Part shown: piece by piece, positions 1 to 64,000 of the stretch
Numbering within the stretch: position 1 is the first letter of the stretch
How the letters are laid out: every line of letters begins with the position of its first letter
Notes under the pieces: generated by a model
Seen by the model: the letters and a program-made list of their open reading frames with translations, nothing else
Database searches by the model: none
What the model was told of the DNA's origin: nothing
Position numbers and translations under genes: made by a program
Source of the DNA: Octopus vulgaris
Lineage: Eukaryota
DNA: 64,000 nucleotides
Assembly: GCA_951406725.2 (NCBI GenBank)
Contig: OX597818.1
Span: 5,704,001 to 5,768,000, forward strand
Reading direction: 5' to 3'

Positions 1-39
1 CATACACATACACATTCTCTCTCACACACACACGCACAC

Positions 40-370
40 ATATGTATATAATGGACCAAAACGCAATAGAGGACAAAAATCATTCGGATAGACGATACAA
101 ATGTGGACAGGAAAACCAAACAATTAGAGAGACGGACAAAAAAGGTCGAATCATTCGTGGCCTTCTTTCTTCAGTCATATTACCAGATTGAGACTTTCTT
201 CCGTCATATTACTTGAGACTGTTCCGCCTGGCTGCTTCCAAAAAGGCCTAAGCTAAGAGCATCAGATATTTTGTAAGAAAGCTTGCGAATGTGTACGGCA
301 ACAAAATAAAACGGAGAAAAAGGTACACAATTACAAATATAAACAAGAACAGGTATCTTTCGATTCATGA
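40..370 (-). repeat. Dispersed repeat, probably a PLE pseudo-LTR remnant; related copies at 6915-7025 and 52230-52570
   Basis: All three places share the blocks GACGATACAAA...GGTCATTCGT/AG...CTTCAGTCA; the copies here and at 52230 also share CTAAGCTAAGAGCAT...GCGAATGTGTACGG. Each abuts a microsatellite or PLE. The minus strand reads CTGA(A/G)GA-n11-GAAT. Confidence 0.45.
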
Positions 371-569
371 TGCGTCAAAATGAGCTGGTGTGCATAAAGT
401 GGAACATAGTAGATGGACATAAGAGGTTTGGGCGATCAGCAGTCAGGCCAAGAAAGAAAAATCATGACTGGCTGGTCACCGATCACGTGGGAAAAGGAGA
501 GAGGGTCAGGGATAGCAGGATTGAAGGATTAGAAATAAATCAAAGAGACAAAGGGAAAGGTACAAGGGA

Positions 570-720
570 GATATATATACTTATGTATGTATGTATGTAT
601 GTATGTATGTATGTATGTATGTATGTATTATGTATGCATGTATGCATGCATGTATGTATGTATGTATGTATGTATGTATGTATATATTTATGTATGTGTA
701 TATGTATGTATGCATATATT
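570..720. repeat. (TATG)n compound microsatellite, one of dozens of (TA)n/(CA)n/(TATG)n tracts in the window
   Basis: Directly visible; it generates the MYVC ORFs. Confidence 0.95.
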
Positions 721-829
721 TTTGTATCTTCCGAACCGATTTCTCAGAAAATTTATGTTTTTTTTATATAAGTGAGTATTAGCTGAAATATCTGGTGGTG
801 AATGGGGAAGAGGAAATTCTTTTGTTATC

Positions 830-864
<35 letters not shown>

Positions 865-899
865 ATGTATGTGTGCATATATGTATGTGTGCATACATA

Positions 900-945
<46 letters not shown>

Positions 946-1499
946 AGTGTGTGTGTGTGTGTCCATGCTTACGTGTGTATGCATGCGGTAAATTTTTGGA
1001 AGCTTGATTAGAGATAGAAAAAAGGAAAGGAAAGACAGAAAGAAAGGAAGACATGAAGAAAGGGAGAAAGAAAGAAAGAAAGTAACAAAGGGATCTTTTA
1101 TCTGGAATGGCTGTATTGTATTCTTATGGGCAGTTGGAATTACTGATATTTCAACATGTCAATTTTGTGTCAGCTATTGTTTTGAAAGCATCGCTCTCTT
1201 TCTCTATGTGCATGCATGAATGTGTAATTATGTGTGTGGAAAATTTTTGAAGGTTTAAGCCTGTTATTACATTCCAACTCGGTTAGTGTTGCAGTAATAA
1301 TACCTATAATTCAACTCAGTGTTAATATGTACATCGCATTGACCATATAACGTGTAATTTAGGGTGATAAATTCAAAGAAAGATATAGAGAGATAAAAGA
1401 AGCATTAATAAGGCTAGATCAATTTTAATGTTGAGCCTATTCAACTTCATGACACGAATTTATAATCTCAATATCATTGGATCCTCTAAAAGTTTTACT

Positions 1500-2590
1500 G
1501 GCTATCACTAAAACAATGTACTTGAAAGAATAGGGCTGTACCTCACCACTTACAATAAACAGCTTAGGCTTCTGTTTTACTAATAATATGTAACTTATCC
1601 ACAATGCGAAGATGTCACTAATAATTTATAATGTTACGCCAAAACCGAACTAAGAACATGCGGTCGAAATCCAGTCGATGTTATATGCCATACAGGAAGC
1701 ACTTGAGGTCATTCCAAAGTGAATTCCTCTAAAGTTGATAGAAAATCACTTAAATTCTAGAATGTTAAACACAATTCACCCTAACGTCTCTCTCAGGAAA
1801 ACAACGAACAGAAACTAAAAGAAATTTACGCCAACAATGAAAGCCATGTAAATCGAATTTGTATCTGAGAGGAGCCAATGTAATCATAATATTCCCTAGA
1901 GACAGGGAATTCCTTAGACGGAAAAGGTTTTCAAACTGATTAAATAAACAAGATAATAGTATTGGAATGTCTTTCAGATATCGAAAATATACTGAGATAG
2001 TGGTATGGAAGAATAAAGGAGATAAGATAAACCAGTATGAATCTTCCATTTGTGGATGCAATATACCTCAAATTTGTCATCATCGATACAAGGAAAGGTG
2101 TAACAATTTTGTTAACCTTATTATATTTGGAAAACTAGACAAGCGGTGTAACTGAATTAGTTTCTAAAAGGTCGGTGTCAGGCAGTTGCAGTCAGCAGTA
2201 TTTTCAGTGAGGAGACATATTTTCGTAGCCAGTCCCTCACAGACAACTCTTCGTTGTATTTACATGCACTCCGCCATACAGTCACTCGCTCTTACTAGCT
2301 ATGCGGACGAAACAAGTGCATCACAGACACTCAAGATCGCTCATGTATACAACTATAGCAAAGCCGGAATGCAACATACCAGAAGGAGACAAACATTCAA
2401 TGTATATAATACTAAATTTGCAGCAATATGCAAGCATTAGTCAGTGTGTTTCTGTGCATGCAGAAATCACGTTGGCCCTATGAAGAACGTTCTGTATCAG
2501 TCACCTAAAATGCCGATTTCACACTGAATTCCCTGCAACATCAAACTAATAAAAATCCTCAAGGCATTCCAGCGCTTTTATAACTAGAAT
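1500..2590 (+). mobile_element. Possible highly decayed Helitron helicase remnant
   Basis: Near 2160-2235 the sequence translates F*KVGVRQLQSAVFSVRRHIFVAS, resembling the PIF1/Helitron motif KVGIYLPxPVFSHGQLYVAxSR. A CTAG preceded by a weak GC hairpin lies at ~2560-2587. Confidence 0.3.
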
Positions 2591-3084
2591 ATTGCTTCAA
2601 TGTAACAAAGAAACTCTTGGGCGATTTTAAAAGAAATATGGCTCGGCTTCCCGTGCTTCCGAAAGAAAGAAGGCGCAAGGTGTATATATATATATAATTG
2701 TTAAACAGAACAGCAAACATTAAGGTAAGGCAAACATATCAAGTCGTATACAATATTATTATAGGATGAAGCACAGAAAATAGAGAATGAGAAATATGGA
2801 AAATGAGAATGGCATATGTTAAGAAGATGACAAGTTACAGGAAGGGAGTAAAAGAGTAAGGAAATGGAAAGAAAGAAAAAGAGGAGCATAAAAGTTCATA
2901 GTTCAACTTTCGTAAGTTATAGAAACCAGAGAATGAGTTCTTACGTGCAATCACGCGTAGATCCATGAGCATAAGTCTTAGGTTAAATCCTGCGTATATC
3001 CGTATGGTTTAAAATTTAGTAGACTGCATTAAAAGAAAAACTAGAAAACACAACTTTGATCTATCTATCTCTTTCGAAAACTCT

Positions 3085-3340
3085 TACAGGTCAGCAAATT
3101 TTCTAGATGTTATTTGAGATTAAACTCTTTACTATACTCTCCATATGATGAACCCAATGAATACCTTAGGTACATCAACACAGAATCTAGCCACACATAA
3201 ATCTACTTTCGAGAGCGTAATCAAAGGCATAATCAGAATGTCCGCTCTATCCGCCAATGAAGAAATCTTCTGTAACTACGCCAACTACTATAACCAAGCT
3301 CTAGTTGCTAGTGGTTTCTCCTATAAGAGTAGATTTATAC
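3085..3340 (+). mobile_element. PLE RT thumb remnant (Hydra-like family)
   Basis: NFLDV...SVIKGIIRMSALSANEEIFCNYANYYNQALVASGF matches PLE thumb motifs and the 60.8-kb copy (ISLRFSRLSANVDIF). Confidence 0.55.
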
Positions 3341-4092
3341 AATTCTTAGATACCATACACCTATGCACCTTACTTTAACCTATTGTTAATACTGAGAATC
3401 CCTCCACCTCACTCTATCAACCGTTCTTTCTATTTATTTTCTTTTGATTTCTTTTACCACTTTTATTTTCTTTTGATTACTTTCACCCAACTCCGTTACA
3501 ATTCAGTTATTTAACTTTGATATGCGTATATCACATGGGTATACGCATATTACCCCATCTCCACTCCTCACCTATATTCTTTTCTTCTAGTCTTAGCTCT
3601 TCCTTTTACCCCGTTCCTATGCCTTTTATCTTGATAGCTCCCGTCACCCATCATTCTCAATATCTTAACCATCATCTAGCACTCCTTTCTTCATTTTTTC
3701 TTCTTTCTTAGTTATTGTATCCTCCTCTTTTCTTTTTGACTAATACCATTCTCCTCCTAACATAAATTCCTCACAGCCTTGGTTTTTTTGTCAAATTTTA
3801 TTTAATATATATATATATATATGCCAATAGAGAATAAGTCAGTTTCTAGGCAAGATCCAAGGCTCCTACATTGGAATTTCAGCAACGCCAACAAGGTATT
3901 ATTACATGTATGAGTGTATATGTGCAATATTTGGAGTCAGAGCAAGTGCGGAATAGTATATTTTCTTTCATGTATTTATTCTCATGCATATATTTGCATG
4001 TCTAGACATTCATATATACACTTAAATGATAAACTTCTGGAAAGTTTTACAAATCATTTACAGTAAAGCAGCATATCTCAGCATATCTCAGC

Positions 4093-4156
<64 letters not shown>

Positions 4157-4680
4157 TATTGTTCAGTCTCTATGCATTGAATAAAATTTATCGTTCTACT
4201 TATTCTAGAGTATTTTTATTTTTGCAGTTTTATTGTTACGTCCTGTTCATGTAAGTACTCATTTTGCCCCGCTGCTTGGAATTTTATTTTAATTCTCTCG
4301 CAGGAAGGCCTATGGGATTAGTGTTCTGTCTCTGCCTTCGAAACATGCTTGACTCCACTAGCGACAGCTGATGACGGGGGTTTTTTCCTTGTGTAGCTCG
4401 TCCTGTAACTTGTATTTTTGGTTTTCTTGTTTTTTGTTTTTCGTTTTCTTGTTTTTTGTTTTTTTTTTGTTTTTCTCGTTTCTACGTCTTATTATGGTGT
4501 CCTGTACTCACGTATAATTATTTATATATGCATGTATATATACATGTATATATACATGTAGATGTAGGTACGTACATATATGTTTGTATGTATGCATATA
4601 TTTTTATTTTATCACCTATATATATATATGTATATATATACACAAACATACATATGTATACGTATTTATACCTATATATG

Positions 4681-5494
4681 TATTAGCTTAGCAACTAAGT
4701 TCCCACTTTTTTTTTAAATTTAAATTTTTTAAAAGGTTTAATAAAAAATAACAACTAATGAATCAATAATGTATACACCCTTGTTGTTTACAACTTCTTC
4801 CCAACGTTTAACAAGATTGTCAATACCTCTTTGGTAGAAATCACCCGATTTCGACTGGAAAAATTGATCCAATCAAGCTCTCAGTTCTGCATCAGTATCG
4901 AACGGAACTCCGCGCATAGCATTTGAAAGAGATCGAAAGAGGTGGAAATCCGTTGGTGCCAAATCAGGAGAATACGGCGTGTGTGGCATCACTTCCTACC
5001 CATGCATTTGAATGGCTTCCTTGGACATATTAGTGATATGAGGTCGGGCGTTGTCGTGGAGCAGAAGAACTCAATGATGCCGATTAGGTCTTTTCTCATG
5101 AATAGCCGTGTTGAGTCGTTCCGTGTTGACCGTTTAGTTCAGTTCAAGCAATTCGTAATGGATAATCCCTTCCCAGTCCCACCATAGGCACAACATCATT
5201 TTACGTGGAGGAAGATCTTGTTTCACGCACGGTACGGTATCGCTTGTTTAGCGTGGCTAAGACATTCCTTACGCTGCTTCATATCGATGTACAGGCACTT
5301 TTCGATAAATAAATCGTAGCTTGTGTCCATGAGTTGAGCATTGAAGAGCAAGCAAGCCAGCGGAGATTGTGGCTCGTTGAGCTTTGATGTTGTCGCTTAA
5401 AGCATGCACAACCTATTCTCCATACTTCTGAACCTTTCCCATAGATTCCAAAATTTAAAAAAAACTACGGGAACTTAGTTGCCAACACCATATA
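4681..5494 (-). mobile_element. Internally deleted mariner transposon
   Basis: TIR core GCAACTAAGTTCCC / GGGAACTTAGTTGC flanked by TA. The minus strand encodes HTPYSPDLAPTDFHLFRSLSN...FYQRGIDNLVKRWEEVVNNKG (mariner YSPDLAP motif). Confidence 0.9.
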
Positions 5495-5514
5495 TATATA
5501 TACATACATACATA

Positions 5515-5548
<34 letters not shown>

Positions 5549-5736
5549 CAGTGTATATTTAAACACATAAGTGATATCTGTCATAGGATTCCTTGCACGC
5601 TTGGAGGAACAGTTAAAATCCAAACCTCTATTAGGGTATTTATATGAATAGTATATAATCTATTGACAATATTGTTTTACACACTTGGCCACTGGTAGTA
5701 AAAATTTCAAAAATTTTTTATTACCCTGATATTATC

Positions 5737-5776
<40 letters not shown>

Positions 5777-5785
5777 GTATGTGTG

Positions 5786-5824
<39 letters not shown>

Positions 5825-5864
5825 GTATGTGTGTATGTATATATATATATATAGAGAGAGAGAG

Positions 5865-6915
5865 AACAAAAAATAGAGTGAAAAAGTACAGAAGATTTGT
5901 GTTATATGGTTAAAGAATATATTTAAATTGTCATGTTAGTAAAATGTTATAAAACTTTAGGATGGATTCAGACGTGCAACACAAGTCGACATAAAAACCT
6001 TAAGAAAAGTTCAACATAGCAACACATCTTCCATGAAAATACTTCCATTCATATCCACATTAAAACCGTAGAAACAAAGAAGCCTTCACCATCATCACCC
6101 AAAATTTACCAATGCTGCATATGGACCCCAAATTAAAGGAAATTTTACACAGAGATAAGATCATTAAAATCCACAAATAACCGAAATCAAAAAAAGATCC
6201 TCACAAAGACTGAATTATTTTCTGAAATAACGGGTGCAAAAGTGAGAAAATGAGATTGACCAAATTGCGCAGCATGCCCAAACATTCTAGAAGGATCAGA
6301 ATTCCTTTTCAAAGAGCGACAAATATTCAAAATCAAATCTGATTTTACTTGTGCTTCAGAAAACCTGATTTATGTTATAAGATGCTTGGGCTGCAACCAA
6401 AACTACATAGGGCCCACGGGATTATCGCTTAGACGCAGATGCACTCTGCACCGACAGCAGATTGCATTCCCAGTATACAGAATGATACCCTTTAGTGAAC
6501 ACATTGAGAGATTGCGAAAGCAACTACTACAATTTGTAAATCTTCCATTTTATCAGTGTACCATTGGGACACCCACACAACTTAGGTTAAATAAGGAAAC
6601 CGACTTCATTGAAAAAATATAAGCCAAAACTTAACCAGTTCTGACATTCTATTCTATCAAAAGCAAATCATGTTAAATTAATAAAACCTAATCATTACCA
6701 ACATTTTTTATTATCTCCCTTATACCTAAAACATCCCTGATTACCTCCACCTGTCTGGAACTACTTTACACCATAGCGAATAGATGACGCAATATCGGTA
6801 AAGAAATTTGAGAAATTTGAAAAGAAAAAATCGAAATCGGATATTTTTCCAAAAACAATGCCCCGACACAAAACATTTTATAACATTTTTCTAATATGAC
6901 TATTTTAAATATATA
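5865..6915 (+). mobile_element. 5'-truncated, decayed Neptune-type PLE with inverted pseudo-LTR
   Basis: FTCASENLIYVIRCLGCNQNYIG GIY-YIG and ETDFIEK C-terminus. 5865-5958 is an inverted copy of pLTR sequence at ~6870-6915. A degenerate TTGAAAA...GAAATCGG hammerhead-like motif lies at 6817-6842. Confidence 0.8.
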
Positions 6916-7025
6916 TAAAAAAATACAAAATGGGACAAGAACGCAAAACATTAAAATAGACGATACAAAAAACACGTACGGGTCATTCGAAGCCTCTAAT
7001 CTTCAGTCAAGAACCGGATCATCCT

Positions 7026-7345
7026 CCTCGGGTCGACCAAAGCCTTGTGAGTGGATTTGGTAGACGGAAACTGAAAGAAGCCCGTCGTATATATGTATAT
7101 ATATATATATATGCGTGTGTGAGTTTGTGTGTCTGTGTTTGTCTCCCTAGTATTGCTTGACAACCGATGCTGGTGTGTTTATGTCCCCGTTACTTAGCGG
7201 TTCGGCAAAAAGAGACCGATAGAATAAGTACTGGGCTTACAAAAAGAATAAGTCCCGGGGTCGAGTTGCTCGATTAAAGGCTGTGCTCCAGCATGGCCGC
7301 AGTCAAATGACTGAAACAAGTAAAAGAGTAAAAGAGTAAAGAGTG
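7026..7345 (+). mobile_element. tRNA-derived SINE family A, 5'-truncated
   Basis: Near-identical to the 3' two-thirds of 20163-20572; (GTAAAAGA)n tail. Confidence 0.9.
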
Positions 7346-7553
7346 TGTTACAGAGCTGACCATGAAATCGTTTCGATATGCAACTAAACCTTATTTTTTT
7401 TCCTTTGGTCATTTCCTCGACTCCCGCACGTGTATATTTGAAGGAGTAGTTTGACTTTAGCGTGCCTTCCCAGCGTGTGGCTTTACTTAGAGTAAAAGCC
7501 CTTAATTTAATAATAATACATACATACATACATACATACACACGCACACACAC

Positions 7554-7610
<57 letters not shown>

Positions 7611-9071
7611 CATACATACAGACATATGTATATGTATATATTGAAACAGATAGAGAAAGAGAATTAGAAGTCATGTATTTCCGCCAGACGCAAGAACAGA
7701 GAAAGATATGTCCAGACATATATCATGTATATATTCTTCATAATACACTAATAAGAAATGGATATTTTCGAAGATAGTGATAACAAATTATCCCTTTTTT
7801 CTTACAGACAAACTACGCACATACATAATGCACTCACACATATATGAATTTCGGTAAGAATATTATTTTCTTGGTGTATGAGTCTATGTAAGTGTGAGCC
7901 TGTCTGTGTGCGTGTGTGTCTGCGTGTGCATTTCTTTGTGCATGTATACAAATAGCTTTGTGTAAATGTGTGCTCCCTTATTAGTATATTTTAATGTGTG
8001 TATGGATGCTAGCTATATCTGTATAAGTGTCCTTCTTTGTCATCTACCTTGTCGGTATATACGTGTTAAGTGCATATTTGTGCGATTAAGTATATTCACA
8101 AATACATATGCATGTTAGGAGGTACACAGTCATTCTGTTATAATGAAGCGACTGCTTCTAGCTATATATTGGGATATAAATGTCTCTGTAAATGCGGTTA
8201 TGTCTGTGCGCGGTTAATTCAGTAAAACTTAGTGAAATTATTTCCGTATAGGAAGGTGAATAAGAAAGAAATAGATGACTTTTCATTGTACGTCGAATGT
8301 CCGCTCAGGCTTTGCGAACACACCATAAATTGAAGCGCCTCTGGGCAAGATGTAGAAATTAAGTATTGCTGTAAAACCGGCCGGAAGCTGGTTACGTGAA
8401 GCCTGACCAATACAGAATCGAATACCGTTGGATACTGACATTATCATTATGAAGATATTCACCTAGAATGAACATTTCTGTTAGGGAAATTCATCGACAA
8501 ACCTATCGTGCGTATTCATCTAACTTCCTATAAACTGACACTGGGAGGTATGTTAATGTATGAGTACATCAGAGTAGGAAATGGAGAAGAATAAATGAAT
8601 AAAAAAAGAAATATGTGAAAGGCCTGTATATTGTGTGTGTAAAAGAATGTACAATGATATAAATTCTGTGCGATGCAGACAATACAGTATAAATATGAAA
8701 GGGAGTATTAGAAACATAACAGTGATGAGAAAAATGTTTTTGAGAGTACACATACATTTATTGATGCTTTTATTTCTTAAAAGTGTAGTATATGAGTTTT
8801 GCTGATAAGGTATGAATGTTGAGAGGAGAAGAATGTTAGGAGAGTGTGATCACACAGTGTCAACGGTGCATGTGTTATCTGCTTGCACATATAACTTCAT
8901 GCCTATGTGTTTGTGTAACTACGGATGTGTAACATAAAACAAGTATTTACTATCCTGAGACTAAAACAATGTCGGTTGCAGGATAAGAATTAGAATCAAA
9001 TAATGTGTATTTGAAATGTGTACACTCACTCATTAAACGCACGCAAACACACGAAAACAAACACACACACG

Positions 9072-9127
<56 letters not shown>

Positions 9128-10899
9128 TTGCAACATTCTGACATATTGCAATTTGAGGAGAATGAAAGCTCAAAATTCAAAGGAAGTAAATTGATTTCTT
9201 TGGTTAAAACAAATGATTTTAATCTTAAGTATGTTTATAGTTTCCTTACTGAGCTGCTCATTTTGCATTGAATAAATTTTTAATTCATAACTGAAACTGG
9301 AATTTGACCATGAGAGTTTTTAACATTCGTATGGATGTTACTCCATCATGTAAACTGATGTTGTATGAGCCATGTGAGTTTGTTGGTATTTTAAAGATGC
9401 CTATATCGATTATGTATGTATATTAACAGTATGAGTAATGTAGTGGCATCTGTGTAGTATTATGTGTATTTGTTTGAGATTATGTAGTATTGGTAAGTTG
9501 TTTTGTTTGTATTGAATAACACTATTATGAACCTCTCGGTGAAGAGATTTGTGCTTGTATTCTATTTGTAAAAAATAATGTCCTAAAATATTCTTTTGTA
9601 TCTATCTGCTTGTTTATTACTATTAACTAATACCTATCGTGAGAATGATTACTTTATTATCTGCCATCTTTCAGAAAGTGCATCTAGTGGAAGTTCCATG
9701 TTACCAATCTATAGGAAAATAGTGGCAGAGAAGAACGGTGAAGTTATCGAGTAACTACGAGGGGTTGCGAGATGTAAACATACTTCTATTTTTGTAGGAT
9801 TCTTATGGAAATCCTAGACCGAGCAGTGCCAAGCTTTAGTAGTTACCAAAGGATAGCACTGCCTGTTCCAGATGAAATCCTGAATGCGCGAAATGCCTTC
9901 AAATAGGTAGTCTAAAATTCACACACACACCTACGGCACAATTATATGTGCAACAGATAATTCAGCGTGTAGAGCGGATCCTAGTAACATGGGGTCTACC
10001 AAGAAAATCGTCAAGCCACCCTCCTTTAATGAAGAAGAAAAGATTCTCTGTTAGCTATGACGAATAGTGATATGTTGTCGAAGACACTTCAGTCAACATT
10101 TCTCGACGATATTTCAAGTTCTAGCTGGAATGGAAAACAGGAGTAGAAGATAAATTACTCTACTGCTGTAAATTGGACACAGCCTAGGATAGAAGCTCAG
10201 CAAATTTCAAGTGTGTCATGGTTTCCTCGCAGGTTATACCAAAAAAGAGGGCAATAACGTGAAGGGAGCAGGTAATTACCCCTCGTAATCAAAATTATAC
10301 TGTATGATAGGGATCATTGGTTGACACCTGCGCCAGGCATTTATTTGTGTACTATGCGTATGTTTTATGCTTAATGCATTTGTGTTGTGGCAGAATCGTT
10401 GCAGTGTCCGACAAAGTGGCGAGCGGTATTTGGCCGAGGTCAACTCTGCATTTTCTTCCTCCGAGGTCAACATAATTAAATAGCAATACTAGGGTTCATA
10501 TAATCGACTGCCAGCACTCTAAATTCGCTGGATTTCCTGGCGCGTTGGCCAAAATGATTTACAGCACTTTCTCCAGCCTCTATGATCTGATTTCAAAATT
10601 ACTTCGAGGTTGACTTTGACTTACATCATTTCGGGTTGGATAAAATCGCTATCTGTTGATCACTGGTTTCGAGGTAATCTAATTAAAGTTTATCTAAATT
10701 TGCTGACATATTGCAAAATTTGAAATATATCACCATCATCATCATCATCATCATTGCCATTTAAGTGACGCTAAGGTACAAATATACGAAACCCATTATA
10801 CCCACCATGAAATATCGTCCGACATGGGCATTACTACTCCAACAACAACAGTTACTACTACTAATACCACCACCACCACTAGAAAAACTGGCACTTCAT

Positions 10900-11190
10900 C
10901 GCTTACGACGATGAGGTTCCAGTTGAACCGATCAACGGAACAGGCTGTTCGTGAGATTAGCGTGCAAGTGGCTGAGCACTCCACATATTTCTCAGGGAGA
11001 TTCAGCGTGACAGAGAATGGGACTAGTTTAGCCCTTTGAAATACAGGTAATATTCAAATTTTCCAGCCAAGTAGACTGGAGCAACTTGAAATAATGTGTC
11101 TTGCTCAAGGACACAACACGGCGCCGGGAATCAAACTTACGACCTTACGATCGTGAGCCAAATACCATAACCACTAAGCCACGCGCCCTC
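10900..11190 (-). mobile_element. tRNA-derived SINE, family C
   Basis: Minus-strand head with A-box TGGCTTAGTGG and B-box-like GTTTGATTCC, followed by TGTGTCCTTGAGCAAGACAC (CORE/V-domain-like). Confidence 0.8.
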
Positions 11191-11212
11191 ACTACTACTT
11201 TGATTATAATGT

Positions 11213-11415
11213 GAACTGGCAGAATCGTTAGCACGCCAGGCAAAATCCTTAGCAGTAGTTCGTCTGTCCTTACATTCTGAGTTCACGTTCTACCGAGGTC
11301 AACTTCGCATTTCATCCTTTCGGGGTCGATAAAAGTGCCAGTGGCGCACTGGGTTCGATGTAATCGACTATTCCCTTCTCCAAATATCAGACCTTGTACC
11401 TGTAGTAGAAAGGAT
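11213..11415 (+). mobile_element. tRNA-derived SINE family B
   Basis: CTGGCAGAATCGTTAGCACGCC...GAGGTCAACTT...TTTCATCCTTTCGGGGTCGATAAAA; same family as 27080 and 28690. Confidence 0.8.
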
Positions 11416-11433
11416 TGTTTTTTTTAATTATCA

Positions 11434-11862
11434 AGTGAGAAAGCAGCGCATGCCATCAACATGACGCTGGTTTATAAATATACGAAGCACAATATAACCA
11501 TCATGAAAACTCGTTTGATAAGAGTCGAGTAGTTCGTCCGGCCTAAAAGGTTCCTCCATAAGGATTGTTTTATAAATGATGAACGAAACATCCATTTTTT
11601 TTCTGGGGTGAATTATTCAAACCCCAGAGAATTCCTATCAACATAAGAATATAAATTCCCCCCCACTACTCCTGCTTGTGGTCATAGATGCACATATCAT
11701 CACCCAGTAACAGGGTCAGGCAACCGGCAAGCAAATATGTGGTACTGAGAAGATTATGTGTTATAGACCATCTTTTACACAAAACAAAACACGTACATGT
11801 TGACACTTCCAATCAGTTAAGATCAGAAGACACGTGGACCACTACCTGTTACTGCATTACGG
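11434..11862 (-). mobile_element. Old, diverged copy of the ~560-bp (TAA)n-targeting element
   Basis: Colinear with 12023-12602 (GTGAGAAAGCAG...ACACTTCCAATCAGTTAAGATCAGAAG) with deletions. Confidence 0.8.
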
Positions 11863-11882
11863 GATTATTATCATTATTGTTA

Positions 11883-11934
<52 letters not shown>

Positions 11935-11951
11935 CATCATTATTATTATTA

Positions 11952-12022
<71 letters not shown>
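11863..12022. repeat. (ATT)n microsatellite
   Basis: Directly visible. Confidence 0.95.
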
Positions 12023-12602
12023 GAGTGAGAGAGCAGGTCATGCCATCAAAGTGACACTGGGGTAAAATATACGAAGCCCAATATACCCATCATGACTACC
12101 CGTCTGATAAGAGTACACCGGGCACATGCATCACAACCATATGTGCACGACATGGTGATCCCATATCAAGATAAACAGCACATGACCTTGCAGGTGGGGC
12201 CCAGTTAGAATTTTCTTCAGGTTGAGTAGCCCATCCCGCTCAAAAGGTCCCTGAATAAGGGTTGTTTAAGGATGTTGAAAGAACTACCCATGTTTCCAGA
12301 GGTGAATTATTCAAACCCTAAAGAATCCCTCTCAACACATGGCTATGATGCTCCCCCACTACTTCTGCTCGTAATCAGAGATGCACATATCGTCAGCCAC
12401 TAAGGGACATGCTCAACTGGTTAAGGTCAAACAACTGACAAGCAAATCTATTGAGCAGAATATTTGCTGTAGCCCATCTTTTATACCAAGACAAAACAAT
12501 GTACACGATAACACTTCCAATCAGTTAAGATCAGAAGCCATGAGAGCCACTGCCTGGTACAGCCTCGGCATTGAGAGCCACTGCCTGGTACTGCATCAGG
12601 GC
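12023..12602 (-). mobile_element. ~560-bp fixed-end non-coding element inserted in (ATT/TAA)n
   Basis: Highly similar copies at 23911-24462 and 54777-55332 (opposite orientation) with the same ends, each flanked on both sides by (TAA)n. Strand is inferred. Confidence 0.9.
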
Positions 12603-12666
<64 letters not shown>

Positions 12667-14954
12667 GTTCAATTTGTTGTTCACGTCCATAATTTAGATT
12701 TAAATCTCTATAATTTTGAATTTTTATCACTTTCCATTTTGAATTTGACAAAGACTGACCTGCTATCGAAATATCGTTCAACCAATAAAATATTTATGGC
12801 AGTTGCATCGCGCCCTTTGTCTTGTCTATTATTGTTAATACTAGCTAGCCCCGTGCCGTCAAAAATGACCGCTAATTGTAGTATTTCAAATATAAATAAT
12901 ATACAAAACTAAGTTTTTAGTATACTAATTCTTATATTACCAAATTTTGGGGGAAAAATCTATCCGCAACTAACATTCATTTCTCAACAAGTGTGACATA
13001 ATCTAAGTTATCATTTTTGTCTTAGGTTGATTAAAGGCACCTCACACTTTTCAAAAGCATAACGGGCCCGAGTCAACAGATGCCAAACTCCATGCTAATA
13101 GTTATTAGCCTCAAGCTAATACGACCAATATATAACCTTTTGGTGACATGCAGAATGTTTCTCTTCTAGATTTTAACTAGGGTGCCCTGGTTCAAAAAGT
13201 ATGTGGTTAGATAGGAGTGGTCATTTCTCGAGGAGTTTGTTACCGAGCTGTAGGTTCCTTTAGTTCAATTTTAAGCATTTATCTTTGCATTCGTTGTTTA
13301 GTGGGTACTAAATGTTTACTCTGTGTCCACACTGATTTAAAACCACTTTTCTAACCTTTTCTTTTTGGATAGTGTCCATCATATGATAGGATTCTAAGAA
13401 AATTTCAATGTATCCTACCAATTTTAATGTGAGAGAGCAGATTTCTTTTATACACCTCTCAAGTATCACTGATCTTCGTATCGATATTTGAATAACAAAT
13501 GAATTGTGGTGTATTTTCTTGCTTGCCTCTATGTATATATACTCTTCTTTAATAAATATTATTATACCGCTTTCCATTTGTATTAACATTTAAACATGGA
13601 AATGAATTACAAGTGAACTATCCTTTCCATCTAGTTTCGATTTGAATATTATATATGTATAATATAGTGTCTCATGATTCGAAATTCTTACTTTCCCTCC
13701 TCATTTTATATAATGTAAGAGCTTAAAATAGTTGGAATGAAGATTAAACCGTACCCTTTTTTGTTTGTTTCTAAGCACATTTAAATTGGATTTGGTAATG
13801 TATGTTTCTCATGCTTGCTTGTATGCAAACTATGATGATAACAGTACAAAAGGGATGCTGCAGCCAACTATCTTCCGTCAAGTACCATTTGAAATTTTTT
13901 TACAATACATAGCGTGACAGCCTGTGTTATCAGGCGATACCCCATCTACTACTCTTTCGTTATTCTCAGACGAATAGGTAAGCCTGAAGCAATATATTAT
14001 CCAATGGCTGCGGCCAATGGTATATGAGGTAATAAAAATTTACTACTTTAAGATGTGCTGTGTAACAAAATATTACAAAATTTAAAGCAGATCCTCTTTG
14101 TCGTAATGTCATTAAGAATATATTCGTAAAATGTATATCCATACAACAACTGACCGTGGATATCGTGCTCTATAATAAGGTTATGTAATATGTAGTGGTG
14201 GAAAATTGTTGATTTCGACTGTAGTGTAATATCCTGGGGTTATATAAATGTTCAAGCACATCAGTTACCCAATTCATGTAAACATACTTTGGCAGCTTAT
14301 ACACTATGTAAACAATAAAGAAGACGGTATACTAAGTCACAGCCATCAGTTACATCCAACTAAGGTTTCTTCTATGTTCTGTTGCGTTTCTCCTGCTCAA
14401 ATAATATAAATCTAATCAAATGAAAACATTTTGATAGTAAATAAATATCATTAGCTATATATTTTTACTTTGGTTTAGGCAAAGAAAGTGAACTCTTACA
14501 AATTTACAACAAGAAACATTTCCATTTAAGTTGGGATTTATGAAGAGGATTTATTCTTCCCCTGGCAATATTCACTGAATAATTTTTCCTTATTTTTATT
14601 TTATGTTCTGACAAGTACATAAATATCACTATATCTTTAGCTGCTAGACAATATACATTAAGATAGAGTCAAGTAATATAACAAGAATGATGATAATATA
14701 TAAAACTTAATGTGATTGATGTTCAAAGACATTCTGAGGCCGATATCTTACAGTTCCTTGCTGCATCAATAATACTATACATTGACTATGATGTTTGCGG
14801 GTATACGATTAGAAGAACATTTTTATCATCAAATATGTTACATGCATGTTGTAAATTTGGAAGAGTGGGTACATTGCTTAACAATTATAATTGTGCACGC
14901 GCATGTATGTATGTGTGAGTACATACGTTATGCTTATATATCAGTATATCTGTA

Positions 14955-15007
<53 letters not shown>

Positions 15008-15087
15008 GCGTTTGTATGTACATATGCATATATATGTATATATATATATATATATGTGTGTGTGTATGTATATACATACATACATAC

Positions 15088-15189
<102 letters not shown>

Positions 15190-16297
15190 GAGGCAGTAAG
15201 AATTTTTGATAATTCTTTATTGGCGCTCTCCTTCGTTTATTAAACTCGCCAAGACAAAATCAAATTGGTAAAAACAGGGGTAAAGAGAGAAAGAAAAGCA
15301 AACATGGGTGAGAAATATTTTCTCTCCTTTCCTTGCTTTTCTTTCTCTCATTCACACGAGTTCGATAAACGAACGAATGCACCAATAAAGAACAATCCAA
15401 AGTTCTGTATATCTCCTTTTTCTCAAAATACAATGTACACCACTTCAGACACTCTATATATACATATATACATACATACATACATACATACATACATACA
15501 TACATACATACATACATCCCCTTATGCTGCCCTGAGTTTGTATAAGAATTGCTCTAATGTTTGCGTGTATGCATGGTTGCATGTGTGTGTAGGTGTGTGT
15601 TTGCTTAGAAGAGAAAATGAGGGTGAGAGTAAACGAAGAGTTTGTATGTGTTTGTGCAAGGGTGAGTTTATTATTGCCCTTACCTCCGCTTGTAAGAAAA
15701 CGCTCATCCCATGCATATACACGGAAACATGCGTACACACAGTCATAAAAACAATTCTCAGACATACTCAAAGTAGACTTTACGGGCCTTGGAGCGAGAG
15801 AGGGGGGGTCAATACGTTTCGCGAACAGCCAACAAACAACTTTGACCAACAAAGATTCGATTGATTGTTTAACCAGCACATTAAAAGACTAAAAATCGAT
15901 TAGTTCATTGAATATTTAACCAATTGACTAACAATAAGGATGTGGGATTGAACCTGTACTTGTGTTATTAATACTGGCGTTATGACTCTCTCTCTATGCA
16001 CAACAAAATTTGTTTCAACATACGAATTCACATCTTGCAAACCAAAACGAAGAAATATTATATTATATATATATATATATATATTTTGTGAAATAGAAAG
16101 ATGAATAATCTTGTTGCAGATTAATCAGAAGTTTAACCGATACCTTGGTAGCAAAAATCACAGCAGAAGACAGCACGGTTGGAGGTACAACCCTATGGTG
16201 TTGCAACCGTGCGTTGGTGCGGATAATTGAATTTTAATATTATTAGTGAATTGAAGAAATGGAGTTGAACGAAGATTGAACAGAAATCGTTTTATTG

Positions 16298-16379
16298 CAT
16301 TCTACACGTGTTTCGAAAGGCACAATTTACCAAATTCCGATTGAATAAGGAGACCATATTGTGTCTTTCTCTTCAGGAA
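16298..16379 (-). ncRNA. Type I hammerhead ribozyme with long stem II (left pLTR copy)
   Basis: Reverse complement of 18122-18201. Confidence 0.85.
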
Positions 16380-16905
16380 GACATAGGAAATCCGTTGGAA
16401 AAAACAAAAACAGAACAGAGGCGGAGCAAAACAAATCGAACGAGGCTCCTAAGAGCCCATGGCCAAACTGTTTATCAATGTATGTTGAAAGCGGGTGGTG
16501 GGTGCGTTGAAGATTTTAACGGGTCAGGCAGCGGTCATTCCAGTGGGTGAGAGCACGGGGTGCTTAGATGTTCTTTGTGACCGAGACTAAAGATCTGACT
16601 ATTTAAAGAATATTAGGTGTATTATATGGGGCGAGCCAAAATCTACTTAGAAACAGCCCTACACAATGGTCACTGCTGTAAAATCAGTCGGGTGGCAGAA
16701 AAATATTTTATGTGTGCGTGTGTTCGTCTAATCATGCCTTGTCAAAGAAACCCCCCGTCCTCAAAACAAACCCCCATTCGTCTTCCAGGAGTAATTCCCC
16801 TTGCAATGGTTAATCATATTTCTCTTAAAAGCTATTTCAGAATTTATTTCCAAGGGCTATTTTCATATAAGTAGTGTAACCGGGTGCAGGTATTATTTAT
16901 AAGCG

Positions 16906-17883
16906 TTATTTATAAGCAAGATAAGTATAACGCCGCCAATGGGGGCATCGAAAAGCCGACTGTAAAAGTCCGTTTACCATCCGGTCTCTGGCGAACAATA
17001 TATGGAAGAGTTCGGAGACACAAAGGTTGCACTTCCTTCTGCCCCTGTCAAATGGGAGGGCCACCGACAAAATTGACCATTCCAGTCTGTAGCTTGAGTT
17101 CGTATTCTTCAATCGCCATATTAGGTTGCTAAGTCCCGTGGTCTGGCATTTATTCACGTCTCGAAAAGTTGCGTAATGGTTGGAGATTCGTGAGGCCAAT
17201 CTTGACGATGGGGCCCCGACATAAGCGTAGACATCTGAGTCCGTGTAAACCTTACATTGGTAGACGGCATATCTGATCTTGGAGTTCACCGACGTGAACC
17301 TTATTCTATTAGGATTAGTTTCTGAAATTAGAACTGCGTTACTGTTACTATATTTGTTGCGAGAACTGCAGCCGCTCACTACTTTATTTTCCACTACGTC
17401 ACTATTAACTAACGGAATAACCCCTGAATCTACACTATCACTCAGAGTGCTGTCATTGCTAGTGCCCGTGGTGCTGCTATTGCCGGAAACGATGCTGGAG
17501 TTGCTAATGGGACTCTCTACTCTAACGAGCCGAGCTGCCCTCACCTCACTACTGCCATTGTTACCGTCAATGACATCACCCTTATTTATAACTATACCCC
17601 TAGTATCTAATCCCTGGTTGGAGCTGAGATTATGAGTCACTGTACTGGCTCTCATATCATTATTACTACTATTATTATTCCTACTGAGCGTTAAACCGGA
17701 AGCGGAAGAAGCTGTGCCTCCGGAAAAAGGTGATAGGGTCTTAGTAAGCAGCCTATTATTATGGGAGGCGATTATCTGGGCGAGGTTTTTAGTGTTGGAG
17801 AAAGCTATCCTAACTTTATGCGAGTTAACCGTGGAGTAATATTTGGAATTTCTGGGGAAGTTATTGGCGATGGCTTGTCGAAA
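16906..17883 (-). CDS. PLE C-terminal region: RT thumb end, Ser/Asn-rich linker and GIY-YIG endonuclease (truncated)
   Basis: The frame is open from the inversion junction (FRQAIANNFP...KVRIAFSNTKNLAQIIASHNNRLL) through YAVYQCKV...YVG, RISNHYATFR, LSNLIWRLK, WSIL and KCNLCVSE. Confidence 0.85.
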   Translation of the reverse strand, partial: FRQAIANNFPRNSKYYSTVNSHKVRIAFSNTKNLAQIIASHNNRLLTKTLSPFSGGTASSASGLTLSRNNNSSNNDMRASTVTHNLSSNQGLDTRGIVINKGDVIDGNNGSSEVRAARLVRVESPISNSSIVSGNSSTTGTSNDSTLSDSVDSGVIPLVNSDVVENKVVSGCSSRNKYSNSNAVLISETNPNRIRFTSVNSKIRYAVYQCKVYTDSDVYAYVGAPSSRLASRISNHYATFRDVNKCQTTGLSNLIWRLKNTNSSYRLEWSILSVALPFDRGRRKCNLCVSELFHILFARDRMVNGLLQSAFRCPHWRRYTYLAYK

Positions 17884-18121
17884 CCTAATATTCTTTAAAT
17901 AGTCAGATCTTTAGTCTCGGTCACAAAGAACATCTAAGCACCCCGTGCTCTCACCCACTGGAATGACCGCTACCTGACCCGTTAAAATCTTCAACGCACC
18001 CACCACCCGCTTTCAACATACATTGATAAACAGTTTGGCCATGGGCTCTTAGGAGCCTCGTTCGATTTGTTTTGCTCCGCCTCTGTTCTGTTTTTGTTTT
18101 TTCCAACGGATTTCCTATTTC

Positions 18122-18201
18122 TTCCTGAAGAGAAAGACACAATATGGTCTCCTTATTCAATCGGAATTTGGTAAATTGTGCCTTTCGAAACACGTGTAGA
18201 A
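18122..18201 (+). ncRNA. Type I hammerhead ribozyme with long stem II
   Basis: TTC-CTGAAGA(18125)-GAAAGACACAAT...ATTGTGCCTTTC-GAAAC-ACGT-GTA(18196-98)-GAA: intact core, palindromic helix III, GUA cleavage triplet. Confidence 0.88.
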
Positions 18202-18257
18202 TGCAATAAAACGATTTCTGTTCAATCTTCGTTCAACTCCATTTCTTCAATTCACTT

Positions 18258-18321
<64 letters not shown>

Positions 18322-18328
<7 letters not shown>

Positions 18329-19583
18329 GCTGAGTAAAAAGTACGCAACCTTTTGAAACATGAAATTCCTCACAATATATTTCAACAATGCGGAAATTTT
18401 GTTCATCAAATTAAGTACCATTACAAACAACGCATTTTCCCAACGAGTTAGAAGTTTGTTTATTCCAGAGTTCTGGAACCTATGAACTCTTTGAACACAC
18501 TTTCAGAATCGGTGTGATTTTTGAACTCCTTCTCTCGCAGGAAACCATCAAGGTGCTTGAAAAAGTGGTAATCGGTAGTCTTGGAAATAAGCTGGGTGGG
18601 GAAGAACTTCGTTGTCAAGTTCTCTCAACTTCTGGAGCATCATTAGCGAAACGCATCTTCGAGCTTTGTCATGGAGAGTGATTGTTCCTTTTCTGTTGAC
18701 CAGTTTCGGACCGGGGGAGTAGCAATTTTTCGTTCATTTTGGTAATTTCATGGCCATACGTTTCTGCAGTAATGGTTTTCACGTATTTTAAGAACTTATA
18801 CTGAATGAGGTCAGCAGTATAACACCAAACAGGTACCATAACCTCATTTTTGATGAGCTCTGTTTTAGGGAAGGTTTTCGGTGCTTTATTTTGGTCCAAC
18901 CACTGCGAAGAATGTTTTTTTTTTATTATTGTACAGAATCCACTTCTCATTGCAAGTTACAATACAGTCAAGAAATGGATCGGTCTGATTATGGAGAAGA
19001 AGCGACGAGCAAATTTCATTTCTGAGCATTTTCCGATTTTCATTCAAATCGTGTGGTAGCCATTTGTCGAGCTTTTTTGATTGTCTGATCACATGCAACT
19101 GGTTGCAGGCAGTTTTCTGGCTAACTTGAAGTTTTTTGCCAGTTCCCAAGTGGTTTTACATGGATCTTTCTCAATGACGGTCTTTAATTGACTGTCATTG
19201 CTGACAGATGGGCCTCCACAACGTTCACGATCTGCAAGACTCAGGTTACCACTGCTGAATCGTTTAAACCATTTTCACGTTGACCACTCATAGGTGATTT
19301 CATCACCAAACTTTTCGCTGATATCGTGAGCAGTTTCATCAGCTTTACATACTTTTTTGAAATTGAATAGGAAAATTGCTCGAATATCGCGCTTTGACAG
19401 TTCCATTTCAGATGATTGTAACAACGGTGGAAAATTATCAATGTCTATTTAATGATGCATTTGAGCAAGTCTATGTCTGCATTATCAGACAATTGCAAAA
19501 ACCTGTTTAAAAAAACTCTAAAAAATCCGGTACAAATTCTTCATTGTTCAAAACGTTGCTTACTTTTTACTCAACCTGATATA
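18322..19583 (-). mobile_element. Full-length decayed mariner transposon (~1.26 kb)
   Basis: TIRs TGAGTAAAAAGTA(C/A)GCAAC at both ends with TA flanks; transposase fragments WLPHDL and IVTCNEKWILYNN. Confidence 0.92.
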
Positions 19584-19959
19584 TATAAACTTACGTAACA
19601 TAAATAAAAACCCATGCACTAACTATTCTAATCTACTCAGTACTTAAGGAACACCACAAATGCAAAATATGTTCAATTCAATTCTTTATTTGAAACTATG
19701 AAAGTTTTGAAACATCGGAAAAGCGTTTAGGAACACTAATATTTAAAAAAAACCCTGTAAAATGTCAATAAGAAAATATGAAACATTTAAAATATAAAAG
19801 ATAAAATTAACATATTTTTGTACATTACGAAGTCTATATTTTAAACATAAGTTCCCTATATACACAAACATATATAAGTATCTATCTAGGGCGGGTAAAA
19901 TTCCAGAGATTCATGGCGAGGTCTCTCTAGCCGCCTTTTCCCTCATCTTCGCTGCCATG

Positions 19960-20765
19960 TCCTGAAAAAATGTTCCCGCAAGTGACGTCAGAGGATCGAG
20001 GTCGATGTAGAAAGACAGAAGCCTATTTCCAAGTAAGTGAAAACGCTACACCTGAATTTGAGCCAAACAGAAATGTACCATTCGCGGCAATTGAAGTCAC
20101 TAAAGAGGTGAATTACTCGGATTGGGTGGCACCCACGGTATGTATTAGAAAATTAATAGGATAGGCGCAGGAGTGGCCGTGTGGTAAGTATCTTGCTTAC
20201 CAACCACATGGTTCCAGGTTCAGTCCCACTGCGTGGCACCTTAGGCAAGTATCTTCTACTATAGCCTCGGGCCGACCACAGCATTGTGAGTGGATTTGGT
20301 AGACGGAAACTGAAAGAATCCCGTCGTATATGTGTATATATATATATGTATGTGTGTGAGTATATGTTTGTGTGTCTGTGTTTGTCTCCACCCCCAGCAT
20401 CGCTTGACAACCGATCCTGGTGTATTTACGTCCCCGTAAATTAGCGGTTCGGCAGAAGAGACCGGGAGAATAAGTACTAGGCTTACAAAGAATAAGTCCT
20501 GGGGTCAATTTGCTCGACTAAAACGCGGTGCTCCAGCATGGTCACAGTCAAATGACTGAAACAAGTAAAAGGGTATTAGGCTGTATGCCGATTTCTCTAC
20601 AGGATTGACCGTCTGCTTAAAAATATACCACCATCCACTTCCGACTGCAGAGGTCATTTTTACAAAGTTAAATGGTGGAATTTTTTTTTCCCCAAATTAG
20701 GTCTGTCTGAAGCCTATTTACAGATAAATGTAAATGAAAGATGTTGACAATAAATACATACAAAG
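19960..20765 (+). mobile_element. Gypsy (K02A2.6-like) pol remnant interrupted by a SINE
   Basis: EDRGRC..TEAYFQV..NATP..PNRNVPFAA, VNYSDWVAPTV; after the SINE, IRLYADFSTGL, PLPTAEVIFTKLNGG, KLGLSEAYLQI and LTINT (RT motifs). Confidence 0.75.
20163..20572 (+). mobile_element. tRNA-derived SINE family A, full length
   Basis: Head with A-box TGGCCGTGTGG and B-box GGTTCAGTCC, an internal microsatellite, and a tail ending GAAACAAGTAAAA; several copies in the window. Confidence 0.92.
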
Positions 20766-20769
20766 TATC

Positions 20770-21740
20770 ATAATCATTATTTTCCCCTTCACTGTTTCCA
20801 GGTTTTAGATTTGTGTCGTGTTCCGTCCCGTTCATAATTTTGTCTGTGGTGTTCTCATTTGGTGCAATTTCGTCAACATTATACATTCCCATGGTTTGGG
20901 ATTGTTGTCTTTCATTGTTTACATCATTTTTGTTGGATATGCTACATCTGTCTTCGTATTTTATAGTCCCAGTGCTTATGATATTATTTGGCATTGCTGT
21001 GTGGTTACTAAGTTTTCCTGATCTATTTTTCCATCGAAGTGTTCTATTTCTATTGATGACATTTGTTTTGTTTTGAGAATATATCTCCGCATGTTAGCGA
21101 GTTTATTTAGGGTTCACTGCTGTATCCAAATCTTTATCTAGGTTATTTCTCTTCCAGATTTTGTATGTATATGTTGCTGTGTCTTCGTTCAATGGACAGA
21201 GAACTGCTGTAAAATAAGCACGTGTTCATTTATGCTTTTTTAAATTTTATTTGCGAGGCATGAGGAATAGCGTCTTGCCTTTATTTTGATTGCCATCATT
21301 TTCGTTGGGTACAGGTCCGTTAATGTTTGGTGTTAGATAGTTACGTACGTGCAGTTTTTCGTACTTTCTGTGTAATAACTTTAAAGTACGTACTTCCCAT
21401 TTATTATCCTTGGGTTGAATAATACGGGTATTATCTAATCTATTTCTCATTTTCCTGTGTTTTGTGGTATTGGATCGGAACGGTCTGATGTTGATTGGAC
21501 TGTAATGTGGCGAGCGTGTTTATACGTGTTGTGCGACTGATGGAGTTCATACACAGTTAAAATACATCATTTCATTCGGCAAATAAAAATAAACTTTAAT
21601 GACTATTACTTACTGGTATATAGTCCAACACTTTCTCAATTATTCCAGATCGCATTTGTTGTCATTATTCCCGATACTTTTGGATAGATATCGTAGCAGT
21701 GTTTTATTGCTCCCACATGCTAAACGTCTCCGGTGTTCTT
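20770..21740 (-). mobile_element. 5' region remnant of an R4/Dong-type non-LTR element
   Basis: The minus strand has YKIWKRNN...ANMRRYILKTKQMSSIEIE, like the conserved N-terminal domain of R4/Dong ORFs; adjacent to (TAA)n. Confidence 0.5.
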
Positions 21741-21802
21741 TTTCATCATCATCATCATCATCATCATCGTCATCGTCATCGTTATCGTTATCGTTATTGT
21801 TA

Positions 21803-21879
<77 letters not shown>

Positions 21880-21882
<3 letters not shown>

Positions 21883-22173
21883 TAGTTTTATTTTTATAGC
21901 ATGCTTCACTTCACTACCGAGGGCAGCTCTGTGTGCCTTGAGTATGTGCTGTGATTTGTTGTGATGCTCTGATGGTTACTGTATTGAAAGCGTTTCGCGT
22001 AGGATGTGTGCAGTGCCCACTAGTGCAATGTTCTCTATGCTATATGTGTTTGTAAGTCCTGGTGTTTTTGTTATGTATTTGTCTGAATATATTTTTATCA
22101 TACCTAATGCATCTACTATGATAGAAATTGTTTCCGTTTTTACATTCCACATACGATTTACCTCTATTTCCAG
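21880..22173 (-). mobile_element. R4/Dong LINE 3' end fragment in (TAA)n
   Basis: LEIEVNRMWNVKTETISIIVDALGMIK...IALVGTAHILRETLS* followed by a short 3'UTR and (AAT)n. Confidence 0.85.
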
Positions 22174-22189
22174 GTATTACTATTATTAA

Positions 22190-22224
<35 letters not shown>

Positions 22225-22225
<1 letters not shown>

Positions 22226-22439
22226 TCTTTTACTCTACTCTTTTACTTGTTTCAGTCATTTGACTGCGGCCATGCTGGAGCACCGCCTTTAGTCGATCAA
22301 ATCGACCCTGGAACTTATTCTTTGTAAGCCTAGTACTTATTCTATCGGTCTCTTTTTGCCGAACCGCTAAGTGACGGGGACGTAAACACACCACCATCGG
22401 TTGTCAAGCAATGCTAGGGGGACAAACACAGACACACAA

Positions 22440-22470
<31 letters not shown>

Positions 22471-22636
22471 CATATATACGACAGGCTTCTTTCAGTTTCC
22501 GTCTACCAAATCCACTCACAAGGCATTGGTTGGCCCGGGGCTATAGCAGAGGACACTTGCCCAAGTTGCCACGCAGTGGGACTGAACCCGGAACCATGTG
22601 GTTGGTTAGCAAGCTACTTACCACACATCCACTCCT
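22225..22636 (-). mobile_element. tRNA-derived SINE family A
   Basis: Reverse complement of 20163-20572. Confidence 0.92.
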
Positions 22637-22879
22637 GTGTGCCTTGGATATGTGCTGTGATTTGCTGTGATGCTCTTATGGTTACTGTATTGAAAGCGTT
22701 TCGCGTAGGATGTGTGCAGTGCCCAGTAGTGCAATGTTCTCTATGCTATATGTGTTTGTAAGTCCTGGTGTTTTTGTTATGTATTTGTCTGAATATATTT
22801 TTATCATACCTAATGCATCTACTATGAGGGAAATTGTTTCCGTTTTTACATTCCACATAAGATTTACCTCTATTTCCAG

Positions 22880-22880
<1 letters not shown>
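22637..22880 (-). mobile_element. Second near-identical R4/Dong 3' fragment
   Basis: Direct repeat of 21930-22173 with the same truncation point (TATTTCCAGG|TATT). Confidence 0.85.
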
Positions 22881-22937
<57 letters not shown>

Positions 22938-22939
<2 letters not shown>

Positions 22940-23853
22940 TCATTATCACAGGTTTTGCTGGAACTCCTGGAGTCTTGTATACATAGCGGGTTTACTTCCT
23001 GCAGCATTCGGTACCATGTTATCCGATCTTTTCAGCTATATAATACTTTTTTGATTATTCTGGCCGTGCCAAGGAGGCAAGCCTTTTGCAATACTTCTAC
23101 TGGGCACTCTGTTCAAATTTCCTTTATATTCCTCTTGATGCCTTCTTGTATTACTCCCAAGGACCCAACAATAATTCTTGACTAACCGTAGGTCAGAGAG
23201 GCATTCAACGTCAACTGTATAGCATATGTGGTGCACCTTGTCTAGACCCACGTAGTACGGTGTGTTATACTCTACCACCTGATGTATTTGGATTAGGAAA
23301 TCCCAGAGGATTTCGCTAGTCCCTGACTGCATCACTCTCTCCGCTTTGTGCTCATACCAAGTCTTGCCTCTCTCTAGCCCCCAAGTTTCGCACAGTTTCC
23401 AATGTAGCAATTTCGCTACCTGGTCAAATCGCCACAACAGTTTTGAGCAAGTGTAGAGCATACGTTCGTGATATGGGCAATGGCTTCATCCACTCTATTA
23501 GAGATGCGGCACAGTGGAGACACTTTCTTATTCTTCAGATTGACCCTCCAATCCGTGACCAAATATTGGTATTGCGCTGCCAATAGACTGCTCCCGGTTC
23601 TTATTTTAGGGTTCTTTCCATCAGCCTATCGGACCTATTTTTGGCTATATAGAATTGATTGTAAATTCCTTCTTGCGTAATTCTTCATCTCCTTTTTATG
23701 CTTCTTCCTTTGTTTTCCCTTTTTTCTCTGTCCTCAATACTTCCTCATGCCTAACTATCACTAGCAAGGTTTCATTACTTTGTGCTAGATATTTCATTCA
23801 GTTCTTGAGTTCGATACGCATGCAGTCTTCCTCACTTATCAATCCCCTTCCTC
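22938..23853 (-). mobile_element. Decayed 5'-truncated R4/Dong LINE (Zn-knuckle plus restriction-like endonuclease), a different subfamily
   Basis: SPLCR...AHI..C, KLLHWKLC, WYEHK, ILWDFLIQ...NTPYYVGLDK..CYTVDVEC (degenerate PD..D RLE); (TAA)n on both sides. Confidence 0.85.
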
Positions 23854-23910
<57 letters not shown>

Positions 23911-24460
23911 GAGTGAGAGAGCAGTGCATGCCCTCAAAGTGACACTGGGGTAAAATATACGAAGCCCAATATACCCATCATGACTACCCGTCTGATAAGG
24001 GTACACTAGGCACATGCATCACAACCATATGTGCGCGACATGGTGATCTCATATCAAGATAAACAGCACATGACCTTGCAGGTGGGGGCCCAGTTAGAAT
24101 TTTCTTCAGGTTGAGTAGCCCATCCCGCTCAAAAGGTCCCTGAATAAGGGTTGTTTAAGGATGTTGAAAGAACCACCGATGTTTCCAGAGGGGAATTATT
24201 CAAACCCCAAAGAATCCCTCTCAACACATGGCTATGATGCTCCCCCACTACTTCTGCTCGTAATCAGAGATGTACATATCGTCAGCCACTAAGGGACATG
24301 CTCAACTGGTTAAGGTCAAACAACTGACAAGCAAATCTATTGAGCAGAATATTTGCTGTAGCCCATCTTTTATACCAAGACAAAACAATGTACATGATAA
24401 CACTTCCAATCAGTTAAGATCAGAAGCCATGAGAGCCACTGCCTGGTACTGCATCAGGGC

Positions 24461-24462
<2 letters not shown>
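23911..24462 (-). mobile_element. ~560-bp (TAA)n-targeting non-coding element
   Basis: Copy of 12023-12602 with the same ends. Confidence 0.9.
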
Positions 24463-24523
<61 letters not shown>

Positions 24524-24552
24524 TATTATTATTATTATTATTATCATTATTA

Positions 24553-24607
<55 letters not shown>

Positions 24608-26000
24608 TATTATTATCATTATTATTATTATTATTATTATTGTTGTTGTTGTTGTTGTTGTTGTGGTTGTTTCGTTGTAGTTGTTGTTGTTGCTGCTGCT
24701 GTTGTTGTTATTTATGTCTGGGAAGGATTACAGGATAGGTTTCAAAAACTAGCGTCGAATTTTTCGACACAAATTTAAGTTTTCTGTAGGCAGAATAGTG
24801 ACAAAGTTATTTTGCAAGCCCACATCATCCTACATTTACTTCCACCGCTGCTACATGCATGGAAGTACAATTGTGGAAGCCCCCATACGTATGTACCCAA
24901 GCATGAGTTGATATAACGACAATGTCAGTAATAATAATAATAATATATATAATAATATATATTAAGTATGATTGAGCAAACTGTATCCTAACACTGTATC
25001 TGTAACAATAATAATAATTAGAAAGTAACTAAATTATAATGATTTAATTAATTTAGAGGTTTGTATTTTTACTTATTCATATGGCCACTAGGCCGAATGT
25101 ATTTAAGAATGCTTAGCCACTTACTATTTGATTGTCTAGTCAGTTCACTGCTTAGATACAGTGGATGTTAGTTCAGAAGTTAGACTTTGTATTATAATTC
25201 TCCCAATTTAGGTCACTTCCGTAGTTATTACCTCCCCTTAACCGTAGTTTTCACCTTTATCACTCTTCCTACCAATTAACTCATTTCTTTGTCTACTAAT
25301 TTCACACCCCTATTCTATAACGCTTTGATCCATTTTCTCCGCCCAACCACCTTAATTCATAGTTGTCCAAGTAGATACCTTTCTAGTTTTTAATGATACT
25401 GTTGGCATTGGTCATTCCTTCTCATTGCACTTGTTACATGTATGTTTTTTATATACAATGTCCTAAGAGGTTATGGGCCACTTACAATATATACTACTTT
25501 CCCATACGTTTCATTTTTATTAATCTATTTATACAAACCCGCATAAGGGTCTTAATGACTTGCCCTTTGTTTTTTTCTTTAAATTTAACTGACCAGTTAC
25601 ATCGAACGCTGGACTTTGATCAATCCCATTACGAGAAATAAGTGGTTGAACTTTACAACATATCGATAAGTAAATAATGTGTTCTTTATTTTAATAAACT
25701 ATTGATTAGTACTATGAACATAATAATTTTATAATTGCTTCAAAACTTTATGGCACTCTCTCCCTCTTTGTCTAAACCCATTGACATATCCAGTTATTGT
25801 AAAGTTTTAATTTATACTTTTTTATTGCTTATTCCTCCTGTTATCCCCATAGAAAAATCAAGCTACCAATTGCTATTTTAAGTTTACTCCTTTACTGAAC
25901 GTCCCGAAGCAAAATGATACGATTGAAATATATTAAGCGTTTAATCTTCCTCTCGAGGCTCTTCATTTCATTTCTTTTCTTTTGGGTATGTATTTTTCTT

Positions 26001-26118
26001 CACACTGATGAAGCTTTATGTTCCAGATCGGATGTATTACCAAATATGACGAATATTACTTTTAGAATTTCCACTGGAAATACTATATAATATTGGAAGC
26101 AGAAACAGCTGTTAGATA
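26001..26118 (+). ncRNA. Hammerhead-like motif with very long stem II, in an old PLE pLTR
   Basis: CTGATGA(26005)-AGCTT...AAGCA-GAAAC-AGCT-GTT(26111-13); stem I is weak. Confidence 0.55.
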
Positions 26119-26315
26119 GGATACAGTTATATTTGTATTGAATTAAAAATTAATAATTGATGTTATTCAATTGTTGTTGATCAATAGTTCTCCCTTCTCT
26201 GTTTACTTTACATATATATATGGATAAAAAATATACATTAAGTACAGGACATCACCAACGAGTAAAAAATACGTAAACACACGAGAGATAAGTACAACCT
26301 ATTCCACAGCAGGTT

Positions 26316-26370
<55 letters not shown>

Positions 26371-27079
26371 ATATACGGATATATGTACGTTTGTAATGAG
26401 AGAGAGAAAGGAGGATAGGAGGAGATGAATAGGGTTGGAGGGAGAGATGAGAAGGAAATAAAATCCATACTGAAAGGCAAGTTGATATGCAGCTGCACTT
26501 TCAAATAGAAAAGTAAATATAGAATATATTGTATCCCTATGACATCATTTAATTTAAGCAGTTTATAAATTTAGGAAACTGACACACTTATAACACACAC
26601 TTTCAAATAGACACTCACTTATAAGCGTGACTGAACTATACATACAATACGCAAACAAACATATATCTGTGCTTTCAATTTTTTTCCATTTGTACGTGCT
26701 AATTTCAACCAACAGCTGCCTAGCGATTTTCTAATTATAAATTTTAATGTACTTATTCATTTTGCATTAAATTAGTTAATTACATTCTCTACGGGTGAAC
26801 GTGGTTTTAGATGTCTCTTTCTATATTTTAACATGTTTCTAATTGATGTATGAAGGAGCGTGATGTTTAAATGAATATGCGTATTTCTCTCATTTGTGTT
26901 TGATTCTGTTTAGTGGATGCTTTTCATTTCTTTTTCTGTTTTGAATTATTTAAGAGTATCTCAACGAAATTTCAAATCCGTTCCGTTTCATAATCTGTGA
27001 AACGAATATTAAAATGACAACAAAAGAAGATACACAATACTTTTCTGATAGTTCTATAATGTTGGTTTCAAATTTTGTC

Positions 27080-27275
27080 ACAAGGCCAGCAATATGGAAC
27101 GAGGAATTAAATCTATTATAGCAACCCCCATTACTCAACTGGTACTTATTTTATCGACCTCGAACGGATGAAAAGCAAAGTCGACGGCGGCGGCATTTAG
27201 ACTCAGACGTAAAAACAGGCGAAAAACCTCTAGGCACTTTGCGCGAAGTGAGAAAGATTCAGCCAGCACGCAGCC
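27080..27275 (-). mobile_element. SINE family B, diverged
   Basis: CTGGTACTTATTTTATCGACC..GAACGGATGAAA..CAAAGTCGAC block. Confidence 0.75.
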
Positions 27276-27401
27276 TTTCGGAGTTCTATAATATTAGAGG
27301 TAATCTGATATCAGTTATATGTTTACCTCTAGAAACTAAATGGGCACAATTCTGCAACTGATATTAGATATGTGAACCAAGGTAGGAGTATTTACCAAAA
27401 A

Positions 27402-28270
27402 TACGAGAGTGGACTAAAATGTTCGTAGGCTGACCAAAATGATCCCATGGAATGTGACCAAATGAGATTAATCTTTCGACATAGTCCCCCTTGCGGTCCG
27501 CACATTGCAGCCCTTGAATTCTATTGGTGAAGAAGCTTTCATCAACAGCAAATGTGACATCATCATCACAGCAATCCTTCTTCATAGACAAGTGTTTTTT
27601 GCGCTGGGAGAGGCTGATAATCAGATGGGGCCAAATCAGGAGGTAGGGAGGTTGATCGACCAGTCCATTGCAAAAGTCGTGCACATCAGCTCTCGTAAAT
27701 AAAGGACGTGTATGTTGGAGCATAGTCCTGATGAAACAAGACCACTTTCTACTGTTTTCCTGGTCGTTTGTTCTTGAAAGGCTTTCGTAACTCTCTCAGC
27801 ATGCCGGTTTCTCACTCCCTGTTGATGGCACTTTTGAAGGTAATTAATAAACACAATACCTTTTGCACCCCAGTTTTCCCAGTTTTCCATGTGTGTTTTT
27901 TTTTTTGGTGGTGGAAGTTGAAGAACGTCCAGATATTGGGTCATCTTCAAAATTCGTTTCCCTCCTAACGTCAGCTGCCAACTTTTGTTCTATTGATAAA
28001 TTCGGAGCGTCGTCCTGTCAGTATTCACTGTGTCATGATTGTCCTTGAGGACTAAACCATATTTCTGCAGGTACTTGATAACTCTTTGACGCCAAACTTT
28101 GTCCAGTTTCAGGAGAAGTTTCAACTAGTTACTTTTGACAGTGAAATATCAATTTACCGAGAAAGAATCAGTGCATTTAATAATAGGTGTGGAAATTGAT
28201 GTGTGCAAGATATCGCGACTTTAGGATCACTTCTTCAGTCAGGTAATAAACTTTTCACTCCATTCTTGTA
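27402..28270 (-). mobile_element. Internally deleted mariner fossil
   Basis: Imperfect TIRs TACGAGAGTGGACTAAAATGTT / AAACTTTTCACTCCATTCTTGTA; fragments GIVFINYLQK, LVDQPPY..DL, CADRKGDYVE. Confidence 0.8.
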
Positions 28271-28600
28271 TTATGTTCATACTTTATCGTCGCCTTCATC
28301 ATTTATATAGTGCCATCGAATCATCATTTTCGCCTCCTCAACACAATCATCATCACCATCATCACCATCGTCGTTGTCGTTATTGTCGTCGTGGTTGTCA
28401 TCATCATCACCATCATGAACCCATTCTTTTCTCTTTTCTATCTCTTTCTCCCAGCCTCATACTTATTGAACTGTCTTTTGTGTGTGTATGTCTACAAGAC
28501 AGCTAACCTTTAGGGGATATACAAAATGAAACAGAAAATGGAATTATTAGGTATACAACTAGGAAAATATATGCATAATATTATCTGAAGCACTTAAACA

Positions 28601-28640
<40 letters not shown>

Positions 28641-28689
28641 ATAAAAGCGTGTGCGCACTTTTGTATATGCGTGTGCAATAATATATTAT

Positions 28690-29255
28690 TTTCTACTCAA
28701 GGCACAAGTCTCGAAATTTTGGGGGAGGGGGCCAGTCGATTAGATCGAGCCAGTACGCAACTGGTACTTAGTTTATCGACTCCGAAAGGAGTCGACCTGG
28801 GCGGAATTTGAACTCAGAACGTAGCGGCAGATGAAATACCTATTTCTTTACTACCCACAAGGGGCTAAACACAGAGAGTACAAACAAGGACAGACAAACG
28901 GATTAAGTCGATTATATCGACCCCAGTGCGTAACTGGTACTTATTTAATCGACCCCGAAAGGATGAAAGGCAAAGTCGACCCCGGCGGAATTTGAACTCA
29001 GAACGTAGCGGCAGATGAAATACCTATTTCTTTACTACCCACAAGGGGCTTAACACAGAGAGTACAAACAAGGACAGACAAACGGATTAAGTTGATTACA
29101 TCGACCCCAGTGCGTAACTGGTGCTTAATTTATCGACCCCGAAAGGGTGAAAGGCAAAGTCGACCTCGGCGGTATTTGAACTCTGAATCCCGCGGCGGAC
29201 GAAATACCGCTAAGCATTTCCCTGGCGTGCTAACATTTCTGCCAGCTCGCTGCCT
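28690..29255 (-). mobile_element. Tandem trimer of SINE family B
   Basis: ~183-bp period (28808 vs 28991); a single complete tRNA-like head at ~29255. Confidence 0.88.
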
Positions 29256-30611
29256 TTATGCAATTATATATTCTTCACATAAAGTGTTTCACGCGCACAC
29301 ACTCATATATTAAAAAAGTTTGCAAATTTATTGAATTTAAAATTATTCCAGGCATATATATTAAATTTTGCTAAATTATCGTAGAATAAATTGTGTTCAC
29401 AGGAAGAGTAACATTTTTACAGTTGATAACCAAATGAAATTAATTCAGATTTGATAGATTTCCATATAATACACAAAAGATTAAACGTAATGTACTGTAA
29501 GTAGGTATTAATTTGAATATTCACAAGATTTCAATTTCCTCTCGTTTGAAGCAAAATATCATTGCAGAAAATTGCATCAGTAAATAAAATTTGGAATTAC
29601 CATTGTACCTTTTAAAACATGTCAGAGTTACTTCTTCAAGTCAAGAATATTCCATTGAAAGATATCACCGCACAGACAGTTTTGCATATGATAAATCTAA
29701 TAAGATAGTGTTTCTCGATAAGAAGTATGTGTCTATATACATAATATATACATGGTGTGGTAATAAATATATGTGTGTTTGTCAGCGCATATGAATGTGC
29801 GTGTGCCCGAAAGATTTTGCTATTCAATAACTCTCCCTAAATACAAGAAAACTACGTCTATCCTCCATGGTGTCAATTTCGTTGAAGTATTTAGATAATG
29901 CAAACTTCAACCATTTTAAAGATATTCAAGTCAAAGAGAAAGCAAGCATACGACAGAGGGATAGAGAGAGAGAGAGAAGAGAGGGGAGAGCAAGAGGGAG
30001 TGTGTGAAGAGTGATGGAAAAAAAGTGTAAATTGACATTTCATTTCATAGAAAGAGGGTATATGGTTAAGCAACCTAGTGAAAATTTGTATTAAATAGAA
30101 GCAACATTGAGGAACAATGTTCTTGAAGATGAAAACTACCGCTGCTATTTTCTAGATTGGGAAGTGTTTCAACATAAAACCGCTGTGCTACAGCAGATTG
30201 CAGAATACACACACTCAAACAGGCAGAAAGCAATATATACTACCGAGAAAGCTAGAGAAGGCCTATACAGTGACGCTAAGATTACAAAATAGAGCGGACA
30301 AATTTTACAGACTACTGCACCAAGATAAGAAAGAAGCGATTGGAAATAGTAGTTATGTTAATGTTGACTGCCTGGATATGTGTCCGTGTACGTGTGTGCG
30401 TGTGTCCGTATCCGTATGTACCCGTATCCGTGTACCCATATTTGTGTGTGTGTGTGTGTGTGTGCGCGTGTGTGTGTGTGTGTGTGTGCGCGTGCGTGCG
30501 TGTGTGTGCGCGTGTGTGTGTGTGTATGTAAAATGTAATAGAGTACAGCCTGCGATATTTTCAGGCCGTCGGTGACTGAGGCTAAAAAGCCTGCCTGTTT
30601 GGTGTAAATAA

Positions 30612-30642
<31 letters not shown>

Positions 30643-30649
<7 letters not shown>

Positions 30650-30888
30650 TTTATTTTAAGCAGCAGAAAATTCAACAAAATCTGTTACTCTGAGTTTCTC
30701 GTTGCCGTTCATCAGACAGTTTTTGCTAGTTTTTCTAGCAAAAACTGTCTGATGAACGGCAACGAGAAACTCAGAGTAACAGATTTTGTTGAATTTTCTG
30801 CTGCTTAAAATAAAGTATATATTACTCTACCACTGGTATTTGAGTACTCTTTTTTCCACCTTGTTTCACATTTATGTGTTTACTCCGG

Positions 30889-30890
<2 letters not shown>
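30643..30890 (+). mobile_element. Miniature PLE-derived fold-back: ~87-bp perfect inverted arms, T5 loop and unpaired tail, in (TA)n
   Basis: 30643-30729 is the reverse complement of 30735-30821; each arm contains a hammerhead. Confidence 0.9.
30743..30783 (+). ncRNA. Minimal type I hammerhead ribozyme (mirror copy on minus strand at 30681-30721)
   Basis: CTGT-CTGATGA(30749)-A-CG-GCAA-CG-A-GAAAC-TCAGA-GTA(30776-78)-ACAG: canonical core, GNRA-capped 2-bp stem II, near-palindromic helix III. Confidence 0.85.
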
Positions 30891-30920
<30 letters not shown>

Positions 30921-31733
30921 TATATATACAATTGCAGCATGGAATGTGTTTATAACCCATTTAAAAACACACAAAAACCTTTAGATTCACTTCAACATTC
31001 AAATTCCTTGCTGCACGGAATTTTGTCAGTGAACAGTTCGCGGTTTCAAAGCTACGAAAATATTTTGACAAATTAAATTTAAATGTTGAGGTGAATCAAA
31101 CAATTTTTGTGTTAAATTTAGGCACCAATTTTTACCACCGCAAACCTTACCCTTTGGTGTAGACAAAGCCGGATATAAGGTTCCGATATTTTGATAGTCT
31201 AGTAGGCTATCATGATATCTATTAGTCATCGGAGCAGATGTGTCGGCGGTGTCGCCGATACAATACATGAGTAATACAGGTGTAAAAGGAGCGGCGACAA
31301 TAAACGTTGCTTCAATTTATCTCCTTTTAATTTGATTGAATGACACGTCACCGTTTAATATTTTCCCACCTTTGTCTAGAATACAGCTACAAGTCCGAAA
31401 AGATTTAATTCTGGATGATCGAAGACTACATTCCTAATATTGTCTTCGAAGTTTAGGTAACTAGGTCACTATTCTCAATTATTTCTCCCCAACTATAATA
31501 TCTACTAACCACTAAATTCAAATAGGTTCGATACTTCATAGACTATTTTCTAAATTCATTCTGGCAAAGATATAGCAGTTGTTTTGTCCTTTGTGTTTGA
31601 AGTCTATACAGTCATCTGTTGAAAAGAGTTTCTTTGCAATGATGTAATGTATTCATTAATTAATTAAAAGAATCGCTTGAAACGGCTGTAATGAATTGAC
31701 ACCTGTACATCTCTTCTTACTCTATATATATAA

Positions 31734-31787
<54 letters not shown>

Positions 31788-31796
31788 GCTCATTTA

Positions 31797-31840
<44 letters not shown>

Positions 31841-31848
31841 CTCATTTA

Positions 31849-31894
<46 letters not shown>

Positions 31895-31905
<11 letters not shown>

Positions 31906-32543
31906 AAACAAGTCAAAATAGAAAATGCTAAAATAATTTTATAAAGAACATTTCAGTACCGGTTTCGCTCATTTTGAGACCTTTTCAACTGTAACGATTA
32001 AATAATTAAATTTAGAAAAATTAGAAGAAAAGTTTTTTTAAAGGAATATTTGTATAGTTTTCAAATTTTAGTGGCATTCTGCCTTTCTCTGACTCCCTTG
32101 TTTGCACTTGTGTGTTCCAGGTCGTTGTGAATTCTTGGTAGGGTAGAAGGAGAAGAGGGATGATGAGGAGAAGGGGTGGAGAAATTTGGGAGTACCTCAA
32201 AATACGACAATCAAGGCACTCCCAAATTTCTCCACCCCTTCTCCTCATCATCCCTCTTCTCCTTCTACCCTACCAAGAATTCACAACGACCTGGAACACA
32301 CAAGTGCAAACAAGGGAGTCAGAGAAAGGCAGAATGCCACTAAAATTTGAAAACTATACAAATATTCCTTTAAAAAAACTTTTCTTCTAATTTTTCTAAA
32401 TTTAATTATTTAATCGTTACAGTTGAAAAGGTCTCAAAATGACCGAAACCGGTACTGAAATGTTCTTTATAAAATTATTTTAGCATTTTCTATTTTGGCT
32501 TGTTTTTTCATATATATCAACTCATGTGTTCCTTTTCACCCTT

Positions 32544-32548
<5 letters not shown>
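31895..32548 (+). mobile_element. PLE pLTR fold-back: ~300-bp inverted arms with ~16-nt loop, in (TA)n
   Basis: 31895-32197 vs 32214-32517, about 3 mismatches by eye; short unpaired tail to 32548. Confidence 0.92.
32417..32460 (+). ncRNA. Hammerhead variant with UUGAAAA core (C3U/G8A); mirror copy at ~31951-31994 minus
   Basis: CAG-TTGAAAA(32423)-GGTC-TCAAAAT-GACC-GAAAC-CG-GTA-CTG. Confidence 0.75.
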
Positions 32549-32627
<79 letters not shown>

Positions 32628-32678
32628 GCTCATTTATATATGTGTATATATATATATATGTATATATATACTCATTTA

Positions 32679-32744
<66 letters not shown>

Positions 32745-32746
<2 letters not shown>

Positions 32747-35145
32747 TGAAAAAACTACAAAAGGCTTGTTTTATAAGGTTAAAGAATATATGTAAGTAAT
32801 TATGTTAGAAGAATGTTATAAAATTTTGTGTGTAGTAAATAGTTTTGGGAGAAAAACCGGTTTCGTGTAAGCTTTTCAACTTCTCAAAGTTCTTTACCTA
32901 CATCGTGTCATGTCTTTGTTATGAAGTGCAAAGAAGAGTTCCAGGCAGGGGGAGTTAATAAGGGATTTACTCTGGTATAAGGGAGATAATCACTTTATTC
33001 ATTTATTTTTAATGGGATGAGTTTCTCTGTATAAGAATGTTAGGATGGTTAAGTTCAGACTTATATTTTACAATGAAGAAAGTTTACACGAAACCGGTTT
33101 TTCTCCAAAATCTATGTTACTACACACAAAATTTTATAACATTCTTCTAACATAACTACTTAAATATATTCTTTAACCTTATAAAACAAGCCTTCTGTAG
33201 TTTTTTTCACTTTTTTCTATTTTTTATATATCTAACCACGTGCTTTCACACACCAACTTTCTCACCTATATATCAAACACGTGAGACCGAAAATGCCCCA
33301 GAAGACAAATACTTCGGATGAAATTACAAATGAGGACATACTTAAAGAACTAAAAAATATTAATACACAACTTATTACCTTAAATAACAAAATCGAGGAC
33401 TCAAATCTACTCGCCTGGAAAAGGAAAAACAGTGAACACACAACTCACTAAACTGACCAGGCTAGTAATGATTTACAACTTTTATGCACAACCTTCAACT
33501 CAATATTCATTAACAAGCCCAACAATGAACAACAACCACCTACCCACGACACCTTTAACGATTTCATTTTAAAACAAGAACAAATTAGTAAAGATTTGAA
33601 CACTCTATGTACTACACTAAAGTCGGCATTCACAAACAAGCCGAACGACGACCAGCGCATACCAAATGAAACACACCAGGACATCATACGTACACAAATC
33701 AATCTAACAGAAAGAAGAATAGAAAACATTTGGAATACAAACCTGCACAATAGAAAACTCGCTCTCTGGAACATGATAAAAAATTCCAACAAAGCAGATA
33801 TATACGAGGGATGGATGAACTCAACACCAATTATCCTCCCACGCAAATTCCAGATCAAAGCAATACCCAACGAACCTGACGGACAGAGAACTATTAGGGA
33901 AAGGTCAGCTCTATTCAATCTAAAATCGGAGATAGAATTACTAAGACTTAGGGCCTCCACTAGTGAAGAAAAATACATATACATCGATGAGGAGATGCAT
34001 AGTGAAATAAAGAAACAAACCGAGGGACAACCCCTCGAAAACACCATAAATCATTGGAAAGAAATCTGTGAAAAGGAAGAAAGAAATTCTCTCCTACGTT
34101 GGGAAAAAAGCAACATTTTCGTCCAAAGATATGTGTCAATTTTAAAAAATGAATTGGGTACAGATAATCCTTTTCTTAAGAAAGTAACAAGAAATAACAA
34201 ACAAAAACCGAACAACGCACAAACCACCCCCAATTTCAACCACTTAATCAACAACAACACTCCTCATTATCCTCCATACACTAGAAACAGAAATCACCCA
34301 CAACCAACATTTTTGAACCACGCAAGACTCAACAGGGAACAAGCTGACAGACAACGCATTTATGAAACAGATTACACCAAGAACAGAACACGCCAACATC
34401 ATCCCAATACCAGGCCTAACCACCCCATAACAGCACAAAATAACACTAAGTCAAGCAACATTCCACATACAAGTAATTCGAAACAAAAATATATCACATA
34501 CAGAAATTTTACACACATCACTAACGAAAACACCCAGAGATACCCACACACAATCTGAAGCAACAATATCACCGTTCCCCCGAACAAATCTCACACAAGC
34601 GCACAGACAACTCATACAAACAAAATTGCACCCAACATTTTTAGCCCCAGACCAGAGACACCAGGACACAGGCTAAAACCTAGTAATAAGGAAAAACCGA
34701 AGATAATCAACCTTTCAACCAAACCTCTCTCTAACATAAAAATTGACATCTTCTCAAAAGGGCTCAATTTCACGCCATATCCACGCAGAGTCAACCAAAA
34801 TGACAGAATTCTGCAGAAAATTAAGACTAGCAGAAGCGTCAACCAGTTTTAATACTGAAGATGACTCACTAATCAAAAACAAAAGTGAACACATCCCCCA
34901 CAGAGGAAGGAATAAAGATCTTGACGAGTTCTGCAGCCACATTGAGAACTTTCCCTACCATACTATACATAAACAGACAGTTAATCCCAAAACTGTTACT
35001 ACACACACAATTTAATAACATTCTTCTAACATAACTACTTAAATATATCCTTTAACCTTATAAAACAAGCCTTCTGTAGCTTTTTCACTTTGTTACATTT
35101 TTTATATATCTAACCTAGTGCTTTCACACACCAACTTTCTCATAC
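32745..35145 (+). mobile_element. Complex Neptune-type PLE insertion: inverted ORF end plus pLTR (32745-33078, minus), pLTR, 5' ORF region, partial direct pLTR
   Basis: The minus arm encodes FIVKYKSELN and a TTGAAAA...GAAACCGGTT hammerhead. pLTR sequence repeats at 33115-33270 and 34995-35145. Confidence 0.85.
33293..34985 (+). pseudogene. N-terminal ~560 codons of a Neptune PLE ORF (2 in-frame stops, 1 frameshift; RT deleted)
   Basis: ATG 33293 is in frame with the 320-aa ORF. The frame continues past TGA 34556 into KIINLSTKPLS...SKGLNFTPYP, then a frameshift gives EFCRKLRL...LIKNKS...GRNKDLD, matching the start of the 48785 ORF. Confidence 0.8.
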
Positions 35146-35231
35146 ATATATATATATATATATATATATGTAAAACTATAAATGTTCTAAAATCTTCACA
35201 CCCTTGTTTTTTTATCTCATTCTAAAAAAGA

Positions 35232-35279
<48 letters not shown>

Positions 35280-35281
<2 letters not shown>

Positions 35282-35420
35282 AGAGTTTACGAAAAAAGCC
35301 AAAAGACAAAGACAGCTGGTGCACAAAGCAAACAGATGTATTGGTATAACGCTCAGGAATAGAAGAAGTCTTTTACGTTTCGAGCCTACGCTCTTCTACA
35401 GAAAGGGACACAGAAAAAAA
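35280..35420 (-). ncRNA. Degenerate minimal hammerhead in a PLE pLTR remnant
   Basis: Minus strand: CTTT-CTGTAGA-A-GAGC-GTAG-GCTC-GAAAC-GTA-AAAG; core position A6 is altered. Confidence 0.45.
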
Positions 35421-36576
35421 ACAAGGAGAGAAAAATGTGTGTAGTGGCTAACGATCTATCAGGGCGACTGACTGCCGACAAGAAGGGTCACACAAGAGAG
35501 CGAAGAAGTAGGGGAGATAACAAAGTAAAGATGACCCCGAACACGAAGGTGCGTGTGTGTATAAGAGAGTATGTATGCGCGTGTGAAATAGGGCTGGTGG
35601 TCTGAACGTATGCGTGTACGTATGTGTAGGTGTGAAAATGTGGGGATGGAAATTGGTCAGTGCTGGTGTGTTGTGATGTGTAATGTTGTATGGTGTAGTG
35701 TGGTGTGATGTTGTTGGGAGGTGGGGGAGGCGTGAGTGGCGAAAGCACGTGTGGGGTGTGGGTTCGGCTGAGGGTTGGTGTAGAGTTGGAGTATGTGGGT
35801 AAGCAGAGGGTGGGGGTAGAGGTGGGGTTTGTGGGCAGGCAGAAGGTGGGGGTAGAGGTGGGGTATGTGGGAAAGGTGTAGGGATAGGATGGGAGATGGG
35901 AAGGTGGTGTAGGAATGTGTAGGGGTGGGTGAACTTATGGGGAGGTTTGACAATGAAGGGGAAGTGGAAGGTGTGTATGTGAAGAGAGAGAGTAAGAGAG
36001 AAGAGAGAAAGAAGTTAAGAGAGGAGAGAGAAAGAGAGTACGGAAGGAGGGAAGAGGGAGGAGAGAAATATATGTATATATATATATGCTTATCTTAAGT
36101 ATGTGTATTTATCTTTCTGTCTTTATGGTGATATATGTGGTTGTGTGTATTTGTTTATCAATATTTATTTATATCTATGTATTATGTGCATAATATGCAC
36201 GTATATATACATATATACATACATACACACACACATATTATATAAATACATACATATATATGTATATATATATAATTTAGAATAACTTAGAATAATTTAG
36301 AAATGTTTTGGCAAGTACTGGCCCAGGCCATGTCTAACTTAATAGCACCACCTAGCGAAGTCTTTCAATTCAGGATTTGGGCACCAAGGCCCATTCGAGC
36401 AGAGAGTTATTGCTTTGCGGAGGCATATCCGGGACTGTTTGAAGGAATTTGTCCAAAGACTTCTTGAATTTTGTGTGGCCATCTTTTGGTTTGACGTGCC
36501 CTGGTGTAATGTTGAAGAGAGCGAATCCGATTGAGGTGAAATAATTGTACGGTATTGTTATGAAATGCGATTTAGA

Positions 36577-39185
36577 TTATTGTTGTGGACGGATGGCACG
36601 GGGTCCAAGTCTTGGATGTATTTTGAAGGTGATGCCAACATCATTTGCACAGTGCTGATGGAATATTTTCCACATCATATAGATAATGTAGCGTTCACGG
36701 CGTCGTTGGAGTGAATACAGTTTCAGCTTTTCTAGTCGACCCCAGTAGTCGAGGTCTGACATGCCATCTATCTTTTTCGTGATTGACCTTTGGGGAGCTT
36801 CAATTTTCATAATATTTTGTTTCATGTAGGGAGACCACAGTGGACAGCAGTATTGAAGCTGGGGTCGTGCAAAAGTGGAGAAGAGAAGGATGATGGTGTG
36901 GGAATCTCTCGACTGGAAGGTTCTGAGAATCCAGGAACACATTCTGCGGGCCATGTCAACTTTGCTGCTTTTATGTGTAGCCCAGCTTATGTTGTTGTCC
37001 ACAGTTATTCCCAAGTCTCTGATGTTGTTAGATGCCATGAGAATTTCCCCAGAAGAAAGGGAGTATGGGACTTTCAGAGCGTCCTCCCTTCCAAAGTGGA
37101 TCAGTTCGGATTTTTCTTCGTTTAGCAACATCTTCTTTTCCGCCCATTGAACAACAGCCAGCAGGTTTGACTGAAGGCTTATCCGGCCATCCACGCCATT
37201 GATGAGTTCGGAGTCATCAGCGAAGATTCTGATGTTAGTGCGTTTGATGATATCAGTAATGTGATTAATGTCGATGATGGAGAGAAGTAGGCCCAACACA
37301 GTGCCTTGTGGGACAACACTACTGACTTTGGCTGGGCTGGATTTGACTCCTTCGACTACAACATGTTGGGTTCTATTTGACAGGAAGCACTTGATCCACT
37401 GCAGCAGCTTTCAAGTAACACAAATATTGGACAACTTTCTCAAAAGGATCTTATGATCAACCCTGTCAAAGGCCTTGTTGAAATCAAGGTAGATAACATC
37501 AGTGTTGGAACCCTCGCCCAAGGCTCTCAAAATATCATCGAAATGATGCAGTAGCTGCGTCAGGCAATCCCTTCCATTACGGAATCCATGCTGGTTGGAG
37601 TTCAGCATATTATGACTCTCTAGGAGGTGAGTCATTCGCGATCTCACCACTCTCTCAAATACCTTAATGATATGATAGGTGAGTGAGATTGGACGGTAAT
37701 TCACGGCAAGTTGGTGTTAGTTGACACATCTGCAAGACACAAGCAGGGAACCTATCGGGACCTACTGCTGAATTATGCTTGAGTTCCTTTATTTTTGCAA
37801 CGACATCAGGGGCGCCAAAGGTTATGTCCAATAAAGTGTATTGGAGAGTAACATCACTGCTACAGTCTAGATCAGCCATATCAGGATTGCTGAAAACAGA
37901 GCAGTATTGTTTCTGCAGCATCTCACCCATGGTTTTGGCATTGTCTTCAAGAGTACCATTTTCATCAATCAGAGGGCCAACAGAAGAGCCAGTAACTTTG
38001 TGTTTTTTTTGCAAATAAAAAGAACACTTTGGGATTAAGTTTGATCTTCTCAATGCCCCAGGCTTCTTCAGCTCTTCTCTGACTATTGATGATAGACATC
38101 ATGTTGTTTTGGAGGTTTTCTTTTTTTAATTTCTAGTGACGTGATGGCAGTCAGGTTGGTGTGTTGCTGTTGACACTATTTCAGCTTGTTGAATTTTTTG
38201 GCTAATTCTTTTACTTTTCCTGATGAGAGTTTTTCTATTTCTCGGGATTCTGCACTTAGATTTGTTTGCAGTTCTTAATGGGGTGTCTTTTGCACATATG
38301 TTTGTAATGGTGTCTATAAATGACTGCCAGGACGTTTTGATGTTAGTGGGTGTGTGCGTGTGTGCGCGTGAAGGACCAATCGACATGTGCAAGATCATTA
38401 CTGATCGCTTCCCAGTTTGCGTTGCGGAAATCCATAGTGTCAAATGGATGGACAGAAGGGATGACGTTTGTTTCGCATTTTGTCCGGTGAAATCTTAGAT
38501 CACAGAGAACCATGTCATGATCAAAGAGTAGTGTTTTCTCCACTGCAATATTGTGGATAGTGTCAGAGTGATTGCTGAAAATTAGGTCTAGGACGTTTTT
38601 GTGACATCTCGTTGGTTCGAGCACTAGTTGGGACAGGAAGAAATCAGCCATAAAGTCAAGGAGCGATTCCACGGCCTCCCTGTCAAGGGTTGAGACAGAA
38701 GAACCTGGCAGCAGACTGTTTGTAGACTAGACAATCCCGGGGAGGTTGAAGTCCCCCATCATTAAGATGTTGTCAGGTTGACACTGCTGGATGAAACACT
38801 TTATGTTGTTGAGTCATTTCTTGAAGCATAGTAGAGGCGTTTGGAGTGGTCTGTAGAGCCCAACTACTATTAAGTTGGTTTGACTGAATACAGCGACTGC
38901 TTCGCAGTATCCGTTAGAAAATATGTTCATAGCCTCTGTTGAGAAAGAATCATGAACATAAATGGCAGTCCCACCCTTTCTTCTGCCAGCACGATCAGCA
39001 CGAATGGCTTTGAAATTTTTACATTTCACCTCGGCTTCCAAGTGGAGGTTAGTAAGATGGGTTTCAGTGAGGACGAAGAAAGGGATGTGGTTTGGATGGG
39101 CATCAACCCAGTCCTCCAGGAATTTTATCTATCATTTTTGAATATTGGTGGAAGAGCTGATGCCTCGGGCGTTAAGCAAAAATGT
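36577..39185 (-). pseudogene. LINE ORF2 (AP endonuclease plus reverse transcriptase), disrupted
   Basis: ORF fragments 38814, 38343, 37664, 37411 and 36577 carry the motifs in the expected order. Confidence 0.9.
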
Positions 39186-39241
39186 TGAGTCGAGAGTGGA
39201 TGGTTTTAATTGTTTTGGTGTTTTGTTTATTTGTTTGCTTT

Positions 39242-40490
39242 TTAATGGCATGTGCAGTGTGGTGATAGTGGTGGATGGTGGTGGGTGATAGCTCGGATGA
39301 TTTTTTCCAGTTCTTTTGCTATATTCATTATAGCTAAAAAAGAGGAAGAAGTTTCCTGTGTAGGGAACTGTAGGTGTCTGTGGTTGTGGTTATTTTTATA
39401 TGAGTGGTTATTTTTATATGAGTCATAAGTTTTTGCTTTTATTTTTAATTTCATTATCATTTGTCCGACGAGTCCCCGGTAGATGGGTAAAGGGGCAATC
39501 AATGTGCAAACATAATCTATTCCGCTGGGCAGATTTGGGGATTCATTATTTGAGATATTGGTGGCTGTGGTGGTTTTGTAATAGAGTATGCATTATGGTT
39601 GTAGTTTGTGGGGATAGAGCGTTTTGTCCCAGGTAAATGGGTGAATTTGCAGTCTCTATCAGTGCATAATCTATAGCGGAGAGAATAGCAGCAAATGATG
39701 GGGTTTCGAGTGGGTGTGTAGGTGCGTGTGTGAGTTGTGGAAGGTGTAGATGATAGTTTGTTGAGGTTCTAGCGACCTTTGTGACCTGTGGGAGGTGGAG
39801 TTCTTGAAAAAGTAGTAGGAGGTAGATTCCTTGAGGTAGAAGTAGTGGTAGTAGTAGTAGTATGCAGAAGAGATGTTGACAGTGATGATGATTGAGGAGG
39901 TGGAATCTATGAGATAGCGGCATACAAAGATGTTTTTTGGATTGATAGTGGTTGTAGTACTAGTAGTAGTAGGCAGAGGAGATGATGTTGACAGTGATGA
40001 TGATTGAGCTACTGGGGCAGTGAAAGGAAGGGGTGGTGCTCCCTGCTGTGAAACCTTGTTGACTGGGGGATCCATCGTCTCGTTTAACAAATCGGCCATT
40101 GTAGATGAATCAAGGAGTGGTTCATACTGTTGTTGTTGTTGTTGCTGCTGAGGTTGTTGTTGATGCTGCTTAAGTTGTTGTTGTTGTTGTTGTTGTTGAT
40201 GTTGCTGAAGTTGCTGTTGTTGTTGCGCCGGTGTTGCGTTCGAAGAGAAAACAATTCTCAGTTTATCCAAAGTGTTTATTGATTAATTTAAAGGCAACTT
40301 CGATTTACCTTAACTTATTTTGTATCTGCTGTTCAGATCGAGATTGCAAAAGGTGAACTGTCCGTTTAGCAATTTCGTTCAGACACGAAGCACCTGTGTT
40401 TTCCGTTCGGGTAAGGCAATGCCATGTGTTGATAAGAACGTCGATTTCATTATCAGACCAGTTTTGTTTGGATTTTTGATGGCTTGCCAT
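39242..40490 (-). pseudogene. LINE ORF1, disrupted: Myb/SANT-like N-terminus, polyQ, CCCH zinc finger
   Basis: NWSDNEIDVLINTW...IAK...RSEQQIQNKL; Q-rich tract; CYSLRYRLCTDRDCKFTHLPGT (C-x7-C-x4-C-x3-H) at ~39625-39695. Confidence 0.7.
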
Positions 40491-41044
40491 TCTGGTGGAT
40501 ATATTTTATTAAATTTTATTTTATTCGTTTGTTTTGTTGATCATTTTTATTTATTTATTTTGTGGGTTCCCTGATTCCTTGATAATTCAGGGAGAAGTAT
40601 GTAGAATATATTGTACAGCATGGGTGCTGTAATACTGAGAGATTTGTGATTGTATTTGAATTATGAACTGGCAGTTATTTTATCTTTCTTTTCTTTTTTT
40701 CTTTTTCTAATCTTTAATGTGTGGGTGATCCTTTAGTTATCAGAAGGTGTTGACGGAGTGTATATATAAATAAATACTCTCTCATAGGAGTGTGTGGTTT
40801 TGTTTATTTGGATGTTTGAACTTAATGAAAATAATTTGTAGTTAAAGAAAAGTCTACTCATGAGTTGGGTTTAAAATATATAGTAAGATATGTGATGGTC
40901 AAATTCGTTTGTAGCTGTGAAGCTTGCTGCTGACCAGCGCGGCGGAGAGGAGTGAAAATACGTCTTTATACTTCAACAATCATACATATGCATACATAAA
41001 TATATATGGTGATTGTCTACTCCTTAAACAGAGTCTCACTACTT

Positions 41045-41515
41045 CCTGTATCTACACCTTAGATCCATCATGGCGTTTGATGTGTTTTGAAAAGTCACCC
41101 ACATAGATTGGACCATCAAGGACAGCAGTGACGTTCTGATCTTTGTGGTTTTTAAAATGTTCTTTGAGGCCTCCTTTAGATTTGTAGACACCATGGCGTA
41201 CATGGTATTGAAAGGTGTGCACATACATATAAGCACAATAGTTGGTGGAGGTTCGTTTTTCATGGGTACGCATATGAAATTTGGGCCCGCCAAAAGAAAG
41301 GCATGGTCTGTCACAAACTACGCACGCAAAAAGCTCATTGTGATTCACTTTCTCGATCCTAACATTCTTCTTTAAATCTCTGAGTCATGCATGCGTTACC
41401 CTGTTTGGGTGTGCGTTCATCCACCATTCGAACAGTATGGCCAGACCATCTCATTTGGTTTTCCAGAATCATTGCTTTAACTGAAGCGATGCCTGCAGAC
41501 GCAAGGTCATTTAAT
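41045..41515 (-). mobile_element. RTE-clade LINE 3' remnant
   Basis: LASAGIASVKAMILENQMRWSGHTVRMVDERTPKQ and C-terminal CVVCDRPCLSFGG..FHMRTH zinc finger. Confidence 0.75.
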
Positions 41516-41866
41516 GTTGAAAATGCGATGAAGGTATTTTTGGTGGAAATTGTATTAATAATTTGAAATGTCTTTCATAGCATATGCATCTTTCAGAAGA
41601 ATACAACAAGGATGATAAGACAAATGATCTGTAAAGAGCAAATTTTGTGCTGTTATTTATATGTCGTTGGTGCCAGTATACTTTAGGAAGCTTTACTCAT
41701 AACAAACAAAGCTGAAACTTAGAAGGCAAACATTCTCCAAATAAAATTTTAAAAAAAGACGATAAGTATTTGCAAATACCGCCGTAAGTCGTTTTAATCT
41801 TGATACTGCATCCAAATTACAGTATTTGTATAGAAAGAAATAAAAGCAGTTTCTGTGCATTCGTAT

Positions 41867-42340
41867 TGTGGTTATGTGTGACCGTTACATCACTTGCAAG
41901 CGCGGCAGGAAGAAAATACGTCTAAACACTTGCGCCTTCCAAAAGCTATAGATTTAATTCTCCCACAATGTAACACCACGACGTGCGTCATCCAGTGGCC
42001 AATTGATAGGACAACTGCTTTCAAAGGAGGTAACTGTCTACATGGCTCCCCTGCAAAGCTCGAAGTCGGAAATTATGAAAGCTGGACGGAAAGTTAAGGG
42101 AATACAAACGCATGGACATTGCAAAGAGGCGACAGTGGGAGAAATGTGTACAATGTGAAAAAGAGACATTAAGGAAAAAATCTGCATACACAAAGAACAG
42201 AAGTAAGTGCAACATGCATACAAAAGGAAAACAACAGTGTGTGTGTGGTGCTTGAGGACATATATACAACCGTATGGATGCATGTGATGCATGGCAAACA
42301 GTGTGTGTGTGTGTAGTGTGGACATATATATGTTTATATA

Positions 42341-42430
<90 letters not shown>

Positions 42431-43176
42431 ATATATATATATATATATGTATATATATGACTGTGTATTTTCGCACGTTGACAACGTAGACAGGCGCGTG
42501 ACCAAACAGTGATAGAACGTCGCATATTCGACCAGAAAAATCGAGCCGAAATAAACTTAACCGTGGCCGCAATGCCTCTGTGTAATAGCGATTGCAAGGC
42601 TTTGAAAACAGGACGACTATAATGCTCGGGACCAGGGGTCGGAGTGACCCGGTGGAAACATCGCAAAGAATGATCCCTTCAGAAGATGGAGAAGGCAGGT
42701 TCTCGAATTTACAACAGGGAAACTGTGGTGAAGTCCCACACAAAGAGTCCAATTGATGTACGAGATAACAAAGAACAAACTGTGAGGTGAGATAGGGTGT
42801 CTGCAGGAATGCTGTATGTGCCCGCAATGTGGTGAATGTCACTGGCGAACTGGCCAACAGTGCAAACGGTAACGGTTTGTGATAAGTGAAAACCATGAAC
42901 TCCTTACCCTCGAGAAGGTGAGCGAAGTTCTTCACTGCAAAATAAATAGCTTAAAGTTCTTTACTGAAAACGGGGTTACTTATTCATATAAAAGAGGTGG
43001 TTATGTGTGACCGTTACATCACTTGGAATCGCAGCAGGAAGTAAATACGTCTAATCACTTTGCTTGCGCCGTCCATAAGCTATAGATTTAATTTTCCCAC
43101 AATGTAACACCATGATGTACGCCATTCAATGGCCAATGGATGAGACAACTGGTTTCAAAGGCAGTAACTGTCTACA
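41867..43176 (-). mobile_element. Internally deleted Gypsy LTR element with two ~180-bp LTRs
   Basis: LTRs 41867-42042 and 42996-43176 (minus strand TGTAG...CA); PPT AGGGGAGCCA before the 3' LTR; imperfect 4-bp TSD GTAT/GTAC; RNase H (AVKNFAHLLEGKEFMVFTYHKPL) and integrase Zn region (HRGIAAT...[21 protein letters not shown]). Confidence 0.85.
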
Positions 43177-43205
43177 GTACAAACATATATATTTATACAT
43201 ATATG

Positions 43206-43256
<51 letters not shown>

Positions 43257-43574
43257 ATATAAGGCGAGCAAAAGTATACGCTATATGCATATATAAATTG
43301 TACATATTGTACATTTACATAATAACCCATCAAATTGTATCTGTGAATATTGATTGATTGGTATATACTGGTATTAATAAATAAGTATTGAGGTAAAAGA
43401 ACATGCTAATGATATATCAATAAAAATAAAATTATAATCTAAGCATTTTAAAAATAAGTATTGAATATATCAGTATAGTTTAATATAAGCTAAATATGAA
43501 TTTATAGAGATACAAAAATTAGATTAATTTTATAAATAATGGTTAATTATAAAATTAAGAAATACAATAAAATA

Positions 43575-43620
<46 letters not shown>

Positions 43621-43744
43621 CTGTGTGTGTGTGTGTCTGTGTGTGTGTAATAAAGAAATAAAATAACAAATATATATGTAGAGAGAGAGAAAGGAATATA
43701 AAAATATAAAAGGAGCAAAAATACTGGAGATTCAGTATACACCA

Positions 43745-44971
43745 CGTGGCAAATTATGAGTTGAAAATATGTGGAAAACATATAAAAGTGGAAAAGAAAT
43801 GTCTACATTTCACATAGTTTAATATCCTTTAACAAAGAATTTTTTTAAAATATACATATTTTATGGATGTCGTGATATCTAACTGGTTTTCGCTATTTAA
43901 ATTAGCTTTTCAAGGGACATTGTGAAGTAATCAATTCTTGTGAAAAATGGGTCTCCCCATTTTGTATGCTTGAAAAATATGAATGAGTCTAGAGAGGGAA
44001 CCAAGGGAGGCAACAAGTGGCTGGGGGGGGTGTCAACTAACTCCTCAGTATAATTTTTTAAGAGGTCAAGTTTGTATATTAAGGTGTGGTCTGTACTTTT
44101 CTTTGAACAGGTTTTCCTTATTTAGGCGTTCTTTTAAGGCGATTGAATTTTTGCATTGGTATAATGGAAAGATATGGAAATTCGCCGTTTTATTTCTCGC
44201 GAATCAGTAAAAATATTCGCTCAGGGCTATCTACCTGTTTTGAGGAAAACGAATCTGTTCTTTATGCAGCGTGGCTCTGCGTCTCACATAATTGTGGCGA
44301 CAACCTGAGCAGGTTAGGAGATAGATAAGTTTCTAGGAAACACATGTGAAGTTGGTTTTAATTGAAAATGTTTCTCCTTGCTGGAATATGAATTCCGAGC
44401 CTTCAGTAAGGTATGGGCACGTACCACAATTAGGCCATCTGCATCTTTTTTTACTGTTGGTTTTGCATGTATTGTGTATAGTTTTGCATTTGTTAGGAGT
44501 CTCTTAAGTGATTTGCATTGTCTTTTGCATTTGAAGTCTTTATGTGTATATAGGATGTTTTTCGGGTCTTGAGTGACCAGAGGGAGATTTTGCATAATTG
44601 TTTTGTATGCTTCATTGTTTCTAGGGTTGTGGGTTGATAGGTATGGGAGTGATTTAAAGTGAGGTGTGATGTTTTGTTTTGTTGTTCTTAATGTGTTTGC
44701 GTCCAATGTGTTGGCACGTTTAATTCCATGGTTCAATGGGTGTTATTTTGAGGTGTTCCTGCTGTAGACTCATTCTTATCTTTCAAGGATCCAAAATAGC
44801 GAGACCCCTTTGTCACAAGAATAGATTACTTCACAATGTCCCTGGAAAAGCTAATGTAAATAGCGAAAACCGGTTGGATATCACATCATCCATAAAATAT
44901 GTATATATTTAAAAAAACTTTATAAAAAGATATTAAACTGTGAAACGAAAGCATTTCTTTTCCACTTTATA
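43745..44971 (-). mobile_element. 5'-truncated decayed Neptune-type PLE with ~205-bp inverted pLTR
   Basis: Arms 43783-43990 / 44765-44971; LPYLSTHNPRNNEAY...KRQCKSLKRLLTNAK linker; hammerhead-like T(T/G)GAAAA-GCTA...TAGC-GAAAACC(A/G)GTT in both arms. Confidence 0.85.
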
Positions 44972-46984
44972 CACACACACACACATACACACACATACAC
45001 ACATGCACACACATATATGTTTATCTTCTAAGGTGTCTTATTGGAACCTATGTTTATGGATATTTCTTTTTATTTGAAATGGCTGCACGAGGCAATCGAG
45101 TATATCGACTGAAAAGATACTGGTAATCCGAATGACATCACTAGGATCATAATAATTCAAGTAACAATAGTAATGAGTGTGTTGCAATATCACCTAGGAC
45201 GTAAGTCATATCCATATTTCTACTTCCATGGTTAAATATCAAAGAATATATTTAGTAGAGAAAAGCTATCTTTACTATTTTCTTATTTAGTGCCTATGCA
45301 CGCTCAGCTCAGTTTCTTAACAAAGCTTCGGCGACAAAGGAGAACGTATCCTTCGATCCGGCATGAATTGATGCAAATGAAAAGCCTATATTTCATTTCA
45401 TTGATCTTTGAATTTGGCAAGAATGAGATAATGCAATATCGAAATGAAATATTAGATTGCTTTCGTTACACCCTATATACGTATTCATGCCTATGAAGGT
45501 AAATGCAGTTTTGACAATGACTGAATGTAAGAAATAACCTTGTTTGGATGGATAAGATAGATGCTGAATTAGACTTGAGTATGGAGTTCACATTTGATAA
45601 AGTTTTACAGAGTTGTTCAAATTGACTACAATATAAGAATATATTTCAGGGTTATATTTAGATCTGAGGACACATTCCTACTTATTTGCGCTTTCTTTCG
45701 GTTTAACATCATACGAATTGGAAGACAAAACTGTGGGAACGTGTGTAACTATTGACAATCTGATCTCATAAACATACGCATCTATTTGTAAAATAAATAA
45801 ATTATATATAACTAAAACACCATATATTTTGCTATGCAAATTTGTCGTAAGTACCAAATCCATGTTTTATTGAAGCATTAAATGGCATTAAGTAAATATA
45901 CATAGGATTTACAAATTCAGACTCACTGGCCGACATCTGTTTCTAATCTAAGTTACTCTCATTTCGAAGGCAAGGCATTTTAATAATAATGCTTGAGTAC
46001 ATTTGAAACAGATATATTTGCATTTGTTATGTTTAATAATGTTGTTACTAGCTTGTCCCACATCTGCCCTGATCAAGCTGGTTTTTGGTGAAATACATTC
46101 GGTACAACTATGACCGTCTCGTCTTATTTATAAACATGATATACTTAAAATATGTTATACTTCTTCCCAGTATGTTATTAAACATTAGTGTTATAGCTAC
46201 AAGAGAATCTGTGGCTACTTGTAGCGGTTTAAGGTAATCTCTTGTAGGCTTTCTCTTTAGTTTCTATAATTTAGTGCAATAGTAGTAATATTTTAGTGTT
46301 CAGAAAATCTACGTTATCCGTTGCACAATTTTATAAAAATTGTGTTCATAATATCTTCTTGATATATCTTATTTGTTACTTAACCACATTTGTTACTTAA
46401 CCCCTAGGTATCCAATCGATTGTTATACGACAGTACGCTGCAAAACAGTCAATAGAATATGCAGTTAACATTAATGAAAACATAGCTTCCTCGAAGACTG
46501 TAATTACACTCAAAGATGACCATCAACGAAGACGCATTATCTTTTGTTCGTCATTTTGTTTATGTAGACTTCAGTAAACTACTTCGGATGGCATTGTTCT
46601 TTTTTTTTCGTCATATCTCCCTCGACAGTTATATTATTACATTACATTAATAACTGATGTGTTTTAGATCGATATTGAACTATTGAATTATCAGATCTAA
46701 AGGTATTAGATCCATCAAATAAGCTGCAGTTTATAGATCAAGCATAATCATGTTCGGATCGAAATATGCTATATATGATTCACACAACTTTGCAATGTAT
46801 TATTCATGCGGTAAGATTTAGAATAATCATAGATGTAAATATTTAATACTGTAATATTTTATCATACCATACCACAATGACCCCAGGGAATTGTTAAAAG
46901 GATGTAATTACTCACAGCTTCACGGAATTACATAGGTGAGAAAGCTAGCATAAATAAAGGATCGAACAAAAATAAAGATCATAC

Positions 46985-47150
46985 TGGCGTAGGACCGGCT
47001 TTGTGATAGGAAGCTTGCTTCTAAACCACATGATTCCAGGTTCAGTTCATTTGCGTGGCACTTTCTGTAACTGTCTTCTACTATAGCCTCGGGCCGACCA
47101 AAGCCTTATGTGTGAATTTGGTAGATGGAAACTGAAAGAAACCTGTTGCT
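46985..47150 (+). mobile_element. SINE family A, 5' part (another at 53503-53670)
   Basis: Homologous to 20163-20330. Confidence 0.8.
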
Positions 47151-47179
47151 TTTATACATATATATGCATATATATATAC

Positions 47180-47250
<71 letters not shown>

Positions 47251-47256
47251 GATATA

Positions 47257-48712
47257 TTATGTTTTAGGGAATAAAAATTCCGGCATAACAGAGGTTAAAA
47301 TTATTCTCAATGAAGAAATATATTTTAATTTAGAGATAGTAGACCCCTCCCTCTCACAAATAAAAATAATTTTTATTTTTTTTCTAAATACATACTGTTT
47401 TATTACTTGGCAATGCGTGTTTGATGAGGTACATCCTCGGGTTCCTAAACCACTCAGTGTTTCCCTGGAACCCCTCTCAAGATGCCATCCCAATCATCAG
47501 GCCCTTATATAACTTTATCAACGTTCAATACAATAAACTATATATTTTAAAACCCTTAAGTATGTGTAAAATAGGCATGCTTAAATTAGGTATGTTTAAA
47601 TTAGTTTTGCTGGACTCTACAAACTTTTCAGATAAAAATTCAAATAAAGATAAAAAGTTACATAAATAAAAGTTACACGAATAAAGTAAAGAATGAAAGT
47701 TTTTTTAAATATACGAAAATTCACAAAAACTATGTTAGTAATATATAGTGTTCCAAATAAAATTATATTTGCAAACACTATTGTTTTTGTTTTTTGTTTT
47801 TGTTTTTCCAGTTTCAGCTCTTGAGCTGTGGCCATGCTGGGGCACCGCCATTGTGGTGAAAGAGTACAGCAGGGATCACCACCCCCTGCCGGAGCCTCGT
47901 AGAGCTTTTAGGTGTTTTCGCTCAATAAACACAAACAACGCCCGGTCTGAGAATCGAAACCGCGATCCTGCGACCGCGAGTCCGCTGCCCTAACCACTAG
48001 GCCATTGCGCCTCGAAAATGTTAATAAAAGACTATGTTAATAATATATAAAAAAAATTACAAATACTATGTTAATAACATATAAAAAAATGTGAATAAAA
48101 ATGAAAGGAATAGCAAGAAAAAATATATGCGAATAAAAGTAAGTACGTTTAAAAATAAAAATAAAAATAAAAATAAACGGGATGGCAAAGAAAATATACA
48201 CGAATAAAAGTTAATAAACATGGAGGCAATGACGAAATGATAATTTCAAATAAATAAGCTATAGTTCCAATACGAACTGCAAAATTTCAAGTGATACGAA
48301 TGGTAACTTTAAAAATAAAAATTTAAGTGATACGAATGGTAACATTTAAAAAAAAATTCAAGTGATACGAATGGTAACGCTTTAAAACAATTTTCAAGTG
48401 ATACGAATAGTAACTTTTTTTTAAATTTACACAGTTCCATTATCCTACAACGTCTTAATTATGGCCTGACATTGGAAAGTCCAGCGAAGTACTCACACCC
48501 TATTTCCTGCTACTTTGAACTATTATTTCTTGAGAGGGGTTCCAGGGAACCTTGGCATCTTGAGAGGGATTCCAGGGAAACACGTTGTGGTTTAGGAACC
48601 CGAGGATGTACCTCATAAAACACGTGTTGCCAAGTAATAAAACAGTAGGTATTTAAAATAAAAGTAAAAATTCTTTTTATTTGCTGAGAGGTAGGGGTCT
48701 ACTATCTCTAAA

Positions 48713-48715
<3 letters not shown>
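47257..48715 (-). mobile_element. Non-coding element with ~162-bp inverted arms in (TA)n; probably a non-autonomous PLE derivative
   Basis: Arms 47326-47487 / 48553-48715; unpaired tail 47257-47325; AT-rich interior with four AAGTGATACGAAT(G/A)GTAAC repeats (48289-48415). Confidence 0.7.
47800..48013 (-). mobile_element. tRNA-derived SINE (family D head joined to a family-A-like tail)
   Basis: Minus strand: GGCGCAATGGCCTAGTGGTTAGGGCAGCGGACTCGCGGTCGCAGGATCGCGGTTTCGATTC, with clear A and B boxes. Confidence 0.8.
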
Positions 48716-48757
<42 letters not shown>

Positions 48758-48784
48758 TTATATATATATATATATATATATAAT

Positions 48785-50959
48785 TTCAAAGGACTGAAAT
48801 TCACACCTACACCAACAGCCAACCACCAAGAATTAAAGGAGGATATCCAAAAATTCTGTCGAAAATTACGACTTGTAGAATTCTTCGCTAACAAAAGTAA
48901 TGAGATTGATGAATCCCTAGTAAGGAATAAATCAAATTTCACCCCACCAAAAGGAAGAAATAACTACCTTGACCAATACATTGATATCCTGTCTAAATTT
49001 CCCCTTAGACGCAATACCAATGTTAGGCCAAACATTAGCAAATCAGAGATGTCTGCATGTAAACGTATACAAAACGATCAAACAATAATAATTAAACAAG
49101 CAGATAAAGGTGGTGCAATTGTTATTATGGATACCGAATACTATAAGGATTTGGTTGAAGACCAACTGAAGGATACAACCTTCTATTGTGAAATACCCGC
49201 AAATATAGACCACCACATCATGAAAAAGATCAACAACCTGATTTCAACACACCACAACTCACTTACGGATAATGAAAAAGACTACATCACCAATTTTGAA
49301 CCAAAACCCAGCAACTTCTACGGCTTACCAAAAATACACAAATCAAAAAACATTCAACAGGCAGTAAAAGAACAAGAAAGTGAGTACATAAAATTATTAC
49401 ATCCAAAAGACCTAAAACTTAGACCTATTATAGCTGGTCCAGCATGCCCTACACACCGTCTAAGCAATTTTATTGACATTGTTTTGAAACCACTATGTAC
49501 TTACATACCAAGTTTCATCAGGGATGACATCGACTTCCTGTCCCATCTTCCCAAAACAACAGAAACAAATTCAGTTTTACTAAGTTTTGATGTGGTAAGC
49601 CTCTACACCAATATTCCACACGATTTAGGAATAAAGGCGATTAAATACTGGTTAGAAAAACATAGAGAAGTGATTCCCAGCAGATTCACAGTGCCATTTA
49701 TATTAGACACAGTCAAACTTATTCTAGAAAATAACACATTCTTCTTCAATGGAAAGAATTACATCCAAATTAGAGGCACGGCGATGGGAACGAGGTTTGC
49801 TCCCGTTTACGCCAACTCTGTAATGGGATACTTAGAAGAACAACTCTACCAAGAGGTGGAGGTAAACTATGGCACTGGATTTAGAAAGTATATTGAAAAG
49901 GCATGGAAGAGATACCTAGACGACTGTTTCATAATCTGGACAGAATCTCTAAATACTCTGGAAGAGTTCAATATCCTCCTGAACAACCTACACCCATCTC
50001 TCAAATTTACAAAGGAGATGAGTAGTACCAAATTACCATTCCTGGATATAATGGTAATTAAAAAAGACACCACCATCACCACAGATATATACTATAAACA
50101 CACAGACACACATCAATACCTAAATTTTAAGTCGTGCCATCCACCACATACAAAACGTAACATCCCATACTGCCTAGCCAGAAGAATTTATACTATTGTA
50201 GAAGATGCAAATATCAGGAACAAACGCCTAATAGAACTAAGAGAATTTTTGCTCAAACAAAAATACCCATCTCTACTTATAGAAAATGGCATACAGCGGG
50301 CTATAAAAATACCTATACAACAACTTAGGACAACCCAAGGAAGAGGAAAACAAGAACAAGTCATACCATTCATAGTGACACACAACCCATGTCACCAGAA
50401 TATCTTCAACATTGCCAAAGCAAACCTACCAATCATTGCCCAAAGTAATGAATTAAAAGACATAATCAAGGATCGAGCTATGGTGCTTAGTAAAAGACAG
50501 CCTAAAAACTTGAAAACATTACTAACAAAGGCAAAATTTGACCTCAGCAACAAAGACCAAACATTCACGGTATCTAAATGCAATGATAGCCGATGTGGCA
50601 CATGCCAATTCATACATACCGGTCAATATATAAACACAAAAACCGGGAAAATATTCACAAACGCGAATATGAACTGCAAAAGCAGAAATTTAATTTACTG
50701 CATCAAATGCCCAAATTGTGAAGAAATATATGTAGGTCAGACGGGAAACGCACTATTAGAACGCTCACGTGTACACCGGCAACAGATTAGAGACCCAGAG
50801 GTCCGTCAGATACCTTTGAGTAACCACCTAGCAACATGTGGTCGGAAAATATATATAATATTTCCATTCTACAAATTACACAGCCCAAGTGAAATCGAGA
50901 GGAAAATCAGAGAAAAGAATTTTATTGATAAATTCGAACCCAAGCTAAATAAGCAATAA
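48785..50959 (+). CDS. Neptune-clade Penelope-like element polyprotein: RT plus GIY-YIG endonuclease, uninterrupted but 5'-truncated
   Basis: The frame is open 88 codons upstream of the listed ATG (FKGLKFTPTP...). Motifs: KQADKGG, FYGLPKIHK, LRPII, SFDVVSLYTNI, GTAMGT, WKRYLDD, LPFLD, linker CNDSRCGTC, LIYCIKCPNCEEIYVGQTG, and the R..H...H of the CCHH motif. Confidence 0.96.
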   Translation, partial: FKGLKFTPTPTANHQELKEDIQKFCRKLRLVEFFANKSNEIDESLVRNKSNFTPPKGRNNYLDQYIDILSKFPLRRNTNVRPNISKSEMSACKRIQNDQTIIIKQADKGGAIVIMDTEYYKDLVEDQLKDTTFYCEIPANIDHHIMKKINNLISTHHNSLTDNEKDYITNFEPKPSNFYGLPKIHKSKNIQQAVKEQESEYIKLLHPKDLKLRPIIAGPACPTHRLSNFIDIVLKPLCTYIPSFIRDDIDFLSHLPKTTETNSVLLSFDVVSLYTNIPHDLGIKAIKYWLEKHREVIPSRFTVPFILDTVKLILENNTFFFNGKNYIQIRGTAMGTRFAPVYANSVMGYLEEQLYQEVEVNYGTGFRKYIEKAWKRYLDDCFIIWTESLNTLEEFNILLNNLHPSLKFTKEMSSTKLPFLDIMVIKKDTTITTDIYYKHTDTHQYLNFKSCHPPHTKRNIPYCLARRIYTIVEDANIRNKRLIELREFLLKQKYPSLLIENGIQRAIKIPIQQLRTTQGRGKQEQVIPFIVTHNPCHQNIFNIAKANLPIIAQSNELKDIIKDRAMVLSKRQPKNLKTLLTKAKFDLSNKDQTFTVSKCNDSRCGTCQFIHTGQYINTKTGKIFTNANMNCKSRNLIYCIKCPNCEEIYVGQTGNALLERSRVHRQQIRDPEVRQIPLSNHLATCGRKIYIIFPFYKLHSPSEIERKIREKNFIDKFEPKLNKQ

Positions 50960-51274
50960 TAATAATACTTAGAGGTATTACTTCCACTGCTACGACCATG
51001 ACCACTAACAACAACAACAATACTAAAGGTGATCAAGACGAAGATAGCAGGAAAATTATCTTATTTAGGGTTAAAAGTTCTATTGCCACCACCATCACCA
51101 CTAGCAACAATAATTAAGGTGCTGACAATGATGATGATGACAATTGAAATATAAAAATATAAAAATCTCTGACAAAGGATATTTACAACATTTCTAAAAA
51201 TAACCCAACAATTGCTGCTTCGGCCAGGGTCAAGATACAGGACTCTTGACCTGTCCAACAAAGCGTGATGCCTA

Positions 51275-51392
51275 AACCAATCAGCTCAACCAACCAATCA
51301 GCTTAAGTAATTGAGTGATACTACACACTGATTGGTCAGAATACAGTTTGCAAAACCTAGCACTCTGGAGCCTACCCAGCTGTATTTATAGC
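51275..51392 (+). promoter_or_regulatory. Putative Pol II promoter in the pLTR: three CCAAT boxes and a TATA-like element
   Basis: CCAATCAG at 51277 and 51294, reverse CTGATTGG at ~51328-51335, TATTTATA at 51383. Confidence 0.6.
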
Positions 51393-51453
51393 ACAGAATC
51401 ACTCATCTTGCTACAGTCAAAAATTGTGAAGCATGACTGTCAACACTACTACA

Positions 51454-51498
51454 TGAACCCGAAGATTGCAGAATTCAATGCATGAAAGTACTAGTTCA
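51454..51498 (+). ncRNA. Type I hammerhead with U4C change
   Basis: TGAAC-CCGAAGA-T-TGCA-GAATTCAA-TGCA-T-GAAAG-TA-CTA-GTTCA: 5-bp stem I, palindromic AGUACU helix III, CUA triplet. Confidence 0.7.
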
Positions 51499-52097
51499 AT
51501 CAGAATGAATATTTAACATTCTACTATTTCATTTTATTTTATTCAATTATAATATATTATCTTATAATATATCATTATAAGATTGTAAATAAAACGTGAA
51601 AATCAGACAAGGTTGGAATTCTTTTTATTAATATATTCTTCTATACACAATCACACACCCCCATATATATATATATCTATATATATATATATATATATAT
51701 ATGTGTCTATAATTTAAGACTCAACGATCTAAGTGTACGATGTTAGTAAGATTCGTAGTAGGTAGGGAATGGAGCTGGTAAAATTCAGGCTACGTCTGCT
51801 TCCAACCTAGCAAAACCTCGGAAATAATGACTATTCAACGAGGTGTACTCCACTAGCTACTCATCACGTCAATGATCCCTTAGTCAATTGAAGTTATATT
51901 GTCATCGAGTAATCTCGAGTTAGCTAGTGGAGTGCCCCTTGTTTATTAATTATCATCCCCGAGCTTCTGCTAGCGAAGAAGCATATATAATCTGGATTTT
52001 ACCTGCTCCATTCCCTCAATTTGGATATATCTACATACAACACACATTTATACTTACATATATGTATGCATATATAAATACATACATACATACATAC

Positions 52098-52130
<33 letters not shown>

Positions 52131-52153
52131 CGCATACACACACACACACACAC

Positions 52154-52237
<84 letters not shown>

Positions 52238-52580
52238 AACAAAATCACAATAGAGGACAATAAAACATTCGGACGGATAGACGATTCAAAGGCGGACAAG
52301 AGAAACAACATTAGAAGGACAGGCAAAAAAATACGGGTCATTCGTGGACTTCATTCCTCAGTCAAGTACCAGAAGTCACAACCGTTTCAGGCAGGTACAC
52401 ATGAGATTGTTCGATCTGGTTCCCCGCCAAAAATCTAAGCTAAGAGCATTATAACCTCTTTGTAAATAAAGATAGCGAATGTGTACGGTAACAAAGACAA
52501 AAAAACGTAGAACATGGTACACAAAAAGACAAAACACGGAAAACATGGTACACAACTACATATACAAACAGTAAAATAAA

Positions 52581-52616
<36 letters not shown>

Positions 52617-52879
52617 TATGTGAGAAAAAAGGAAGTCTTTGTAACTGAGTTTGTTTCTCAACACGACTAGACATACACTGCGGGTGTGTTTGGTGAAAGT
52701 GATCAATAAAATAAGTACCAGGTTTAAATATATAAACATTCGCGTGGAATCATTCGACTAAGTATTCGATAAGACGGTGCCAGATCGTTGTTAGACCCAG
52801 CATGGCCATGGTCTAACAAATAAAACAAGTCAAACAAAAGATAAAAGATACAGCATCGTCAGCCCGGACGGGGTAAACC

Positions 52880-53197
52880 TCTTCTTCTTCTTCTTCTTCT
52901 TCTTCTTCTTCTTCTTCTTCTTCTTCTTCTTCTTCTTCGTCGTCGTCTTCTTCTTCTTCTTCTTCTTCTTCTTCTTCTTCTTCTTCTTCTTCTTCTTCTT
53001 CTTCTTCTTCTTCTTCTTCTTCTTCTTCTTCTTCTCCTCCTCCTCCATCTTCTTCTTCTTCTTCTTCTTTTCTTCTCTTCCGCCCCTCTTCCCTTTTTTC
53101 TTCTTCCTCTCATTCCTCTCATCCTCCTCCTCTTCCTCCTCCTCCCCATCTCCTTTCTCTCCTCCCATCTTTCCTCCTCCTCTTTCTCCACCTTTCC
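52880..53197. repeat. (TTC)n/(TCC)n polypyrimidine tract
   Basis: Directly visible. Confidence 0.95.
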
Positions 53198-53670
53198 TGC
53201 TGCTGTTTATAAAGTTCCGAGTATTTACTCGCTTGCCAATTTACATTGCTTGCCCAGTTATATTACATTAAAAAAAATTCCCTGTTGTTATGAAGTTAAT
53301 CTCGTGAATGAATAAAGTACTTTTCTGTTTTTAAGTGTCCAATAATAGGCCGCGCTTGATTCGAACATTTCAATTTTGACTAATTATTTCAAATAGTTAT
53401 CAAACTTGAAGTTGAATTGACAGTTATTGGAGCACTGGAGAGAATATCTTGCGATATTTTTCTCACCTTCTGTGCTAACGAGCTTGACTTTGTTTTCCAT
53501 CTAGGAGCAGGTGTGGCAATCTGGTAAAATGTTTGCTTCCCAACAATGGATTATCACGTTTCAGTCTCGCTGCGCGGCACCTTAAACAAGTACCTTTCAG
53601 TATGCTACCGGGACGATTAAAGCTTGTATTTGGATTTGGTAGACGGAAACTGAAAGCAGTCCGTTATATG

Positions 53671-53777
<107 letters not shown>

Positions 53778-54666
53778 GTGTAAGATTATTAAAGTGACTA
53801 GACGCAAATTAAAATTAACAGGCATAATTTAATTGCTATTAAAAGTGACTAGGGTGCAATTCTACACCGGCATTGCTAGAAATAAGAGTCAAAGAACTCT
53901 TAGCCACTAACAGAGCTCAGTGTAGGGAGTATTAAATGAAATGAGGTATTTTATTCATTGGGACTTGTGTTAAAGTTGGAGTTATTACCAACAGCTAAAT
54001 TTTCTGAAAGATGGGAAGAAGTGGCAGAATATGTTTTTCCTACTTCTTGAAGAATTATGTTTTTTCCTTACGAATTGTAACGTTTGTTTTCTAATTGCTG
54101 CTGCAGTCATTTAGTTCTAGATCAGCCGGGTTAAACAAACATTCTATCGTAATTGTTTCCGATATAACCATAATTTATCTCTTCCAGTTATAGTTTTATC
54201 CAATGAGTCCTTCATTAATAAACGAGCTTTACATTTTTAAAAGGATGCTTTATGATTAAGAGAAATATGGCTACTCTGTCTTGACAAAAGAGCAATGAAA
54301 TACTAGTTCAGCTTTGTTCGATGATTCCAATATATTTCTTAGCTTCTTTTGATTCAGTTATATGAAATGTCTGGCTTTTTAAAGATTGGTTTTACTTCGA
54401 TGCAACTCAGGAATTCAGGCGTATGAAGTATTAAAGGTATTAAATCGTACGAATTCAAACGTATCTTTATTAAGCTCGATTATGCAAATAGTCAGATTTT
54501 GACAACAGTGTGAAAACGAAATTTCATGTATCAAATATTACATAGTATTATTCTGTTATAGGAGCATGTTTCACGGTTCTACTAGTGTATTACAGTAAGA
54601 AATTAAATAATAAATAAAAAAAGCAAAAGAGCTTTAAATAATGATGATGATGATGATGATGATGAT

Positions 54667-54700
<34 letters not shown>

Positions 54701-54714
54701 GCAACAACAACAAC

Positions 54715-54776
<62 letters not shown>

Positions 54777-54778
<2 letters not shown>

Positions 54779-55332
54779 GCCCTGATGCAGTACCAGGCAG
54801 TGGCTCTCATGGCTTCTGATCTTAACTGATTGGAAGTGTCATCATGTACATTGTTTTGTCTTGGTATAAAAGATGGACTACAGCAAATATTCTGCTCAAT
54901 ACCACAGATTTGCTTGTCAGTTGTTTGACCTTAACCAGTTGAGCATGTCCCTTAGTGGCTGACGATATGTGCATCTCTGATCAGGAGCAGAAGTAGTGGG
55001 GGAGCATCATAGCCATGTGTTGAGAGGGATTCTTTGGAGTTTGAATAATTCACCTCTGGAAACATGGGTGGTTCTTTCAACATCCTAAAGCAACCCTTAT
55101 TCAGGGACCTTTTGAGCAGGATAGGCTACTCGACCTGAAGAAAATTCTAACTGGGCCCCACCTGCAAGGTCATGTGCTGTTTATCTTGATATGAGATCAC
55201 CATGTCGCGCACATATGGTTGTGATGCATGTGCCTGGTGTACCTTTATCAGACGGGTAGTCATGATGGGTATGCTGGGCTTCGTATATTTTACCCCAGTG
55301 TCACTTTGATGGCATGCTCTGCTCTCTCACTC
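54777..55332 (+). mobile_element. ~560-bp (TAA)n-targeting non-coding element, opposite orientation to the other copies
   Basis: Reverse complement of 23911-24462; the flanking tracts read (AAT)n. Confidence 0.9.
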
Positions 55333-56069
55333 AATAATAATAATAATAATAATAATAATAACGATAATAATAATAATCTTAAATATTACTTTTCTCCATA
55401 GATACACGTCTAACTACTTATACACTAGAAAATACAAGATATTGACAAAAGCAGAAATAAATCGAAGTAAGAAAAAGATATCATGAAAGCACTGCAATTA
55501 AGTAATTTTATCAAAACTCATTACTTTCGCATAGCTTGTCTTTTCGTTAATGGAATTTGACCGGGAGATATTTTAGAGTTGGTGCAGTCAGTAATTATCG
55601 AAACTTTCTCTTCCTTACTGTCTCCTCATACTCTCAACTTATGATTTTGTGTACAGACGATATATTCACACACAATATATTCTATAATAATATATTTAAT
55701 AAGGGAAGCAATGATTGTATTACCAACATCACCGACGTCAGCAGCAGAAGCATCGAAATCTTAGAACAACTGACTTCACATTTCTTTTCAACAGTGCAGC
55801 ATTGGACAGCATTACATTAGCATTTTCGGTTTCATGCATTTAATTGAACTTTTTCTAATTCCTCTTCTCGTACCCCTCATCATTTTCAATATTGTAGTTA
55901 TGATACTATAACAAGAAAGTAATATAATGAGCGGTTAAAATTTTCTGCGTTCCTTATAGTTTTTCTATATTTTCGTCTGTCATACCGTCTTTCCATTACA
56001 CACACACACACATCAACACACACATACACATACAATAAGAGTATTGCACGTCAACAGAAGAAAGCTTAT

Positions 56070-56101
<32 letters not shown>

Positions 56102-57959
56102 GTATGTATGTATGTATGTGTGTATGTATGTATGTATGTATGTATATGTATGTGTATGTGTGTTTGTGTTTGTTTGTGTGTGTGTATGATTGAAAAACGG
56201 TGTTACAGAAGAAAATATAGGAAAACCATAATGAGGCAGAAAATTTTAACCTCACATCATATTATTTTCTTGTATCACTCGCTGGATTGGGTACAAACTT
56301 GACTTGATTTGTAGTTTTTCAAATCGATTAGACTTGTTTTCACCTTCTCTTCTATCGGTGTCATTTCTACTGAAACGCTAATTGAAGGGGGCGTACACAA
56401 ACCTAGAGTGGCTCTCAAAAGTTGAGAGGGAAACACGTTACACATATGGAATAGAATATGGCTACTTTGTTTCTCATAGTTGCATGAAATATAATCACAA
56501 TTCCTACCAAAAAATCTCATCATATCACATAACCTTAATATTGAGCATCACTCACCTAGAACTTTCAAAACCACCCTAATTCCTTTGGTTTCTGTATTGC
56601 CGAAGACGGGGCTCATAGGTCTTTATGTTTCAGTTTTAGTGTATAGAATGACGTAACATAGCAGATGAATTACTTTCACTTTTGGCTCTAGCAATTAAAC
56701 TGGCATGGTTAGATTTTATTAGTATGCTTCCTAGAGGGAAACTTCAATAATAGAACTGTCCTTCTTTTGTCATCCATGTTCGTGTTCTATTTAGTATACT
56801 GTCAGTAAGAAATGGTTGCACATGCTTGTGAAGTTTTTAACCAGAATTCTGCTCTAGAGTATTTCCAACTTGGTATCATTATTTATCACTTAATTTAAAT
56901 TTATTTCTCCGTTTCTCATTTAGTTATCACTTTCCCATTTGTAACAGTTATATAATTTTGATTTGGTCATATATGGTCCACTTCCCTGCAATGCTGAATC
57001 TCATTCCTCTAGACAGCTAACCAAATGCTTCTTGCTGCATCGGCTTTTGGCACCTCATCCTCCTGTTCATCGATCTAGTTGCTCAGCTGTTGGTAAAGCT
57101 TACTGACTATATTTCTGAAGAGTCTCTTCTACTTAAAGTAGTTTAATTCTTTGAATGTACTTTCTTTTTGTTTTTTGACTTATTCCTTTCCTTCATTTTC
57201 TTTTTTTACAATTATTACTGTTAGTCTTCTAAGTTATCTATTGAACCGATCATTTTGATTCTCACTCTCCAATTCCCTATATGATTTTTTCTTTTTGTTT
57301 AAATTTTAACCACAAGCATTCTTATGGGAACAGAGGCTGTGCTGTATTAGAGGCATTTTAGATCAGCTGTGTACTCAATACTGGTTCTCATTCTAGGCTC
57401 ATCCAGAAACTTTTACTGCTTCACGCAGTTTTTATTCAACTGGGTTCGAATATATCAACTGACATCCTCTCCTCAAAATTAAAAACAAAACCTTATGTCT
57501 TAATCGAAAACCAATAATATTGATACTGTTGCCATTGATATACCGTAATATATCTGAGTGCAAAAAAAGATTAAAAATGAACATATATTCCCAAAAAATT
57601 AAAAAGGGTAAGTATAAAACAAATCTGCTCTTTAAAACCCGAGAGATTTAACTAGAGGAAATACGATGGGTTTATAATACCAACATCATCACCGCCACCT
57701 CCTTGTCATACGCAACATTGATCCTGAAAATATTACTACAACTACAATATCAACATAATCTACATCAAAATCAACAGAAAGCGCAACACTCGCAAAGAAA
57801 TACAATCTAAATGCCCAGAGAACCAAACAACAAAGAATTAATAGACAAAACAGATACATCAATCACAGAATTATAATCAATGACTATATCACGCGAAAGA
57901 TAACATATCTCACACATCGTAAAGGTAAAAGTATAAACAGTAGGGGAATTTCAATGAGT

Positions 57960-58800
57960 CAATAAACAAAATGATATGAGAAATATTTTCTAGTGGTGAG
58001 CGACAATGTAATTGGAATGACAGATCACTTATCGTTCTGTAGGAATAATGTATGAACAATTCCTCTGGCGGAGCAGGCCACACCAGAACCTGGGTTGCAA
58101 TTGACGACTCATTCTGTGAGTCTATGTTTTCCCAAGTTACTGCTCTACTTCCCTGTTTACTGTGAGTGTCCCAGATTTTATCTCCTTGAATAGTTTCCTA
58201 GCCAACTGGAACAGGTACCTGAAGAAGCAAACTCCTAAATATTTCTTTCTGCTTCCTTTCTTCCTTGCTATTTCTGTTTTCTTGAGAACACTATTTCTCA
58301 CTTGAGGTCTTCCCAGAGCTTCTTTAATCGTTGTTTCTCAAATACCGAAACAACTTACATCTACTTCTTGAGATCCATTTTCTTCATTTGAATGTTAACC
58401 ATCTCTCGCTGGCGTCTCGATATCTGGAGAGGTGATTTCACATTTGGCTGTCTTATTGTATTCACGTCTCTGCAGATTGTAGAAACTGTCTTCCTATGCA
58501 GTTAGTTTGTGTTCTAAAGTGCTCTAGGGCACAATCCGTTTTAGAGTGCCCTATGAATACAATCCGTTTTTGGACTATTTTTTAGTCCACAATATCCCAC
58601 TCTTCTTTTGAACTTGTGAGAGGCAAATTCAGCTTAAATCAGTAAAAATACCTCGCCTTAATCAAGAGCGTGGATATCCTTAGTATTGTAGTTTGACGCC
58701 TGGCCTTCCAAGAGCAATGCGCTGCTTTTCATTCAACAGGATCTTTGCACAGACCTTTTCAACCTGTGGACCTTAATTGGGAGCAGTGTGGAAAATCGCC
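57960..58800 (-). mobile_element. Possible very old RLE-type (HERO/R2-group-like) non-LTR remnant
   Basis: Minus-strand fragments ELWEDLK, VLKKTEIARKK, LFQLARKLFK and PAPPEELF resemble the pre-RT region of such elements. Confidence 0.3.
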
Positions 58801-59718
58801 TTCCTCAAATACACGGAATGTCTATGAGGCCTGTGTTCATAGTCCGTTTTGAATTCCTGTTCGAATGAATTATTTTCGGTGAATCTCAGGAGCATCTTTC
58901 TTTACTAGAACCGGCAGTATTATAATAAAGGCAACGTGGGAGCTAGCCGTCAAAGGCTGTGTATCTAGTTTTTCCAGTGTCAACCAGACTTTACCGGACG
59001 TCCTCCGGCCAGATCACGGAAGTCAACGGTATAGCAATGTTCCAGAAGATAGAAACTCCCAAGGGAGCGGAACAGCCGAAGGTCTTCAGAGAAGATCGCT
59101 CTACCGAGTGATTCGACCCATAATTTCTTACATTCTAAGGATCCAGGGCGCATCGAGATCGTGGCACTTGGATGCCCTTCTGCTTAGCACTTTGAATATA
59201 GCAGACATGTGAATTTAAACTGCTTCGAGAATTTATCTAGTTAGAATTCCTCAGGTTTCGAACTTGTACTTAAAAAGAAAGTAACGGGAGTTGTCATGGT
59301 AGCGGTAAAACGTTGCCACAGTTACTCACTTAGAGTTACTTCCTTTAAACATTCTGCGTGCTTTAAATAATATCATGTAGAAAATTTATTTAAAAATCAC
59401 TTGGTGAAAAATGTCCGAACATTATAAATTTACCTCACACATTTACTCAGCAAGTATTGCAAGGCTTGTTCACAACTGAAATGTTTACATTATAGAGATG
59501 TTTGTATAATTTTACAACCTTGGAGAGATATCAAATATATCGTTTGGAAGTTGTAACTCGTCAAAGTAAATAATAGCTTGAGGGCACACAGACACACACA
59601 TATATACATACATACTCACATATATACTTATATTATGATGAAAATGCGGGCAGATGCATGTTAATATTCTTACATTATTGTATTTGAAAAACTGAAAAAC
59701 TAGAAAATAAGATTTCTT

Positions 59719-60173
59719 CAGTAGAATTTGCTTAATTTGTCACCTTTAAAGGAAACCAAATGTACTTAAAATTAAAATTCTACTGTACTTAAAATATTGC
59801 AGCCGAGAATATCATTTTAAAAATCCCCTATAGTTTATTAAAACAGAAATTATAAAAAACATTACTGTATTTTTCCAAGAATAAGTCTATCAAATATTAA
59901 GCCTGTGGGCGTATATTCAGAAACTCTTATTATGTATAGCTCCAATAAATTTTATTATTTTCATAAAAAATGATTTAAGCAACATTATTTAAGTTTGTAC
60001 TTAAGTTTGTATTTTGGGAAAAAGCAGTATTTCAAAAATGAAATAAAACAAAATAAAATTTTAAAAAATACAGTAGAATTCGCCTAATTAGTCATCGCTA
60101 GGAGAAAACTGAAAATGACAAATTAGGTGAAGTAACGAATTAGCCAAAGACGATTTAGACTAATTCTATTGTA
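59719..60173. mobile_element. Two tiny pogo/Tigger-like MITE remnants (59719-59785, 60071-60171)
   Basis: TIRs CAGTAGAATT...AATTCTA(C/T)TG; TA flanks on the second copy. Confidence 0.55.
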
Positions 60174-60559
60174 TTAATGATAATAATTTTTACTTATGAT
60201 TTATTTGTCAGATTAAATTTTTTTTTTTTTTTAATGTGGAAGAATTGATTGAACATATGGCTGATTTGAAACCATTTAATGAGCATTATAGTGCAATCAA
60301 TATGTTTGTCTTACTGTAATGAGACTTCAATGAAGTGAAAAAATCTTGTGCAATATTATTTAGAACTTCATATTTTATTGTTTGTAATTGATACAACAAA
60401 ATAAAATGACTATTTTAATTGTATATTTCAAAATACATTACGTTTATTGATACGTCTGAATGTAGAGTTAGATATTCTTTTGGACAACCGAAATGAAGAA
60501 CTACTTATATAAAAATGATGTCAGACACGGAAGTAATTTTACATTGATAAATAACACCT

Positions 60560-62330
60560 GACAGTTTTGTTGTCACAATGGGAAGTTCTAATTTATCACA
60601 AATCACTGATTTGGTCGGTATGAGATGAGTGACCAATTCCCAAACAGCTATATCGAGATGGTTGTCTAATTCACTTTCAAAATTCTTCTAACCAAAAATT
60701 ACAAAGGGTTAAAAGAAAGAATCGTTAAATTTTTCCGTAACATGGGCTTACTATTCTATTCGACGATAATATAACTAAAGCCATTCTTTTGGATATTACT
60801 CTTAACTTACATAATGATTCATATTTCCCAAACCATAAACCCTCAACTAATTTGAATTATTTTAATTCTTTCGGTAATGATTCAAAGGCTATTACAAGGA
60901 ATTTGGTTCGGAATATTTCACTTAGATTTTCTAGATTATCTGCCAATGTTGATATCTTCACCGATAAAGCGGAAGTTTAGAACTCTGCCTTACTTAAAGC
61001 AGGCTATAAAGAAAAAAATTACCTATATTAATCCTATTGACATTAATTCTACTTCTATTAATCAGGACATGAAACCAAATCATAACGGTAATAACAATAT
61101 AAATCTTAGTTCGAATAACAACACTAAATCCAGAAATGTAATTTTGCAGCGTAAGAGAGATAACCGTTCTTTCAGACCCCTTTTCGTTATAAAAGTACAT
61201 CTAGGACTTTTAAAGATAATTACCGTAATAACAAGGCATGTCATAGCAAAACTGTATTGTTGATAATTCCATATGTTAAAAAGATCAAATCCAACCTCCC
61301 TTACGAGTTAGGTGAAGCTATAGATAAGAATTTATCCAAACATTCAAGATACTACTCCGTTATGAATTCACATCGAATCAGAATAGGGTCTTCAAACACC
61401 AACAATCTTTCACGAATCATCTCTTTGCATCACAATAAGTTGTTAAATACAAATCAACTTAATAACATTGTTATTTTTAACACTAAGCATTATTTTAACA
61501 ATAATAACAATATTTGTATTTCTGCTATAAATTCCAATCGCTTTCGTTTCCTTAGCAGTAATTCGAAGACTAGAAACTCTGTTTATCAATGTAAAATTAT
61601 TTGCAGGTCTGATGTCTTGTTTTATATAAGTGGTTCTTCGTCTCAGTTGTCCAAAAGAATATCCAACCATTACACTGCATTTAGACATATCAATAAACGT
61701 AATAATATGGGCTAAGTAAATTAATTTGGTCTCTAAAGGAAAATAATAAACAATTTGGTTTGGAATAGAATATTCTATCTAGTTCCCTTTCCTTATGATA
61801 AAGGTAAATCTTTTAGTTCACTCTGTAACGATGAGATGTATTTCATCCTGTTCTCAGAGAATCCTCTTGTAAACACGTTTAAAGAACGCGTTTATCGTTG
61901 CAAACATTGGCAAAAACATACCTTTAGTTCTTATAAGCAATTTATACTTGTCTATAAAATTCAACCTTTAACTGTCCTCTTACATTTCTTTTCCACTAAA
62001 TATATCTCTTTCTACGACTTTAATCTTTATTCCCATTCAACTATTGCACTATATTTCTCTATCCTTAGTTTTCTCCTAACTTCTTTCTTCCACCCCCTTC
62101 TCTTTCTATAAATTGCCATTGACGTTATATCTATTAACGGTTTTTTTTAATGAAATAACTTACCAGCATTCCCTTCATCATATATGCAGTAATGAAATTC
62201 GGTTTAAATGCCTTATTGTTTCTGATCTTTTCCCTGATGAGACATGATGTTTTACATCATTTTATTCCTTCCAGAATAATTCCAATGCTTTCTTCGACAT
62301 ATATGTCGGAAGTATAAAGATTTGAATAAT
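60560..62330 (+). mobile_element. Decayed Hydra-like PLE (RT C-terminus plus GIY-YIG), same family as 16085-18263
   Basis: GCYRDG-like YRDG motif, FLDITLNL, YYSVMNSHRIRIGSSNTNNLSRIISLHHNKLL, SVYQCKI...FYISG, RISNHY; degenerate CTGATGA-GACAT...ATGTC-GGAA at 62234-62311. Confidence 0.85.
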
Positions 62331-62348
62331 ATCTGCGTTTAACTCCAT

Positions 62349-62387
<39 letters not shown>

Positions 62388-62584
62388 TGTGATACAAAAA
62401 CATTTCACTATACCCTGGAATTTCTACCTTTATAAGTAGGCTGTTACATCCTTGGTACTTTTCATTTTGAAGGCCAGATTTTTCTAGTTAACTAAACAAC
62501 TTGAAACTTCGTATACTGGTAGAATGTGTCAAAAGAAAACATTAGTGTAAACAAAATTGAAAATAAAATTGTAATTCGTAACTT

Positions 62585-63450
62585 AAACGTAGTTTCATTT
62601 TAAGAATTTTAACCAATGAAATCCCAACATCTTCGAATTTTAACCAATGAAATCCCAGCATTGCTGCGTTATCGATATTGATAAAGAAATATAGCAGACG
62701 CACGACACACACACACACACACACACTCTCTCTCTCTCTCTCTCAAACACATGCATATACATTTGCACAAGCACATAGTAATCAATATATAAGCGTACAC
62801 ACACATACAAACGACACACACACACAAACACTCTCTCTCTCTCAAACACATGCATATACATTTGCACAAGCACATAGTAATTAATATATAAGCGTACACA
62901 CACATACAAACGGACATATACATACACACACATACGCACACAAGCATACAGTACACGTTCGTGTTTTGCCACTTGCCGCAACAAATTTGCATAAAAGGTA
63001 AATAAACCAGAAGAGGGGGGCAATGTTTCATCGTTTCGGGGTCGATAGTTTAAGTACCAGTTACGCACTGGTGTCGAGGATTTTTTTCCCAATTTATATC
63101 ACAGCTTCCGACAAGCTGGGGGCATCCTTTTATGAAAAAATATTTCGCAAATTTTTACAATACTACTCACACACCACACGCAAACTCGAGACCGATTTAG
63201 GCATATTATTGTTTTGTTTTTGTTGTTTCTGGCCCTTCAAAACTATGGGAGAAGCCTTTTTGGTAAAAAAAAAGAAAAGAAAATATTCAAAAAATATCGT
63301 TAATATTTTTATTGGGCGACGAAATTAATCGATTTAAGAGATACAGCTGTTATTTCTAGCACATGTAGAAGACAGAAGAAGAGGTAAATAATTTGAGCTC
63401 GAATGCTGCGATTTCATTGGTTAAAATTCTTAAAATTAAACTACGTTTCA
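62585..63450. repeat. Short inverted repeat pair (62585-62670 / 63400-63450) enclosing a tandem ~110-bp duplication; possibly a non-autonomous DNA transposon
   Basis: AAACGTAGTTT..TTTTAAGAATTTTAACCAATGAAATC vs GATTTCATTGGTTAAAATTCTTAAAATTAAACTACGTTT. Confidence 0.45.
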
Positions 63451-63795
63451 AAATGAAAAGATCCCTTTCTTGTCTTGAGGCTCAAGCCAAACGGCTGGGT
63501 GGATTCGCGTGAAAAAGGGCACACATATGGAGACGGGTGCATCGATTATAATGCGGTTTGTATTTTTCCCTAGCCCCTATAGTTACCGAGAAAATCGATT
63601 GAAACCTTTTTCTAATGGAATTCCCCTCTTTGTTCCGCCATTAAAACAACCAGTTGCTCACACAGCCGGCATATACCATTTCGCTTTCAACAAGAGGAGT
63701 ACAGGATGACACTCAGCCCAAACCTTCGATATGCCGTCTCTATTCTTTTACCTCTTTGTGAGGTTAATAATCTTAATCTTTTTTCTCAACCTCTT

Positions 63796-63861
<66 letters not shown>

Positions 63862-64000
63862 CCATGTCATATATCTTCTTTCAATTTCTGCTCACTGCAA
63901 ATAAAATTTTTAAGGATACATCTACTTACAAAAATAGGGATTAATGTATAATTTCTTTCTATGTTCACAATTTAATCAATGTTTTAATGATTAGCCAGAG

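What the first reader, a model, noticed from the sequence alone, without database searches (positions are those of the whole stretch)
30643..30890. Minimal ribozyme fold-back: ~250-bp insertion that is little more than a hammerhead on each strand
Seen: a perfect 87-bp inverted repeat (T5 loop) in (TA)n, each arm carrying a canonical-core minimal hammerhead (CUGAUGA, CG-GCAA-CG stem II, GAAAC-UCAGA-GUA). Known: PLE pseudo-LTRs carry minimal type I hammerheads and often form inverted 5' ends. Inference: this is either an extreme PLE truncation or a separately amplifying non-autonomous, retrozyme-like unit. A transcript from either strand would contain one ribozyme plus its perfect antisense, so self-cleavage would compete with hairpin formation.
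Basis: partly seen in the sequence, partly recalled or inferred. Interest (0 to 1): 0.72.

Follow-up and report, generated by a model that had tools for sequence, protein, structure and literature searches.

The report
Head-to-head Penelope retrotransposon stub
This 240-base hairpin is one of roughly 600 similar stubs of an abundant Penelope-like jumping gene in this genome, not a separate ribozyme element, and the copies' shared anatomy suggests that each was likely built on landing from two short DNA copies of the front end of one RNA, one primed from each cut DNA strand.

Summary
The palindrome is real: perfect 88-bp arms, T5 spacer, a minimal type I hammerhead motif on each strand, in (TA)n. 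Both arms match the pseudo-LTR of a protein-coding Hydra-clade Penelope-like element (PLE), 97-99% identical to a full-length copy. About 600 short fold-backs turn within the same ~12 nt. Their junctions differ (29 types in 58 loci), and the window's T5 junction occurs only 3 times, on different haplotypes and tail polarities. So the unit is built anew at each insertion, not copied as a retrozyme. One arm ends at +84 and the other at +155 (56 of 58 have exactly one tail, none two). Short arms pair with short, long with long (2 of 47 mixed, ~23 expected). Turn-arounds pile up at a likely transcription start (~600) rather than at the ribozyme cut site (25), though 70 lie just upstream. Best model: twin target-primed reverse transcription running off the RNA 5' end. 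In the hairpin the ribozyme is predicted not to fold. The layout is published; I found the mechanism in no paper searched. This scan has reported it before on other DNA.

The parts
30608..30648 (.). Left (TA)n target microsatellite
30649..30729 (-). Tail-less arm: PLE pLTR positions +84 to +4 (+1 = A of CCATTC, L081:7539), joined to (TA)n right after AATAAAG
   Evidence: 98.8% to L081
30682..30719 (-). Minimal type I hammerhead motif, minus strand (predicted cut between 30686 and 30685)
   Evidence: mirror of the plus-strand motif
30730..30732 (.). Three junction bases not in the parent element; likely a short snap-back addition. With native +2/+3 TT they form the 'T5 loop'
   Evidence: L001: gap 3; this junction occurs 3 times in the genome
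30733..30815 (+). Tailed arm, paired part: pLTR +2 to +84
   Evidence: 97% to L081
30745..30782 (+). Minimal type I hammerhead motif: stem I CUGU/ACAG, core CUGAUGA 30749-30755, 2-bp stem II with GCAA loop and A.A closing pair, GAAA, palindromic stem III ACUC-A-GAGU, predicted cut after GUA at 30778
30816..30888 (+). One-sided PLE tail, +85 to +155 (71 nt in the parent, 73 here); in the parent it runs on into the ORF
30889..30928 (.). Right (TA)n target microsatellite

Best explanation
The insert is two head-to-head pieces of the pseudo-LTR of a Hydra-clade Penelope-like retrotransposon, ending at +84 and +155 in a (TA)n repeat, and it was likely made in one insertion event by twin target-primed reverse transcription. 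Shown: parentage, the two fixed 3' ends, one tail per insertion, junctions that differ from copy to copy, turn-arounds clustered at +1 to +9, and both arms sharing source variants. Inferred: the element's protein nicks both strands of (TA)n; each nick primes cDNA on the same RNA at one of two internal start sites (+84, +155, each followed by 4-5 nt partly complementary to TA repeats); when priming is in the leading pLTR both cDNAs run off the RNA 5' end near +1; their 3' ends are joined through short self-complementary bases (CTAG, A/T runs) or brief snap-back synthesis. The stub is a dead-end by-product. Its ribozymes are passengers predicted to be locked in the hairpin.
For: Parent: ORF-bearing copies at 93-98% identity end at the same two points; full-length partial tandem L081; Hydra marks. 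One tail in 56 of 58 symmetrically selected loci, none with two; 106 of 112 in a larger, partly tail-biased set. Two cDNAs are needed: the tail-less arm reaches further 5' in 12 of 58 simple short junctions (GCTAG-A5/A6 types) and by more than 50 nt in 5 of 18 long pairs, which copying of the tailed strand cannot give. Same template class: 27 short-short, 18 long-long, 2 mixed against ~23 expected, P=4e-11 (hand classification, test). Haplotype at +76 agrees between arms in 109 of 112 pairs; long pairs share 19 locus-private variants. 5' pile-up: 948 strand matches, about 590 loci, no arm beyond -1 in the 48 of 58 loci that could be mapped, against 25 loci at the ribozyme cut site. +1 lies in a YYANWYY initiator-like word (consensus recalled). 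In vitro, a PLE protein nicks and extends both strands and starts at two internal sites that bound the tail (PMC11167929).
Against: The wall is not absolute: 70 loci (looser pattern, more subfamilies) turn at -4 to -17, mostly on short palindromes such as GATATC or CAATTG, so local palindromes partly set the turn. None of the 5 full-length units seen starts at +1 (L081, L185, L186 twice, L192). No data locate the transcription start: only contigs were available. Shared private variants show a shared source locus, not one RNA molecule; there is no A>G excess (2 of 19). 17 of 65 census clusters were single-armed or had a partner without a 3' end and were left out of the pair test. Haplotype concordance could also reflect subfamily waves.
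Confidence: 0.72

Rival explanations
1. Single-cDNA snap-back: one cDNA folds back on a short palindrome, copies itself and jumps to the other target end (self-priming, as proposed for Adineta PLEs).
For: Junctions sit on self-complementary words and carry short templated inserts; arms share variants; PMC3846280 reads such junction palindromes as self-priming.
Against: The tail-less arm often extends further 5' than the tailed arm (12 of 58 short, 5 of 18 long), and long arms are often very unequal. A self-copy cannot hold sequence its template lacks at both ends.
Confidence: 0.1
2. Short arms are transcribed from an internal promoter and re-mobilised in trans, SINE-like, with a new junction made at each landing (the surviving form of the first reader's non-autonomous idea).
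For: D. virilis Penelope has an internal promoter in the pLTR (PMC2377424); short arms keep +1/+9 to +155; the +76T haplotype is commoner among short arms (63 of 184 in the two main haplotypes) than long (12 of 82).
Against: No haplotype of any size is private to short copies; no junction is inherited; a few short arms carry native bases upstream of +1. In Anolis the RNA needs ORF sequence downstream of the start sites, which stubs lack.
Confidence: 0.09
3. Stubs are longer palindromic insertions that later lost their centre by deletion at short palindromes.
For: Long palindromes are unstable (general knowledge); junctions fall on short palindromes.
Against: It does not explain about 590 junctions at +9..-3 against 70 and 25 in windows of like width, where palindromic words also exist; short copies are 97-100% identical to the parent, no older than long ones.
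Confidence: 0.06
4. A fixed fold-back unit (retrozyme- or MITE-like) that copies itself with its loop, or an assembly artefact.
For: Hundreds of same-sized copies turning in one region.
Against: The T5 junction occurs 3 times with different haplotype and polarity; 29 junction types in 58 loci; arms of other copies differ by private mutations; contigs of independent runs hold head-to-head joints of this family.
Confidence: 0.03

Closest known systems
Hydra clade of C-terminal-EN Penelope-like elements (Craig et al. 2021, PMC8557442), incl. Hydra-1_Obim
   Same: RWK, DKT, CxCx5C linker, no CCHH, CxxC and CxH around the conserved E and N, hammerhead, (TA)n target. The supplement's Hydra alignment reads like the parent ORF by eye, and the entry filed just before Hydra-1_Obim has the same stem I and palindromic stem III.
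   Different: Apparently not Hydra-1_Obim itself: different N-terminus and hammerhead; two short search strings from this family were absent from the supplement text. Unit about 3.39 kb against 'generally <3 kb'. No tree was built.
Typical EN+ PLE insertion: inverted 5'-truncated pLTR with a one-sided tail (PMC8557442 Fig. 2 legend; PMC3846280)
   Same: Head-to-head inverted arms, tail at one end, microsatellite target, junction palindromes.
   Different: The tail is 71 nt rather than 30-40; about 60% of two-armed insertions in the census are ORF-less stubs turning at one place; the passages read give no such counts and ascribe the tail to endonuclease resolution or the inversion to self-priming.
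Opposite-strand dual minimal hammerheads (Cervera and de la Pena 2014, PMC4209133)
   Same: Two min-HHRs on opposite strands close together, ascribed to truncated PLEs; palindromic helix III; dimer-type.
   Different: They report 100-700 bp spacing in Schistosoma; here about 35 nt separates the cores' 5' ends, and stem II is only 2 bp with an A.A closing pair.
Anolis Poseidon PAc mechanism (Frangieh et al. 2024, PMC11167929)
   Same: Two internal reverse-transcription starts bounding the tail; both strands nicked and extended; ribozyme cleavage not needed.
   Different: In the parts read it does not address inverted insertions or run-off at the RNA 5' end, and it reports no homology to target DNA, whereas both sites here have partial TA complementarity.
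Animal non-LTR retrozymes (bioRxiv 10.64898/2026.07.22.740005)
   Same: Non-coding, type I hammerhead, PLE pLTR origin.
   Different: Retrozymes are head-to-tail tandems with a hammerhead in each unit; this is head-to-head with non-inherited junctions.
LINE-1 twin priming (search listing only; mechanism recalled)
   Same: Both target strands prime cDNA on one RNA and give an inversion.
   Different: L1 copies two non-overlapping RNA segments; here both cDNAs cover the same segment and give an inverted duplication.

Membership tests
Hydra-clade PLE (parent element) | Single ORF, RT followed by C-terminal GIY-YIG endonuclease | tested here: met
   L081 ORF, 727 codons open, RT YRDD and GVVY..YTG; Pfam gave no hit at E<=0.1, so this rests on motifs and on the published alignment
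Hydra-clade PLE (parent element) | RWK motif, DKT in place of DKG, no GxKF/Y | tested here: met
   LRWKAF and SDKTRN; criteria
Hydra-clade PLE (parent element) | CxCx5C linker; CCHH absent; CxxC and CxH flanking E and N | tested here: met
   CNCKNESSC; no Cys inside the GIY-YIG core; CRLCLLEK and LNQRSELMNLCRH
Hydra-clade PLE (parent element) | Hammerhead in the pLTR and (TA)n insertion | tested here: met
Hydra-clade PLE (parent element) | Length generally under 3 kb | tested here: not met
   Unit about 3.39 kb owing to a long 3' UTR; described as a tendency, not a criterion
Hydra-clade PLE (parent element) | Placement in the Hydra clade on an RT tree | not tested
   Reference sequences were seen only in paper text
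EN+ PLE inverted insertion | Inverted 5'-truncated pLTR copy with tail at one end | tested here: met
Non-LTR retrozyme | Head-to-tail tandem of hammerhead-bearing units | tested here: not met
   Head-to-head pair; definition
Non-LTR retrozyme | Propagates as its own unit | tested here: not met
   Junction not inherited; haplotypes shared with long copies
Non-LTR retrozyme | Self-cleaved circular RNA | not testable with these tools
   Only contigs of runs not on record as RNA
Minimal type I hammerhead | Core CUGANGA, GAAA, NUH; helix I; palindromic helix III | tested here: met
   (stem III dimer -8.8 kcal/mol)
Minimal type I hammerhead | G10.1-C11.1 closing pair of stem II | tested here: not met
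   A.A here; A-U in an older subfamily, A.G in another; consensus
Minimal type I hammerhead | Self-cleavage | not testable with these tools
   Folding only

The most novel reading that the evidence does not exclude
These stubs are the Penelope equivalent of retroviral strong-stop DNA. A protein dimer primes both target strands at two fixed sites in the leading pLTR of one capped RNA; copying the whole element would need a jump from the RNA 5' end to the trailing pLTR, or a circular RNA, and the ~600 stubs are the failed jumps. This would explain the tail, the inverted ends and the partial tandems at once. A cap-derived extra C would account for the GCTAGA(A/T)TCTAGC junction (9 of 58 loci against 1 for the AATT join).
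Probability: 0.3. Interest if true: 0.7.

Novelty: new member of a known kind. Interest (0 to 1): 0.42.

Why it matters
The object itself is an ordinary by-product of a known class of retrotransposon. Its value is as a record. How PLEs make inverted ends and one-sided tails is called an open problem in PMC8557442, and this family gives countable rules: one tail per insertion, short with short and long with long, either arm may be the longer, turn-around at a likely start site and not at the ribozyme cut. A young family with long open ORFs makes these rules testable in the existing in vitro PLE assay. It also warns ribozyme and miRNA annotators: these hairpins hit miRNA models below threshold and carry hammerhead cores predicted not to fold.

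Tried and rejected
Rfam: no hammerhead hit; miRNA-family hits only reflect the perfect hairpin. Pfam on the parent ORF: nothing. Ribozyme cut site as the turn-around: 25 loci, mostly not at the cut itself; rejected. Continuation past the tail by pattern: the 30 of 113 matches fetched ran into host repeats or unrelated flanks; the real continuation came from L081. RNA evidence: no RNA holder listed; contigs of guessed-RNA runs are deeper over +1..+155 than upstream, but contig depth cannot rank parts, no splice joint and no start was seen; inconclusive. No contig bridged the window's own junction. Wholesale homogenisation of arms after insertion: not supported (79 one-arm against 21 shared private variants). 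Literature searches (listings of at most 20 each) showed no paper stating twin priming or 5' run-off for PLEs; subscription papers (for example Arkhipova 2006) are not held and the preprint's supplements are closed, so absence from print is not established.

Full report
Observation. The palindrome is there: 88 perfect base pairs at 30642-30729 and 30735-30822 around TTTTT, between (TA)n tracts, with the hammerhead words on both strands. The insert is not symmetric. The right arm runs on to 30888, while the left arm's element sequence stops after AATAAAG and meets (TA)n at 30648. Rfam does not recognise the motif.

Parent element. The window lies at G000:C5:5704001-5768000 in a 2.8-Gb genome; earlier scan notes call it an octopus, which I did not establish myself. 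A search with the right arm gave 1156 candidates, 40 scored, 37 with an adjoining inverted match; the query held junction bases, so this set is biased. Two of the 30 fetched loci were longer (L011, L012). Following them upstream gave 30 loci with the 3' end of an RT plus GIY-YIG ORF, ending at the same two places as the window's arms. L081 is a full-length partial tandem: truncated copy, pLTR, tail, ORF of 727 open codons, 3' UTR, pLTR, tail, (TA)n. The window's arms are 97-99% identical to its pLTR. The protein shows the Hydra-clade motifs listed in section 11 of PMC8557442 and by eye follows the published Hydra alignment, but it appears to be a family other than Hydra-1_Obim. I number from +1 = A of CCATTC (L081:7539). 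The window's arms are +4..+84 and +2..+155; the hammerhead core is +18..+47.

Family census. The 34-nt core has 3674 exact matches. Fold-backs with both arms reaching about +9 and at most 25 bases between give 948 strand matches; the first 100 are 62 loci, so about 590 loci. I fetched 58 of these 62. 56 have exactly one tail, 2 none, none two; there are 29 junction types, mirror-image forms occur, and the three commonest types occur on both +76 haplotypes. In the 48 of 58 that could be mapped, 45 long arms end at +155 and 44 short arms align through +84 into TATAT; no arm passes -1. The window's T5 junction occurs 3 times: one sibling is of another subfamily, the other has its tail on the opposite arm. 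This refutes copying of a fixed unit.

Unbiased set. I fetched all 65 clusters from the first 100 core matches on C1 and classified them by hand: 28 short-short (27 after dropping L189, an apparent duplicate of L188), 18 long-long, 2 mixed (one arm only about 30 nt past +1), and 17 single-armed or with a partner lacking a 3' end (left out). Independent choice of template predicts about 23 mixed of 47; P=4e-11. In 5 of 18 long pairs the tail-less arm reaches more than 50 nt further 5', in 8 the tailed arm does, 3 are near equal and 2 unclear. Arms agree at +76 in 109 of 112 pairs (that set includes tail-biased loci and a few duplicates). Eighteen long pairs share 19 locus-private variants against 58 on one arm only; 96 short pairs share 2 against 21. 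So the arms come from one source, were made separately, and have since drifted independently.

What sets the turn. Windows of like width hold about 590 loci at +9..-3, 25 at the ribozyme cut site and 70 at -4..-17 (looser pattern). The cut site is therefore not the cause. +1 fits an initiator word (recalled consensus), and D. virilis Penelope starts inside its pLTR (PMC2377424 passages), so I infer a transcription start. Against a clean wall: the 70 upstream junctions sit on short palindromes, and none of 5 full-length units begins at +1. No usable RNA data were found.

Mechanism. In vitro a PLE protein nicks and extends both strands and starts at two internal sites that bound the tail, and ribozyme cleavage is dispensable (PMC11167929, parts 1-2 of 4). 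Applied here, by inference: one target strand primes at +155 and the other at +84; both cDNAs run to the RNA 5' end; the ends are joined by 1-4 nt of microhomology or short templated additions. In the window, the tailed arm reached +2, gained three bases and met the other arm at +4. A single self-priming cDNA, the reading offered in PMC3846280 (passages), cannot give pairs in which each arm holds sequence the other lacks.

Ribozyme. The core is intact and stem III is palindromic, as in dimer-type minimal hammerheads, which show no activity as monomers and low activity as dimers (PMC4209133, parts 1-2 of 4). Stem II is closed by A.A. The predicted chance of the monomer fold is about 1e-4 in a lone arm and about 1e-56 in the hairpin. 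Read-through from either side makes the antisense arm first, so there is no real competition. Only outward transcription from the junction could free a ribozyme; this is untested.

Artefact. Other copies have unequal arms and private mutations, and contigs of independent runs hold head-to-head joints of this family, including a T6 variant of this junction. The exact locus was not bridged.

Comparison and verdict. Inverted truncated pLTRs with a one-sided tail are described in PMC8557442 (passages, section 11, supplement searches), and opposite-strand hammerhead pairs in PMC4209133. Retrozymes are head-to-tail tandems (bioRxiv 10.64898/2026.07.22.740005, part 1 of 5), which this is not. Six searches showed no paper stating the twin run-off model, within the limits of the library. 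Earlier notes of this scan reach the same reading on other DNA; I had stated mine before seeing them, and they are not independent support. Verdict: a new member of a known kind, ordinary as an object, moderately interesting as a countable record of PLE insertion. Interest 0.42.

Noticed in passing
window 31894-32542: A second head-to-head palindrome in (TA)n (304-bp arms, 16-nt spacer, 25-nt one-sided tail) from another abundant family (892 candidates). Among 30 fetched loci the inverted partners found mostly end at the same tail-less point, and linked ORF pieces carry a CxxxxCxxC linker and a Cys-containing GIY-YIG, Neptune-like by eye. It has a hammerhead-like motif with a U3-A8 core, a variant described in PMC4209133.
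   Followed up: partly
window 28750-29208: About 2.5 tandem copies of a 184-bp unit; resembles a cephalopod SINE-type repeat from recall, not tested.
   Followed up: no
window 30816-30822: This copy reads TATATAT after AATAAAG where 155 of 160 tailed arms read CATAT; it matches the target-derived bases of the other arm and may be a local conversion between arms.
   Followed up: partly
L081:4191-4323 (+45 to about +177): A possible intron in the leader: GT at +45 and a pyrimidine tract before an AG upstream of the ORF's Met; D. virilis has an intron 46 nt after its start. No splice joint was seen in contigs.
   Followed up: partly
L239, L102-L116: Sister subfamilies carry CCGAUGA or CCGACGA cores and A.G or A-U closing pairs of stem II, so the hammerhead varies between subfamilies.
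   Followed up: partly
L185, L186, L196: Head-to-tail tandems of the full 3.35-kb unit inside head-to-head insertions; L186 has tandem units on both arms.
   Followed up: partly
L159, L162, L171, L182: Insertions whose tailed arm is only 20-57 nt (tail sequence alone), joined to a normal tail-less arm; consistent with separate priming at +155.
   Followed up: partly
L188/L189 and L195: Apparent inverted segmental duplications that carry a stub twice.
   Followed up: no
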